DNA from: an uncultured Clostridia bacterium
GTDB lineage: Bacteria; Bacillota; Clostridia; TANB77; CAG-508
NCBI GenBank assembly: GCA_944390365.1
Contig: CALXPW010000001.1
Location: 57,907-121,906 of the forward strand
Direction: 5' to 3'
DNA length: 64,000 bases
Shown one piece after another: positions 1 to 64,000 of the stretch. The first letter of the stretch is position 1. Every line of letters begins with the position of its first letter. The notes under the pieces are model-generated. The model saw only the letters and a program-made list of their open reading frames with translations. It did no database searches and was not told where the DNA came from. A program made the translations under genes and the position numbers.

Positions 1-180
1 CTAAAAAGACTAAGCCAAATTTGTGATATTCTAGGTATTACTGAAGGAAGTATTCTTAACGGTTCATCAAATAATTCTGACACTTATTTAGTTTCTGAAT
101 TTGATGATATATTGAAAAATACTACTCCAGAAAAACAAAAACTAATTTATAAAATTGCTAAAATTATAAATGAAGATTAA
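1..180 (+). CDS. 3' end (59 codons) of a gene that begins upstream of the window; product unknown
   Basis: Frame 1 is open from base 1 to TAA at 178-180 (...ICDILGITEGSILNG...KIAKIINED*). There is no start codon inside the window. Confidence 0.3.
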   Translation, partial: LKRLSQICDILGITEGSILNGSSNNSDTYLVSEFDDILKNTTPEKQKLIYKIAKIINED

Positions 181-368
181 TTTTACACGATTAGATTTTC
201 TTTAGAATAATAAAAAAAATATTACCTATAATAACATTATTATAAGTAATATTTTTTTACTTTTTTGTTGATATTATGTCGTTTTTATGATATGCTTATA
301 TATGCAGTATTATTATATAAGAAACACAATAATAATATAAATTATTGTTAGAATATGGAGGTTTTATT

Positions 369-2612
369 ATGGATTTTAAGCAATGGGAAGGCTTTAATAA
401 AGCCGGAGAATGGACAAAAGAAATAGATGTTAGAGGGTTTATCCAAGCTAACTACACACCTTATGAAGGCGATAGTAAATTCTTAAAAGGTGCCACAGAT
501 AAGACAAAAAAATTATGGAACAAGGTACTAGATCTTTATAAAAAAGAAAGAGAAAATGGTGGAGTTTTAGATGCAGATTGCAAAACACCTTCTTCTATAA
601 ATGCTTATGATGCAGGATATATAGATAAAGATTTAGAAGAAATAGTAGGTCTTCAAACCGATAGCCCTTTAAAAAGAGCAATTATGCCAAATGGTGGTAT
701 CAGAATAGTTGAGAAATCAGCTGAAGCTTATGGATTTAAGGTAGATCCAGAAACAGAATATATTTATCATAATTTAAGGAAAACACACAATGATGGTGTA
801 TTTGAGGTTTATACTCCAGACATAAGAGCTGCTAGAAGCTCTCACCTATTAACTGGTCTTCCAGATGGATATGGACGTGGAAGAATTATTGGTGATTACA
901 GAAGAGTTGCACTATATGGTGTAGACGCTTTAATCGCAGAGAAAAAAGTTGAACTTGAAATTTTAGATACTGATGAATTTACAGAGGAAATTATTAGAAA
1001 TCGTGAAGAAATTGGTGACCAAATCAAGGCGTTAAATGATTTAAAGGCAATGGCAGCAAAATATGGATTTGATATATCAGTTCCAGCATCAAATGCTAAA
1101 GAAGCTATTCAATGGTTATACTTTGGATATTTAGGTGCTGTAAAAGATCAAAACGGTGCAGCAATGAGTTTAGGAAGAACTTCTACTTTCTTAGATATTT
1201 TCATAGAAAGAGATTTACAAAATGGTAAATTAACAGAGGAGCAAGCACAAGAATTGATGGATCAATTTATTATAAAATTAAGATTAGTAAGATTCTTACG
1301 TGCACCAGAATACAACGAATTATTTAGTGGAGACCCAGTTTGGGTAACAGAAAGCATTGGTGGTATGGGTGTTGATGGTAGAACATTAGTTACTAAGAAC
1401 TCTTTCAGAGTACTTCATACTTTAGATAACTTAGGACCAGCTCCAGAACCAAACTTAACTGTATTGTGGTCAAATAATTTACCAAAAGGATTCAAAGATT
1501 ACTGTGCAGATATATCTATTAGAACTTCATCAATTCAATATGAAAATGATGATTTAATGAGAATTACTTTAGGTGATGACTATGGAATAGCTTGTTGTGT
1601 ATCTGCAATGAAAATAGGTAAACAAATGCAATTCTTTGGAGCTAGAGCAAATCTTGCAAAAACTCTACTTTATGCTATCAATGGTGGTAGAGATGAAAAC
1701 TCTGGAAAACAAGTTGCTCCAAAATATCAACCAATTACTTCTGAATACTTAGACTATGATGAAGTTATGGAAAAATTTGATGTAATGATGGATTATGTTG
1801 CAAAAATATACATTAAAGCATTAAATGCAATTCATTATATGCATGATAAATACTCTTATGAAGCATTAGAAATGGCTTTACACGATAGAGACGAAGACAT
1901 ATTAAGAACTATGGCATGTGGTATCGCTGGTTTATCAGTAGTAGCTGATTCACTTTCTGCAATAAAATATGCTAAAGTAAAAGTTATAAGAGATGAAACA
2001 GGTCTTGCTGTTGATTACCAAGTTGAAGGTGATTTCCCTAAATACGGAAATGATGATGACCGTGTAGACCAAATAGCTGTAGATGTTGTAAAATCATTCT
2101 TAAGAAAATTACAAAAACATCACACATATAGACATTCAAAACACACATTATCAATACTAACAATCACATCAAATGTTGTATATGGTAAAAACACAGGTAA
2201 TACACCTGATGGACGTAGAGCTGGAGAACCATTTGGACCAGGAGCAAACCCTCTACATGGAAGAGATTCTAACGGAGCTTTAGCTGTAATGAATACTATT
2301 GCAAAACTTCCTTATGAATATTCAGAAGATGGTATTTCATTTACCTTCTCAATAACACCAGCTGCTTTAGGTAAAGACGAAGAAACTAAAGTTAATAACT
2401 TAGTAAGTATGCTTGATGGATACTTTAAACAAACTGGACATCATATAAATGTAAACGTATTTAATAGAGAATTACTTATAGACGCCATGAATCATCCAGA
2501 AAATTACCCACAACTTACAATTCGTGTTTCTGGATATGCTGTTAACTTTATTAAATTAACAAGAGAACAACAATTAGATGTTATAAATAGAACTATTCAT
2601 GAAAGAATTTAG
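369..2612 (+). CDS. pflB: Formate C-acetyltransferase (pyruvate formate-lyase, glycyl-radical enzyme)
   Basis: The protein is 747 aa with the C-terminal glycyl-radical motif RVSGYAVNF and the Cys-Cys active site (IACCVSAMK). GGAGG lies 7 nt upstream of ATG 369, so the ORF-track start at 345 is an N-terminal overextension. Confidence 0.9.
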
Positions 2613-2627
2613 TTCTTGGAGGAATTT

Positions 2628-3365
2628 ATGGTTGAACAAAACTCAAATAATCAAGTAAAAGCAAGGATTCATTCTTTTGAGTCTTTCGGTGCAGTAGATG
2701 GACCAGGCATTAGGTTTGTGGTATTTTTTCAAGGATGTGGACTTCGTTGCAAATACTGCCACAATAGAGATACTTGGGCTGTAAATGCAGGTTTAGAATA
2801 TACCTCAGATGAACTAATTGCAAAAATTTCGAGGTACAAAAATTATTTTACAGTATCTAACGGTGGGGTTACTCTTTCGGGAGGTGAACCACTTTTACAA
2901 CAGGATTTTTTACTTGAATTATTGCCTAAGTTAAAAAAATTAGGAATTCATACAACAATCGATACTTCAGGTAATTTTCCTCTTACTGATAAGATGAAAA
3001 AAATTATTGATTTAGCAGATTTATTTTTGCTTGATATTAAATGCATAAATGATGATATATGCAAGGATTTAGTGGGAGTTTCAAATAAACTTGAACTTAA
3101 ATTTGCAAAATATTTAAGTGATATAAATAAAGATGTATGGATAAGGCAAGTTTTGGTTCCTGGAATTACTGACCACGAAGAAGATTTACTTAAACTTAAA
3201 GATTTTCTAGCTACTCTAAGAAATGTAAAAAAAGTAGAAATACTTGCATATCACGATTTAGGTAGATTTAAGTGGGAAAATTTAGGTTGTAACTATGAAC
3301 TTGAAGATGTTCCTAATGCTACTACAGAAGATGTTTCTAGAGCGAAAAGAATATTAGGATTATAA
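2628..3365 (+). CDS. pflA: Pyruvate formate-lyase activating enzyme (radical SAM)
   Basis: The radical-SAM CxxxCxxC motif is present as CGLRCKYCHN. The gene is directly downstream of pflB, with GGAGG upstream of ATG 2628. Confidence 0.9.
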   Translation: MVEQNSNNQVKARIHSFESFGAVDGPGIRFVVFFQGCGLRCKYCHNRDTWAVNAGLEYTSDELIAKISRYKNYFTVSNGGVTLSGGEPLLQQDFLLELLPKLKKLGIHTTIDTSGNFPLTDKMKKIIDLADLFLLDIKCINDDICKDLVGVSNKLELKFAKYLSDINKDVWIRQVLVPGITDHEEDLLKLKDFLATLRNVKKVEILAYHDLGRFKWENLGCNYELEDVPNATTEDVSRAKRILGL

Positions 3366-3387
3366 TAAAGTATTTCAAATTTTACCA

Positions 3388-3428
3388 AAAGAAGACTTTA
3401 CAACAAATGTAAAGCCTTCTTTTTTTAT
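3388..3428 (+). terminator. Rho-independent terminator after pflA
   Basis: The sequence GAAGACTTTACA-acaaa-TGTAAAGCCTTC is followed by TTTTTTT. Confidence 0.7.
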
Positions 3429-3529
3429 TGCATAGAATTTTTCCAGAGTAACAAGATTAAACTTCCTTTGGCCGTGCGTATTTGCAAATCGAAACGCGCT
3501 ATAAAAGGCAAAGCCACTTTTCTTATAAC

Positions 3530-3793
3530 CTAGCAATATTTATCATAATCATTATAGCAACAACAAGTATCTTTTTGCTTATCTTTACTACATATTAAAT
3601 TTATAATTCTTAATATTAGTAATACTGCTAAAATAGCAATTATACCTATTAGTGCTCCTAAATTTAATATAACAATTATTGCAGTTAATGCTCCAATTAG
3701 TAATCCAATTGTAAATGCTAGTAAAGATGTTAAAATGCATATTATTAAATCTACACAACATTTCTCTTTTTTGCAACATTTATTTTGTGACAT
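3530..3793 (-). CDS. Small Cys-rich membrane protein (two predicted TM helices flanked by KCCKKEKCC and TCCCYNDYDKYC)
   Basis: An 87-codon ORF with a GGAGG-like RBS. Hydrophobic core. The cysteine clusters at both termini are seen directly in the translation. Confidence 0.45.
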   Translation of the reverse strand: MSQNKCCKKEKCCVDLIICILTSLLAFTIGLLIGALTAIIVILNLGALIGIIAILAVLLILRIINLICSKDKQKDTCCCYNDYDKYC

Positions 3794-3955
3794 AGTCTCT
3801 TACCTCCTAAGTAGTATTAAGTAATACTACCTAATATATATTATGTTATAATTCGACATTTATTTACAATTTTTCAATCTTTTATTGAATTACTAAACTA
3901 TATTTATATCAAGCAAAAAAGAGCAGACAGTTTTGTTTGCTCTTCTACTTTCTTA

Positions 3956-5128
3956 TTATCCAAATAATCCTCTCTTTTTAACAGGTGGTTGTTCATTCAT
4001 AGTTTTTGCAAGTTCTACCATTAAATCTCTTTGCTCTTTAGTAAGTTTCTTTGGAACTTGAACAAGTACAGTAAATACAAAGTTTCCTTGTGAGCCATTA
4101 TTTATATTCTTAAATCCTTTTCCTCGAATTGTAAACTTTGTTCCTGGCTGAGTTCCGTCTGGAATTCTATATATTTCCTTTGAGCCATCAACCATAGGTA
4201 TTTCCAAATCTGCTCCCAATGTAGCTTGTGTAAATGTTATTGGTACTTCACAAAGCACATCTTGACCTTTTCTTGTAAAGATGCTATGTCTTTTTATATG
4301 TATAGTTATATAAAGGTCTCCCTTGGCACCACCTTTTTCTCCTGGCTCTCCTTCGCATCTTAATACAATTGTTTGATTCTCATCAATACCTGCTGGAATC
4401 TTTACAGAAACACGCACTTGCTTTCTAACAATTCCTTTTCCCTTACACTCTACGCAAGGATCTGGAATAATTTCACCTGTTCCATTACAATTTGTACATG
4501 GTCTTACAGTTTGCATCTGTCCAAATATTGTTGTTTGTGTTTGCTTTATTTGACCAGTTCCATGGCACATTGAACACGTTTGCTTTTTAGTTCCAGGTCT
4601 TGCTCCTTCTCCATGACAAGTTGGGCAAGTTTCATTTCTTGTTAAATTTATCTGCTTTTCTGTTCCTAAAAAAGATTCTTCAAATGTAATATCCAAATTT
4701 GCTCTTAAATCAGCTCCCTGTTTTGGTCCGTTATTATGTCTAGTATTACTTCTTCCACCAAAGCCACCACTGAAAAATGAAGAGAAGATATCTCCTAAGT
4801 CGCCAAAATCACCAAATCCGTCAAATCCTCCTGAAGAGGAATATGAATAATAACCATTTCCTCCACCAAAAGGACCACCAGCTCCTCCTCCAAATCCTTG
4901 GCTTGGATCTGCTGTTCCAAATTGATCATACATTTTTCTTTTTTCAGGATTAGATAATACTTCATAAGCCTCATTTACTTCTTTAAACTTTGCCTCTGCT
5001 TCTTTTTTATTGTCTGGATTAGCATCTGGGTGATATTTTTTAGCAAGCTTTCTATATGCCTTTTTTAGTTCCTCATCGCTTACGTTTTTATCTACTCCCA
5101 ATATTTCATAATAATCCTTATTTGCCAT
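3956..5128 (-). CDS. dnaJ: Molecular chaperone DnaJ
   Basis: J-domain (YYEILGV...HPD), G/F-rich region and four CxxCxGxG zinc-finger repeats. The true start MANKDYY is at 5128 with a GGAGAG RBS; the ORF-track start at 5188 is an extension. Confidence 0.9.
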
Positions 5129-5214
5129 ATACTTCTCTCCTTCAAAAAGTCTTATTATCATAATGTTTGAGGTTGGAGTTTTTTCCAACCTCTAAACACA
5201 ATTATCTTGGAATC

Positions 5215-7182
<1,968 letters not shown>

Positions 7183-7203
7183 TTACTTATATAAAATTAA
7201 AAA

Positions 7204-7722
7204 CTAATTTGCTACAATAACCATAGAATGACGTATTACCTTATTACCTATCATATAACCCTTTCTATACTCTTGTACTATTTCTTTTTCTCCCTTAGAA
7301 GCATCTTGTACACTACTTACTGCCTCATGTAACTCTGGATCAAAAGTTTTTCCTACAGTTTCTATCTCTGTTACACCTCTTGCTGATAGTACATCTTTAA
7401 ATTGTTTTAATACAAGTTCTATTCCTTTTTTGTATTCCTCATCTTTTGTCTCAGCTTCTACTGCTTTCTCTAGGTTATCTAATATTGGTAAGAAGTTTGA
7501 AACAATGTCTGCTATAAGAGAATTGTACAATCCATCTCTTTCCTTTGTGTTTCTTTTTTTATAGTTATCAAACTCGGCTGCTACCCTTTTCAATCTGTCT
7601 TCAGTCTCGTCTATTTGTACTTTTTGACTTTCTATTTGCTTTTTTAACTCGATAATTTCATCGGCTTTTTTATTATTTTCCTTTTTTTCTGTATCTTGAA
7701 CCTCTTTTTCATCTTTTTCCAT
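7204..7722 (-). CDS. grpE: Nucleotide exchange factor GrpE
   Basis: 172 aa with an acidic coiled-coil N-terminus and a GrpE C-terminal domain. Sits between hrcA and dnaK. Confidence 0.85.
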   Translation of the reverse strand: MEKDEKEVQDTEKKENNKKADEIIELKKQIESQKVQIDETEDRLKRVAAEFDNYKKRNTKERDGLYNSLIADIVSNFLPILDNLEKAVEAETKDEEYKKGIELVLKQFKDVLSARGVTEIETVGKTFDPELHEAVSSVQDASKGEKEIVQEYRKGYMIGNKVIRHSMVIVAN

Positions 7723-7772
7723 TATCTTCTACCTCCGTTTTATTAACTATTTTACAAATTACTTGCCTTGCG

Positions 7773-8774
7773 TCATTCTCCATTAAGCTTTTTGCTAATA
7801 TATTTCATTACTGAAATAACTTTTGAATAATCCATTCTCGTTGGTCCTATAATTCCTATAGTACCTAAATCCTTGTTTTTATATCTATGTTTAAAAGTAA
7901 CTATACTAAAATCTTTAAGCTTTTCATTTTCGTTTTCATTTCCAATATATACGTTTATATCATTTGCGAATCCAGTATTTAATAAATCTGCTACTATTTC
8001 TTTTTGGTCTAATACATTTATAAAATTCTTAGCCACTTCTAAACTTTTAAATTCTGGCAAATCAAATGCTTTATTTGCTCCCTCTAAATATATTTCTTCT
8101 TCTTCGTTTATAGCCTTATTTAATTGCTCCATTATTGGCTTTATTACATTTAAGCTATAATTCATGTGTGAAAAAATATATTCTTCTAATGGTTTGTCTA
8201 TTTCATCTAAAGGCTTTCCTTTTAATTTGTTATTGAAGATAAAATTTAGAGTTTCTACTTGTTCATTTGTAATATCTTCATCAAATTTAATAATTGTTTC
8301 TTTTATTATTCCTGAATCTGTTAATATAACTGCCATTAGCATTCTAGTTCCCAAAAGCACAAATTTTATTTCTTGTATATTTTGTAATTGCGTTTTTGGA
8401 CCTATTGCAACTGTTGTGTAATGTGTTACTTCTGAAATGGTACTTGTAGCGATTTTGGTTAAATCCTCCATTTCGTTTACTTTATCCATCAACTTAGATT
8501 GAATATATTTTATTTCTGCTAAACTAATATTTTTATCGTTTAATAATTCATCTACATATAGCCTATACCCTTTAGCAGAAGGAACCCTACCACTTGAAGT
8601 ATGAGTTTTTTCTATGTAACCTACTCTTTCAAGTTCTGCCATTTCATTTCTTATAGTAGCACTACTGAAATCTAACCCATATCTTTTAGCAATACTTCCT
8701 GAACTTACTGGCTCTGCTGTATTTATATATTCTTCTATTATTGCTTGTAATATTTTCTTTTTTCTATTATCCAC
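7773..8774 (-). CDS. hrcA: Heat-inducible transcription repressor HrcA
   Basis: HrcA signature (ILQAIIEEYI...VSSGSIA...). The start is reassigned to GTG at 8774 (MDNRKKKILQAII), which has an AAGAAGGTG RBS. The ORF-track start at 8846 would place the CIRCE operator inside the coding sequence. Confidence 0.85.
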   Translation of the reverse strand: MDNRKKKILQAIIEEYINTAEPVSSGSIAKRYGLDFSSATIRNEMAELERVGYIEKTHTSSGRVPSAKGYRLYVDELLNDKNISLAEIKYIQSKLMDKVNEMEDLTKIATSTISEVTHYTTVAIGPKTQLQNIQEIKFVLLGTRMLMAVILTDSGIIKETIIKFDEDITNEQVETLNFIFNNKLKGKPLDEIDKPLEEYIFSHMNYSLNVIKPIMEQLNKAINEEEEIYLEGANKAFDLPEFKSLEVAKNFINVLDQKEIVADLLNTGFANDINVYIGNENENEKLKDFSIVTFKHRYKNKDLGTIGIIGPTRMDYSKVISVMKYISKKLNGE

Positions 8775-8788
8775 TTTTACACCTTCTT

Positions 8789-8815
8789 TTAGCACTTGTT
8801 CTTTTGGAGTGCTAA
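8789..8815 (-). promoter_or_regulatory. CIRCE operator (HrcA binding site): TTAGCACTC-N9-AAGTGCTAA
   Basis: Matches the CIRCE consensus TTAGCACTC-N9-GAGTGCTAA at 17 of 18 positions. Lies between the putative promoter (-35 TTGACT 8853..8848, -10 TAATAT 8830..8825) and the hrcA RBS. Confidence 0.8.
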
Positions 8816-8839
8816 ACTTTATATATATTATATCCATTT

Positions 8840-8866
8840 TTAGCAAAAGTCAATACTTATTGCTAA
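8840..8866. promoter_or_regulatory. Second, degenerate CIRCE-like palindrome (TTAGCAAAA-N9-TATTGCTAA) overlapping the -35 of the hrcA promoter
   Basis: Outer arms TTAGCA/TGCTAA are perfect but the inner CTC/GAG is lost. Its position overlaps the -35 hexamer. Confidence 0.35.
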
Positions 8867-8925
8867 TTTTAATTGTGAATTTTTTGTGAAAATCATTAAA
8901 TTTTTAATTTTTTTTCTAAAATCTA

Positions 8926-8954
8926 TTGACATATAACAAAAAATGCATTATACT
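8926..8954 (+). promoter_or_regulatory. Sigma-A-type promoter for the tRNA pair (TTGACA-N17-TATACT)
   Basis: Consensus -35 at 8926..8931 and -10 at 8949..8954 with a 17-nt spacer, about 18 nt upstream of tRNA-Met. Confidence 0.55.
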
Positions 8955-8972
8955 TTTAATTGCGTTTGAGAT

Positions 8973-9049
8973 GCGCCCTTAGCTCAGTTGGTTAGAGCAA
9001 CCGGCTCATAACCGGTAGGTCCAAGGTTCGAATCCTTGAGGGCGCACCA
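8973..9049 (+). tRNA. tRNA with CAU anticodon (elongator tRNA-Met, or lysidine-modified tRNA-Ile2)
   Basis: Cloverleaf read by eye: acceptor stem GCGCCCT/AGGGCGC, anticodon loop CUCAUAA, T-loop GGTTCGAATCC, 3' CCA. G1-C72 is paired, so this is not an initiator. Confidence 0.85.
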
Positions 9050-9091
9050 TTTTTATTAAATAGATTTTTCTATTTAGTAAATTTATATTTT

Positions 9092-9177
9092 GGGTAGGTG
9101 GCCGAGTGGCTAAAGGCGGCAGACTGTAAATCTGTTCTCATTTGAGTACGATGGTTCGAATCCATCCCTGCCCACCA
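9092..9177 (+). tRNA. tRNA-Tyr (GUA) with long variable arm
   Basis: Acceptor stem GGGTAGG/CCTGCCC, anticodon loop CUGUAAA, long variable arm, T-loop GGTTCGAATCC, 3' CCA. Confidence 0.85.
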
Positions 9178-9232
9178 ATAAAACAAGTTTTAACTTGTTT
9201 TATTTTTTTGCACTTATTGTTAAAACTTGTTC

Positions 9233-9553
9233 TTAGTGTGTGGGTGTATCAATCTCCACAATATCCCACACACTTATATTTTCTTCACCATCTATTTGAA
9301 TCCTCTTCTTTGTATAATCTATATTAGTTACAATTCCTATTTTTTCTATATATTTCTTATTTTTATAAAACTTAATCTTAGCCATTCTTCCCTTTTCTAG
9401 CCTATTTAAACTGTTCTCTAGTTCTTCATAACTATCTTCTGTAAGTTCTTTTTTATCTTCGTATTCTGTTTCTTTCTCTTTTAAAGCTTCTCTAAAGCCT
9501 GCTAAGGCATCAAAAGGTAAAAACTGTTTTGCTCTACTTACTCTACTTGCCAT
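9233..9553 (-). CDS. YolD-like protein (small partner of Y-family polymerases)
   Basis: 106 aa, located immediately downstream of the Y-family polymerase gene as in B. subtilis uvrX-yolD / yqjW-yqjX. Contains FLPFDALAGF. Assignment is partly by context. Confidence 0.5.
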   Translation of the reverse strand: MASRVSRAKQFLPFDALAGFREALKEKETEYEDKKELTEDSYEELENSLNRLEKGRMAKIKFYKNKKYIEKIGIVTNIDYTKKRIQIDGEENISVWDIVEIDTPTH

Positions 9554-9644
9554 TTTATAGCCCCCTTACAAAATTCATTCTCTTTTTGTTTTTCTTTTTG
9601 TATAATTCTAATTTAAATAGCCCGCTAAAGAATTATCTTTTATT

Positions 9645-10913
9645 TTACTCTCCACTATTGTGTCCACCAATAAGTGTATTTCTAACTAATGTTGTTGCAC
9701 CTTCTTGTAAATCCATTCCTCTTAAAATTTTATTTTTTCCCATTTCACTTTTTATTCTATTTATTACTAATTCTAATTTTCTTTCTTTATCTATCTTTTT
9801 TTGGTCTTTAAATAGATTTAGTTGCACATAATCATCTTCCCTTACATTTGCAAAACTAATACCTATTCGTCTTATTCCAATGTTTCTATTTGTAGTTCTA
9901 TCATAGAGCCTTAAAAAGGCACTTACTAAATCAGAATATACATTTGTATAATTATTAGTTCTTTCTGTGCCTCCTGTTGCAGGAATAACATCTTTAGAAT
10001 ATCCTATATATAGTTTTACTGTATCTGTAGATAAATTCTCGTCAATTAGGCGTAAACTACCTAATTCCACCATTTCTTTTAAAACTAATCTTGCTTTTTC
10101 AAAAGAATAATCTTCAAACAACACTTGACTATTGCTAATGCATCTTGCTTGTGGCTTGTATTTTTTTATATCTTCAATAGTACAACTTTCTCTGCCCCAC
10201 GAATGGTCTATTAAATATTCTGCATTAACTCCAAATTCTTTATATAATTTCTTTGGTTCTGCATTGGCCACATCATACATATCATATAATCGCAATTTGT
10301 TTAGTCTTCTTTCTATTCCGTGTCCAATTTGCCAAAAGTCTGTAAGTGGCTTGTGATGCCATAATTCTTTTTTATATTTTTCTTCATCTAAATATCCTAT
10401 ATTAGTAGCACTATGCTTTGCAGTAATGTCTAACGCAACTTTTGCTAGATACATATTAGTTCCAATTCCAGCAGTAGCCGTTATCCCATAATTTTTAAAT
10501 ACGTCTTTTATTATGGTTTTAGCAAGCTCTATTGGTGTTAATTTATACATTTTCAAATAGTTTGTAGCATCCATAAAGGCCTCATCTATCGAGTATACGT
10601 GAATATCTTCTTTTGAAAAGTATTTTAAGTAAATTGCATATATATTAGCAGAATATTCTATATATTTTTTCATTCGAGGAAGAGCTACAATGTATTGTAT
10701 ATTTTGTGGTATTTCATATATTCTGCATCTATTTCTTACTCCAAGCATTTTCATTTTTGGACTTACTGCTAAACATATTGCGCCCTTTCCTCTACTTGGA
10801 TCTGCAACTACCAAATTAGTGTTAAATGGGTCTAATTTTCTTTCTACACATTCAACAGATGCATAAAATGTTTTTAAATCAATACATAAATATATTCTTT
10901 GCATTTTTACCAC
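9645..10913 (-). CDS. Y-family translesion DNA polymerase (UmuC/DinB-like; UvrX/YqjW type)
   Basis: The N-terminus (IYLCIDLKTFYASVE) and the YSIDEAFMD palm motif are typical of the ImpB/MucB/SamB family. 422 aa. Confidence 0.85.
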   Translation of the reverse strand: MVKMQRIYLCIDLKTFYASVECVERKLDPFNTNLVVADPSRGKGAICLAVSPKMKMLGVRNRCRIYEIPQNIQYIVALPRMKKYIEYSANIYAIYLKYFSKEDIHVYSIDEAFMDATNYLKMYKLTPIELAKTIIKDVFKNYGITATAGIGTNMYLAKVALDITAKHSATNIGYLDEEKYKKELWHHKPLTDFWQIGHGIERRLNKLRLYDMYDVANAEPKKLYKEFGVNAEYLIDHSWGRESCTIEDIKKYKPQARCISNSQVLFEDYSFEKARLVLKEMVELGSLRLIDENLSTDTVKLYIGYSKDVIPATGGTERTNNYTNVYSDLVSAFLRLYDRTTNRNIGIRRIGISFANVREDDYVQLNLFKDQKKIDKERKLELVINRIKSEMGKNKILRGMDLQEGATTLVRNTLIGGHNSGE

Positions 10914-11035
10914 TATCCTTTTTGTATTTACTCATAATCATATTATACTATTTTGTTTTTAAAATGTAAACACTTGTTTGTGTTTTCGAATGTGGTAATT
11001 TTTTACATTATTAGATATTTTTTCCTTATTTTTTA

Positions 11036-11075
11036 ACGTTAAACGCCGTGGCGTAAACCACGGCGCTAACTTATG
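11036..11075 (-). terminator. GC-rich hairpin terminator downstream of the 11082..11354 gene
   Basis: CGCCGTGG-tttacg-CCACGGCG followed by a T-rich tract on the minus strand. Confidence 0.5.
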
Positions 11076-11081
11076 GAACGT

Positions 11082-11354
11082 TTATTTTACCCGGTGCTTT
11101 TCAATAAAATCTTTTGCGCACCATTCATGGTTTTCATTCTCATCTGCCCTATATGCTACAAAGCACATCAGGATAAAAATGAGTCCTGCCACCACCAAAG
11201 CTAATATACTTCCATTGTAGTAGAACAGATACAGGCAAAATGCCATGCCAATGATTGCCCCAATCATTGTTGCAAAAAATAAAATTTTCCGTCCCATTTT
11301 TTGTTCCTCCTTGAATTCACAAGTAGTTTTTGTACTAATAGCTATTGCTATCAA
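11082..11354 (-). CDS. Hypothetical small membrane protein (2 TM helices)
   Basis: 90 codons with GGAGG upstream of the start and a hydrophobic core. Confidence 0.4.
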   Translation of the reverse strand: MIAIAISTKTTCEFKEEQKMGRKILFFATMIGAIIGMAFCLYLFYYNGSILALVVAGLIFILMCFVAYRADENENHEWCAKDFIEKHRVK

Positions 11355-11500
11355 ACTATATTATATCACAATTTACATAATTTTACAATTTTTAAAATTG
11401 TATTTTTTAAAAAATTTTTCGAATATTTTTTTATTTTTTGTATACACTAATAATAGTCTTAAAATTTTACAGAGCAAAATCTGCTTAAGTGGAGGTTTTT

Positions 11501-11695
11501 ATGAAAATTATTGATAAAATAGCTCTTGTTTTAGTTGTAATTGGTGCTATTAACTGGGGATTAATTGGAATTTTTAACTTTAATTTAGTAGATGCCATAT
11601 TTGGAGCAATGTCTATTCTAAGTAGAATTATATATATATTAGTTGGTATATCAGGATTATGGTCAATTAGACTTTTATTTGTAGATTACGATTAA
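11501..11695 (+). CDS. DUF378-family small membrane protein
   Basis: MKIIDKIALVLVVIGAINWGLIG... is typical of DUF378. GGAGG lies 8 nt upstream of ATG 11501; the ORF-track start at 11489 is an extension. Confidence 0.6.
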   Translation: MKIIDKIALVLVVIGAINWGLIGIFNFNLVDAIFGAMSILSRIIYILVGISGLWSIRLLFVDYD

Positions 11696-11772
11696 AACAT
11701 AAATGCTAAATAAAAAAATAAAAGACGGAAAGTTTTAATTTCCATCTTTTATTTTTATAAACAAATATAATA

Positions 11773-12630
11773 TTATTCTTCTCCTCTGCCCTCTGGTAAA
11801 GCATTTGGAATTTCTATAACTACTTTAATTTTCATTATATATTTTATTGCTTTTACAAATTTACTATTTTTAATACGTTGCCACAATGAAGGTTTTACTT
11901 CTACTCTAGTTTGTTCCATGTAATCCTTGTTTTCTTCTACTGCTTCTGGCAATATTGGTGCTTGAACTTCTTCAACATTTTCTTGAGTTACAGTTTCTAT
12001 TGGTTCTTCAGGTGTAGGTATTAGCTTTAATGCATCTGCAACTTCTATACCTATGTAACTTAAGGCTTTTGATCTATCTTCTATTCTTTCCATATCTATT
12101 TCAATATGTAAGTTTGTCTCTAAATTGCCAATTCTTGCATTTATTAGTTTTACTGCATCTTGATAATTTTGAGATGTAGAACCTTTTGCTCTTCCTATAA
12201 CTCCTAAAGTTTCAATTATATCCTCTGAAAAGTCATTTGATATTTGTTTTATTGTTTCTTTCCAATCTTCTGATTTATTTTCTACTGCATCTAAAGCATC
12301 TTTTAAACTAGCTGCTAATGAAATATTTTTTTCTCTTTGTCTTATTAAATCTTCTATTTTTTTAGTATTTTCTTCGAATTGATTTGTTGCATACTCAACT
12401 AACCCATAGGCTGCCTTATATACACTTATTGGGAAGTTCTTTTTCTTTGGATATTCTATTAAATAGGTTTTTATTGATTCTATTAAATCTTTAAAATACG
12501 CATCATCTTCTAATTGGATGATTTGCTTTTTACTATTTGGATTTATTAATTTTTGTACTTTATCAATATTTGATAAAATTTTCTCTTCCGTGATTACCAT
12601 TCTCACGTTTACTATGCCAGATCTAGACAT
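11773..12630 (-). CDS. Hypothetical protein (285 aa, acidic, no recognised domain)
   Basis: A long ORF with an RBS. I could not assign a family from the sequence. Confidence 0.5.
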   Translation of the reverse strand: MSRSGIVNVRMVITEEKILSNIDKVQKLINPNSKKQIIQLEDDAYFKDLIESIKTYLIEYPKKKNFPISVYKAAYGLVEYATNQFEENTKKIEDLIRQREKNISLAASLKDALDAVENKSEDWKETIKQISNDFSEDIIETLGVIGRAKGSTSQNYQDAVKLINARIGNLETNLHIEIDMERIEDRSKALSYIGIEVADALKLIPTPEEPIETVTQENVEEVQAPILPEAVEENKDYMEQTRVEVKPSLWQRIKNSKFVKAIKYIMKIKVVIEIPNALPEGRGEE

Positions 12631-12793
12631 TGTAAACCTAACCTCCTTTATCCTATGTAATGCTTATTTCCGTAAGTAATTTTTATATATAGGATTGCCT
12701 CTTACTTTACATTAACATTGTATTACAAGTTTTATTTTAAGTCAAGTATTTTTTTGTAATAATTTGTCTTTTTTTATTATGTATTTTCAACTT

Positions 12794-14659
12794 TTACTTA
12801 TCTTTTTTTATTTCTTCATATCTTTTTATTTTCATTGTAGTTGTTTTTACAAAATCATCATGTTTTATTTCTAATTTTTTAATAGCCTTGTATGAAGTTA
12901 GTTCTTTATTTACTTCTTTAACTTTATCCCAAATTATTTTATATATTTCTTCTTCGCTTAAATCTTTTCCATAATTTTCTTCTATTACTTCATAGTTTGG
13001 AATAACTTTAGCAGTAATAATTAATTCTTTTTCGCCTTCTACTTCTTTACCATAAACCATACATTCTTTTATTTCTGGATGTTTTGAAAGCATTAGTTCT
13101 ATTTCTTCTGGATATATATTTTTTCCATTTTGTGTTACTATAACGTTTTTGCTTCTACCTGTTATATATAGAAATCCTTCATTGTCCATATAACCAATAT
13201 CTCCAGAGTGGAACCATCTTTCTCCATTTTCTTCAAAGATTGCTTCTTTTGTAGCCTCTTCGTCCTCATAATATCCAAGCATTAAAGTCTTACTACAAAT
13301 TAAAACTTCTCCTTCTCCATTTTCATTTGGATGGTCTATTCTTAATTTTGCTCCTACTACAGCTTTTCCTGCAGAACCAACTTTTGGTTCAAAGTCTGGT
13401 GTTAATGCAGCTATTGGTGCTGTTTCTGTTAAGCCATATCCTTGTAAGAAAAGAATTCCAATATCTTCTACCCATTTTCCTATTTTTGCATCTATTGGTG
13501 CTGCTGCAGAAACTATTATTCTTAATCTTCCACCTAAGTTCTCGTAAATTTCATTAAATACTTTTCTCTTTATATCTACCCCAACTACTTTTAGCGCATT
13601 TGTTACGTGAATCATTGAATTTACTAAACCATCTTTTTTGCTCTTTTTAATGTTAGCATTTATTTTTCTGTATAAGCTTTCAACAAGTAATGGTACAGTT
13701 AATAGTGCTGTTGGTTTTGTTTCTTGTAAGTCTGATACTATATGTTTTAAACCTTGGCATACACTTATAGAAGCACCAATTCCAAATGGTAATAGAAATC
13801 CTATTGATGATTCATAAGTATGGTGTAATGGTAATATTGACATTAGTCTATCGTCTGGTGTAAGTTTTACATAAGCTGTTGCTGCATTTACGTTTTGCGC
13901 TAAATTTCTATTGCATAGCATAACGCCTTTTGCATTTGAAGTAGTTCCTGATGTAAATATTAAAACTTTGAACTCATCTGGGTCTATTTCTATGCTCATA
14001 AAGCTATTGTCTCCACCATTTACTAATGCTTTTCCCTCTTCTATTAAATAATCTAAACCTACAAATCTTCCATCTATTTCTTGGTCAGAATTCATTTGTA
14101 TAAAGTATTTTACATCTGGCAAATTTTCTGATACTTTTTTAATAACATCTGCTTTCTTAGTAGAAAATATTACAGCTGATGCTTTTGCTCTTTTTATAAC
14201 ATTTTCTATTTCATTTTCTGGTAACTCTTTATCAACTGGAACTGCAATTCCTGCACCACATAGCATTGTCATATATGATACATACCAATGATGTGTATTT
14301 TCTCCTATTATAACAATTCTCGTATCTTTTAAATTTAGCTTTCTTGTTAACGCTGTTCCAAGTCCTATTACTTCATTTTTGAATTGATTATATGTAATTT
14401 CTGTCCAATCTCCCTTTGGATTAAATTTTTCTAATAAAAAAGTTCTATCTGCATACTCTTTAGATGAGTTAATAAAAATTTCTTTTACTGTATTAAATGA
14501 TGTTCCTTCATAATTTTTAGTTCTTTTTTTCTTCTGATTTTCTTCTGCCTTTTTTACTTTATCATAATCAACTTTTACTTCATCGATTTCGTCAAGTTCC
14601 TTCAAATGAAATTTTGGGAATTTGAAATTTGGAACTTTAAAATCTTTTAGTATTCTCAT
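12794..14659 (-). CDS. Long-chain fatty-acid--CoA ligase (AMP-binding enzyme)
   Basis: AMP-binding motif TSGTTSNAKGVML. 621 aa. Sits downstream of a TetR-family regulator. Confidence 0.85.
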   Translation of the reverse strand: MRILKDFKVPNFKFPKFHLKELDEIDEVKVDYDKVKKAEENQKKKRTKNYEGTSFNTVKEIFINSSKEYADRTFLLEKFNPKGDWTEITYNQFKNEVIGLGTALTRKLNLKDTRIVIIGENTHHWYVSYMTMLCGAGIAVPVDKELPENEIENVIKRAKASAVIFSTKKADVIKKVSENLPDVKYFIQMNSDQEIDGRFVGLDYLIEEGKALVNGGDNSFMSIEIDPDEFKVLIFTSGTTSNAKGVMLCNRNLAQNVNAATAYVKLTPDDRLMSILPLHHTYESSIGFLLPFGIGASISVCQGLKHIVSDLQETKPTALLTVPLLVESLYRKINANIKKSKKDGLVNSMIHVTNALKVVGVDIKRKVFNEIYENLGGRLRIIVSAAAPIDAKIGKWVEDIGILFLQGYGLTETAPIAALTPDFEPKVGSAGKAVVGAKLRIDHPNENGEGEVLICSKTLMLGYYEDEEATKEAIFEENGERWFHSGDIGYMDNEGFLYITGRSKNVIVTQNGKNIYPEEIELMLSKHPEIKECMVYGKEVEGEKELIITAKVIPNYEVIEENYGKDLSEEEIYKIIWDKVKEVNKELTSYKAIKKLEIKHDDFVKTTTMKIKRYEEIKKDK

Positions 14660-14728
14660 ATATAAACCTCCATTTGAGCATTTTGCTCCTATAAAACTAA
14701 AATAAAACTTCTAAAAGTTCTATTACTT

Positions 14729-15292
14729 TTATGCACGTAGCTTCTTAAGAAAAGAATTGTCTACTTCTTCAAAAATTTTTTGTACATCCACCTTGTTATG
14801 TCTCATTTTATAAATATAACTTGAACAAGTAAATCCAAATATTCCAGAAGCTATAATGTCTGAATCTCTATCTACTATTTCATGCTTTTGTATTCCTTTT
14901 TTTACTATTTCTTCTATCATATGTATATATTCAAACACATATTTTTTGCATAATTTACTTCTCTCGTCATTTCCCCAAATTTGGCTTAATATTATTGTTA
15001 TAAAGTTTTCGTATTTGAATAGTATTTTTATTTGTATTAAAACTATTGCTCTTATTTTGTCTAACGAGTTGTTTATTTTTGCAGTTTTTATACTAATGCT
15101 ATTTTTCAAAAGCTTCATTCCCTCATCAACTAAGAAATTAAAAATTTCTTCTTTGCTTGAGAAATGATAGTATAACGTTCCCTTTGCCACGCCTACTGTT
15201 GCTGTTATTTCTTCTATACTAGTTGCATCATAACCTTTATCTGCAAATAGTTTCATTGATGTTTCAAAAATTTTTCTCTTTGTTTTATTCAT
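14729..15292 (-). CDS. TetR/AcrR-family transcriptional regulator
   Basis: N-terminal TetR HTH (RKIFETSMKLFADKGYDATSIEEITATVGVAKGTLYYHF). Confidence 0.85.
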   Translation of the reverse strand: MNKTKRKIFETSMKLFADKGYDATSIEEITATVGVAKGTLYYHFSSKEEIFNFLVDEGMKLLKNSISIKTAKINNSLDKIRAIVLIQIKILFKYENFITIILSQIWGNDERSKLCKKYVFEYIHMIEEIVKKGIQKHEIVDRDSDIIASGIFGFTCSSYIYKMRHNKVDVQKIFEEVDNSFLKKLRA

Positions 15293-15408
15293 CTACTTCA
15301 CCTTTACACAAAAAACTATATTTATTATATAATTTATTAAGAAATTATGCAAGTGTTTATGGTATTTTTGACTCATTGTACCAAAAAAAGCGAGATGCTC
15401 TCTCGCTT

Positions 15409-16410
15409 TTATTTCTTTCCTCTATCTAATGTATCTAAATTGTCCAAAGCTTTTCCTGTTCCTAAAGCAACACATGATATTGCTTCTTGGGCAATCATAA
15501 CATTTATTCCTGTTTTTACTTGTAATAGCTTATCTAACCCATCTATTAAGCATCCTCCACCAGTCATATATATTCCTCTATCACTTATATCTGCTGCAAG
15601 TTCTGGTGGTGTTTTTTCTAATACAGAATGAACACTATCTACTATCATCATAGCTGGCTCTATAAGTGCCTCTAACATTTCACTAGAATGAATAGTTATG
15701 TTTTTAGGTAGTCCTGTAATTAAGTCTCTTCCTCTTATTTCCATTTCTGTATCTTGTATTTTTGGATATACACAACCTATATTTATCTTTAAATCTTCTG
15801 CAGTTCTTTCGCCTATCATTATGTTGTGTTTCCTTTTTATATATTTTACTATTGCCTCATCAAATTTATCTCCTGCAACTTTTAAAGACTCACTAACTAC
15901 AGAGCCTCCTAAAGAAATAACAGCTATGTCTGTTGTACCTCCACCAATATCTACTACCATATTTCCACATGGTTTAGATATATCTATTCCGGCGCCTATT
16001 GCTGCTGCAATTGGCTCTTCAATTAAGAATACTTTTCTTGCTCCTGCTTGTGAAGCTGCATCTATAACAGCCTTTTTTTCTACTTCTGTAACTTGTGATG
16101 GTATACATATCATAATTCTTGGAGAAAATACAAATTTACCACATATTTTATTTATAAAATATTTAAGCATTTTTTCTGTAACTGTATAATTTGAAATTAC
16201 TCCATCTCTTAATGGCCTTGTTGCCACTATATTTCCTGGAGTTCTACCAAGCATTCTTCTAGCTTCTTTTCCTACAGCTAGAACCTCTCCTGTATTATTA
16301 TCTACTGCAACAACAGAAGGTTCTCTTAATACTATTCCCTTTCCCTTTACATACGCGATTACAGTTGCAGTTCCTAAATCTATGCCTATGTCTTGTCCCA
16401 ACTTAAACAT
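15409..16410 (-). CDS. mreB: Rod-shape determining protein MreB/Mbl (actin homologue)
   Basis: IGIDLGTATV...DIGGGTTDIAVISLGG, 333 aa. Confidence 0.9.
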   Translation of the reverse strand: MFKLGQDIGIDLGTATVIAYVKGKGIVLREPSVVAVDNNTGEVLAVGKEARRMLGRTPGNIVATRPLRDGVISNYTVTEKMLKYFINKICGKFVFSPRIMICIPSQVTEVEKKAVIDAASQAGARKVFLIEEPIAAAIGAGIDISKPCGNMVVDIGGGTTDIAVISLGGSVVSESLKVAGDKFDEAIVKYIKRKHNIMIGERTAEDLKINIGCVYPKIQDTEMEIRGRDLITGLPKNITIHSSEMLEALIEPAMMIVDSVHSVLEKTPPELAADISDRGIYMTGGGCLIDGLDKLLQVKTGINVMIAQEAISCVALGTGKALDNLDTLDRGKK

Positions 16411-16598
16411 ACTTAAATCTTTCCTTTCTAATGTTTCGGCTGTATTTCATTTTTATTACATTTGCGTTACAATTATATTACATTTAATTTAAAATAGCAA
16501 TTACTTTTTTTATTTTATATAAAAAAACTACCTTTAATATTTATATTATATTTAAAGGTAGTAATTTTATACATTTTTTAGTAATTTTTCAAATTATT

Positions 16599-17027
16599 TC
16601 ATAGCACTTTTTCTGGTATTGTTAATAAATAAAAATGCTTTATATAATCTCTTTTAAATTTTAGTTCATACGTTTTTGTCTCACCTGCTGATAAATTTCC
16701 TATTTCAATATATTCAGTTCCTTTTATTTCGTAATTTTCATCCAATAGTACGAAGCATAAATATCCGCCATTTACTTCGCTATCACTTTCGTTTTTTACT
16801 TCTCCTTTTATATATCCATTTACATTAGTTGCTTTAGCCTCAGTAACTGTAATACTTGGATTACCAGCACGTATACTATATTCAGTAATATCTGTATACA
16901 TTGTTTTTACTGCCAAATAGGTTCCAACAGTTACAAATGCAAATAATAATATAAACCAAATGAGCCATCTTCTTAAGTTTCTTGTTTGTACTCTTGTGTC
17001 TATAAACCAAAAATCATCATAACTCAT
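16599..17027 (-). CDS. Hypothetical membrane-anchored protein
   Basis: 142 codons with one N-terminal TM helix. Confidence 0.45.
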   Translation of the reverse strand: MSYDDFWFIDTRVQTRNLRRWLIWFILLFAFVTVGTYLAVKTMYTDITEYSIRAGNPSITVTEAKATNVNGYIKGEVKNESDSEVNGGYLCFVLLDENYEIKGTEYIEIGNLSAGETKTYELKFKRDYIKHFYLLTIPEKVL

Positions 17028-17057
17028 TCTATTTCATTCCCTTCTTCATAATATTAT

Positions 17058-17801
17058 TTACATTTTTCTAAATACACCTATTACTTTTCCAAGTATTTGA
17101 CAATCTGGAACTATTATTGGATCCATTGTGCTATTTTCTGGTTGTAATCTTATATGACCTTTTTCTTTGTAGAAAGTTTTAACTGTAGCTTCATCATCAA
17201 TTAAAGCTACTACTATTTGTCCATTTTCTGCTACATTTTGTCTTCTTACTAGAATAAGATCTCCATCTAATATACCTGCTTCAATCATACTTTCTCCACT
17301 TACTAGCAACATAAAGCATTGGCTATTTCCTGCAAAATCAACAGGAACAGGCACTGTATCTGTTATGTTCTCTACAGCAAGAATTGGAGCTCCAGCAGTA
17401 ATTTTTCCTACGATTGGAACATCAACCATTTCTTTTCTGTTGTAAAAAGCTTTTAGATTATCGCTTTCTTTACCTACTCTAGCTGTATCGTAGAAGTCAT
17501 CTTCTTTCTTTAGAACTCTTAGAGTTCTACCTTTTTGATTCTCTTTCTTAATATATTTCATTGCTTCTAGTTGTTTTAAGTATGAGTGTACTGTAGCAGT
17601 TGAGCTTAGACCTACTGCCTTTCCTATTTCTCTTACTGATGGTGCATATCCATTTTTTTCAATTTCTTTTGTAATATATCTTAAAATTTGTTTCTGTCTT
17701 GTAGTTAGTCCTTGAGTTCTTGGCTTTCTCTTTTTTGTTTTACTTTTTTCTTTAGGTTTTGGTTTTGTATTATACTTTTTGTGCTTAATCTCATCCTCCA
17801 T
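17058..17801 (-). CDS. lexA: LexA repressor (SOS regulator) with a basic N-terminal extension
   Basis: HTH ([21 protein letters not shown]) plus an S24 peptidase domain with the [10 protein letters not shown] cleavage-site region. An approximately 40-aa K-rich extension sits before the LTTRQKQIL motif, so the start may be internal. Confidence 0.85.
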
Positions 17802-17924
17802 CTATTCATCCCTCCAAATTCGATTTTACAATATAGTATCATACAAACAAAAAATTGTCAAACAAATTTTTGATTTTTTTATTTTTTTCCACTTGCTTGT
17901 AGCAATTTACTGATTTAAGAATAA

Positions 17925-18073
17925 GCAAAGGATGTATATTTTAATTTTTTATTGGAGTGCTTAAGGTGGGGACCGACAAGTTTACAAACTGTTAAACGAA
18001 ACGCAAGTGAAGTTTTTACAGTTTGTACGCAGTTGGGGGCCGGAAATAAAAAATTAAAATATACATCCTTTGC
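17925..18073 (+). repeat. Palindromic repeat family 1, copy A (MITE-like, ~150 bp: diverged ~30-bp TIRs plus a conserved core)
   Basis: Left end GCAAAGGATGTATATTTTAATTTTTTATTGG, right end CCGGAAATAAAAAATTAAAATATACATCCTTTGC. Core GAGTGCTTAAGGTGGGGACCGACAAGTTTACAAACTGT-loop-ACAGTTTGTACGCAGTTGGGGGCCG. This core is shared with copies at 31141, 38123, 49543 and 57433. Confidence 0.85.
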
Positions 18074-18099
18074 CAAAATAAAGCAGTAAATTGTTACCT

Positions 18100-19398
<1,299 letters not shown>

Positions 19399-19437
19399 TT
19401 AGAATATAAAACAGCGATCCTATATTCTATTATTTTT

Positions 19438-20454
19438 TTACATTTCGTCAAAATAATCTAGTTTCATTGCTTTTTTTACTTTTTTCATTGTTTCTTTTGC
19501 AGTTTTTCTTGCTTTTTCAGTACCTTTTATCAACAATTCATCTACAAGTTCTGGTCTTTCTTCATAATATTTTCTCTTTTCTCTCATTGGTTTTAAAAAT
19601 TCTATTATATTATTTGCAAGCTCCTTTTTACAAGCTACACAACCTCTTTTACCAGCTTTGCACTCTTCACATACTTTTTTGCAATCTTCTTTGCTAGTAA
19701 ATAAATTGTGGTAATATGCGACCATACAAATGTCTGGATTGCCTTTATCATCCTTTCTAATTCTGTTTGGATCTGTAATAGCACTCATAACCTTTTTAGT
19801 TATTTCCTCTGGCGAATCAGAAAGATAAATGGCATTTCCTAAAGACTTCCCCATTTTTTCGTTTCCATCTAGGCCTTTAATCCTCTTAGCACTTGATAAA
19901 ACAGCCTCTGGCTCTGTTAAAACCTCTCCATATATACTATTAAACTTTCTTACAATTTCTCTGCATTGCTCAATTAGTGGAAGCTGGTCTTCTCCAACTG
20001 GCACTATTTTACCCTCAAAAGCAGTTATATCTGCTGCTTGGCTTACAGGATAACCTAAAAATCCATAAGTAACACTCTCTCCAAAAAGTTCTCTCTTCTG
20101 TGCAATTTCAGTCTTCACAGTAGGGTTTCTCTCAAGCCTAGCTATTGTTACTAGATTAGAATAATATACTGTAAGTTCTGCTACTTCTGGTATCATAGAT
20201 TGAATATATATAGTAGTTTTTTCTGGGTCAATTCCCACAGACAAATAATCTAGCATAACCTCTTTTACATTCTTTCTTACCTTTTCAGGATTATTAAAAT
20301 TATCTGTTAAAGCTTGCACATCAGCAATTAAAATATATGGGTCATATTCACCTGAATTTTGCATCTCTACTCTAGTCTTTAACGAACCAAAATAATGCCC
20401 AATATGCAATCTTCCTGTTGGTCTATCTCCTGTTAAAATTCTTTTCTTTTCCAT
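19438..20454 (-). CDS. trpS: Tryptophan--tRNA ligase
   Basis: Class I motifs are present: HIGH-like HIGHYFGS and KMSKS as KMGKS. 338 aa. Confidence 0.95.
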   Translation of the reverse strand: MEKKRILTGDRPTGRLHIGHYFGSLKTRVEMQNSGEYDPYILIADVQALTDNFNNPEKVRKNVKEVMLDYLSVGIDPEKTTIYIQSMIPEVAELTVYYSNLVTIARLERNPTVKTEIAQKRELFGESVTYGFLGYPVSQAADITAFEGKIVPVGEDQLPLIEQCREIVRKFNSIYGEVLTEPEAVLSSAKRIKGLDGNEKMGKSLGNAIYLSDSPEEITKKVMSAITDPNRIRKDDKGNPDICMVAYYHNLFTSKEDCKKVCEECKAGKRGCVACKKELANNIIEFLKPMREKRKYYEERPELVDELLIKGTEKARKTAKETMKKVKKAMKLDYFDEM

Positions 20455-20568
20455 AAAAATCCTCCTTTGGCACCTTGGTGCCTGTCACAAAAGTGCCATT
20501 TGGCACTTTGGGGGACAGGTCTGTTTGAGACAACTCTGTCCTTTTTAGACCTGTCCCCAAACATGACA
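20455..20568 (-). promoter_or_regulatory. Structured leader between znuB and trpS: long GC hairpin, intrinsic terminator (GTGCCA-aat-TGGCAC-TTTT) and an RBS-proximal hairpin
   Basis: Read on the minus strand: GGGGACAGGTCT-24 nt-AGACCTGTCCCC, then GTGCCAAATGGCACTTTTGTG, then GGCACCAAGGTGCC, then AAAGGAGG and the ATG. There is no room for a promoter between the terminator and the RBS. Confidence 0.5.
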
Positions 20569-21415
20569 TTATTTTCCTTTTACCCTGCCCTTAATTCCTA
20601 GTGTAATAAAGTAAATCGCTCCTGATAATATTACTATCATAGGTCCTGTTGGTATATTGTAATAATATGATAATATTAAACCTGCTACTCCTGAGAATAG
20701 TGAAAATATTATTGCATATAAATGGTACCATCTCATATTTTTTGCAATGTTTCTGCTTGATGCAGCTGGCAAAATAAGTAATGAGTTAATAAGTAGTATA
20801 CCAATCCATCTTATTGAAATCATTACTACTATAGCTATTAGTACTACGAATATGTTGTCTATTTTTTTTGTTTTTACTCCTTTACTTTTAGCCAATGTAG
20901 TATTTATGCTTATTAAATGTAATTTGTTGAATGTGAAGTACCAAAATACTAATACTACAATTGCAATTAAAAATACGTATATTATTTCTGTATCTGTAAT
21001 GCTTAATATATCTCCAACTAGATAACTAGAATATCCATTAAAGTTACCTGTTTGTGCTAAAATTGCCAGTCCTATTGCTATTGCAATTGATGAAAATACA
21101 CTAATTATTGTGTCTGCACCATAAGTTGTTTTATTCTTTACATAGTTTAGTAAAAGTGCAAATCCTATTGCAAATATTATCATACCAATGTTTAAATTAC
21201 TTATGCCTAGTAGGCTTCCGAATAGCAATTCCTGTTAATGCTGAATGCCCAAGAGCATCAGAGAAAAATGCCATTTTATTATTTACTATCATTGTTCCCA
21301 ATATTGCAAATATTGGTGATATTAAAATTATAGCAAGTAAAGCATTTTTCATAAATTCATAATTTATAAAATCAAATGGTAATATTACTTCTAATATACT
21401 ATCTATTACTTCCAT
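20569..21415 (-). pseudogene. ZnuB/MntB-like metal ABC transporter permease interrupted by a +1 frameshift (pseudogene or sequencing error)
   Basis: The 72-aa ORF (21197..21415, ...FFSDALGHSALTGIAI) and the 219-aa ORF (20569..21228, LLGISNL...) overlap by 32 nt in different frames. Together they reconstruct one ~280-aa ABC-3 permease. Confidence 0.5.
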
Positions 21416-21475
21416 TTCTTCCTCATTTCTACTTAATTATTTTACTATAAATAAAAAATATATATCTATATTTAT

Positions 21476-22231
21476 TTAAGACAATTCTCCAAACCTATTT
21501 TTAAACTCAAGGCTTTTAAAAACATCGTCTGGTGTCCCCTCTTTTATAACTTCTTTGTCTAACAAAATTACTTTATCTGCGTATTTTTTTGCTAGGTCTA
21601 AATCATGTGATACTAATATTATTGACATATCGTATTCTGATTTTAATTTACTTATTATTTTATAAAATTCTTTTATTCCGTTTCTGTCAATACCTGATAC
21701 TGGCTCATCCAATATAAGTAAATTTGGAGTAGGCTTTGTAGCTATTGCTATAAGCACTCTTTGCAATTCTCCACCTGATAAATCTCCAATACTTTTATCT
21801 ATTAACTCATCTGCGCCAAATATTTTTAAATGTTCTTTTATTTCATCATATATTTTCTTATCTTTTCTTAAGAATACTGGAATATGTGTAATGCATGAAG
21901 CAAAAAGGTCATAAACAGTTGTAGGCATATGTCTTTCTACATTGATACTTTGTGGAACATAACCTATTTTTATTTTCTTAGTAACATTATCTTTTTGGTC
22001 TACAAACACAATATTTCCTGTGTGCTCTATTTCACCTAAAATAGCTTTAAGTAATGTACTTTTTCCTGCCCCATTTCTTCCTATAATAACAGTTAATTCT
22101 CCACAATGAATATGAATATTAACATTTTTTAGTATTACATCTTTTCCAATTTTAACTCCAATATTATTTATTTTTGTACAGTGTAATCCACAAGCTTTTT
22201 CCATATGCACCTCCGCGCTTTTAATTAACAC
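21476..22231 (-). CDS. Metal (Zn/Mn) ABC transporter ATP-binding protein
   Basis: Walker A GRNGAGKST, the ABC signature LSGGELQR and Walker B ILDEP. Confidence 0.85.
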   Translation of the reverse strand: MLIKSAEVHMEKACGLHCTKINNIGVKIGKDVILKNVNIHIHCGELTVIIGRNGAGKSTLLKAILGEIEHTGNIVFVDQKDNVTKKIKIGYVPQSINVERHMPTTVYDLFASCITHIPVFLRKDKKIYDEIKEHLKIFGADELIDKSIGDLSGGELQRVLIAIATKPTPNLLILDEPVSGIDRNGIKEFYKIISKLKSEYDMSIILVSHDLDLAKKYADKVILLDKEVIKEGTPDDVFKSLEFKNRFGELS

Positions 22232-23267
22232 CTTTTAATATTTCTATATTCTCTTTCATAGCATTTATATATGCATCCTTATCTAAGCTTCCTGTTAATC
22301 CAGAATTTAATGCATATATTTCTGCATTAGTTTCATTTGCTATTGTTTCAGCATTTGCCCTATTATCGTTTTTGTCAATTATAATTATTTTTATATCTTG
22401 AGTATTTGCCATATCTATTATATTTCTTAAAGTTTCTGCAGACATTGTACTTTCTTCGTGGTCAGTTTGAATACTTGTAAGCTGAAGTCCTATATCTCTC
22501 CCCATATATTCAAATGCTTCGTTTAAGCATATAGCCCTATCGTCTTTTAAGTATTCTAATTGGTTTTTAAATTCATTTTTTAATCTATTAAGTTTTGCAA
22601 TATATGCCCTTCTATTAGCTTCATATATAGCTTCGTTTCCTGGATCAAGCCTTTTTAACTCTATTGCTACTGTTTGTACTTGTTTAAGGTAATTATCTAT
22701 ACTTGTCCAAATATGAGGATTAGTTTCGTCTTCATCCAAAATTGGATTTTCTATTTTTGCACTAGAATCGATTACATCCATATCTTGATTTGCTTCAATT
22801 AGTTTACTTATAAAACTTTCCATTCCTAATCCATTAGAGATAAAAATATCGGCATTCTCTACTTTTTTTATATCCTCTGTTTTTAAAGTATAGTCGTGCA
22901 AGCATCCCACGTTTACATCTGCCATATTTGTAAGTTCAACATTGCTTGCTCCATCCACCAAATTTTCTGCTATTATATACATTGGATAAAATGATGTAAC
23001 TATTTTTGTAATACCATCATCTTTGTTTATATTTTTATTTCTATTTATATTCAATACTGCAATTACAGTAATTAAAACCAATACTACAATTGCTATTGCA
23101 ACGTATTTTATATATTTTGAATACTTTGCATCTAGTTCTATTTTTAATTCTTCCTCTGACTTTGTTTTATTATTTCCCTTTTCATTTTTTGTTTTATTGT
23201 TTTTCTTGTCTAGCTTAGTTTTCTTTTTTTCCTTCTCTGACTTTGTTTTCTCATTTTTATTTGGCAT
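22221..23267 (-). CDS. Metal ABC transporter substrate-binding protein (ZnuA/TroA family) with a Lys-rich N-terminal extension
   Basis: Cluster-9 SBP fold markers (HDYTLKTEDI..., DIFISNGLGMESF). The N-terminal ~50 aa are K/N-rich low complexity, followed by a TM anchor. Confidence 0.8.
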   Translation of the reverse strand: MPNKNEKTKSEKEKKKTKLDKKNNKTKNEKGNNKTKSEEELKIELDAKYSKYIKYVAIAIVVLVLITVIAVLNINRNKNINKDDGITKIVTSFYPMYIIAENLVDGASNVELTNMADVNVGCLHDYTLKTEDIKKVENADIFISNGLGMESFISKLIEANQDMDVIDSSAKIENPILDEDETNPHIWTSIDNYLKQVQTVAIELKRLDPGNEAIYEANRRAYIAKLNRLKNEFKNQLEYLKDDRAICLNEAFEYMGRDIGLQLTSIQTDHEESTMSAETLRNIIDMANTQDIKIIIIDKNDNRANAETIANETNAEIYALNSGLTGSLDKDAYINAMKENIEILKGVN

Positions 23268-23370
23268 AGATTATCTCCTTTTTTCTTAAATCATACAATA
23301 CAATAATACCATTTTTTGTATTATTTTTCAATATTTATATGATATGGACTAAGATTTTTTTACAAAAAAT

Positions 23371-23419
23371 ATAAGTGTAATTAATTATAAAATTATTTAT
23401 TATAATCTTTACACTTATA
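23371..23419. promoter_or_regulatory. AT-rich palindromic candidate operator upstream of the znu operon (possible Zur/Fur-family box)
   Basis: ATAAGTGTAA-N29-TTACACTTAT with a perfect 10-bp inverted repeat. The interior TTATAAAATTATTTATTATAA is itself quasi-palindromic. It lies ~110-150 bp upstream of the znuA-like start. Confidence 0.25.
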
Positions 23420-23456
23420 TTTCTTTTAATTATTAAATTAATAACTTCCTTTTTTA

Positions 23457-23741
23457 TTATTCAGCTGTATATGGTAATACTGCTATTTGTCTTGCTCTTT
23501 TTACTGCTAGTGTTATATCTCTTTGATGTTTTGCACAAGCTCCTGTTGCTCTTCTTGGAAGTATTTTGCCTTTATCATTAACAAATTTTCTTATTTGATC
23601 AGCATTTTTATAATCTAATACTAAATCTTTATCTGCACATAAAGGACATACTTTCTTTCTCATTTTTCTGAATTTTGGATTGTAATCACTATCAGTATTA
23701 TTGTTTCTATTATTTCTTCTATTCTTTTTGTTGTCTGCCAT
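23457..23741 (-). CDS. rpsR: 30S ribosomal protein S18
   Basis: The C-terminal region ([36 protein letters not shown]) is characteristic of S18. Confidence 0.9.
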
Positions 23742-23794
23742 TTAACTCTACCCCCTTCGTCTAAACTTTCTATACTCTATTTTTTTCTTACACA

Positions 23795-24223
23795 TTAAAA
23801 TGGTAAATCGTCTCCTGAAGATATTTCAAAATCTGAATTTCCACCAGCATTTGGCATTGCTCCAAATGTAGCATCAAAATTTGCAGATGATACGTCTGCA
23901 TCTCTTTTGCTATCTGCAAAATATGCTTCTTCTGCAACAACCTCTGTTACATAATGCTTTTGTCCTTGGTCATCATCCCAAGTTCTAGTTTGAATTCTTC
24001 CTATTATACCTACTTGTTGACCTTTTTTGAAGTATTTGCTACAAAACTCTCCAAGCTTTCCCCAAGCAACAATATTTATAAAATCTGCTTGTCTTTCTTC
24101 TCCTTGTCTTACAAATCTTCTATTAACTGCTAAACTAAAAGAAGCTACAAGTGTGTTACTTGTTTGTGTATATCTAACTTCTGGATCTCTAGTTAATCTT
24201 CCCATTAAAATTACTTTGTTCAT
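23795..24223 (-). CDS. ssb: Single-stranded DNA-binding protein
   Basis: OB fold (MNKVILMGRLTRDPEVRYT...) and the acidic tail DDLPF. Confidence 0.9.
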   Translation of the reverse strand: MNKVILMGRLTRDPEVRYTQTSNTLVASFSLAVNRRFVRQGEERQADFINIVAWGKLGEFCSKYFKKGQQVGIIGRIQTRTWDDDQGQKHYVTEVVAEEAYFADSKRDADVSSANFDATFGAMPNAGGNSDFEISSGDDLPF

Positions 24224-24279
24224 ATTTTACACCTTTTACCTTTCTTAAGGCCCCCGAATGGGTTATAGTAATTTTATTA

Positions 24280-24558
24280 CTATTTTTTAACAACTATGAA
24301 TTTGATTATTTCATCAGTGATTCTATAGTTTCTTTCAAGCTCTGCAATTAGTTTTGGATTAGCTTCAAAGTCATATACTACATAGTATCCTTCTTTGTTT
24401 TTGTTAATTTCATAAGCTAATTTTTTCTTTCCTAATTCATTAACTTGTTCTACTTTTCCATCAGTGTTAATTAATGTTTGGAATCTTTCTATTAACTCCT
24501 TTAGAGCATTTTCTTCAACATTAGGATTAACAATGATAACACTTTCGTATTTATTCAT
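24280..24558 (-). CDS. rpsF: 30S ribosomal protein S6
   Basis: MNKYESVIIVNP... with a GGAGG RBS 9 nt upstream of ATG 24558. The ORF-track start at 24576 is an extension. Confidence 0.9.
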   Translation of the reverse strand: MNKYESVIIVNPNVEENALKELIERFQTLINTDGKVEQVNELGKKKLAYEINKNKEGYYVVYDFEANPKLIAELERNYRITDEIIKFIVVKK

Positions 24559-24864
24559 TCTTTTACACCTCCTCATGGATATATAACCTATGAACTAGTC
24601 ATAAGTAAGGATTAAAAAATAGCAACGCTATTTTTTTAACGCTACTATTCTATCATCATTTTATAAAAAAATCAAGTATAATTTGGTAAATTTACATAAT
24701 CTTTTTTCTCTGAGTTGACACATTTTCAAAAATATAGTAATATACTATCTATAACTTTAAGAATAGCTTTACAAATAATAAAAATTTATAAAGAGAGGAG
24801 TTATCATTTTTTAACCAGAATTATATAAATATAGTAATTGTTTAAATAGATTTGGTTATTGTTT

Positions 24865-25050
24865 TAGCGCCTGGACATAGGGTATTTCTTTTAGTTTTAA
24901 CTAAAAATTTATTAAATTCACTATGTTGACGAGGTAGAGGCTTATCGAAAGATTCGGCGGATGGTCTCTTGGTACTAGATTACTACCACAAATATTAGTT
25001 AAAGCCTTGCAGTGATGCAAGTATACAAAGCTAATAGAGTAGTCTTTATT
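24865..25050 (+). ncRNA. glmS ribozyme: glmS ribozyme (GlcN6P-dependent self-cleaving riboswitch)
   Basis: A cleavage-site motif A|GCGCC is at 24865. The conserved core GTTGACGAGG-tAGAGG-CTTATCGAAAGATTCGGCGGATGGTCTC matches the B. subtilis glmS ribozyme core. It lies immediately upstream of glmS. Boundaries are approximate. Confidence 0.8.
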
Positions 25051-25127
25051 TGTAATGCTTTCTTAAAAATAGGTGTTCATAAATTTATATTAAACAAGAA
25101 CACTTTTAACTTTAAGGAGGTATTTTT

Positions 25128-26981
25128 ATGTGTGGTATTGTAGGATACGTTGGTAGCAAAAAAGCTACACCTATACTAATTGATGGTCTTTTATGTTTGG
25201 AGTACAGAGGTTATGACTCTGCCGGAATTGCAACTATAGAGAAAGATGTAATTAAGGTTATGAAAGATAAAGGTAGAGTAAATAACTTGTATAATTTGGA
25301 AGGAATAAATGATTTAGAGGGAACTGTGGGTATTGCGCATACTAGATGGGCAACACACGGCAAACCATCTAAAGAAAATTCTCACCCTCATATGGATAAT
25401 AGCAATACATTTGCAGTTGTTCATAATGGTATTATCGAAAATTATTCTGAACTAAGAGATTTTTTAAGTTCTAAAGGATATAATTTTATCTCTCAAACAG
25501 ATACAGAGGTTATTCCTAACTTAATACATTATCATTATACAAACGGACCTGAATCTGTAATTGAGGATAATCACGAAAGAGTTTTAACTGCAGTAAAATC
25601 TGCTGTACAAGATTTAAAAGGAAGCTATGCAGTTGAGGTTATTTCCCCTCTATGCCCTGATGAGGTTATTGTGGTTAGAAAGGATAGTCCACTTGTTATA
25701 GGAAAGGGTACAGATGGAAATTATATAGCATCAGATATTCCTGCTATATTAAAGTACACTAAAGATTTTTATTTATTAGATGATAATGAATTTGCAGTAG
25801 TTACTGCTGATAAGGTTAAATTTTATGATAATAGCCTAACAGAGCATAACAAAGCAATTAAAAATATTGAATGGGATGCAAATGCAGCCGGAAAAGATGG
25901 ATATGAAGATTATATGCTTAAAGAAATTTTTGAGCAACCATCTGCTATAAGAGAAACAATCGGTTCAAGATTCCGTTTAGGAGAAAAATGTTCTTTTGAT
26001 GATATGGATATTTCTAAAGAGTATTTGAGCAAAGTAAATAAAATATACATTGTTGCTTGTGGTACAGCAATGCACGCTGGATTAGCTGGCAAAAATTTAA
26101 TAGAAAAACTTTGCAAAATTCCTACAGTGGTAGATATTGCATCAGAATTTAGATACAGAGACCCACTTATTGATGAAAATACACTTTGTATATATATAAG
26201 TCAGTCTGGTGAAACAGCTGACACCATTGCAGCTTTAAAACTTGCTAAATCTAAAGGTGCCAAAACCCTTGCAATTTCTAACGTTATTGGAAGCTCTATT
26301 ACAAGAGAGGCAGACTATTCTATTTACACTCACGCAGGCCCAGAAATTGCTGTTGCATCTACAAAGGCATATACTTCACAAGTTGTTCTGCTTGCAATTC
26401 TCGCAATGCATTTTGCTGAAATATTAGGAACTTGTGATGCAGCTTGTATAGAAAGCTTGAAATCTGACTTGATAGATTTACCATCTAAAGTAGAGCAAAT
26501 ATTAGACAACATAGATATAGTTAAAGCTTTTGCAGAAAAAGTATATACAGAAAAAGATATGTTCTTTTTAGGCAGAGGCACAGATTATAATGTTGCATTA
26601 GAGGGATCTTTAAAATTAAAAGAAATATCTTACATCCATTCAGAAGCTTATGCTGCAGGTGAATTAAAGCACGGCCCAATAGCACTTATCGAAAATGGTG
26701 TAACAGTTGTAGGTATTATTACAGACGACAAATTGGTTGAAAAATCTATTAGCAACATTCAAGAAGTTGTTACAAGAGGAGCAAAAACTTTAATTATTAC
26801 AAATCAAATATTACCTAACAGTCACTTTGATTACGTAATAAATATTCCAAAAACTAATCCTCTAATTTCACCAATACTTTCTGTTGTACCAATGCAACTT
26901 TTGTCTTACTATATTGCTAAGGCTAAAGGATTAGATGTAGATAAACCACGTAATCTTGCGAAATCTGTTACAGTAGAGTAG
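25128..26981 (+). CDS. glmS: Glutamine--fructose-6-phosphate aminotransferase
   Basis: N-terminal MCGIVGY (Ntn amidotransferase), two SIS domains and the C-terminal ...AKSVTVE. 617 aa. Confidence 0.95.
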   Translation: MCGIVGYVGSKKATPILIDGLLCLEYRGYDSAGIATIEKDVIKVMKDKGRVNNLYNLEGINDLEGTVGIAHTRWATHGKPSKENSHPHMDNSNTFAVVHNGIIENYSELRDFLSSKGYNFISQTDTEVIPNLIHYHYTNGPESVIEDNHERVLTAVKSAVQDLKGSYAVEVISPLCPDEVIVVRKDSPLVIGKGTDGNYIASDIPAILKYTKDFYLLDDNEFAVVTADKVKFYDNSLTEHNKAIKNIEWDANAAGKDGYEDYMLKEIFEQPSAIRETIGSRFRLGEKCSFDDMDISKEYLSKVNKIYIVACGTAMHAGLAGKNLIEKLCKIPTVVDIASEFRYRDPLIDENTLCIYISQSGETADTIAALKLAKSKGAKTLAISNVIGSSITREADYSIYTHAGPEIAVASTKAYTSQVVLLAILAMHFAEILGTCDAACIESLKSDLIDLPSKVEQILDNIDIVKAFAEKVYTEKDMFFLGRGTDYNVALEGSLKLKEISYIHSEAYAAGELKHGPIALIENGVTVVGIITDDKLVEKSISNIQEVVTRGAKTLIITNQILPNSHFDYVINIPKTNPLISPILSVVPMQLLSYYIAKAKGLDVDKPRNLAKSVTVE

Positions 26982-27003
26982 TTTGAATTTTAATATAATT
27001 TAA

Positions 27004-27060
27004 AAAGAGGTTGATTAAAATATGCTTAAAAAGCTCAAAAATCAGCCTCTTATCTTTGTT
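27004..27060 (+). terminator. Terminator after glmS
   Basis: AAGAGGTTGATT...AATCAGCCTCTT long hairpin followed by a T-rich tract. Confidence 0.45.
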
Positions 27061-27111
27061 AAGTTTTACATTTGTAATTATGTATATTTTTATGATTTAT
27101 AATAAAAGAAT

Positions 27112-27454
27112 TTAATTAAATAATTGATTGAAATAATTAAAAATTTCTTTTTTATGTACTTTAAAAAAATTAGTCTTATCTTGCCTTACATTAAAAATAT
27201 ATCTGATATAAATAATATTTTCTTCTTCTAGAATAAAATAAATGATTCTAAACTTTTCGCAAATTCGTTCTCGATAACGTTTATCAGGTATTTCAAGAAC
27301 GTATCTACCAATATACGGAAAATCTTGTAGCTCCTCAATATATGAACGAATTTTTTTATAAAATTCTAATTGCATAACTCAGTGATATTTTCGAATTATA
27401 GTCAAATAATTCTAATAAATCACTTCTAGCTCTTTGCGTTATTATAACTTTCAT
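27112..27454 (-). pseudogene. RelE/ParE-family type II toxin disrupted by a frameshift
   Basis: The 32-codon N-terminal frame (MKVIITQRARSDLLELFDYNSKISLSYAIRIL*, start 27454, overlapping the antitoxin stop by ~29 nt) shifts by +1 into the 87-codon ORF. That ORF carries the RelE/ParE core (KKIRSYIEELQDFPYIGRYVLEIPDKRYRERICEKFRIIYFILEEENIIYIRYI). Confidence 0.55.
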
Positions 27455-27623
27455 ATACCTCCTCCATTTCAGCTTTTACTTCGTCTAATGTATATACCCT
27501 ACCATTTTTTATATCATCTTCACTTTCTTGGAGTTTTGCAAAAAATACTAAATTATATATAATATCATATAGAGTATTTTCTTTTGTGTTAATTTGATTT
27601 AAAGTTTTTTTCATAAAATCCAT
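27426..27623 (-). CDS. RelB/DinJ-like antitoxin (RHH-type)
   Basis: 65 aa ending in the RelB-like GRVYTLDEVKAEM. AAAGGAGG lies 9 nt upstream. The 3' end overlaps the toxin start, which is the classic type II TA arrangement. Confidence 0.5.
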   Translation of the reverse strand: MDFMKKTLNQINTKENTLYDIIYNLVFFAKLQESEDDIKNGRVYTLDEVKAEMEEVYESYNNAKS

Positions 27624-27639
27624 TTATATAAACCTCCTT

Positions 27640-27852
27640 TTAATTTGGCTTTTTGTCTTCAAGCATCTCTTTTAATGTTTCATAGTTCAAATGCTTATCA
27701 GTGCCTGGAATAATAGTTGTTTCATCTTCTCCATATCTTTTTATATATTCCATCATTAGTTTAAATACCATTTCTGTTGGCTTTAAGCCATCAAAATAAT
27801 CATCAGGTACAGAATTAACAATATCTATCATTCTCTGCTTTACATTTGGCAT
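27640..27852 (-). CDS. Hypothetical 70-aa protein packed tightly upstream of the TA pair
   Basis: The ORF ends 16 nt before the antitoxin start. No family recognised. Confidence 0.35.
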   Translation of the reverse strand: MPNVKQRMIDIVNSVPDDYFDGLKPTEMVFKLMMEYIKRYGEDETTIIPGTDKHLNYETLKEMLEDKKPN

Positions 27853-27880
27853 ATTTTCTGGCTCCTTTCTTTAAAATATG

Positions 27881-28192
27881 TTAATAGTATACCATAAAAA
27901 AATTTAAATTACTACAATTTACCCGTAAAATTATTTTTAAAATTATAAGTAATAGTGCCCCTGGTAATCCCAATAATCCCACAAGTACAGATGTTAATAT
28001 ATTCAATCCAATATGAAAGCCAAAATTTGCACCAATTAAATTTATAATAAATATACACACGCCACCAAGAACGGAGTTAAATACCAATTTTAATATGCTT
28101 TTTAGTGGCCATATAAATATTTTTCCTAATATAAATAAAACGATTATACAAGTTAAAATAGTTATAACTGAATTAAAGTCCAATTTAATCAC
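27881..28192 (-). CDS. bofA: Pro-sigma-K processing inhibitor BofA
   Basis: Two TM helices and the C-terminal LGLPGALLLIILK, which is typical of BofA (compare LGIPGIAALVVIK). The neighbouring YaaL-like gene matches B. subtilis yaaL-bofA synteny. Confidence 0.6.
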   Translation of the reverse strand: MIKLDFNSVITILTCIIVLFILGKIFIWPLKSILKLVFNSVLGGVCIFIINLIGANFGFHIGLNILTSVLVGLLGLPGALLLIILKIILRVNCSNLNFFMVYY

Positions 28193-28242
28193 CTCTTTAA
28201 ATGCTCTTACTTATTTTTATGATTAAATTTGGACAAATATTA

Positions 28243-28518
28243 CTATGCTTTATTTTTTCTTATATAAATTTCATTTATCATATCTAAAACTATACCCTTT
28301 TTTTGTGCTTTCTTCATTAAGTAATCTAATTTTGTTTGATTTGCTTTTATTTGATACGAGTAGTAATCTATAAGCCCCTCTTCTGCAAATTCAAAATTTT
28401 TTTGAGCTGAATCCAATTCATTTTTAGTTTTTATTATACTTACAATAAGCTCTAAATTTTTCTCTTCTTCCGACTTGTCCTCAATTTTATTTTCTCTTAC
28501 ATATTCTTGATATGACAT
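28243..28518 (-). CDS. YaaL-like (DUF2508) sporulation-associated small protein
   Basis: 91 aa. Assigned mainly by position next to bofA and by size and pattern. Confidence 0.35.
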   Translation of the reverse strand: MSYQEYVRENKIEDKSEEEKNLELIVSIIKTKNELDSAQKNFEFAEEGLIDYYSYQIKANQTKLDYLMKKAQKKGIVLDMINEIYIRKNKA

Positions 28519-28637
28519 AGGCTACCTCCATTATTTATAAACTAATTATTACCATTATATGCAGTTACTGTAAAATTATTCGTCCTTTATTGCTAAATTA
28601 AGTGTATTATGTGTTCTGAATTTTATATTTTTGCAAT

Positions 28638-28829
28638 AGGTTAGAGTAAACTTCTAAAAAAAGTATTTCAAATATGTCGGTCCAGCTACTTTCTCGTAGA
28701 AATTCTAAATTGATTTTATGGCACCCTTCCATCAGAGATGAACTCTTTCCATAAAATCAATCGAGAATTTCTAACTCAAAGTACTCTCCATTCCATATTT
28801 TCATACTTTTTTTATAAGTCCACTCTAAC
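28638..28829. repeat. Palindromic repeat family 2, copy 1 (192-bp long-hairpin element)
   Basis: The ends GGTTAGAGTAAACTTCTAAAAAAAGTATTTCAAATATG and CATATTTTCATACTTTTTTTATAAGTCCACTCTAACC form an inverted repeat. An inner inverted repeat GTAGAAATTCTAAATTGATTTTATGG / CCATAAAATCAATCGAGAATTTCTAAC surrounds a ~27-nt centre. The second copy is at 51764..51954, ~95% identical. Confidence 0.85.
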
Positions 28830-29054
28830 CTAAATCAAATAAAATTTTAGCTTATTTAGAACACATAATATACTAATTTAGCAATAATTTTACCCCTTGT
28901 ACCAAATTTTCTTGATTTTTCCATAAAAAAATGATACTATACTTAAGTATAAAGATTGTATAACAATAATAAATAAAATAATTAACTATAATACTTACAT
29001 TATAATTTTTAGAAAATAATTTTGAGCATTTAATTGCTCAGGTTGGAGGTTTAT

Positions 29055-30341
29055 ATGATAGACATTAAATTTTTAAGAGAGAATCCAGATGCAGTTAAAG
29101 AAAACATCAAGAAAAAATTTCAAAACCATAAACTAGTTTTGGTTGATGAAGTTTTAGAGCTTGACAAGAAGAACAGAGATGCAAAACTTGCAGGCGATGA
29201 TTTACGTATGAAAAGAAATTCTTTAAGTTCTGAAATAGGTAACCTAATGAAAAACGGAAAAAAGGACGAAGCTGAAAAGATAAAAGCTGAAGTTCAAGAA
29301 ATAAATAAAAAACTTGAAGAAAATGAAAAATTAGAAGCTGAATATTCTAGCCAAATAACAGAAAGAATGATGAAAATCCCAAATATGATTCACGAATCTG
29401 TTCCTATTGGCGAAGATGATAGCAAAAATGTAGAAATAGAAAAATTTGGAGAGCCAGTAGTTCCAGATTATGAAATTCCATATCATGCAGACATAATGGA
29501 AAGTTTTAATGGTTTAGACTTAGACTCTGCACGTAGAGTTGCAGGAAATGGATTTTACTATCTAATGGGAGATATTGCAAGACTTCATTCTGCAATTTTA
29601 TCTTATGCAAGAGACTTTATGATAAATAAAGGCTTTACTTATTGTGTGCCACCTTTCATGATTCGTAGCGATGTTGTTACAGGTGTTATGAGTTTTGAAG
29701 AAATGGATGCAATGATGTATAAAATAGAAGGTGAAGACTTATATTTAATTGGAACTAGTGAGCATTCTATGATAGGAAAATTTAAAGGACAAATTCTAAA
29801 AAAAGAGGATATGCCATATACTATGACTTCTTATTCTCCATGTTTTAGAAAGGAAAAAGGAGCACATGGTATAGAAGAACGTGGCGTTTACCGTATACAT
29901 CAATTTGAAAAACAAGAAATGATAGTTGTATGTGAGCCAGAAGATAGTTGGAAATGGTATGACAAGTTATGGTCATATACAGTAGAACTATTTAGAAGTA
30001 TGGATATACCTGTTAGAACACTTGAATGTTGCAGTGGTGACCTAGCAGACTTAAAAGCTAAAAGTTGTGATGTTGAAGCTTGGAGCCCAAGACAAAAGAA
30101 ATATTTTGAGGTTGGAAGTTGCTCTAACTTAACAGATGCACAAGCAAGACGTTTAGGAATTAGAATTAAAGGCGAAAAAGGCAACTACTATGCACATACT
30201 TTAAACAATACTGTAGTTGCTCCACCACGTATGCTAATTGCTTTCTTAGAGAACAATTATAATGAAGATGGTAGTGTAAATATACCAGAAGTACTTCGTC
30301 CATATATGGGTGGAACAGAAAAATTAGTACCAAAAAAATAG
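29055..30341 (+). CDS. serS: Serine--tRNA ligase
   Basis: An N-terminal coiled-coil arm followed by the class II core. The start is MIDIKFLRENPD at 29055 with a GGAGG RBS. Confidence 0.95.
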   Translation: MIDIKFLRENPDAVKENIKKKFQNHKLVLVDEVLELDKKNRDAKLAGDDLRMKRNSLSSEIGNLMKNGKKDEAEKIKAEVQEINKKLEENEKLEAEYSSQITERMMKIPNMIHESVPIGEDDSKNVEIEKFGEPVVPDYEIPYHADIMESFNGLDLDSARRVAGNGFYYLMGDIARLHSAILSYARDFMINKGFTYCVPPFMIRSDVVTGVMSFEEMDAMMYKIEGEDLYLIGTSEHSMIGKFKGQILKKEDMPYTMTSYSPCFRKEKGAHGIEERGVYRIHQFEKQEMIVVCEPEDSWKWYDKLWSYTVELFRSMDIPVRTLECCSGDLADLKAKSCDVEAWSPRQKKYFEVGSCSNLTDAQARRLGIRIKGEKGNYYAHTLNNTVVAPPRMLIAFLENNYNEDGSVNIPEVLRPYMGGTEKLVPKK

Positions 30342-30349
30342 CAGAGTGC

Positions 30350-30390
30350 GTGGACAAGAGGGACTACTGCCTTTTGTCCACACTTTTGCT
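30350..30390 (+). terminator. serS terminator; copy 1 of the GTGGACAA...TTGTCCAC hairpin
   Basis: GTGGACAAGAGGGACTACTGCCTTTTGTCCAC followed by ACTTTTGCTT. A near-identical hairpin occurs at 50948..50979. Confidence 0.6.
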
Positions 30391-30522
30391 TAACTTTCTT
30401 TATAATAATAAGATAATAGTTAAATTTGTGGACAATAGTAAGGAGTTAGTTTAAATTGAAAGAAATTCTTCATTACAATGTGTGCTTTTAAAGCAAAATA
30501 CGAGAAAGGAATGAAATTTAAG

Positions 30523-31104
30523 ATGATAATTAAAAATCCAGAATTTAAGATTTCTGCAGTTAGTCCTAAGCAATATCCAAATGATGGTTTACCTCAAATT
30601 GTTTTAGTTGGTAAATCTAATGTAGGTAAGTCTTCTTTTATAAATACTATGGTAAATAGGAAAAAACTTGCTAGAACAAGTAGTGAGCCCGGAAAAACTA
30701 GACAAATAAATTTTTATAGTATGGATAACAAGTTTTATTTTGTAGATTTACCCGGATACGGCTATAGTAAGATGTCTAAAGAGGAGCAAGTTCGTGTTGG
30801 TAGCTTTATAGAGGAGTATTTAAGCAAATGCCAAAATATTGCTTTAATAATATTCTTAATTGATATTAGGCATTCTCCAACAGAAAATGATAGGCTAATG
30901 TATAATTATGTTATAAATGCAAATAAGCCTTGCATAATTATAGCAAATAAGGCAGATAAAATTGCTGTAACTAAGGTAGATGCACAAGTTAAAGCTTTGC
31001 AAGATGAACTAAATCCACTAAAAGATTTTACCTTTTTACCATTTTCAGCAGAAAGACGCATTTACAGTGAGAAAGTTTGGGAAGAAATCGAGAAATTTAT
31101 TTAG
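30523..31104 (+). CDS. engB: Ribosome-biogenesis GTPase EngB/YsxC (YihA)
   Basis: GKSNVGKSSFIN (G1), DLPGYGY and NKADK motifs. The start is chosen at MIIKNPEF by alignment with B. subtilis YsxC; ATG 30511 or 30478 remain possible. Confidence 0.85.
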   Translation: MIIKNPEFKISAVSPKQYPNDGLPQIVLVGKSNVGKSSFINTMVNRKKLARTSSEPGKTRQINFYSMDNKFYFVDLPGYGYSKMSKEEQVRVGSFIEEYLSKCQNIALIIFLIDIRHSPTENDRLMYNYVINANKPCIIIANKADKIAVTKVDAQVKALQDELNPLKDFTFLPFSAERRIYSEKVWEEIEKFI

Positions 31105-31140
31105 TTCTTAATTTGTTGTATTATGTAAGTCTTATAGCGA

Positions 31141-31279
31141 GCAAAGTAGGCTTAAAATTTTTCTTTGAGTGCTTAGGGTTGGCACCAAAAAGCATACAAA
31201 GTGTTTAACGAACGTTAGTGAGTTAATACAATTTGTGCGATGTTGGGGGCCGAAAAGAAAAATTTTAAGCCTACTTTGC
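31141..31279 (+). repeat. Palindromic repeat family 1, copy B (more diverged)
   Basis: TIRs GCAAAGTAGGCTTAAAATTTTTCTTTG / CAAAGAAAAATTTTAAGCCTACTTTGC. Degenerate core GAGTGCTTAGGGTTGGCACC...ACAATTTGTGCGATGTTGGGGGCCG. Confidence 0.75.
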
Positions 31280-31329
31280 TTGTTTAGTATATTTTTTATG
31301 TAAATTTATTGACTTTACCAGCTTTTTGT

Positions 31330-31358
31330 ACTATAATATATGTTATCAGGTTTTATAC
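31330..31358 (+). promoter_or_regulatory. Near-consensus sigma-A promoter (TTGACT-N17-TATAAT) for the GC-rich small ORF
   Basis: ttgactttaccagctttttgtactataat, followed ~20 nt later by AAGGGAGG and ATG 31389. Confidence 0.6.
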
Positions 31359-31388
31359 TTGAAATAATAATAAGGGAGGCCATACATT

Positions 31389-31634
31389 ATGGCAAAAAAA
31401 CCTACGTTCGCATTTTTGTTCCCCAGTGTGGAAGCTGCAGAGGATTTCCTCAAGTACGCTAGTGCGCACATGAAATCTTCTCTGGCACAGCACCCTGTCA
31501 ACAACTCCGTTGTTGATAAAAAGCGGGTCCTCGTAAGCGGTACTGGTAGCAACGTCTATGACTGGCAGATGAGATGCGAGCTCGTAGAGTACGCAAGATC
31601 CCTTGGTGGGGATGTTGTTCCTAAGCATGTCTAA
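31389..31634 (+). CDS. Hypothetical 81-aa protein in a GC-rich island
   Basis: MAKKPTFAFLFPSVEAAEDFLKY...GGDVVPKHV. The ORF has a consensus promoter, an AAGGGAGG RBS and a clean terminator. GC here is about twice the local background. Overlapping antisense ORFs exist only because of the high GC. No family recognised. Confidence 0.5.
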   Translation: MAKKPTFAFLFPSVEAAEDFLKYASAHMKSSLAQHPVNNSVVDKKRVLVSGTGSNVYDWQMRCELVEYARSLGGDVVPKHV

Positions 31635-31665
31635 AGCGCTTAGTAACTAGTCCTACCGCAAACTA

Positions 31666-31697
31666 CCGGGAGTCCACTGGACTCCCGGTTTCTTTTA
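31666..31697 (+). terminator. Rho-independent terminator (CCGGGAGTCCA-CTGGACTCCCGG + TTTCTTTT)
   Basis: A perfect 11-bp GC-rich stem followed by a T-tract. Confidence 0.8.
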
Positions 31698-31737
31698 TTT
31701 ATGTACTTTTTTACTTCTCTTTATTTTTATATACTAT

Positions 31738-31938
31738 TTAATTTTCAGTATCTTTCTCTTCTTTTTCCACTTTTCTTACTATCATCTTAAGGGCTTTTGG
31801 TCTTTCCAGCATTATTGTATGTCCACAACCAAGGCACTTTAATTTAAAGTCTACACCTACCCTAGTAATTTCCCATAACTTACTTCCACAAGGATGTTGT
31901 TTTTTAGTTCTTACTACATCTCCTACATTGTATTCCAT
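31738..31938 (-). CDS. DUF951-family small protein
   Basis: 66 aa with the pattern GDVV..KK.HPCGS..WEI.R.G.D.K.KCLGCG..IM..R. Confidence 0.55.
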   Translation of the reverse strand: MEYNVGDVVRTKKQHPCGSKLWEITRVGVDFKLKCLGCGHTIMLERPKALKMIVRKVEKEEKDTEN

Positions 31939-32024
31939 TACCAGTCCTCCATTTACCTCTTTATTAAAAATATGTATGTTTACCTATTAAAAATAAACAT
32001 ACATACTAATTTTATTAAATCCTA

Positions 32025-33674
32025 TTATCTCATTGCCCTTTCTAAACGTTTTGTCACTACTTCTTTTCCTAGCACTTGCATTATTTCGTACATATCTGGA
32101 GTATTTGTTCTTCCTGTTAAAGCTACTCTTAAAACTGTACTTACATCTCCAACATGTGCTTTGTATGCATCTGGGTTTGCTTTGTATTCCTTTACTTCTT
32201 TTGCATAGCCTAATTCCCCTGCTAATTCCTTTATTCTGTCAAACCATGCTTGCTTATCGTCTTTTTCATTATAATACTTGTCTATGTACAATTTTAAAAT
32301 TTTATTTATTTCTTCTTTATCATTTATTACTTGGTATGGATATTCCATATCTTTATTAGAGAAAAGAGCATCATACATATATTCTATATTATACATTACG
32401 TCAGACCATTTTGATATGTCTTTTCTAGGCTTTTTATTTCCTCTTTCTATTCCAAATACTTTTAGAGCATAATCTTTATCTTCTAAAACTTTCTCTAATT
32501 CTTTATCATATTCTTGTGCCCATTTAAATGAGTTTTCGTATACTTCTTCAGCTGTCATTCTAGATATTACTGTTTTTCCTATATCCAGTAATTTAACCAT
32601 GTCAAATAAAGCACCACTTACACTCATTTTGTTTAATTGAAAATCAAATTCGTCTAAAGATTTATCTGGATTTGCTCTTCTCCAATTTTCAAATGTAGAG
32701 TTTGCTATATTCAAAAGATATTCTTTTACAGCATCTACTGGTATTCCCTCTTCTTTGTAATAGCTTACTGCTGCTTCTGGGTCTTTTCTTTTACTTAGTT
32801 TACGTTTATTTCCATTATCATTTTTCATTATTGGTGAAATATGTGCATACTTAGGTGCTTTAAATCCTAGCTCGTGGAATAATTGTAAATGTAAAGGAAC
32901 AGATGATAGCCACTCATCACTACGTATTACAAGTGTTGTTCTCATTAAATGGTCATCTACTGCATGCGCAAAATGGTATGTTGGAAGGCCATCTGCTTTT
33001 ATTATAACTATGTCTTGGTCATTTTCTGGAAAATCTACATTTCCTTTTATTAAATCGTGATGTTTTATTTTTCTGTCTTCTCTGCCTGGAGATTTAAAAC
33101 GAATGATGTAATTTTCTCCATTTTTTATTTTTTCTGCTGCCTCTTCTACACTTAAGTTTCTACATTTTGCCCATACGCCATAATATCCTGTCCTTACTTT
33201 GGCACTTTCTTGTTTTTTTCTTGTTTCTTCTAACTCCTCTGTAGTACAAAAGCATGGATATGCTTTTCCTTGCTCTAACATATATTTTGCATAAGATTGG
33301 TATATTTCTTTTCTTAAAGATTGTTTATATGGTCCATAATTTCCCTTTTCTTCAGTTTCTGTAACCATACCTTCATCTGGTAATATATCAAAATCTTTTA
33401 AAGAATTTACTATTCCTGTAACACCATTTTCTACTTCTCTTTTTTGGTCTGTATCTTCTACTCTTAAGAAAAATACACCGCCTGTTTTTTTAGTCATCTC
33501 TTTTGCAACTAAGGCTTGGTATAGTCCACCAATATGCACAAATCCTGTTGGGCTTGGTGCAAATCTAGACACAACTGCTCCTTCAGGCAAATTTCTTTCT
33601 GGATATTTTTCTTCGTAGTATGAAATGTCCTTTGCGTCTGGAAATATTAAATCTGCTAAGTCTTTATAATTCAT
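32025..33674 (-). CDS. gltX: Glutamate--tRNA ligase
   Basis: Class I: RFAPSPTGFVHIGG (a HIGH variant) and KLSKRK (KMSKS). 549 aa. Confidence 0.9.
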   Translation of the reverse strand: MNYKDLADLIFPDAKDISYYEEKYPERNLPEGAVVSRFAPSPTGFVHIGGLYQALVAKEMTKKTGGVFFLRVEDTDQKREVENGVTGIVNSLKDFDILPDEGMVTETEEKGNYGPYKQSLRKEIYQSYAKYMLEQGKAYPCFCTTEELEETRKKQESAKVRTGYYGVWAKCRNLSVEEAAEKIKNGENYIIRFKSPGREDRKIKHHDLIKGNVDFPENDQDIVIIKADGLPTYHFAHAVDDHLMRTTLVIRSDEWLSSVPLHLQLFHELGFKAPKYAHISPIMKNDNGNKRKLSKRKDPEAAVSYYKEEGIPVDAVKEYLLNIANSTFENWRRANPDKSLDEFDFQLNKMSVSGALFDMVKLLDIGKTVISRMTAEEVYENSFKWAQEYDKELEKVLEDKDYALKVFGIERGNKKPRKDISKWSDVMYNIEYMYDALFSNKDMEYPYQVINDKEEINKILKLYIDKYYNEKDDKQAWFDRIKELAGELGYAKEVKEYKANPDAYKAHVGDVSTVLRVALTGRTNTPDMYEIMQVLGKEVVTKRLERAMR

Positions 33675-33860
33675 AAATCTCCCTCTCTTTTTTATGTGAA
33701 CAAAAAGGATTGTTCCTTTAGTTCGTTGCTTAAAAATTTCTTGTATATTATATATTATTTTTTAGTAATTTACAATAGTAATATTTTTATTTTTCTATTT
33801 ACATAATTGATTATTTATAGTAAAATATATTTGCACTATAAGTTAAAGGAGAACTAAATC

Positions 33861-34598
33861 ATGAAGCAGACTTTGTATATAAACATTGATGATTCTGGAA
33901 AACTAGTAGATACCGAAAAGGTTGCTATTTATGCAGGATTAGTCTTTACATCTAAAAAAGAAAAAGATAGATTTATTACTCAATATCGCAGTATCGTACA
34001 AAATATAAAATGTAAATATTGCAACCAGAATATTGCGATTTGTAGAAGTAATAAATCCTGCCCTGAATTAAAACATAATATGTTAAAAGCTAAACATAAT
34101 AGGCAACTTATGAATTATATCAAAAAATATTCCACAATATGTTGTATAATAAATAATGATAAAGTATATCCAAATATAAAAGCAGATACTGCTTCTAGAG
34201 GTAGATTTTTAGATTATTCACTAAAGTTGTTAATAAAGCAAGTGATAAAGAATATGATTAGAGAAAAGAAAATAAATCCAGATTTACCAATTAAATTAGT
34301 AATAAATATTGATGAGCAAACAACTAAAACTAATGGATATTATAATCTACGAGATGGCATTATTGAAGAATTAAAATACGGGATTTTTAATTACAATTAT
34401 AGTTATTTTAATACACCAATAGTAAATTCTGATTTAGAAGTAGATGTTTGCTATCAAAAATCTGAAAAAAGTTACCTAATTCAAGCATCTGACTTAGTAG
34501 CAGGAACAGTTCGTAGACTTTACCTAAATAATACAAATAATCTATTAGAATTTTCAAAAAGAATAGAGTTCATAAATTATAAAATTTTTTTACCATAA
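33861..34598 (+). CDS. DUF3800-family protein
   Basis: N-terminal LYINIDDSGK and C-terminal LIQASDLVAGTVRR are the two hallmarks of DUF3800. It is a single plus-strand gene between minus-strand gltX and rnj. Confidence 0.65.
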   Translation: MKQTLYINIDDSGKLVDTEKVAIYAGLVFTSKKEKDRFITQYRSIVQNIKCKYCNQNIAICRSNKSCPELKHNMLKAKHNRQLMNYIKKYSTICCIINNDKVYPNIKADTASRGRFLDYSLKLLIKQVIKNMIREKKINPDLPIKLVINIDEQTTKTNGYYNLRDGIIEELKYGIFNYNYSYFNTPIVNSDLEVDVCYQKSEKSYLIQASDLVAGTVRRLYLNNTNNLLEFSKRIEFINYKIFLP

Positions 34599-34617
34599 AA
34601 TCTATATAGTAAATGAA

Positions 34618-34641
34618 AAGAGGCTACTTAAGTAGCCTCTT
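34618..34641. terminator. Perfect palindrome AAGAGGCTACTT/AAGTAGCCTCTT after the DUF3800 gene (possible bidirectional terminator)
   Basis: A 24-bp perfect inverted repeat. The T-tract is weak on the plus strand and modest on the minus strand. Confidence 0.4.
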
Positions 34642-34825
34642 CCCAACTAGACTGACGTACTTAACATACGCTTAATTATTTAAAATCAGTATCTAGCTAT
34701 CGACCGAACAAAGGTATATTGCCTTCTGGTATAATAATTGTAACATCTTGAGAAAAAAATGTCAACAATTATATCTTTATTTTATTCAAAAAATGAAAAA
34801 ATATTCTTCTACTACAACAAAAATT

Positions 34826-36769
34826 CTACACTTCCATAATAATAGGCAAAATCATCGGATTACGTTTAGTTCTTTGGAATATATAGTCTCTAAGGTCATC
34901 TTTTAATGTTGATTTTATTGTTGACCAATCTCTTACTCCCTCTTCCTCAAATGTTTTTACTTCTTGTTTAATAACTCTTTTTACATCATCCATTAGGGTT
35001 TCAGATTCTCTAACATATACAAATCCTCTAGATACAACGTCTGGTCCTGACACGATTTCTCCTGTAGAACTATCCATTGTCATAACTATTACTATCAATC
35101 CATCTTGTGATAGATGTTGTCTATCTCTTAATACTATGTTTCCAACATCTCCAACTCCTAAACCGTCTACTAGTATTTTTCCTGATGGAACTGAAGTTGT
35201 TATTTTAGCTTCTTTTTTGTTTAGTTCTAGTGTTTTACCATTTTCTAGTATAAATATATTTTCTGCTGGTATTCCCATTTCTTTGGCTGTTTCTGCATGT
35301 GCTCTTAATTGTCTATATTCACCATGAACTGGCATAAAGTATTTTGGTTTTGCAAGTGAAATTATTAGTTTTTGCTCTTCTTGGCAAGCGTGTCCTGATA
35401 CGTGAACATTTTCTAATGCACTATATATAACTTCTGCACCAATTTGCATTAAGTCGTTTATTACATTTGATACCAATTTTTCATTTCCTGGAATTGGAGT
35501 AGCAGAAATTATTACCATATCATTTGGTGTGATTACTACTTTTTTATGCTCTCCTGCAGCCATTCTTGTTAAGGCTGACATAGTTTCTCCTTGGCTTCCT
35601 GTTGTTATTATTACTAATTGGTCATCTGTATAATTTTTTATCATATCTATGTCTATAAACATGTTTTCTGGTGCATCAATGTAACCTATTTCTCTAGCCG
35701 TTTCTATCATGTTTATCATGCTTCTACCACAAACTGCAATTTTTCTACCATATTTTTCAGCAGAATTAACAATTTGTTGCACTCTGTGTACATTTGATGC
35801 AAATGTTGCTACAACTATTCTTTTTTTGTTGTTTTGGAATAGTCTATCAAATACATCTCCTATTGTTCTTTCTGACATAGTATAACCTTTTCTTTCAGAG
35901 TTTGTACTATCTGACATTAGTGCTAAAACACCTTTATTTCCAAGTTCAGCAATTCTTCCTAGGTCCATTATTTTGTCATCAATAGGTGTAAAGTCTACTT
36001 TAAAGTCTCCTGTGTGTAGTACAACGCCTACTGGTGTGTGTATTGCAAGCATTACTGAGTCTGGTATACTATGGCTACTTCTAATAAATTCTACTTTAAT
36101 ATTTCCAAAGTTTATAGTTTGTCCTTGTTCTACTGTAACTAGTTTTGTAGAAGCAAGTAATTTATGCTCCTCTAATTTGTTTTTGATTAGTCCTACTGTT
36201 AGTCTAGTTGCATAAATTGGTATATTTATTTGTTTTAATACATAAGGAATTGCTCCTATATGGTCTTCATGTCCGTGTGTTACCACTAAACCTTTTATTT
36301 TTTCCTTATTTTTCTCTAAATATGTTATATCTGGTATTACTAAGTCTACACCTAACATATCATCTTCTGGGAACTCTAGTCCACAGTCCACTAAAACTAT
36401 TTCGTTTCCATATTCAAAAACAGTTATGTTTTTTCCTATTTCGTCTAATCCACCAAGTGGTATAATTTTTAAATTATCTTTTTTAAACTCAAATTTTGGT
36501 GTATTATTCCTTTTCTTTGATTCCATTCTTCTTGATATGTTTTCTTTTATTTCATTTGCGTTTGGTTTGTTTTCAATTTTAACTTCTTTTTCACTAAGTT
36601 TGTTTTCATTTCTTGGTTTTCTTTCATTATAACCATTCTCGTTTCTTACTTCTTTTTTATTAGAATTAGATTGCCCTTCGTCTTTTCTTGTATTTCTTCT
36701 AGGCATTCTTCTTTTTTTTGTTTCTGTTTTTATAAAAACAGTTTTCTCCATTGTATCATTGTTTTCCAT
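34826..36769 (-). CDS. rnj: Ribonuclease J with a ~95-aa basic low-complexity N-terminal extension
   Basis: Metallo-beta-lactamase HxHxDH (VVTHGHEDHIG), a beta-CASP domain and the C-terminal domain. The N-terminal ~95 residues are K/R/N/E-rich and precede the usual LKIIPLGGLDEIGKN start region. Confidence 0.9.
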   Translation of the reverse strand: MENNDTMEKTVFIKTETKKRRMPRRNTRKDEGQSNSNKKEVRNENGYNERKPRNENKLSEKEVKIENKPNANEIKENISRRMESKKRNNTPKFEFKKDNLKIIPLGGLDEIGKNITVFEYGNEIVLVDCGLEFPEDDMLGVDLVIPDITYLEKNKEKIKGLVVTHGHEDHIGAIPYVLKQINIPIYATRLTVGLIKNKLEEHKLLASTKLVTVEQGQTINFGNIKVEFIRSSHSIPDSVMLAIHTPVGVVLHTGDFKVDFTPIDDKIMDLGRIAELGNKGVLALMSDSTNSERKGYTMSERTIGDVFDRLFQNNKKRIVVATFASNVHRVQQIVNSAEKYGRKIAVCGRSMINMIETAREIGYIDAPENMFIDIDMIKNYTDDQLVIITTGSQGETMSALTRMAAGEHKKVVITPNDMVIISATPIPGNEKLVSNVINDLMQIGAEVIYSALENVHVSGHACQEEQKLIISLAKPKYFMPVHGEYRQLRAHAETAKEMGIPAENIFILENGKTLELNKKEAKITTSVPSGKILVDGLGVGDVGNIVLRDRQHLSQDGLIVIVMTMDSSTGEIVSGPDVVSRGFVYVRESETLMDDVKRVIKQEVKTFEEEGVRDWSTIKSTLKDDLRDYIFQRTKRNPMILPIIMEV

Positions 36770-37206
36770 TTAAGTTAAATCTCTCCTTTTCTAAATATAT
36801 TTTCGTTTTATGTCACTAAAAAATAAATTTATATACAATCTAATATAAAAATCTCTTTTATTTACAATTACATTTTATCCATATTTTTTATATGTATTCA
36901 AACTTTCTAAATATACATATAAAAAACAAAAGTAATTTATATAATATTATAAATTACTTTTAATTTTGCACAAAAACATTATAAAATTGATTTACTTACA
37001 CTTCTATTTTTCCATTATCACATAAAACATGCCTATTATATTTTCCGGACCATAAGCATATTTCTATATTATCTATAATTTTATAATCTCACTTTAATAA
37101 TTTACAATATTATATTCTTCAAACTATATATAAATCTCTTCTTTACCGTATTTTGGTAACAACTGTAAACTATTATACTATGTTTTATTATATTTGTCAA
37201 ATCTGA

Positions 37207-38091
37207 CTAGAGAATTGCTCCTATCATACCAGCATCATTCTTTAATTCTGCTAGTAATATTTTAGGTATATCATCTTTGTTAAATGTATATTTTCTTTTT
37301 TTCATTTCTGTCACAAGTTTTTCATAAAATAAATCTTTAAAATATACAAAGCTACCTCCAAAACTGATTGCTTCTGGCTCAAAAACATCAATTACATTTG
37401 ATAGTCCTATTATTAGGTTATCTATATATTCATCTATTAATTTTTTTATTTCATAGCTATCTTTATTTCTTTTTATTTCTTCTAGTAACTCTTCTGATGT
37501 TATATTATCTATATTTAGTAACTTTTTAGCTTTCTCTTTAAATCTTTTCATCGCGCAATATGTTTCAAAGCAACCCTTTTTACCACAATTACATTGCTCT
37601 CCATTTCTATCTATCACAATATGTCCTAACTCGAATCCAATATGTTTATTTGCTTGTAACAACTTTCCATTAAGAAATACAGCAGAACCAATTCCAGTAC
37701 CCAAGCATAAAAATACAGCATCATTGTATTCTTTTAGAGAACCATATTTAAACTCTGCTAAACCTGCTGCTTTTGAATCATTTTTTAATTTTATTGGTAT
37801 ATTATGCTTTTCCAAAATACTTTTTAATTCTAACTTTTCTATGCCTAAATTTACTAAATTTGAAATAGTTAAATCATTAACTTTTGGATTACCTGGACTT
37901 GCTATTCCTATTAGTTCTATGTTGTTATTTTGTTTAAACTTGCTTATGTAAAAATCTATTATTTCTAAAATTTCTGATTCTATATTTTCTTTTTTTTCAA
38001 TATCCATTTCAAATTTTTCCAAAATTTCATTCTCATCATTTATTAAAGCAATTCCAATATGGCTTCCACCTAAATCAATTCCAATTTTCAT
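37207..38091 (-). CDS. ROK-family glucokinase
   Basis: MKIGIDLGGSHIGIAL at the N-terminus and the ROK Cys motif region (CNCGKKGCFETYC). The start is taken at ATG 38091. The ORF-track extension to 38265 runs through repeat copy C and is not coding. Confidence 0.8.
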   Translation of the reverse strand: MKIGIDLGGSHIGIALINDENEILEKFEMDIEKKENIESEILEIIDFYISKFKQNNNIELIGIASPGNPKVNDLTISNLVNLGIEKLELKSILEKHNIPIKLKNDSKAAGLAEFKYGSLKEYNDAVFLCLGTGIGSAVFLNGKLLQANKHIGFELGHIVIDRNGEQCNCGKKGCFETYCAMKRFKEKAKKLLNIDNITSEELLEEIKRNKDSYEIKKLIDEYIDNLIIGLSNVIDVFEPEAISFGGSFVYFKDLFYEKLVTEMKKRKYTFNKDDIPKILLAELKNDAGMIGAIL

Positions 38092-38122
38092 TTTTTTATC
38101 ATCCCTTTCTACAAAAAATTTA

Positions 38123-38272
38123 GCAAATAATGTATGTTTAAAATTTTTATTGGAGTTCTTAAGGTGGGGACCGACAAGTTTACAAACTGTAAAATTAAGC
38201 GTTAGCGAAAATTTATACAGTTTGTACGTAGTTGGGGGCCGACAATAAAAATTTAAAACATACATTATTTGC
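38123..38272 (+). repeat. Palindromic repeat family 1, copy C
   Basis: TIRs GCAAATAATGTATGTTTAAAATTTTTATTGG / CCGACAATAAAAATTTAAAACATACATTATTTGC. Core GAGTTCTTAAGGTGGGGACCGACAAGTTTACAAACTGT...ACAGTTTGTACGTAGTTGGGGGCCG. Confidence 0.85.
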
Positions 38273-38286
38273 TTTTTTTATAAATA

Positions 38287-39642
38287 TTATATTGGCAAAT
38301 CTACCGCGTCAAATAGCCATGTACCCATATATAATTGTATACATGGAACTATAATTACGATAACTAGGAATATTAAGAATATACCAACTATAGAATATAC
38401 TACTTGTGGTAATACCGCCATAACTTTTTGCATTAAGTTGTTTATATCCATTTCCATATATTCTACTATTTTCCTCATCATTTCTGGTAAGTCTGTTTGC
38501 ATACCTATTTTTAACATTTCTGTTTGCATTGATGAGCAAAGTCCAGAATTTTCAAATGGTTCTATCCAAGATGCACCAATTAATATATTGTTTATTGCTG
38601 TTTCAATAATTGAAAGTAGTACATAGTTTTTAACAACCGCCTTACTAACTTCTAATGATTCCTGAATTCTCATTCCATTTTCTAGGTTTAATAGCATTGC
38701 TCTCATAAGTCTTGAAAAGTCCATTGCAAATATCAATTTTCCGAAAATCGGCATTTTATATTTAAAATAATGAAAATTATATTTTCCTTTTGGTGTATTT
38801 ACATATAGCACTACAAGACCTGTGACTATTGCAATCATAATTACTGGTATATACCAAACATTAATAAATCCATTACAAAAATCAACAAACCATAATGTTA
38901 TTTCTGGCAATGTTTCTGTTGTCCCTGCATCTGAGAAAGCATCTTGTATCATTGGAATAATATATGCAACACCAAAAATTAAAATTGCAATTATTGCCAA
39001 TAATTGTAGTACATTTGGTATTATAATTTTTCTTAATCTATTACCTGTTGTATCTACGTCCTCAAGATATTTAACTGCTTGTTCTAATGATTTTGTTAGC
39101 GATCCTGATAATTCTCCAACTCTTATCATATTCGTATAAATATAAGGAAATATATTTGAATAGTATTCCATTGTTGTATACATGTATTCTCCGGATTCAA
39201 CTCCAGCTAAAATATCCTGTAAAACTCCTCTTAACGAAAGATTCTCTGTACTATCAATAATAGTACTTAGTGCATGTATATTATTGAAGTTTGCCTTTTT
39301 TAATAAATAAAAGTTTTGTGTAAATATTACAATATCTCTTGTAGTTATTTTTTCATCTCTTGATAATGCTAAATTTACTCTTTCCTTTAATGAAGGTTTT
39401 GTTCTTTCTCTACCTTGCATTATATTAGCAGAATCAGCTTGTTTCATAATATCATCGATATCCATTATATTTCTTCTGTTTGCTTTAGCTTTTCTGCTTT
39501 TATAACCAACTTGTATAATGCTTATAGGAAGTAAATCATTATTTTTTAGCTTTTTTACGAGATTGTTTTTGTTTACATCCTCTACTCTATTTCGCACGAT
39601 CTGTCCTTTTGACGTTACTGCTCTATAAATATATTCTGGCAT
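38287..39642 (-). CDS. pilC: Type IV pilus assembly platform protein PilC (GspF family)
   Basis: 451 aa, polytopic membrane protein with T2SS-F repeats. It is the last gene of the pilus cluster. Confidence 0.8.
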   Translation of the reverse strand: MPEYIYRAVTSKGQIVRNRVEDVNKNNLVKKLKNNDLLPISIIQVGYKSRKAKANRRNIMDIDDIMKQADSANIMQGRERTKPSLKERVNLALSRDEKITTRDIVIFTQNFYLLKKANFNNIHALSTIIDSTENLSLRGVLQDILAGVESGEYMYTTMEYYSNIFPYIYTNMIRVGELSGSLTKSLEQAVKYLEDVDTTGNRLRKIIIPNVLQLLAIIAILIFGVAYIIPMIQDAFSDAGTTETLPEITLWFVDFCNGFINVWYIPVIMIAIVTGLVVLYVNTPKGKYNFHYFKYKMPIFGKLIFAMDFSRLMRAMLLNLENGMRIQESLEVSKAVVKNYVLLSIIETAINNILIGASWIEPFENSGLCSSMQTEMLKIGMQTDLPEMMRKIVEYMEMDINNLMQKVMAVLPQVVYSIVGIFLIFLVIVIIVPCIQLYMGTWLFDAVDLPI

Positions 39643-39676
39643 TTTTTCTCCTTTCTACAAAATATTAATTACTGAT

Positions 39677-40786
39677 CTATTTATTAATTTTTTCTTTCTT
39701 TATTTTTAATTGCATTATAGTTCTATTTAATGTTTCTATATTTTTTTCTTCAATTTGTGCCTTTGCTTGATCTAACGTTATAACATCATCCACAAATAAC
39801 TCAGCAATTGAGTTTATTAAACCTATGCTACCTTTTTCTAGATTACTTTGAATAGCATCTTCTATTTCTGATACACTTATTTTTTCTTTTCTTATTATAC
39901 CAGAAACAATGTTATCTACAACCATTACTTCTGGAACTAATACTAACTTTCCTGATTTTGATGGTAATAATCTTTGAGAAATAACAAGCTTTAATAATGA
40001 AGATATTAAGTATTTTACTGTTTGTTGATCTCTTATTTCATAAAAGTTTACCATTCTATCGATAGTCTCTGCACAAGATTTTGTGTGAAGTGTTCCTATA
40101 ACTAAATGTCCTGCTTCTGCTGTTTCTATTGCTGCCTCCATTGTTTCTCTATCTCTAATCTCTCCTATTACTAGTATATCACAGTCCTCTCTTAAACAGT
40201 TCTTTACACCATCACTATAGCATAAGCAATCTCTTCCTGCACCAATTTCTTTTTGCACTATAACAGATTTTTTACTTGTGTGTTTATACTCTACTGGGCT
40301 CTCTAGTGTTAGTATTTTTTTGTTCTGATTCTCATTTATTTCATTTATTAACGCATTTAAAGTTGTTGTTTTACCCGAGTTAGTTTTTCCTGTAACTAAT
40401 ATTAAGCCTTGTGGTTGATATGTCATTCTTCTTACTATATCTGGTACACCTAATTCTTCATATGTTGGTAATTCGTTTTTTATAAGTCTTAGGGTGAATA
40501 TTGGTATTTCGTCTGCTAAAGAAATATTTACCCTTAGACGTATATCTTCAAATTCATACGACATATCTAGTTTTTTAGTTTCTTTAAAAACATTATCCTT
40601 ATCCACATTTCCTCTTACAAAATAATCATATATATCATACATATCATCTTCTGATAATGGTGATGGGCATTCATATTCAATTAAATCTCTTCTAATTCTT
40701 AGCATAGGCTTTAAGTTACATATTAAGTGAACATCTGATGCATCTTTTTCCTTTGCTGTATCTAAAACTTTATCAATATCTATCAT
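39677..40786 (-). CDS. pilT: Type IV pilus retraction ATPase PilT
   Basis: 369 aa. Walker A GKTNSGKTTT, and the size and pattern of PilT-class secretion ATPases. Confidence 0.8.
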   Translation of the reverse strand: MIDIDKVLDTAKEKDASDVHLICNLKPMLRIRRDLIEYECPSPLSEDDMYDIYDYFVRGNVDKDNVFKETKKLDMSYEFEDIRLRVNISLADEIPIFTLRLIKNELPTYEELGVPDIVRRMTYQPQGLILVTGKTNSGKTTTLNALINEINENQNKKILTLESPVEYKHTSKKSVIVQKEIGAGRDCLCYSDGVKNCLREDCDILVIGEIRDRETMEAAIETAEAGHLVIGTLHTKSCAETIDRMVNFYEIRDQQTVKYLISSLLKLVISQRLLPSKSGKLVLVPEVMVVDNIVSGIIRKEKISVSEIEDAIQSNLEKGSIGLINSIAELFVDDVITLDQAKAQIEEKNIETLNRTIMQLKIKKEKINK

Positions 40787-40803
40787 TGGTTACCTCCAAA
40801 ATA

Positions 40804-42429
40804 TTAATATAGGGCTAATTTATTATTTAACTCTTGCATATTTGTTATTCCTCTTATTACCTTGTTTATTCCATCAACAATTAGTGGAACATAACCAGAT
40901 TTTAATGCTTCTTTTCTTATATCGATTGTAGATTTATTATCCACTATAAGAGTTCTTAGTTCATCATTTATTACTAGGATTTCAAATATACCAATTCTAC
41001 CAAGATATCCAGTATTATTACATTTTTTACAACCAAAAGTATCAAAAGTTTTTTTGCCCTCTAAATCAAATTTGATATTGTATTTTTCCCCTATCTTTGC
41101 AATATATTCTTTTTCCTGGGTTGTATAATCTCTTTCTTTTGAACAATATGGACATACTTTTCTTACCAATCTTTGTGATACTGAAGTTGCCAAAGTACTA
41201 GAAATATCGTAATTTGATACACCCATTTTTCTAAGTCTTGTTATTACTTCTATTGCATCTATTGTATGAATTGTAGATAAAACATAATGTCCTGTTTGAC
41301 CCGCTTGCATAGCTATTTCAGCAGTTTCTTGATCTCTTATCTCACCAACTAAAATTATATCAGGATCTTGCCTTAAAACTGTCCTTAATGATTCTGCAAA
41401 TGTAACCTTTGGATCTACTTCTATTTGGTTTAGACCATTTATTCTTATTTCCACTGGATCTTCTATTGTTGTAATATTTATTTCTGGTTTATTCAAATAA
41501 TCTATAATACTATATAATGTAGTAGTTTTACCTTCTCCTGTTGGTGCAGCTATAACTGTTATACTATTTTTCTTATTAAATGCATCCTTTACTAATTTTT
41601 CATCTTGTGGAAATCCTAAATCAAATATTGATTTTACATCTGCATTTTTCTTAAGCAATCTTAGAACAAATTTTTCTCCATATATATTTTTTTGTGAAGA
41701 TACACGAATGTTATAATCTGGGTACAATATAATTCTACCATCTTGCGATTCTTGTTTTTCTTGATGCATATTAGATATTGCCTTTAATCTACCTACTATT
41801 TGAGCTTGTTTTTCCTTACTTATATTAGCTGCATCAATTAATACACCATCAATTCTATATCTTACTCTCATATTTTCTTGCATTGGCTCTATATGAATAT
41901 CGCTTGCTCTTTTTTCCATAGCTGTTTTTATAACACTATCTATAAAACTAGAAACATCAGCATTAACATCTATACTTTCAGAACTTCCTGCAAAAGAATT
42001 TAGTATTAAATCTATATTTGTTTCGAAAGTAATATATTTTTCCATTATAAGACCTTTATTCAAAAGTAAAAGTCTTACTGTTTCAACAGCTCTTCTATTT
42101 GAAGTATCTGCAAAACAAACTTTTATTTTTCCATTTGACTCTTCAAAAGGTATTGCTTTATATTGTTTTGCAATGTCTAAAGAAATATAATCAAGTATAT
42201 TTACTTTTATATCTGATTCTTTTAAGTATATTGCTTTTTCATCTAGTATTTCTCCCATTGCATTTATTAATACATAGGGGTCACAAAGTCTTAAAATATT
42301 TAATATATCTCCTATTTTTTTCTTAGGTTCTGCTTTTTGGTAGTCTAATGCTCTTTCAATATCTTCTTCTGTTACAATCCCTCTTTTTACTAGCTCTATT
42401 CCTAATGGTTGTCTTTTTTTTGAATCCAT
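40804..42429 (-). CDS. pilB: Type IV pilus assembly ATPase PilB (GspE family)
   Basis: 541 aa with an N-terminal GSPII domain, Walker A APTGEGKTTT, a CxxC...CxxC zinc motif and Asp/His boxes. Confidence 0.85.
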   Translation of the reverse strand: MDSKKRQPLGIELVKRGIVTEEDIERALDYQKAEPKKKIGDILNILRLCDPYVLINAMGEILDEKAIYLKESDIKVNILDYISLDIAKQYKAIPFEESNGKIKVCFADTSNRRAVETVRLLLLNKGLIMEKYITFETNIDLILNSFAGSSESIDVNADVSSFIDSVIKTAMEKRASDIHIEPMQENMRVRYRIDGVLIDAANISKEKQAQIVGRLKAISNMHQEKQESQDGRIILYPDYNIRVSSQKNIYGEKFVLRLLKKNADVKSIFDLGFPQDEKLVKDAFNKKNSITVIAAPTGEGKTTTLYSIIDYLNKPEINITTIEDPVEIRINGLNQIEVDPKVTFAESLRTVLRQDPDIILVGEIRDQETAEIAMQAGQTGHYVLSTIHTIDAIEVITRLRKMGVSNYDISSTLATSVSQRLVRKVCPYCSKERDYTTQEKEYIAKIGEKYNIKFDLEGKKTFDTFGCKKCNNTGYLGRIGIFEILVINDELRTLIVDNKSTIDIRKEALKSGYVPLIVDGINKVIRGITNMQELNNKLALY

Positions 42430-42490
42430 AGAACTTCTCCTTTCATTTGTTATTTATATATTTATATTATTTGCATTTTTATAAAGATTA

Positions 42491-42940
42491 TTACCAATAT
42501 CTTAAGGTAAAATCTACATCTTGCATTACAGATCTATTATCACTCTTTCCAATTTGCATGTTAACATTAATAATGTTCTTACTCATTGTTCCAACCTTGT
42601 ATGGTTCTTCTTCTGTAAAAGTACATTTCATTATATATTCTGCTATTCTTAAATCATTTCTATATATTGCTCCATCTTTAAATGTATATGTAGGTCCGTT
42701 TTCAAATTCTATTGTTGTATCTGTTACTGTTGCAGAACTATAGTTTTTTATATCAGCTACAAAGAACATTGTAAATTTATTAAATTCACCTAAATATTTA
42801 GGAGTATCTAGTACTTCTCCAATGTTTCCATAAAAGTAAGTGCTCATTGTGGTCATTGCTGCCATAACTATTGAAAGAGCTAAAATATATATAACAAGTG
42901 ATGTTAAGGTAATACCTTTTTGATTAGTTTTAATTTGCAT
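42491..42940 (-). CDS. Pilin-like protein (prepilin-type N-terminus KG|ITLTS, lacks Glu5)
   Basis: A class III signal-peptide-like N-terminus followed by a hydrophobic helix. 149 aa. Confidence 0.5.
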   Translation of the reverse strand: MQIKTNQKGITLTSLVIYILALSIVMAAMTTMSTYFYGNIGEVLDTPKYLGEFNKFTMFFVADIKNYSSATVTDTTIEFENGPTYTFKDGAIYRNDLRIAEYIMKCTFTEEEPYKVGTMSKNIINVNMQIGKSDNRSVMQDVDFTLRYW

Positions 42941-42969
42941 TTAACTTTAAGCACTCCTTTCTAAAATAA

Positions 42970-43389
42970 TTACATTTCTTTTATTTTTAGTCTTTGTACT
43001 TTATATTCTGTCGTTTCATCATCAAATTTATAACTTACCTTTAAATTTACTATTTTTATAACATCTTCCAAGTTTTCACCATAGTCCGAAAATTGTAAGT
43101 CTATATTAAATCCTGCTGGAATTGAGAATTTTTCTTTATAATATTTACCATCTGTATTTTGAGCATCTTCATATGAAATTTTATCAATATCTTCTAATAT
43201 CTCTACCGCATAACTTGTCATTTGTGCCATTAGTCTTGTTTGCATATTTGTTTTATACACATACGTCATTAGTCCTGCAATTGTTCCAATAAAAATTGTT
43301 AATATTAAGCAACCAGCAAGTAAGTCTTGCATAGTAAAACCATTTTCTGATTTTAACTTAAATTTTATTCTTTGTATAATTTTTTTCAT
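42970..43389 (-). CDS. Pilin-like protein (G|FTMQD, Asp at +5)
   Basis: MKKIIQRIKFKLKSENG|FTMQDLLAGCLIL.... The start is taken at MKK (43389) to avoid overlap with pilD. Confidence 0.5.
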   Translation of the reverse strand: MKKIIQRIKFKLKSENGFTMQDLLAGCLILTIFIGTIAGLMTYVYKTNMQTRLMAQMTSYAVEILEDIDKISYEDAQNTDGKYYKEKFSIPAGFNIDLQFSDYGENLEDVIKIVNLKVSYKFDDETTEYKVQRLKIKEM

Positions 43390-43403
43390 CATATCACCTA
43401 AAT

Positions 43404-44219
43404 TTATAAATAAAATATCATAAAGTTTGTCGCAAGTAACACAATTATATTCGCTACACACATATAAAATCCTATTGGAATTTTCTCATTCTCTACTTTA
43501 ACTTTTTTTACTACTTTGCTGTTTTTCTTGTGTAGTTTACATATTATTAATTGTATTGACGTAGCAAGTAATGTAATTATAACTGTACCAATATAAACAG
43601 TTTCATATGTAAATAGAACCATCAGCATTGATAATATTAGTATATCTATTGCATAACTATCTTGACCTTTTTTTCGTAAATATCCAATACTAAACAGTAA
43701 TAATAAGCATGATAGTATTAAATAAATGACATATCCATAGATACTAGGATCATTTTCTATTATATATAGATATATCATATATATTGCAACACAAATAAAG
43801 CCAAATAAAAGAACTGGCTTTTCTATTCTTATTCTTTCTTTATCAATTCCTGCAATAATAAATAGTGTTGCTAAATACAATGCTCCAACTATTAAATATA
43901 TAACAGTCTTGCTATTCATTGAAAATATACTTAATTTTATAGATAATGCAAATAATACAAAAACTAAACCAGATAATATTTCTAATAGCAAATATCTTAT
44001 TCTTATTTTTTCTTTACAATATCTACATTTTCCACCTAAAAAAGCATAACTGAATATAGGAATCATATCCCAAAAACCTAATTTATGTTTGCATTTTGGA
44101 CAATATGAACGTGTATGTGTTATATCTTGTCCTATAGGTATTCTATATACTGCTAGTGTAAAAAAGCTACCAAATAATGCACCTATGCAAAATATTAGTA
44201 AATATAATATATAGTCCAT
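43404..44219 (-). CDS. pilD: Prepilin peptidase PilD (A24 family)
   Basis: N-terminal zinc-binding CPKCKH...CRYC. Polytopic membrane peptidase, 271 aa. Confidence 0.85.
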   Translation of the reverse strand: MDYILYLLIFCIGALFGSFFTLAVYRIPIGQDITHTRSYCPKCKHKLGFWDMIPIFSYAFLGGKCRYCKEKIRIRYLLLEILSGLVFVLFALSIKLSIFSMNSKTVIYLIVGALYLATLFIIAGIDKERIRIEKPVLLFGFICVAIYMIYLYIIENDPSIYGYVIYLILSCLLLLFSIGYLRKKGQDSYAIDILILSMLMVLFTYETVYIGTVIITLLATSIQLIICKLHKKNSKVVKKVKVENEKIPIGFYMCVANIIVLLATNFMIFYL

Positions 44220-44351
44220 ATGCCCTCCTTATTTTTAAAATAGAGGTTATACTTAAAATATAATTATATATTTTAAATTATATTTGACAAGTAATAACCT
44301 CTTTTATTATAGTTTAAAGAAATTTTAAACCGTTTAAAACTTTTCAAAAAA

Positions 44352-44579
44352 TTAATCTCCACTGTATTTTTCTATTAGATTTGCAAATGATGAATCTATA
44401 AGATTTAAAGTTCTTTGTTCTGTTTCTGCTGATTCTTTATACATATCAGCACCTTGTTGTGCTCTATCAAATAGTCCTCCATTTACTGCAAATGAGATAG
44501 ATACTGTTGCTAAAATTATTAATATAACTATTGTTATAACTAAAGCAACTAAAGTAATACCTTTTTCACTTTTAAACAT
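44352..44579 (-). CDS. Short pilin-like protein (KG|ITLVA, 75 aa)
   Basis: Prepilin-type leader plus a hydrophobic helix. Short for a major pilin. Confidence 0.45.
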   Translation of the reverse strand: MFKSEKGITLVALVITIVILIILATVSISFAVNGGLFDRAQQGADMYKESAETEQRTLNLIDSSFANLIEKYSGD

Positions 44580-44660
44580 AAAAAACTCCTCCTTTAAAAT
44601 TTTTGTGTATATCTATATAAAATAAATATAACCTAAGTTACTTATGAATTAAATATATTA

Positions 44661-45098
44661 CTATTTAATTCCTTCCTCATTAAAAAATGTTCCTGTTGAA
44701 TTTTTATCTACTGTATCTGAATTATTATTATCATTATTATTGTTATTATTTCCAGTGCCATTTGCACTGTTTTCTTCATTTGTATTATTTGGATCTGTTG
44801 TACTTTCTAAAGCAAATGGATTTGCCTTTCCTTCTGAATAACTACCTGTTTGCTTATATATATTTAAATCTGCATCTGTAACTTCATAAGTTACTTCGAT
44901 TTTTTCTGATTCTGTTATTTCTTCATCTATTTCATTTTTTACTTCATCAGGCGTACTATAAGCTTCTGGTTGTGGTACAACTCTATTTATAGGAATATAG
45001 TCATAAAACAGTATTCCTAATATTAATAATATGGCTATACTTAATAGTAATATTATAAAAATTTCTTTTATTACTGATTTTAGCATATTTTCCTCCAT
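44661..45098 (-). CDS. Hypothetical membrane-anchored, Asn-rich protein in the pilus cluster
   Basis: One TM helix and a low-complexity Asn/Asp tail. Confidence 0.4.
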   Translation of the reverse strand: MEENMLKSVIKEIFIILLLSIAILLILGILFYDYIPINRVVPQPEAYSTPDEVKNEIDEEITESEKIEVTYEVTDADLNIYKQTGSYSEGKANPFALESTTDPNNTNEENSANGTGNNNNNNDNNNSDTVDKNSTGTFFNEEGIK

Positions 45099-45103
45099 TT
45101 CTT

Positions 45104-45763
45104 TTATTGTGCAACATTGTTTGGATTTTCTTGATTTTGTATATCTGCTTGTGCATTATCATTAACTGATACTGTTGTATTCTCTATTTTAATTCTAACT
45201 CCTGTTACGTTAAATGTTGCTTGTAAATTGTCTTCAGAAGATGGTGTCATATGAAAATCCTCAATTCTAAAATCAAGTTCACTGTCATCTTCTAATGCAG
45301 ATATAAAGTCCATTATTGCAAAATATTGTCCTACTAGTGTAAAATCCAAATTCTTTGTAACTTCATCTCCTGCATCACCAGTTTTTACATTCATTGTCAA
45401 ATTAACGCCTTCTGTTCTAGCATATCTACCAATTTTTATACTCAAATATTCATATGTGTATGTTTCTTCGGTATTTGCTCTGCTTATTTCACTTTCTGTA
45501 CTTACATTTGCTAAATTGTAATAGCTTTCCTTATTATCAAGTAAAATATCTATATTTTGTTTTAATTCAGTTTCTTTTGATTGTAAGTCACTTTTAATTT
45601 TTTTATTTGCTTCTTCTATCTTAGTTGTTAAATTGTCATTTAATTTTACAATTCCACTAGTACTTAATATTTCAAAATCTCCTATAGAAATTCCTTCAAA
45701 TATAGTGAAGTATGCCAATATTATTAGTAATATAAGTAAAATAGAAATCAATAATTTTCTCAT
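45104..45763 (-). CDS. PilO-like pilus assembly protein
   Basis: N-terminal TM helix, a coiled-coil segment, position after pilM/N. 219 aa. Confidence 0.5.
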   Translation of the reverse strand: MRKLLISILLILLIILAYFTIFEGISIGDFEILSTSGIVKLNDNLTTKIEEANKKIKSDLQSKETELKQNIDILLDNKESYYNLANVSTESEISRANTEETYTYEYLSIKIGRYARTEGVNLTMNVKTGDAGDEVTKNLDFTLVGQYFAIMDFISALEDDSELDFRIEDFHMTPSSEDNLQATFNVTGVRIKIENTTVSVNDNAQADIQNQENPNNVAQ

Positions 45764-47379
45764 GGCAAATCCCCCTCTATAACCATTTTAACAAATTCGC
45801 CCTGTTTTTCTCCTTGTGTCGAAACCACATTGGTTAATATTCCATCTTCTTTGAGTTTTGCTTTGAAATATCCAAGTTCATCATAATATTGTGATTGTGC
45901 ATATATTACAATATGTCTATCTTCATTATTCGATGTATTTTCAATTTCTGTTACTTGTACAGCTTTAGGTATACTAGATGCAATTTGCATAAGTAAATTT
46001 GGAATTGAACCTTTCAAACTCAAGTCATCTTCAATCTTATTGTTAATATTTCTAAGATTATTTTCCATATCTGTATATCTATTTGCTTTTTGTTTTACAC
46101 TATTTATGTCACTTTCAGCTAAAGCTATTTGAACATCTGTAAAAGAGCTTACTTCTTCTGCTTCCGCTATTTTACTATTTATTCTGTTATCTAAATAAAT
46201 TGAAAATCCAGAATATAGTAACGTAAGCATAACTACACCCATAGCACTTCTTAACAGCCATTTCTCTGTCGCGTCCAATTTTCCTTTCATGTTAAAATTA
46301 AAGTTTGTTTTTGTCTTTTTTTCTTTTTTTCCTAGACTCACATCTAATTTTAGCCAATCTGGCAATTGATCTGAAAGACTTGGCTTTTTAAAGTTCATAT
46401 TTTTTATACCATAGCCTAATCCTTGCATACCAATTGCAATAGCTGAGTTTACTTCTATATAGTCTTTGATATTTATTTTTATACTATCTTTAACAAAATA
46501 TGGTCTTAATATTTCACATTTTTCTGTTTGGAAAAATTCTTGAAAATATAAATCTATATTATTTACAACAGACATTGTCCCTGTTATATAAATTTTGTCA
46601 AATCTAATAGTGTTTGTTAATACATATTCTTGAACTTTTGTAGCTATCTTATATAATGTTGGCATTATATATTCTAGATACTCATTTTCTTCATCTTGTA
46701 ATTCTTTTCCCTCCATAGTATATATTGTTGAGTTTTTACAAATTTCATATGCTTTTGAATATGAATTTTCCTTATTTGCAATTTTATCTAATATTTTTTC
46801 TGCGCCTTCATCTAATCGTGTAACATTGTATACTTTTTGATTGACAACAGTTGTAACTGTGGTCTTGTCCTCAATGTTTACAATTATTATATTTTCTTTT
46901 GGTTTTATTGAAGCAATGTTTGTAATGCTTGTACCAACCGGAGTTATTGTAGATACTTTATATTCGCTTAATGACTGTAATGATTTTGTAATTGATGATT
47001 TATTAGAAGAAACATGAATTATTTTTAATTTGTCTTTATCCTCAGGTTCATTAGAAATTGCATATCTAGCTTCAAAAGCATTTTTATTTAACTTTTTATC
47101 ATAGCAATATGATTCAAACTCCGTATCTACTGCCTTTTTTAAATCATTTTTATTTAATAAACTGAACATGTAGAAATAATTATATGTTTCTTCAGACAAA
47201 TTTATGCTGATTGGTATATTATAACTAAAAGTTTCTGAAACTATTTGATTTAAAGCTTCTCCAATTTTGTCATAAAACTTTATGCCAAATGATTCTATCT
47301 TTAAGAGCTCACGATCTTTAGTTACTTTTGCATATTTAATTACATTGTTTTCTATATATAATCCTAAACAGCTAGTCAT
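45760..47379 (-). CDS. PilM-PilN fusion (actin-like ATPase domain plus a TM/PilN-like C-terminal region)
   Basis: N-terminal LGLYIENNVIKYAKV (PilM/FtsA-like), a mid-protein TM segment (LLRSAMGVVMLTLLYSGF) and a coiled-coil C-terminus. 539 aa. Confidence 0.65.
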   Translation of the reverse strand: MTSCLGLYIENNVIKYAKVTKDRELLKIESFGIKFYDKIGEALNQIVSETFSYNIPISINLSEETYNYFYMFSLLNKNDLKKAVDTEFESYCYDKKLNKNAFEARYAISNEPEDKDKLKIIHVSSNKSSITKSLQSLSEYKVSTITPVGTSITNIASIKPKENIIIVNIEDKTTVTTVVNQKVYNVTRLDEGAEKILDKIANKENSYSKAYEICKNSTIYTMEGKELQDEENEYLEYIMPTLYKIATKVQEYVLTNTIRFDKIYITGTMSVVNNIDLYFQEFFQTEKCEILRPYFVKDSIKINIKDYIEVNSAIAIGMQGLGYGIKNMNFKKPSLSDQLPDWLKLDVSLGKKEKKTKTNFNFNMKGKLDATEKWLLRSAMGVVMLTLLYSGFSIYLDNRINSKIAEAEEVSSFTDVQIALAESDINSVKQKANRYTDMENNLRNINNKIEDDLSLKGSIPNLLMQIASSIPKAVQVTEIENTSNNEDRHIVIYAQSQYYDELGYFKAKLKEDGILTNVVSTQGEKQGEFVKMVIEGDLP

Positions 47380-47671
47380 TTTATTCTCCTTCGTTTTTTA
47401 TTTGTAACATTATTATGTTTTACAAAATGTAACAAATAATACTTGTATTTTTTTCCTTCTTAAAAATTTCTACATTATTTTTTACAGTTCTGCTATTATT
47501 TTATCTTTTTTTATTAAAAAGTCAATATGCATTTATACGATTTAATATAAATGTAATATTCTTGTAATATTTTTGTAATATTTCTTTTGTTTTTTATAAA
47601 ATTTTCATAAAAAAAGAATATAAAATTACAACTAATCTATTGTAATAATATATCCCTTTTTGTCATTTTTA

Positions 47672-48523
47672 TTATACTAAGCAAAAATATAATAAAACTA
47701 TTATTCCTAATATAATTCTGTAGTACCCAAACACTTTGAAGTCATGTTTTTTAATGTAATTCATTAAGAACTTAATTACAAACATCGATATAATAAACGA
47801 TACTAGCATTCCAATTACTAATATTACTATCTCAGCAGTTGTAAATGCTAATCCGAATTTTAAAACTTTAAGTAAGCTTGCTCCTAGCATAGTTGGAATA
47901 GCTAAGTAAAATGTAAATTCTGCAGCATTTGCTCTTGATAGTCCAATTAGTAAGCCTCCAATAATTGTTGCTCCCGAACGTGAAGTTCCTGGAAATATTG
48001 CAGCTAGCAACTGAAATATACCTATTATCAATGCATCTTTATATGTAATTTCAGAATTTTTATCTTTGCCACCTCTTTTATTTTTATTCCAGTTTTCTAC
48101 TACAATAAAAGCTACGCCAAAAACAATTAAAGCAATTGCTATACATGTTGGATTATAAAATAATTCTTCAAAAATTTCATCAAACAAAATTCCTATAATA
48201 GCTGCTGGTATGCAGGCAACTAAGATTTTGCCCCACAAATTCATAATGTTTTTATCAAAAAAAGATAAAATTCCTTTTGGTTTAATTGCTTTTTCTTTGT
48301 TTTTTGTAAATGGCCATATTTTTTTAAAATATATTAGTATAACAGCAAAAATAGCTCCTAGTTGAATAACTACCTGAAACATTGACCAAAATTCTGGTGA
48401 AACATTTTCAAATTTTATAAATTGTTCTGCTAAAATTAAATGTCCTGTACTGCTTATAGGTAACCATTCTGTTATTCCTTCTATAATTCCAAATATAATT
48501 GATTTTACAATATCTAAAAACAT
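47672..48523 (-). CDS. uppP: Undecaprenyl-diphosphate phosphatase
   Basis: The BacA signatures TSRSGATIIGGLLIG and PGTSRSG are present. 283 aa. Confidence 0.9.
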   Translation of the reverse strand: MFLDIVKSIIFGIIEGITEWLPISSTGHLILAEQFIKFENVSPEFWSMFQVVIQLGAIFAVILIYFKKIWPFTKNKEKAIKPKGILSFFDKNIMNLWGKILVACIPAAIIGILFDEIFEELFYNPTCIAIALIVFGVAFIVVENWNKNKRGGKDKNSEITYKDALIIGIFQLLAAIFPGTSRSGATIIGGLLIGLSRANAAEFTFYLAIPTMLGASLLKVLKFGLAFTTAEIVILVIGMLVSFIISMFVIKFLMNYIKKHDFKVFGYYRIILGIIVLLYFCLV

Positions 48524-48582
48524 ATCTTACTCCTTTTCTTTTTTACTTTTTGTATTATATCATATATTATTTTTATAATATA

Positions 48583-49494
48583 TTAAAATTTTATTAATTT
48601 ATCAATTGTTTCTTTTATATACCTTCCTGCTGTCTTTGGCATTTCTTTCCCTGGGATTCCTAAAGCAGTTATTACTTTTAATCCAAGCTTTTGTGCACTT
48701 GCTTTGTCAATTCCTCCTGGATTCGATGCCACATCTATTATTAAAACATTTTTATTAAATAATTTTAATTGTTCTTCTGTTAATACAATATGTGGTACTG
48801 TGTTAATTATTATATCAAATCTATCAGAGAATCTTGGCAATTCTGAATATAATAATGGAATATACCTTTTTTCTCTTATCCATGCCAAATCGCTTTCTTT
48901 TCGTGCTACACAATAAACATTAGCACCTAATTTGCTGAACCTATCACATAATATTTTTCCAATTCGTCCAAATCCACATATTAGCACATTGCTTTCATGT
49001 ATTGTCTCTTCTCTTTCTTCTATTGCTATTTTTATTGTGCCTTCTACTGTTGGAATAGTATTTAAAATAGTAAGTTCTTCTATTTCTAATAAATCTACTA
49101 AATCTATGTTTTCTAATTTTTTTGTTTCTTTTTCTATATAGTAGTTTTTAGGAATTCCTCCTGCAAAAAATTTTTTATTAGAATTTTCTTTAAAAAGCAT
49201 ATTCTTTAATTCTTCCAATTTAATTTCTTTATTTGCAAATGGAGCATTTACAGTAATATTGTCTTTTGTAAAAGGCATGCCACTTACAATGTAATTTGAA
49301 TTTTTAATAGTCTCTTCTATGCTGTTGCATAAAAAAATGTTGTTGTACTCTGCTTCTTCTATTTTTTTGTTATAGCCTTTTCCATTATCATAATATTTTT
49401 CTACACCATAAGTGTAAACGTTGTATTCTTCTGTTGCATACATCTCTGCAAGTCTTACAATTCGTAAATCTCCACCTATTATTGATATATTCAT
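48583..49494 (-). CDS. dpaA: Dipicolinate synthase subunit A homologue (SpoVFA/DpaA-like)
   Basis: IIGGDLR, NTIPTVEGTI, ICGFGRIGK...LGANV, INTVP, IIDVASNPGG and ALGIPGKEMPKTAG each align with B. subtilis SpoVFA motifs. No DpaB homologue is adjacent. Confidence 0.7.
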   Translation of the reverse strand: MNISIIGGDLRIVRLAEMYATEEYNVYTYGVEKYYDNGKGYNKKIEEAEYNNIFLCNSIEETIKNSNYIVSGMPFTKDNITVNAPFANKEIKLEELKNMLFKENSNKKFFAGGIPKNYYIEKETKKLENIDLVDLLEIEELTILNTIPTVEGTIKIAIEEREETIHESNVLICGFGRIGKILCDRFSKLGANVYCVARKESDLAWIREKRYIPLLYSELPRFSDRFDIIINTVPHIVLTEEQLKLFNKNVLIIDVASNPGGIDKASAQKLGLKVITALGIPGKEMPKTAGRYIKETIDKLIKF

Positions 49495-49542
49495 AAAATC
49501 ATCAGCCTCCTATAATTTTATTATATGATGGAGGTTCTATTT

Positions 49543-49695
49543 AAGACCGGGCAAAGTATGTATTTTTTACTTTTGGTTGAAGTTCTTAAGGTGGGGACCG
49601 ACAAGCTTACAAACTGTAAAACGAAGTTTGTACAGTTTGTGCGATGTTGGGGGAACGTAAACCAAAAGTAAAAAATACATACTTTGCCCGGTCTT
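49543..49695 (+). repeat. Palindromic repeat family 1, copy D (perfect 36-bp TIRs, shortened loop)
   Basis: AAGACCGGGCAAAGTATGTATTTTTTACTTTTGGTT and its exact reverse complement flank the core GAAGTTCTTAAGGTGGGGACCGACAAGCTTACAAACTGT...ACAGTTTGTGCGATGTTGGGGGAACG. Confidence 0.85.
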
Positions 49696-49709
49696 GATTA
49701 AAATAGATA

Positions 49710-50915
49710 CTAGCCTCTTTGCTTTTCGTTCTTTTCTATTTCTTTTTGCTTCAAATTCTTCATCATAGTTAAGTCATCATTGTTAAGTTCACTAATTAAA
49801 GAACAAGTTTTAGATAAATGATTTAATGCTTTACGTTCTTTTAACAATAACTTAGTTTGCTTCTTTTCCTCCATTTGTACTTTTTCAGGTTTTTTTATTT
49901 CGTTTTTTATTGGTGTAAAGACTGTTTCTTTTTGCGCTTTTTTATATATTTTAGGGTCTAATTCTACTGCTATGTTCATATAATTTGTTGCTTTTTCTTT
50001 ATCACCTTTTAGCATGGCTACTTGTGATAAATAATAATATGAACCTGCTTCTACATCTTCTCCCTTTAAACTTTCTTTAAAATATTGCTCTGCTTCGTCC
50101 AAGTCGCCTGCAATTAGTGCAATTTGTCCTATACTTAATTTTGCATTGTATAATAGCGAATTTATTTCTGCAGCCTTCTCATAAAATTCTTTTGCCCTTT
50201 GGAAGTCATTTGTCATTGTAAATACAATTCCTAAATTATAATACAAATCATAATTTCCTGGATTATATCTTAAGGCATTCATATATACATTTATTGCCTC
50301 TTTATATCTTTCATTTGCACATAAAACATCTCCAAGTAAATTAGTTGCTTCATAATATTCTGGATTCTTTTTTAGTATATCCTGTAATACAGTTATTGCC
50401 TCTTCTGACCTCTCTGTTTTGCTTAAAAGTCTTGCTATATTATAATTTAATTTAATATCTTTATTGTTTATTTCTGTAGCACGTATGTATTCGTCTACTG
50501 CTACTGAATATTTTTCTTCCTTTTCATATACCTCTGCTAAAGTTTTATGTCCAATGTAGCTTTCAGGATATTTATTTATTAGCTTAAACAAATAATCTTT
50601 TGCTTTTTCTGTATTGCCAGAGTGTAATGCAATTTTAGCTAAAATAATATTTAGCATTTCTGGAAAATCCATTTTTGTTTTATATTCGGCTAATAGTATA
50701 ACTCCTGGTATTACTATTGCAAGAATATACATTATTATTTTAAAGAAAATGTTAAAGGTAACATTTGAAAGTAGTTCTATAAAATTTATTACTATGCCAA
50801 TAAATTCTAATACCAAGATGTATACGTAACTTGTATCATTTTTCTTAATAAATCTTCCAAAAACAATTATAAAAATAGTAAATGCTAGTAGATTAAAAAT
50901 AATTTTTTCTATCAT
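49710..50915 (-). CDS. TPR-repeat membrane protein
   Basis: Two N-terminal TM helices and multiple TPR repeats. 401 aa. Confidence 0.7.
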   Translation of the reverse strand: MIEKIIFNLLAFTIFIIVFGRFIKKNDTSYVYILVLEFIGIVINFIELLSNVTFNIFFKIIMYILAIVIPGVILLAEYKTKMDFPEMLNIILAKIALHSGNTEKAKDYLFKLINKYPESYIGHKTLAEVYEKEEKYSVAVDEYIRATEINNKDIKLNYNIARLLSKTERSEEAITVLQDILKKNPEYYEATNLLGDVLCANERYKEAINVYMNALRYNPGNYDLYYNLGIVFTMTNDFQRAKEFYEKAAEINSLLYNAKLSIGQIALIAGDLDEAEQYFKESLKGEDVEAGSYYYLSQVAMLKGDKEKATNYMNIAVELDPKIYKKAQKETVFTPIKNEIKKPEKVQMEEKKQTKLLLKERKALNHLSKTCSLISELNNDDLTMMKNLKQKEIEKNEKQRG

Positions 50916-50947
50916 ATCTTTTCACCACCTTGCAACCGTGGACAAAG

Positions 50948-50979
50948 GGGACTACTGCCTTTTGTCCACATATATTTTA
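50948..50979. repeat. Copy 2 of the GTGGACAA-RRGGGACTACTGCCTT-TTGTCCAC hairpin (5' region of the TPR gene)
   Basis: 33 of 35 bases are identical to 30346..30380. A further half-related hairpin GTGGACAA-aaagagcttctta-TTGTCCAA lies at 51036..51063 overlapping the ppa stop. Confidence 0.7.
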
Positions 50980-51043
50980 TTACTTTTTATGCCTATTCTT
51001 ATTTTTTAATTTTCTATTTAATCGTGTGGACAAAAAGAGCTTC

Positions 51044-51574
51044 TTATTGTCCAAATTTCTCGTCATACTTTTTCATACATTTTTCAATTATCTTTTCTGC
51101 ATCTTCTCTTCCAAGCATCCTATCAACTGTAGTTGTTTTTCCCTCTAGTTGCTTATATACTTCAAAGAAATGTTTTATCTCGTCAGCTATGTGGTTTGGA
51201 AGTGCAGATATATCATTGTATACATTTAAGTATGGGTCTCTCTTTGCAATAGCAATTATTTTTTCGTCCTCTTCTCCACTATCATTCATAATTAAAACTC
51301 CTACTGGATAACACTCAACTAAAGTTAGTGGTACTATTTGCTCATTACATAAGATTAATACATCCAATGGGTCATTATCTTCTGCGTAAGTGCGTGGAAT
51401 AAAGCCATAATTTGTTGGATAATGTGTTGATGTATATAAAACTCTATCTAATTTTAGCATTCCTGTTTCTTTATCAAGTTCATATTTTACTTCTCCTCTT
51501 TTTGGTATTTCCACAATTCCTATAAAGTCTGTTTTTGTTATTCTTTCTTTAATTATATCATGCCAAATGTTCAT
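51044..51574 (-). CDS. ppa: Inorganic pyrophosphatase (family I)
   Basis: DNDPLDVLIL and other family I motifs. 176 aa. Confidence 0.9.
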   Translation of the reverse strand: MNIWHDIIKERITKTDFIGIVEIPKRGEVKYELDKETGMLKLDRVLYTSTHYPTNYGFIPRTYAEDNDPLDVLILCNEQIVPLTLVECYPVGVLIMNDSGEEDEKIIAIAKRDPYLNVYNDISALPNHIADEIKHFFEVYKQLEGKTTTVDRMLGREDAEKIIEKCMKKYDEKFGQ

Positions 51575-51763
51575 TCGTTATCTCCTCCTATGCGTGTGAC
51601 TTGTGTGTCAGATTACTCATTATCTACGTCACATTTTCAAACAATATTGTAAAACAAATATGGGAAAATGTCTAGTAGTATATTTTATATTATGTGCTTT
51701 ATTTGTTACAATATAATGATTTTATGCTATATAATTTAAATAATTCTTGTTATCTGTTTATAT

Positions 51764-51954
51764 GGGTAGAGTAAACTTCTAAAAAAAGTATTTCAAATAT
51801 GTCGGTCCAGCTACTTTTTCGTAGAAATTCTAGAATAATTTTATGGCACCCTTCCATCAGAGATGAACTCTTTCCATAAAATTATTCTAGAATCTCTAAC
51901 TCAAAGTACTTTCCATTCCATATTTTCATACTTTTTTATAAGCCCACTCTACCC
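51764..51954. repeat. Palindromic repeat family 2, copy 2
   Basis: About 95% identical to 28638..28829. The differences between copies are paired compensatory changes in both stems. Confidence 0.85.
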
Positions 51955-52074
51955 TAGTTAGAAAATGCTTATTTAAATTATAAAGCATAAAACCATTATA
52001 TTGTAATCTTCACTTTTAATAAGTTAGTTTGCTTTTATATAAAGTTGTAAATTGTAATAGCAAAGCAGAAAACT

Positions 52075-52107
52075 GCGTGCAAAGGGGAGCCGAGACTCTC
52101 GGCTCCC
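52075..52107 (-). terminator. GC-rich terminator (GGGGAGCCGAGA-ctc-TCGGCTCCCC) for the secreted-protein gene
   Basis: A perfect 11-12-bp stem followed by TTTGCACGCAGTTTT on the minus strand. Confidence 0.6.
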
Positions 52108-52126
52108 CCACAACCTTCTACAGGAG

Positions 52127-52552
52127 TTATCGCTGTATCAGTATTGTAATTGAGTCTAGAATGAACTTCTTAAAGTTCTGCCATTTCTGGCAAATCTCTT
52201 TCCATTCCTCCTTTGCCATTGCGTCTTGCCTTAGCTCCTCACGGTATGCCTGAGGATCGTCTTCAACTGTTGTTTGGTCCTCTTTTTTCTCCTCTGCCAC
52301 CTCATAGATTGGCTCTGCCTCATATACCTCTTCGGTATATGCAGAATCTCCAATCTTGGTCGGAGCTTCGTAGTAAGCTGCCTCGCCGATTTCAGTCAGT
52401 CTTTCGTAGGAGATTGCCTCTCCTATCATTGTTGGAGCTTCTGCATATGCAGTTGCTCCACAAGCGAAGCTCACACTGAACAGTGTAATTGCCATTATCA
52501 AAATGGTCAACACCTTTTTTGCGAAGAGCTTCCGTTTTTCGTCTTTTCTCAT
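52127..52552 (-). CDS. Small acidic secreted protein with internal EAPTxIG repeats, in a GC-rich island
   Basis: Signal peptide with an AYA cleavage site. Glu/Ala/Tyr-rich mature part. AGGAGG lies 8 nt upstream of the ATG. The 5' UTR holds the perfect inverted repeat CTAAGTGGAA-ct-TTCCACTTAG. The locus is markedly GC-rich relative to its flanks. Confidence 0.5.
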   Translation of the reverse strand: MRKDEKRKLFAKKVLTILIMAITLFSVSFACGATAYAEAPTMIGEAISYERLTEIGEAAYYEAPTKIGDSAYTEEVYEAEPIYEVAEEKKEDQTTVEDDPQAYREELRQDAMAKEEWKEICQKWQNFKKFILDSITILIQR

Positions 52553-52825
52553 GTTTTTTTACCTCCTGTTTCAGTAGGTTGTTTTTACTAAGTGGAACTT
52601 TTCCACTTAGTGTCGTACTGAATGCACTTTCGCATTCAACTATATTATACCATAAATTGGAAAAAATATCAAAAAGAAAAAAGGCTCTAGCAGCGATAAA
52701 GAGTAAATTTTCTTTTTTTGCTTATGATTTACTATATATTATAAATTATTTTACCATATATTGGTAAATAAAATCTTTTTTTACATAAAATACCCCTTAC
52801 CCCAAAATTTTGAGGTTTTCTATCA

Positions 52826-52886
52826 GCAATGAAGAGTAAAAATTCTTCTCTTTTATTGCGAAGAATTTTTACTCTTCATTGCTATA
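52826..52886. repeat. Perfect 25-bp inverted repeat (CAGCAATGAAGAGTAAAAATTCTTC / GAAGAATTTTTACTCTTCATTGCTG) with an 11-nt loop
   Basis: Seen directly in the sequence. It is intergenic, between the two secreted-protein genes. Confidence 0.8.
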
Positions 52887-52970
52887 ATATTCAAGCCATA
52901 TATTTCTCCAATTTAATTTTTCTTTAACTTTACAAAAATTTTTTATGAATTTATACTTTTTCATTTATTT

Positions 52971-53002
52971 ATGTAAAAACTCGCTTGCAATACGCAAGCG
53001 AG
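52971..53002 (-). terminator. Terminator (CTCGCTTGC-aatac-GCAAGCGAG + T-tract) for the 53046..53513 gene
   Basis: A perfect 9-bp stem; a T-run follows on the minus strand. Confidence 0.6.
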
Positions 53003-53045
53003 AAAAGTATAAGAATAACTTAGTTATCATTTAAGTACAGTATTT

Positions 53046-53513
53046 TTATACCTGAACAATTACTTCAGCAACAACAACCATATCTTTATCTGATGTAGCT
53101 GTTATTACGAGCATAAGGTCATCACCTTTATAAACCCAATCGCAGTACTCATAACTTGCTTCTCCATTTGCATCCACCTCATGCGAAGCTATTTCAGCAT
53201 AATTTCCCAAAATATTCTTTGCATACAGTGTTGCCTTAATTTTACCATCTGACGTACCATCGGTTGGCATTCCGATGAGTGCAATTCCTGCTTTTCCACT
53301 CATTGGTGACTCAAAGTACTTTACTGCTGAGTCATTAAATCTACCATTTTCATAGTGATAAATCGTTACTGCCGCTCTAGGCATAACAGAACTTTCTTCC
53401 ACTATCTTCCGGACATCAGTAGTTGCTTCCATTGCATAAGCAGTACTAAAACTACTTAAAAGCAATACTAGTGTTGCAAGCATTGCAAACACTCTTTTGC
53501 AAATTCTTTTCAT
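53046..53513 (-). CDS. Secreted hypothetical protein (155 aa, signal peptide ...STAYA)
   Basis: A type I signal peptide is followed by a hydrophilic domain. GC is moderately elevated. Confidence 0.5.
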   Translation of the reverse strand: MKRICKRVFAMLATLVLLLSSFSTAYAMEATTDVRKIVEESSVMPRAAVTIYHYENGRFNDSAVKYFESPMSGKAGIALIGMPTDGTSDGKIKATLYAKNILGNYAEIASHEVDANGEASYEYCDWVYKGDDLMLVITATSDKDMVVVAEVIVQV

Positions 53514-53715
53514 GTTTTTCTCCTTTACTTTTTTCCAGTCATTCTTATACTTTTTTGGGAGATAATGCTAATTAGCATTATCATATTATGTTGGTTTTCA
53601 ACCAACGATTAAAAGTATATCATTTATGTTAAAATTTGCCAATGCATAAATACATTATTTATCTTCAATCCATTTAGTGCTTAAAGCATTCCATAATATT
53701 TAATTTCTTTCTTAT

Positions 53716-54252
53716 TTAAAACAACACACTATATACCTTATCTATAGGTACACACCCAAAACTTCTACTATCTGTAGAATCTTGCCTATTATCTCCTAAT
53801 ACATATATGGAATTTTCTGGTACAATTAGATCCACAAACATATAATCAGCTTTAAGAGCATATCCTATTTTCTCTCCATTCAAATATAATTCATTTTCTT
53901 CTGTTATTTGTATATAGTCGCCTGAAATTCCAATTATTCTTTTTACATATCTTGTTCGAAATGGATTGTAGTTTACTTTATCGTATTTTGCTAACAAGTT
54001 TTGACTATTAAATTCTTCTTTTGATATATATGTTTCACTTGGCTCTTCAATTAAAACTATATCTCCTCTATTTAAACTTTGTTTTGTAATTACTTTCCAA
54101 CGATTTGATAGTTTTATTTCATTTGGTGCCATTGTTGGGAACATAGACATTCCTTCAATTTTACATGGAAATATAAACAGGTTAGTAACTATAAAATATA
54201 CAAGTGAAAAAATCAATGCAATTAGTATAGCTTTTTTTATTGCTCTATTCAT
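53716..54252 (-). CDS. lepB: Signal peptidase I
   Basis: S26 motifs GMSMFPT (Ser box), KRIIGISGD and GDNRQDSTDSR. 178 aa. Confidence 0.85.
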   Translation of the reverse strand: MNRAIKKAILIALIFSLVYFIVTNLFIFPCKIEGMSMFPTMAPNEIKLSNRWKVITKQSLNRGDIVLIEEPSETYISKEEFNSQNLLAKYDKVNYNPFRTRYVKRIIGISGDYIQITEENELYLNGEKIGYALKADYMFVDLIVPENSIYVLGDNRQDSTDSRSFGCVPIDKVYSVLF

Positions 54253-54320
54253 GAAAAATTAAGCTCCTTTCCCTTTTTTTCATATTTGAACATATTTGTA
54301 AGCCAGAATCTTGTAAAGTT

Positions 54321-55022
54321 TTATTTTTCTATATATGTATATTCATCTAAATTTGGAATTTCCACAATATCACTAGTTACAGTATTTACTTCTGTTTTAT
54401 AAGTTACAATGCTTTCAAGTATGTTATCTTTATAACTTTCTTCTTTTATAACGAAACCATTATCTAAGTTAATCCATACTTTTATATAATCCACTTTATT
54501 ATCCATTGTACATTTTACAATAATACAACTTATACTATCAATTTTTTCTTTTCCTAAATACTTATAGTTTCTATAACTAGATATAATATTATTGTAACTT
54601 TCATATTGGCTTTTTAATGGGTTCATAGATATTATTTCTTTCGTTGTTATAAGTATTTCTTCTTCACCATTGTCGGTTGCCTTTGTTTTCGAATATCTTT
54701 TCAATTTTTCATTTATCTCACAGTCATTATAATATAACATTACCTTTCCTGTATCTTCATATATTATTTTACGAGCATCTTCCATTTGTACTACTTTTTC
54801 TATTTCAGTAGTATCTTTTTCTATTAGATATTTTTCTTTTGATAATATATAATTACTAGTGTTACCATTTTTTTCTATAAGTTCTTTTGCGAATTTTCTT
54901 GAGTATATGCTGTTAATTACCATTTGGTATATAAATATTGCAATTATAACTACATTTATAATTGTTATTATATTTATAAGCAATTGTTTTTTGTTCTTCA
55001 TATATTTTCCTTTCTTTTCCAC
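54321..55022 (-). CDS. Hypothetical membrane-anchored protein
   Basis: An N-terminal TM helix followed by an extracytoplasmic domain. 233 aa. Confidence 0.45.
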   Translation of the reverse strand: MEKKGKYMKNKKQLLINIITIINVVIIAIFIYQMVINSIYSRKFAKELIEKNGNTSNYILSKEKYLIEKDTTEIEKVVQMEDARKIIYEDTGKVMLYYNDCEINEKLKRYSKTKATDNGEEEILITTKEIISMNPLKSQYESYNNIISSYRNYKYLGKEKIDSISCIIVKCTMDNKVDYIKVWINLDNGFVIKEESYKDNILESIVTYKTEVNTVTSDIVEIPNLDEYTYIEK

Positions 55023-55032
55023 ATAGAACTTT

Positions 55033-57363
55033 TTATTTCAACTTTTCTTCTGCTCTTTGCACTGCTTCTCTCTCATCCCAGAAGTATTGTACTCCTTTTA
55101 TTTCTTGGTATTGTTCGTGTCCTTTGCCTATTAGAAGTATAATGTCCCCCTCTTGTGCATTTTTCATCGCATATTCTATTGCTTCTTGTCTATCATCTAT
55201 TGTTATATATTTTCCACCACTTCTGTTTAATCCTGTTATAATGTCATTATTTATAGATTCCATTTCTTCAAAACGTGGGTTGTCCTCTGTAAGGATAGTA
55301 AGACCTGCATATTTTCCAGATATTTCTCCCATATCAAATCTTCTATCTCTTGCTCTGTTTCCTCCACCACCAAAGATGCATACTATTCTTTTTGGCTTGT
55401 ACTCCATAATTGTTTCCATTAAATTGGTCATTTCGTCTTCATTATGAGCATAATCTATTATTAGTTTATACTTATCATTTGAAATTGCAAGCTCCATTCT
55501 GCCTTTTACATATACTGTTTCTAATGCTTTCTTCATTGAATCTACTTTTAGTCCCAATTCATTTGCTATTGTTATAGCACATAAAGCATTATATACAGAA
55601 AATCTACCTGGAATTGCAACTTCAAATTTATCATTTACTTTTCCTGTTACATCAAATCCCATTCCTAAGAATTTGTCTGTCATAATAAATTTGATGTTTT
55701 CTGCTCTTAAGTCTACATTTTCTGAATTTATACCAAACTTTATTATATTGCAAGTATGGTTTTTAATAACATTTTCCCAGCTCTTATCATCTACATTTAT
55801 TATTCCAGTTTTGCATTTTTGGAATAACAAGCTTTTGCAGTACATATATTCTTCAAAGCTTTCGTGCTCATTTGGTCCTATATGCTCTTTAGAAATATTT
55901 GTAAATACCCCATAGTCAAATGTAAATCCATCTACTCTATGCATTTTTAGTCCTTGTGAAGACACTTCCATTATTGCATATTTGCAACCATCTTCTACCA
56001 TTTCTCTAAATAGCTTTTGGATTTCATAATTTTCTGGTGTAGTATTATGAAGAGTTATTTTTCTCTTTCCTATAAACGCACCTATTGTGCCAATTAGCCC
56101 AGCCTTTTCCCCATTTTCTTCAATCATTTTCTTTAAAATAGTTGAAGTTGAAGTTTTTCCTGCTGTTCCTGTAATTCCTACAACAGTTAGCTCTTTTGCT
56201 GGATATTTAAAATATGCTGATGAGATTTCTGCCATTGCTTCTCTTGAAGATTTTACCTTTATTATTGTAACATCTTCATCAGGAAGAACAATGTCTTTTT
56301 CTACAACTAATACCTTTGCCCCTTTTTTTATTACATCTGGTATATATTTATGTGAGTCTGATGTAGAACCAACTTTTGCTATATACATATCGTTTGGCTC
56401 TACTTTTCTAGAATCGTCTTTAATATCTGAAATATCTACATCTAGGCTTCCTTTTACAAGCTCATAATCCACATTTTGTAACAAATCTTGCAATTTTGTA
56501 GTTCTATATTTGTTTATTATATCGTCTACATCAATTTCTGACTCGAATACTGTATGTGATGGGCCTTTCATAAACATTTTTCCTGTTTCTTCGTCCCAGT
56601 TAGTTTCTAGTATTCCACCTATTTGGTGAACACTTACTTTTCTATCACATCTACCTGTTAAAACTGCTGCAACTGTAGCAGTACAACAACCTGTACCACA
56701 ACCTATAGTTTCTCCTGTTCCTCTTTCCCATTCTCTCATTTTTATATTGTTTCTATCTATTACTTGGGCAAAAGTTACATTTGTTTTGTTTGGGAACAAG
56801 TCTGTTTTATACTCAATAGCTTTTCCGTATTTTTCTACATCAAAATTATCTACATCATCTATAAACATTACACAATGAGGATTTCCCCACGATACTGCAG
56901 TAATTTTAAAAGTTCTGTCTAGTATTTTTACCTCTTGCTCTACAAATTCTTTCAAGTTTGTATTTACTGGTATTAAGTTTGTATCTAATACCGGTTTTCC
57001 AATATTTGCTTCAATATTAACTGCTTTTCCATTTTCTACAGTTAATTTAACGTGTTGAATTCCACCAAGTGTTTCTATTTTTAGTTCTGTTTTATCTGTT
57101 AACTTATGGTCATATACATATTTGCTTAGAGACCTTAGAGCATTGCCACACATTTCTCCTTCTGTTCCATCTGGGTTGAACATCCTCATTCTAAAATCTG
57201 CCACATCTGATTTGCAGATTAGCACTAGCCCATCTGAGCCTACTCCAAAGTGCCTATTGCTTATGTATTTTGCAAGTTCGTGTACATTGTTTATTTTTTG
57301 ATTTATTGCATCTATATATACATAGTCGTTTCCGTATGCTTGCATTTTTGTAAATCTTGTCAC
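55033..57363 (-). CDS. dapF-murE: Bifunctional fusion: diaminopimelate epimerase (DapF) + UDP-MurNAc-tripeptide (meso-DAP-adding) ligase MurE
   Basis: The N-terminal ~280 aa are DapF (FTKMQAYGNDY, SWGNPH, ERGTGETIGCGTGCC). The rest is a Mur ligase (VVGITGTAGKTSTS) carrying the DNPR motif (LTEDNPRF) that marks DAP-adding MurE. The frame is continuous. The start is taken at GTG 57363, which has GGAGG 8 nt upstream. Confidence 0.75.
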   Translation of the reverse strand: MTRFTKMQAYGNDYVYIDAINQKINNVHELAKYISNRHFGVGSDGLVLICKSDVADFRMRMFNPDGTEGEMCGNALRSLSKYVYDHKLTDKTELKIETLGGIQHVKLTVENGKAVNIEANIGKPVLDTNLIPVNTNLKEFVEQEVKILDRTFKITAVSWGNPHCVMFIDDVDNFDVEKYGKAIEYKTDLFPNKTNVTFAQVIDRNNIKMREWERGTGETIGCGTGCCTATVAAVLTGRCDRKVSVHQIGGILETNWDEETGKMFMKGPSHTVFESEIDVDDIINKYRTTKLQDLLQNVDYELVKGSLDVDISDIKDDSRKVEPNDMYIAKVGSTSDSHKYIPDVIKKGAKVLVVEKDIVLPDEDVTIIKVKSSREAMAEISSAYFKYPAKELTVVGITGTAGKTSTSTILKKMIEENGEKAGLIGTIGAFIGKRKITLHNTTPENYEIQKLFREMVEDGCKYAIMEVSSQGLKMHRVDGFTFDYGVFTNISKEHIGPNEHESFEEYMYCKSLLFQKCKTGIINVDDKSWENVIKNHTCNIIKFGINSENVDLRAENIKFIMTDKFLGMGFDVTGKVNDKFEVAIPGRFSVYNALCAITIANELGLKVDSMKKALETVYVKGRMELAISNDKYKLIIDYAHNEDEMTNLMETIMEYKPKRIVCIFGGGGNRARDRRFDMGEISGKYAGLTILTEDNPRFEEMESINNDIITGLNRSGGKYITIDDRQEAIEYAMKNAQEGDIILLIGKGHEQYQEIKGVQYFWDEREAVQRAEEKLK

Positions 57364-57432
57364 TGTTAATTCCTCCTCTTTTCGCAAAAGGGGACGGGTT
57401 TATTTTGTAAAAAGACTATTTTATCTTTTTAT

Positions 57433-57578
57433 AAAATTATATGTATTTTATTTTTTGTCGGAGTGCTTAAGGTGGGGACCGACAAGTTTACAAACTGTTG
57501 AACTGAATGTTAGTGAAGTTTATACAGTTTGTACGATGTTGGGGGCCGGAGACCAAAAAGAAAATACATATAATTTTG
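57433..57578 (+). repeat. Palindromic repeat family 1, copy E, nested inside an outer perfect 28-bp inverted repeat (57384..57411 / 57601..57627)
   Basis: Core GAGTGCTTAAGGTGGGGACCGACAAGTTTACAAACTGT...ACAGTTTGTACGATGTTGGGGGCCG. Outer arms GCAAAAGGGGACGGGTTTATTTTGTAAA / TTACAAAATAAACCCGTCCCCTTTTGC. Confidence 0.85.
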
Positions 57579-57637
57579 AAATATAAAACAAATCTGATAT
57601 TTACAAAATAAACCCGTCCCCTTTTGCAAATTTTCTA

Positions 57638-58816
57638 TTATTCCATAGCTTGTTTTAAATCTGCAATGATATCATCTGCATCTTCTATACCTACAGATAA
57701 TCTAAGTAATGTATCTGTAATTCCTAAAGCATTTCTTTTATCTTCTGAGATTTCAGTATGTGTTCTACTTACAGGGTGTGTAATTAAACTTTCTACTCCA
57801 CCTAAGCTTTCTGCAAATGTTACCAATTTTAAGTTTGCTAAAATTTTATTTACAGTTTCCATACTGTCTACTCTAAATGATATCATACCACCAAAGCCTG
57901 TGGTTTGTTTTTTAGTTACTGCATAGTCTTTATGGTCTTCAAATCCTACGTAATATACTTGTTCTACCATTGGTTCTTTACGAAGCCAGTTTGCTACTTT
58001 CATTGCATTTTCTGCGTGCTTGTCCATTCTTAATGCAAGTGTTTTTAGTCCTCTTAACATTAACCAAGAGTCCATTGGTCCTAAGCCAGCGCCATAAATA
58101 TACATTTGAATTTCTAGCTTTTCTCCAATTTGACTATCTTTTACAACAACTATTCCTCCTAATACATCATTATGACCAGCTAGGTATTTTGTTCCACTAT
58201 GAACTACAATATCTGCACCTAATGTAAGTGGTCTTTGGAAGTATGGTGTTAAGAATGTATTATCTACAACAACTAGAGCACCTATTTCGTGACCTATTTT
58301 AGATATTTTTTCAATGTCTGCAACTTTCATCATAGGGTTTGTTGGAGTTTCTATAAATATCATTTTTGTGTTTTTCTTTATTGTCTTTTTTAGTAAGTCT
58401 AAATCTGACAAATCTATGCTATCATATTCTACTCCATTTACAGTTAATACTTCGTTTACCTCTCTAAAAGTTCCACCATATATATCGTCTGACATAATTA
58501 TGTGGTCTCCTGGTTTAAGTAGTGAAAATACTAGTGTAGTTGCTGCCATACCAGAATTTACAGCAAATGCTCTTGTGCCTTCCTCTAAAATTGTCATTGT
58601 TTTTTCTAGTTCTTCTCTTGTTGGATTGATACATCTAGCATAATTGTATAGATCTTTCTTTTCTATTCCACTATGCTTAAATGTAGCAGTTTGATAAATT
58701 GGGAAGCTTATTGACCCAGTTACTGGATCTACTCCTAATGCACCATGTACTACTTTTGATGCTAATTTTAAATTTTCCTTTCTGTCAAAATTTTGATAAT
58801 CTTTTGAATCTTTCAT
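57638..58816 (-). CDS. PLP-dependent cystathionine gamma-synthase / beta-lyase / methionine gamma-lyase family enzyme
   Basis: Cys/Met-metabolism PLP fold with the lysine motif region (HSGTKYLAGHNDV). 392 aa. Confidence 0.85.
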   Translation of the reverse strand: MKDSKDYQNFDRKENLKLASKVVHGALGVDPVTGSISFPIYQTATFKHSGIEKKDLYNYARCINPTREELEKTMTILEEGTRAFAVNSGMAATTLVFSLLKPGDHIIMSDDIYGGTFREVNEVLTVNGVEYDSIDLSDLDLLKKTIKKNTKMIFIETPTNPMMKVADIEKISKIGHEIGALVVVDNTFLTPYFQRPLTLGADIVVHSGTKYLAGHNDVLGGIVVVKDSQIGEKLEIQMYIYGAGLGPMDSWLMLRGLKTLALRMDKHAENAMKVANWLRKEPMVEQVYYVGFEDHKDYAVTKKQTTGFGGMISFRVDSMETVNKILANLKLVTFAESLGGVESLITHPVSRTHTEISEDKRNALGITDTLLRLSVGIEDADDIIADLKQAME

Positions 58817-58956
58817 GTTTATTCCCTCAGTTTCTATAATATTGTAACAGTATACTCTTAATTAAGAATATAAGCCTGTTGGTTTAAACACGCTATTATT
58901 ATATACTATTTTTTTTAATTAGTACAGAGTTTTTGAGGATTTATTTAATGGTATCC

Positions 58957-60084
58957 TTATTTTTTTAAAACTATTAATGGAACTTCCATTTCATCTTTAG
59001 TAATTCCTGCATGATAGGTTTTGAATGCTTTACCTTTTTGATCATAACGTAAACACGTATTTTTTATAGCAATAGCAATAAAATCCCCTATATTATCTGT
59101 TACTATACTATTTTTTATTTTTTCTCCGAATAGTTGATACTCTATTACTTCTTCTTTTGAATAAAGTTTAAATTCATTACCATAATTTTTTAAAAACAAG
59201 TTTTTAAAATAATCTTTATCTACTTTTTCTTTCAATTTTATTGAGCATGCTCTTGGCTCTAGTGCAGTAGTTCTTTCCAACAACTCGAACAATGTATTGT
59301 CCTCACTTAATGTTTTATATTCACACTCTATATGACCATGGTCTGCAATTACAATTATTAATGTTTTTGATGGAAGTATTTTATATAATTTTTCTGTCAT
59401 TTTATCTATCTTAGTAATCTCATTTCTCACATTTATACTCTTGAATCCTTCTTGATGTAATATCTTATCTGGATTATTATAATACGAATATATAAATTTT
59501 TTATTTGGCATATCACATAAAGCACATATTCTCTCGCTAATTTCTTCTAATGTGTTACAAGGATATTTTTCGTCAAACGGCCAGACTATATAGGCATCAT
59601 TAGAAGATTCTTCATTAATTTTTTCTATAATAGTTTTATATTTCATTTCTGGTCTTTCTTTTACATTATGTTTTGCCGGAATAGAAGTATCTTTTATAGT
59701 GTTCATATATACAGATACGGTTTCATTGTCATCTTTGAAGAACATATCCCATCCAAGCCATCCATGTTCACTTGGTTCCAGTCCTGTTAATACACTTGTT
59801 GTCGCTGCAACAGTTGTTGCTGGGAATACAGATGAAATATTACACACTTTATTTTTTTGCAAAAAAGATTCTTTAGGTAAAAATTTATCTAAGATACTAC
59901 TTCCTAATCCGTCATACAGTAATAGTACTATATTTTTATATTTTTCTTGCAACAAATATACATCTAGTTCCTTTAATGTACTGTTTAAGATTTTTACATC
60001 CATTGCCTTTAATATAGAATTACTTAGATTAGTCAAATTTTTTCCCTTAATTGGAAACATAATTTCAGTTTCTGCTTTTCTCAT
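58957..60084 (-). CDS. Type I phosphodiesterase / nucleotide pyrophosphatase-family protein (alkaline phosphatase superfamily)
   Basis: LLLYDGLGSS, VFPATTVAATTSVLTGLEPSEHGW and IVIADHGH match the metal-ligand blocks of the family. Confidence 0.55.
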   Translation of the reverse strand: MRKAETEIMFPIKGKNLTNLSNSILKAMDVKILNSTLKELDVYLLQEKYKNIVLLLYDGLGSSILDKFLPKESFLQKNKVCNISSVFPATTVAATTSVLTGLEPSEHGWLGWDMFFKDDNETVSVYMNTIKDTSIPAKHNVKERPEMKYKTIIEKINEESSNDAYIVWPFDEKYPCNTLEEISERICALCDMPNKKFIYSYYNNPDKILHQEGFKSINVRNEITKIDKMTEKLYKILPSKTLIIVIADHGHIECEYKTLSEDNTLFELLERTTALEPRACSIKLKEKVDKDYFKNLFLKNYGNEFKLYSKEEVIEYQLFGEKIKNSIVTDNIGDFIAIAIKNTCLRYDQKGKAFKTYHAGITKDEMEVPLIVLKK

Positions 60085-60299
60085 ATTAGCATCACCTCAT
60101 TAAAAGTATCATTTTTAAACTAGTTGCATAATAGCATGCTTTGCATGTTTTGTCAATATAAACGTATCAGTTGTGTGAATAGCTTTCAGATTTATTTTTT
60201 GACTATTATGTTAATGCGTGATATAATAATTATCGTATAAGTAATATGCTTTGTATTACTTTTTTCGTCCTAACACATAATAATAAGGAGGAAAACATT

Positions 60300-60551
60300 A
60301 TGAAACGGAAAGCTTTGGCAATTTTGATTAAGGAGATTATAAAGAGGAATTTTGCTATAATACTAAATTTTGCTCCTGCAATCATAGGATTCGTTATTAC
60401 ATTTGTTATCGGAATGTTCAATAGCAATGATATATCGGAAACTCTTTTGCTAGCACTTTTTGTTGCTTGGATATGCTCTGCTGCATTTGTAATTATATTC
60501 TTTATTGTTGATACAATAATAAAATTAAAAAAAGAATACAATAACATTTAA
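60300..60551 (+). CDS. Small membrane protein (83 aa, 2 TM helices)
   Basis: AGGAGG lies 8 nt upstream of ATG 60300. It is followed by the terminator CCCCCACAGCACATTTTGCCGTGGGGG + TTTTT at ~60600..60640. Confidence 0.5.
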   Translation: MKRKALAILIKEIIKRNFAIILNFAPAIIGFVITFVIGMFNSNDISETLLLALFVAWICSAAFVIIFFIVDTIIKLKKEYNNI

Positions 60552-60817
60552 GACAATTTAAATAATTGTCACGACGAAAACAAATAGCCATACTTTTCTC
60601 CCCCACAGCACATTTTGCCGTGGGGGCTTTTTATTTCTTAAATATTAAATTCACTAAAAAGCTATTTATGAATCGCTTTAATTATCTATATAGAAGAAGT
60701 GCAAATTTTCACACACAAAAAGAAGGCTACCTGATTTACAAGTTGCCTTCTTTTTGATGAATAGATTTTTGCCAATTTTAAAAGTGCTGCTTTTATATAC
60801 TTTCCCATTATGCCTAT

Positions 60818-60966
60818 CTTACCCACAGGCAAGTAGAAACAAAAACAAGTATTCCTAAAACCACCAATGCAATGGCAGTTTTCCTGTCCTTTTCCATAAA
60901 ACGCCGTATTCCTGCACTTACTAATATAAGTGCAAGAGCAATAAATGGAAACCAGTGCATTTTCAT
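60818..60966 (-). CDS. Candidate 49-codon small membrane protein (MKMHWFPFIALALILVSAGIRRFMEKDRKTAIALVVLGILVFVSTCLWVR)
   Basis: A GAAAGGA RBS, two hydrophobic helices and a hairpin with a T-run downstream. It lies in a different frame from the 115-codon ORF-track entry covering the same region. Confidence 0.3.
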
Positions 60967-61111
60967 ATTCTTGCCATCCTTTCTCTAGTTTAGAGTGTAA
61001 GTATTTCATATATGTAAACTCTGTCCTATTCATAACAGAGATGTTTTAAAGGATTTATACAAATTGTATGCATATACTGTATCACAAAATTTACATAAAG
61101 TCAATTTAATT

Positions 61112-63676
61112 TTACTCAGTTCTCAATGCTTCTACCGGATCCTTTTTGCTTGCCATTCTCGCTGGTATTAAGCCTGCAATTATTGTAAGTACCATACTAA
61201 TTACTACAAGTATTATTGCTCCTGCAGTTGGTAATTTTGCTATTCCAGAAATATCTGTTACTGCTTTTATTATCATATTTATTGGTATATTTAGTAATAG
61301 AGTAACTCCTATTCCTAAAAGACCTGCGCATAAACCTATTATAAATGTCTCGGCATTAAATACCCTTGAGATGTCTTTCTTAGAAGCACCAATACTTCTT
61401 AGTATTCCTATTTCTTTTGTTCTTTCTAGAACTGAAATGTATGTTATAATTCCAATCATTATAGATGATACTACAAGTGATATTGCCACAAATGCTATTA
61501 AAATATAGCTTATTGCATCTATTATAGTAGATACAGAATTCATCATTGTTCCTACTATGTCTGTGTAAGTTATTACGTTTTCTTCTTTTCCATCATCACG
61601 TTGTTTTTGGTTGTAGTTTTCTATTTCTGTCGCAATTTGCTCTTTTGATTCAAAATCTTTTGGATATATGCTTATTGAGCTTGGGCTGTCTAAATCTACT
61701 ACTCCCATTTTTTCTAGGTTTCCCTCATACGTAGCATTTGCATTTTCTGTATATTGTTGCATTAAGTTTGCAAGTTCTTCTTCGCTTAGCGATGCCATAT
61801 ACATTCTTTGCTCTTCTGTTAAACTAGAAAAATCGAATTTGGCATCCGTGTCTTCTGGAAATTCTATTCCTGTAAATATATTTATGTCTGGATTATCTTT
61901 TTGTTCTTTTACAATTTCAGCATTGTTTACTTCGTTTATTACATACTCTTTAAGTTCTTTTGTATAGCCAATTGTTGCAGACATTGCAGTTGCAACTGTT
62001 CCCTCTTTTGGTCTTATAATTCCTGCTATGCTTATTTCTTCTGCATCTTCTAATTTTTCCTTTATATAATCTTCATTTTCAGTATTATCTATCCAGATGT
62101 CTCCGTCTTTTTCATAATAGTCTGTGTTTAGTAACACTTTAAATTTAGTATTTAGTAAGTCGTCATACGTATATGACTTAACATCTTCGTCTTCTACTTC
62201 TTCGCCATCTAATATTTTTTGATATTTTTCTTCTAATTCGTCTTGGTCAAGTATTCCTAATGCATATAAAGTATAGTCATATATTTCGTTATTTTCGTCA
62301 ACAATTAGCACAACTTCGTTATAGTTTTCTGGCCATTTTCCTGCAATTACATCGTACTGTGACTGCAATAATTCGTCATTATCCAAAAGTTCTTGCCATA
62401 CATCAGTCTCTGCAAGCATCATATTGCTCATACCCTCCATACCAAGTTTAGCAAAAATTTGGCTTGGATTTACTTGAACTACCTTGTCGTCATCTTCTTT
62501 ATAAATGTTCAAATCTAAGTTGTAACTGTATTGAACTGCATTTACATAGTCTTTTATTGGGCTATTTTCGTCATCTAAGTATTTCTTGAACTCTTCTAAA
62601 TTGTTGCTTTGAATTTTGGTAGATATTGTACTTAACATATCGTTTACTATATTTTTTGAGTATACTTTTCCCTCTTCGTGCTCGGTCTCTTCTGTTTCTC
62701 CCATAAGAGAGGTCATCATACTTGCCATATCAATGCTTTCTTCTTGCACGGTTATTGGATAAGATGAAAGAGTGTCTTCTTCTACCCTATTTATATATGC
62801 TTGCATACCACTAGATAGCGATAATATCAGTGCAATTCCTATAATTCCAATGCTTCCTGCAAATGAGGTTAATATGGTTCTTCCTTTTTTAGTCATTAAG
62901 TTATTTAGGCTAAGTGATAGTGCAGTTAGGAAATTCATTGAAACTTTACTGTTAGCTTTTGAGTTTCTGTCCTCTTTTTTCTCTTCTTCTACACTGTATG
63001 GGTTAGAATCATCAGTTATTTTTCCATCTAGTATTTTTATAATTCTTGATGAATATTTTTCTGCCAAGTCAGGGTTGTGAGTAACCATAATAATTAGTCT
63101 GTCTTTAGAAATCTTTTTTAGTATTTCCATTATTTGCACACTTGTCTTTGTGTCTAGTGCACCAGTTGGCTCATCTGCTAAAATTATTTCTGGGTCGTTT
63201 ACTAATGCTCTTGCTATTGCAACCCTTTGCATTTGTCCACCTGATAATTGGTTTGGCTTTTTGTTTAGTTGGTCGCCTAGTCCAACGTGCTCTAAGGCTT
63301 CTATTGCCCTTTTTCTTCTTTCCTTTTTGCTTACTCCTGATAGTGTAAGTGCAAGTTCTACATTTGAAAGTATGTTTTGATGTGGTATTAAATTGTATGA
63401 TTGAAACACAAAGCCCACACAATGGTTTCTATAGGCATCCCAATCTCTATCTTTAAACTCCTTTGTAGACTTTCCGTTTATAACCAGGTCGCCTGTTGTG
63501 TATTTATCAAGCCCACCTATTATATTTAGAAGAGTAGTTTTACCACAACCACTTTGCCCTAAAATTGATACAAACTCGCTTTTTCTAAATTGTAGCGATA
63601 TTCCTTTTAGAGCCTCGACTTTGCTATCTCCTGTGATGTACTCTTTAGTAATTTTTTCTAGTCTTAACATATACAA
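61112..63676 (-). CDS. MacB-like ABC transporter, fused ATP-binding and FtsX-permease domains
   Basis: The N-terminus has Walker [10 protein letters not shown], the ABC signature LSGGQMQR and Walker B ILADEP. The C-terminus is an FtsX/MacB-type permease with a large extracytoplasmic loop. 854 aa. Confidence 0.85.
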
Positions 63677-63831
63677 ATTCCTTTCTGTAAGTTTTTATTT
63701 TATTCTATTTACTTTATATGTAATTTATTAGTATTTTTAATTGTTATACTTTTAAATAATACCATTTTGTTGATTTTTATTCAATATTTTTCACAATTTG
63801 TTCACAAAATTTGTCGTCTATATTTCATTAT

Positions 63832-64000
63832 GAATTCGTATTTATTCACCCATTTCACGATGGTAATGGAAGAACAGCAAGATTATGGCAAACTATAATT
63901 CTTGCGCATTGGGAAAAAGCTTTTACTTATTTACCTATTGAAAGTATGATAAAGAAAAATCAGGAAGAATATTATACTGCTATTCAAAATTGTAATAATG
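63832..64000 (+). pseudogene. Fic/Doc (Fido) domain fragment carrying the HPFHDGNGR motif, N-terminally truncated; runs off the window
   Basis: EFVFIHPFHDGNGRTARLWQTIILAHW... contains the canonical Fic motif HPFx[DE]GNGR. The frame is open back only to a TAA at 63757 with no ATG, and upstream is the start of the ABC-transporter gene, so the Fic N-terminal half is absent. Confidence 0.5.

Follow-up and report, generated by a model that had tools for sequence, protein, structure and literature searches.

Copy E of the family-1 element lies between two minus-strand genes, a metC-like gene and a dapF-murE fusion, and it is enclosed on both sides by a long inverted repeat. The question raised by this locus is whether the palindrome is a property of the target site, as the earlier note held, or whether it arrived with the element. 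Our analysis of the window (the whole 64-kb stretch of DNA, in which family 1 has five copies, all on the + strand; Table 1) and of its relatives, from a clade of uncultured gut clostridia of which many members have been sequenced, points to the second answer. From comparison of the sequences, copy E is likely to be a composite mobile element of ~244 bp, in which a REPIN-like doublet of a REP-type repeat encloses the family-1 hairpin, and not a local palindrome.

The two arms of copy E are reverse complements at 28 of 28 positions, both by reading of the sequence and by a repeat finder, which confirms the perfect 28-bp inverted repeat that had been described. The right arm is real and is one base longer than first listed (27 nt, 57601-57627), base 57600 also belonging to it. 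Beyond the 28 bp the pairing continues imperfectly, out to 57381-57436 and 57575-57630 (56 nt, 77%). A 21-nt version of the arm has exactly two occurrences in the window and none in 100 dinucleotide-preserving shuffles. The whole family-1 element does lie inside the arms, its core falling within the 188-bp interior. The right arm stands 10 nt from the metC-like stop and the left arm 7 nt from the GGAGG of dapF-murE; the structure adjoins the ribosome-binding site as claimed, at this distance and not at 8 nt. The nested hairpin proposed to form on read-through is borne out as a predicted fold. Gene-sense RNA of the region folds at -91.2 kcal/mol (z = -13.1), RNA of the other strand at -96.1 kcal/mol (z = -10.7) and single-stranded DNA at -60.3 kcal/mol (z = -11.8), with the long nested hairpin as the minimum-energy fold in RNA and single-stranded DNA alike. 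A metC transcript would carry this stable hairpin from 10 nt past its stop codon to 7 nt before the dapF-murE Shine-Dalgarno sequence. The left arm can also fold alone, with the stem CAAAA/TTTTG and the loop GGGGACGGGTTTA; the general fold of the arm is a variable A/T-rich stem (X/X') enclosing a conserved G-rich loop, as in L116, TTTCAGCAAAA-GGGGACGGGCTTG-TTTTGCTGAAA. Searches of Rfam at the gathering score gave no match over any family-1 copy, and permissive thresholds over 57300-57700 gave chance-level matches only (E of 0.1 or more).

Table 1. Features of the copy E locus and related elements in the window.
Feature	Position	Strand	Basis or remark
Left arm of copy E, REP-like repeat GCAAAAGGGGACGGGTTTATTTTGTAAA	57384..57411	+	repeat finder, shuffle count, alignment with Y1-flanking repeats
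Right arm of copy E, inverted copy of left arm (28/28 complement)	57600..57627	-	sequence, repeat finder
Doublet interior, asymmetric spacers and family-1 hairpin module (copy E)	57412..57599	+	188 nt
Family-1 core of copy E, conserved and asymmetric, CTTAAGGTGGGGACC...GTTGGGGG	57466..57545	+	core pattern
Upstream gene, Cys/Met-metabolism PLP enzyme (metC-like)	57638..58816	-	stop codon 57638-57640
Downstream gene, DapF-MurE fusion	55033..57363	-	likely GTG start 57361-57363; GGAGG 57372-57376
Second doublet, same repeat class, core-less: TTTGGGGGACAGGTCT, 24 nt, AGACCTGTCCCCAAA	20507..20561		~7 nt past stop of gene 20569-21228(-)
Copy A, T-type TIRs GTAGCAATTTACTG / CAGTAAATTGTTAC, MITE subfamily	17899..18097	+	flanks 17899-17912 / 18083-18097
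Copy B, short form	31140..31292	+	core pattern
Copy C, short form	38126..38281	+	core pattern
Copy D, short apical loop	49553..49696	+	core pattern

The arm recurs far outside this locus. When species-representative genomes were searched for the family-1 core pattern, 104 stretches holding ~116 distinct copies came up, nearly all from this clade, and 16-17 of these copies are framed by the arm GCAAAAGGGGACGGGYTTRTTTTGYAAA. Comparison of the 1.5-kb flanks of the arm-bearing copies by tblastx identified L016/L099 as the sole orthologous pair, so that there are at least 16 independent arm-bearing loci, and several arm-bearing copies are present within single MAGs. The arm is found without the core as well. 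The motif GGGGACRGG occurs 53 times in 798 kb against 1.0 in shuffles, these 53 occurrences being distributed over 11 doublets with a core, 4 doublets without one and 23 singles. Core-free single arms are seen in L039, L042, L044 and L045 and core-less doublets in L077, L064 and L030, while in contigs of one metagenome genome (ERZ809224) there are, in addition to singles, core-less doublets in which 4, 55 and 63 nt separate the two matches to the arm pattern. The spacers of core-less doublets range from a few to about 105 nt, compared with 188 nt in copy E. Viral contigs gave one unrelated arm match and no core match. The flanks had been described as locus-specific; an arm that occurs at no fewer than 16 unrelated loci, also free of the core, and that matches the motif of repeats beside a Y1 transposase gene (see below), speaks against this. 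The palindrome of copy E would then be imported mobile DNA, and being imported and mobile it would be uninformative about the metC/dapF-murE junction as such.

Orthologous junctions point the same way. In three sister species (L005, L008 and L012, with 85-90% DapF-MurE protein identity) the metC/dapF-murE spacers of 80-95 bp lack the arm repeat, and each carries its own short terminator-like hairpin, unrelated to copy E. In L005, homology to the window restarts directly outside the arm, at GAAAAGAGGAGG. Junctions without the element are thus without the 28-bp repeat, the very outcome by which the earlier note proposed to reject a property of the target site, and copy E would sit where the sister species have a simple terminator-like hairpin. 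Because the empty sites for copy E came from sister species only, this evidence is weaker than the recurrence of the arm. The same-species relatives L117 and L004 proved unsuitable as empty sites: L117 (98% DapF-MurE) has a different junction sequence of 257 bp, unrelated to copy E and with only TAGAAAATTTGCAAAA in common with the window, and L004 (97% DapF-MurE) has another gene upstream of dapF-murE. The metC/dapF-murE junction is unstable among these relatives.

A candidate mobiliser lies next to repeats of the same class. L020 encodes, at 5857-6642, a 261-aa protein of the Pfam Y1_Tnp (IS200-like) family (E = 3.3e-13) with the motifs HVH and YVHKNP, and Y1 proteins of this group match PF01797 at 43-53 bits. 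The best NCBIfam model for the L020 protein and three homologues is the REP-associated tyrosine transposase (NF047646), at 51-64 bits, below its curated cut-off of 80; the IS200 model NF033573 gives about 20 bits where it matches at all. HTH_23/28/17/19 signals at residues about 226-264 of several homologues are sub-threshold only, HTH_23 is listed among the precomputed matches of P0128 and P0143, and a search by sequence against solved structures gave no match. In every species examined, the Y1 gene is bordered on both sides by inverted-orientation repeats that bear GGGGACAGG or, in some copies, GGGACAGG; each homologue is preceded by one repeat or a pair of them and followed by one or two more in opposite orientation. 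GGGGACAG lies on both sides of the gene in L020, L119, L133 and L135/136 and upstream of it in L088 and L127. Several flanking copies have GGGACAGG instead, including every downstream copy in L088 and L127. The flanking repeat is found in five sister species, and when it is aligned with the arms of copy E, GGGGAC.GG is invariant. GGGGACAG is an exact fit to the published motif GGGGWSAS, and GGGGACGG in the copy E arm has one mismatch to it, G for the published A. The gene order GH15 / Y1 / RadA is kept at L020, L088, the P0126 loci and the P0141 loci (four species, 52-95% identity); the P0124 and P0127 genes have other neighbours. No Y1 gene is present in the window or in the other examined contigs of this species. 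As the gene was seen in sister species only, the pairing of the copy E arm variant with the transposase is one of family resemblance.

A different end type marks other family-1 copies. T-type copies end in the consensus GTTACAATTCACAG ... CTGTGAATTGTAAC, and 7 of the 35 with both ends are abutted by perfect 8-bp direct repeats (CCTTCTTT, TACTATTT, ATAAATTT, CCTTACTT, ATATTTTG, AATTTGAC and TAATATAT). A duplication matching at 7 or more of 8 positions is present in 15/35, compared with 2.1 expected and a maximum of 6 in 200 re-pairings. T-type ends around other cargo and an internal-deletion derivative (L018, L105) have duplications too, one perfect and one 7/8. T-type family-1 copies, the subfamily of copy A included, are true MITEs; the flanks of copy A are inverted repeats, as had been observed, and are not locus-specific, since they form the termini of a MITE whose insertions carry 8-bp target duplications. 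No partner transposase of this MITE was found among the candidate ORFs examined in the window, in L004 and beside lone TIRs: the 410-aa ORF at 3956-5188 is DnaJ, the UPF0236 gene adjoining dapF-murE in L004 has no matching ends, and the lone T-type TIRs have ORFs of housekeeping genes for neighbours. Copy D occupies a TPR/DpaA junction that is empty in the orthologues of L005-L007. Copy E has no T-type TIR, and in the 16 arm-bearing copies the sequence beyond the arms shows no consistent direct repeat, whatever the offset. An apparent direct match flanking the arms is an artefact, because TTTTGCAAAA equals its own reverse complement. The spacers of the arm-bearing copies vary too much for degenerate T-type TIRs to be recognised or dismissed in them.

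Arm and interior go together. The inner-stem signature ..GTCGGAGTG / CCGAAGAC.., or a near variant of it, is present in all 16 arm-bearing copies and in 0 of the 45 T-type copies, which indicates that the arm travels with one family-1 subfamily. Arm and inner stem are separated by asymmetric spacers that are recognisably alike at several loci. We picture copy E as follows. Its arms would be a single REP-like repeat present in both orientations, whose core motif GGGGAC(G/A)GG is near the TIRYT motif GGGGWSAS; the resulting doublet would enclose a single family-1 subfamily, and the composite, copied as a whole, would have reached many intergenic sites. By analogy with what is known of the family, a Y1 (HUH) transposase encoded elsewhere would recognise the repeat as a hairpin in single-stranded DNA and move the doublet without target duplication. 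The simplest history would be a single capture of the family-1 module within a doublet, followed by spread of the composite, and the restriction of the arm to one inner-stem subfamily supports it.

A bolder version of this scheme would make the family-1 core itself a Y1 substrate. The G-rich motif of its internal loop, GGGGACCG, matches GGGGWSAS at 7/8 positions. RAYTs of subclass 2.1 (group 1) would then sustain a large REPIN-like population, the module would have two mobilisers, and the arms would flip the core. We regard this extended version as rather unlikely. Were it true, group-1 RAYTs, which are thought to be without REP-like partners, would have a REPIN-like population in small gut clostridial genomes; one module would travel both in a DDE-type MITE, which makes 8-bp duplications, and in an unrelated Y1 REPIN; and the hairpin arms would be recombination sites flipping an asymmetric core.

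The main rival to a composite that spread as a unit is repeated nested insertion, in which family-1 elements independently entered the centres of pre-existing, dispersed REPIN-like doublets. The core-less doublets could be the empty targets for such events, and insertion sequences are known to target REPs (PMC3733652). Comparison of L033 with L035 provides a case in point, the native hairpin TGTGCAATTGGGG..CCCCAATTGCACA of the empty orthologous site being kept beside the element as its right arm, so some interplay with pre-existing hairpins is real. Against this, the short-form copy in L035 has an empty counterpart in L040 with no pre-existing hairpin, neither T-type TIRs nor 8-bp duplications were found within the arms, and the single inner-stem subfamily and similar spacers speak for one origin and subsequent spread as a unit. 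We therefore consider repeated insertion improbable, even though a historical nested insertion of the family-1 module into a doublet is plausible. The suggestion that these elements insert into the centres of palindromes is accordingly retained in part: the module is centred in an independent palindromic doublet, and that palindrome is itself a dispersed sequence.

How the arms of the composite stay alike is a separate matter. Over the 28 positions the two arms of one copy differ by a median of 1 and the arms of different copies by a median of 4, and 7 of the 16 arm-bearing copies have perfect arms. Two further assemblies, L148 and L158, carry the copy E locus with flanks 96-99% identical to the window (97-99% for L148). 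The diagnostic arm positions read TTTA in both arms of the window, CTTG in both arms of L148, and CCTA in one arm and CTTG in the other of L158; substitutions are thus mirrored. Mirrored changes, within copies and between strains at this locus, and the number of perfect arms are what would be expected had the arms grown in place, from a short local palindrome extended and perfected by hairpin extrusion and templated repair. Such concerted evolution would account for the upkeep of identity and not for the origin of the arm, which is common to unrelated loci and to the transposase flanks, and the sister-species junctions carry hairpins unrelated to it; growth in place is thus very improbable as the source of the arms. 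What survives of the symmetrising process put forward in the earlier note is the mirrored substitution, the concert of the arms and an inversion in L148 (described next), with an arm whose origin is not local. For the composite element we suggest that arm identity may be kept by exchange between the arms, for example by recombination or gene conversion.

In L158 the interior has the orientation of the window. In L148 it is, asymmetric spacers included, the reverse complement of the window's (94.6% identity), as would fit exchange between the arms. L042 and L077 have a T-type copy in common that is identical in its TIRs, its spacers and its 25-bp inner stems and differs by a flipped core; for L063/L026, also flagged as an inversion, flank similarity is too weak for judgement. 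Each inverted state comes from a single short-read assembly, and the L148 inversion may be an assembly error because it lies on one SPAdes contig of 4.5-fold coverage with a 31-bp inverted repeat. The concert of the arms together with the L148 inversion lends partial support to an interaction or exchange between arms in vivo, and the upkeep of REPIN arm symmetry is made testable, through mirrored substitutions and strain-level inversions, by read-level metagenomics.

Invertons of gut bacteria have inverted repeats of ~30 bp around a 100-200-bp segment upstream of a gene and occur in both orientations among strains. Copy E resembles them in arm length, segment size, position upstream of a gene and the presence of both orientations among strains, and it abuts a ribosome-binding site, so its arms might be recombination sites at which flipping of the 188-bp interior alters dapF-murE expression. 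Inversion of the L148 interior between flanks nearly identical to the window and the flipped core between identical stems in L042/L077 would suit such a switch. It differs from invertons in being a multicopy repeat with a biased orientation, about 64:9 across copies, which is against frequent neutral flipping. Neither strand of 57200-57800 has a promoter-like site, and the called neighbours include no recombinase gene. With the L148 inversion itself a possible artefact of assembly, we give a switch very little credence.

The orientation bias is general. Between co-directional genes the family-1 core is antisense in 64-65 copies and sense in 9 (about 88% antisense), and the core of copy E is likewise antisense to its flanking genes. 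The bias holds in all end types (antisense:sense 21:5 for T-type and 11:1 for arm-bearing copies). Transcription and replication are inseparable as its source, because every exception lies where genes and GC skew both switch. Family-1 elements lie at a median of about 32 nt past the upstream stop codon. The inner hairpin was rejected as a terminator: it has T-rich sequence to its left, A-rich sequence to its right and no U tail in either reading. A terminator scan left the long copy E hairpin uncalled, its sole match being a small + strand hairpin at 57374-57394. The base of the copy E arms is AAAAGGGGACGGG..CCCGTCCCCTTTT, also read as AAAAGGGGACGGG ... CCCGTCCCCUUUU. A CCCCUUUU tail occurs in the metC-dapF-murE stretch at copy E. 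Like an intrinsic (bidirectional) terminator, copy E presents an A-tract, a G+C-rich stem (GGGGACGGG/CCCGTCCCC) and a T-tract 10 nt past the stop, and its place is taken in sister species by simple terminator-like hairpins; unlike one, it has a 188-nt structured 'loop', only four U past the stem and a sequence common to unrelated loci. Since the arm base occupies the place of the relatives' terminator-like hairpin, copy E probably serves as a 3'-end stabiliser or partial terminator between metC and dapF-murE, and it is likely to shape metC 3'-end formation and the coupling of metC to an essential cell-wall gene. That it is instead a structured non-coding RNA gene or a cis-regulatory RNA, with a closing helix of 28 bp by happenstance, might be argued from the strong orientation bias relative to genes, the very low folding energy and the 29 of 42 predicted pairs that still pair via two-sided changes, and is highly unlikely given that no Rfam family matches, that T-type members with TIRs and target duplications are mobile DNA, that two-sided changes are expected of any palindromic DNA repeat, that G-U and A-C counts give no clear strand preference and that the invariance of the core is in part imposed by the search pattern.

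The composite element can be set beside three known kinds of system. Bacterial MITEs (RUP, NEMIS/Correia, bcr1, ERIC and EFAR; PMC3733652) are matched by the T-type copies, which are non-coding, intergenic, ~200 bp long, able to form long hairpins, bounded by 14-15-bp TIRs and 8-bp duplications and accompanied by internal-deletion derivatives. Copy E has neither T-type TIRs nor a target duplication and has only the internal hairpin module in common with them.

REPINs are inverted doublets of REPs that form a hairpin, in which compensatory changes are frequent and which have alternative hairpin and clover folds (Bertels & Rainey 2011, PMC3116915). As in the REP/REPIN-RAYT systems (Nunvar 2010, PMC2817692; PMC3116915; Bertels 2017, PMC5581495), the repeat is an extragenic, self-folding sequence present as singles and inverted doublets, the doublets lie just past genes, changes in the arms are mirrored, there is no target duplication and, in sister species, repeats with the same motif flank a syntenic Y1 gene. 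It is unlike them in having no GTAG 'foot', the conserved GGGGACRGG being in the loop or centre and the A/T-rich stems being variable. The spacer of copy E is also 188 bp long with a separate structured module, where REPINs have few tens of bases, and the host belongs to an uncultured gut clostridial clade and is not a proteobacterium.

The third kind comprises the TIRtrons, or TIRYT genes, which have flanking TIRs with the motif GGGGWSAS, some of these TIRs being repeated families present as singles and dimers (PMC3733652). TIRYT corresponds to TnpA-Y1 subclass 2.1, comprising long proteins with a C-terminal HTH and Y---NP, alongside whose genes REP-like hairpins were looked for and not found (Quentin et al. 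2018, PMC6006769); subclass 2.1 is group 1 of Bertels and occurs in Clostridia too (PMC5581495, PMC6006769). The Y1 proteins described here share with them a length of ~260 aa and the Y---NP motif, their C-terminal HTH signal being weak, and their genes are likewise flanked by inverted repeats, GGGGACAG fitting GGGGWSAS, that occur as singles and dimers. They are unlike TIRYT as surveyed by Quentin et al. in having hairpin-forming repeats at their flanks that are dispersed in the form of REPIN-like doublets, and the arms of copy E read GGGGACGG, with one mismatch to the motif. The TIRYT and REPIN literature compared here describes no doublet with a cargo module. These uncultured gut Clostridia would thus offer a case, unseen in the subclass surveys, in which hairpin-forming repeats that flank TIRYT/subclass 2.1 genes are dispersed both singly and as doublets, and in which a doublet carries a structured cargo module that it has in common with a conventional MITE.

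At the copy E locus, where a family-1 hairpin module is framed by 28-bp REP-like arms between the metC-like gene and dapF-murE, three strains can be compared (the window, L148:2362-2604 and L158:693-936). Substitutions in the arms are mirrored (TTTA/TTTA, CTTG/CTTG and CCTA/CTTG across the three strains), and in L148 the 188-bp interior is inverted. This flip could be a true inversion or a mis-assembly (31-bp inverted repeat, contig at 4.5-fold coverage). L117, whose DapF-MurE is 98% identical, has the element replaced by an unrelated 257-bp spacer (L117:1775-2031), which includes a called 45-aa ORF and has only TAGAAAATTTGCAAAA in common with the arm edge of the window. The upstream gene is wholly different in L004 (97%).

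T-type members of family 1, among them copy A of the window and copies in L015, L017, L020, L065, L072, L091 and L115, are MITEs: their ends read GTTACAATTCACAG, and their target duplications are perfect 8-bp repeats. A search of ~0.9 Mb of related sequence turned up no transposase whose ends match. In one orthologous T-type copy (L042:5271-5651 and L077:5038-5418), the TIRs, asymmetric spacers and 25-bp inner stems are all identical and the ~90-bp asymmetric core is flipped. The copies at a second site common to both loci (L042 ~3258, L077 ~3024) differ in their variable stems as well as in orientation, which suggests replacement rather than inversion. Ends resembling the T-type ones (GTTACAATATAATG ... 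GTTGTAAATTGTAAT) flank family-2 copy b, so these MITE ends may carry family 2 as a further cargo, in which case family 2 would not be bounded by locus-specific palindromes either.

Comparison of L033:4369-4600 with L035:6711-6872 reveals a native perfect hairpin, TGTGCAATTGGGG TCTGT CCCCAATTGCACA, at the empty orthologous site. The filled site keeps this hairpin as its right arm; the left arm there agrees with it in the outer stems but carries a GGGGACGGGCTTA loop. Elsewhere (L016:429-470 and L048 ~4850-4885) the outer arm is partly duplicated in tandem (GCAAAAGGGGACGGGCTT-GCAAAAGGGGACGGGCTTG and GCAAAAGGGGAT-GCAAAAGGGGACGGGC, respectively), a pattern that resembles slippage or re-initiation of an arm.

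Family-1 copies, taken together from the window and L013-L116, show a strong orientation bias: where the genes on both sides are co-directional, 64-65 copies have the core antisense to them, versus 9 that do not. This bias is confounded with GC skew. It is present even in the TIR/TSD-type copies, for which random insertion orientation would be expected.

The DapF-MurE fusion, compared with P0001-P0102, is conserved clade-wide: its full-length clusters number roughly 95 and reach as low as 59% identity, and matches beyond that are MurE alone. Two mechanical ORF calls extend into family-1 elements: 37207-38265 (-), in which the ROK-family match is confined to 37207-38100, runs into the short-form copy C, and 55033-57387 (-) overlaps copy E's left arm. 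Their true starts are probably further downstream, at GTG 57361-57363 for the latter.

Coordinates of features in the window.
Feature	Position	Strand	Remark
tRNA-Met + tRNA-Tyr	8973-9177	+	Rfam and ARAGORN scans
Copy A (family 1, T-type)	17899-18097		
Core-less doublet	20507-20561		
glmS ribozyme	24855-25046	+	Rfam and ARAGORN scans
Family-2 copies	51764-52058 and 28639-28812		174 nt, 94% alike
DUF3800-I RNA	34607-34737	-	Rfam and ARAGORN scans
DapF-MurE fusion	55033-57363		~776 aa
Copy E (family 1, arm-bearing)	57384-57627		

The repeat class of the copy E arms also occurs in the window as an inverted doublet that lacks the conserved family-1 core (TTTGGGGGACAGGTCT, 24 nt, AGACCTGTCCCCAAA), ~7 nt past the stop codon of gene 20569-21228(-). 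This doublet has the variant GGGGACAGGTCT, which is also found beside the Y1 genes (IS200-like/RAYT-type tyrosine transposase genes) of sister species in L088 and L127.
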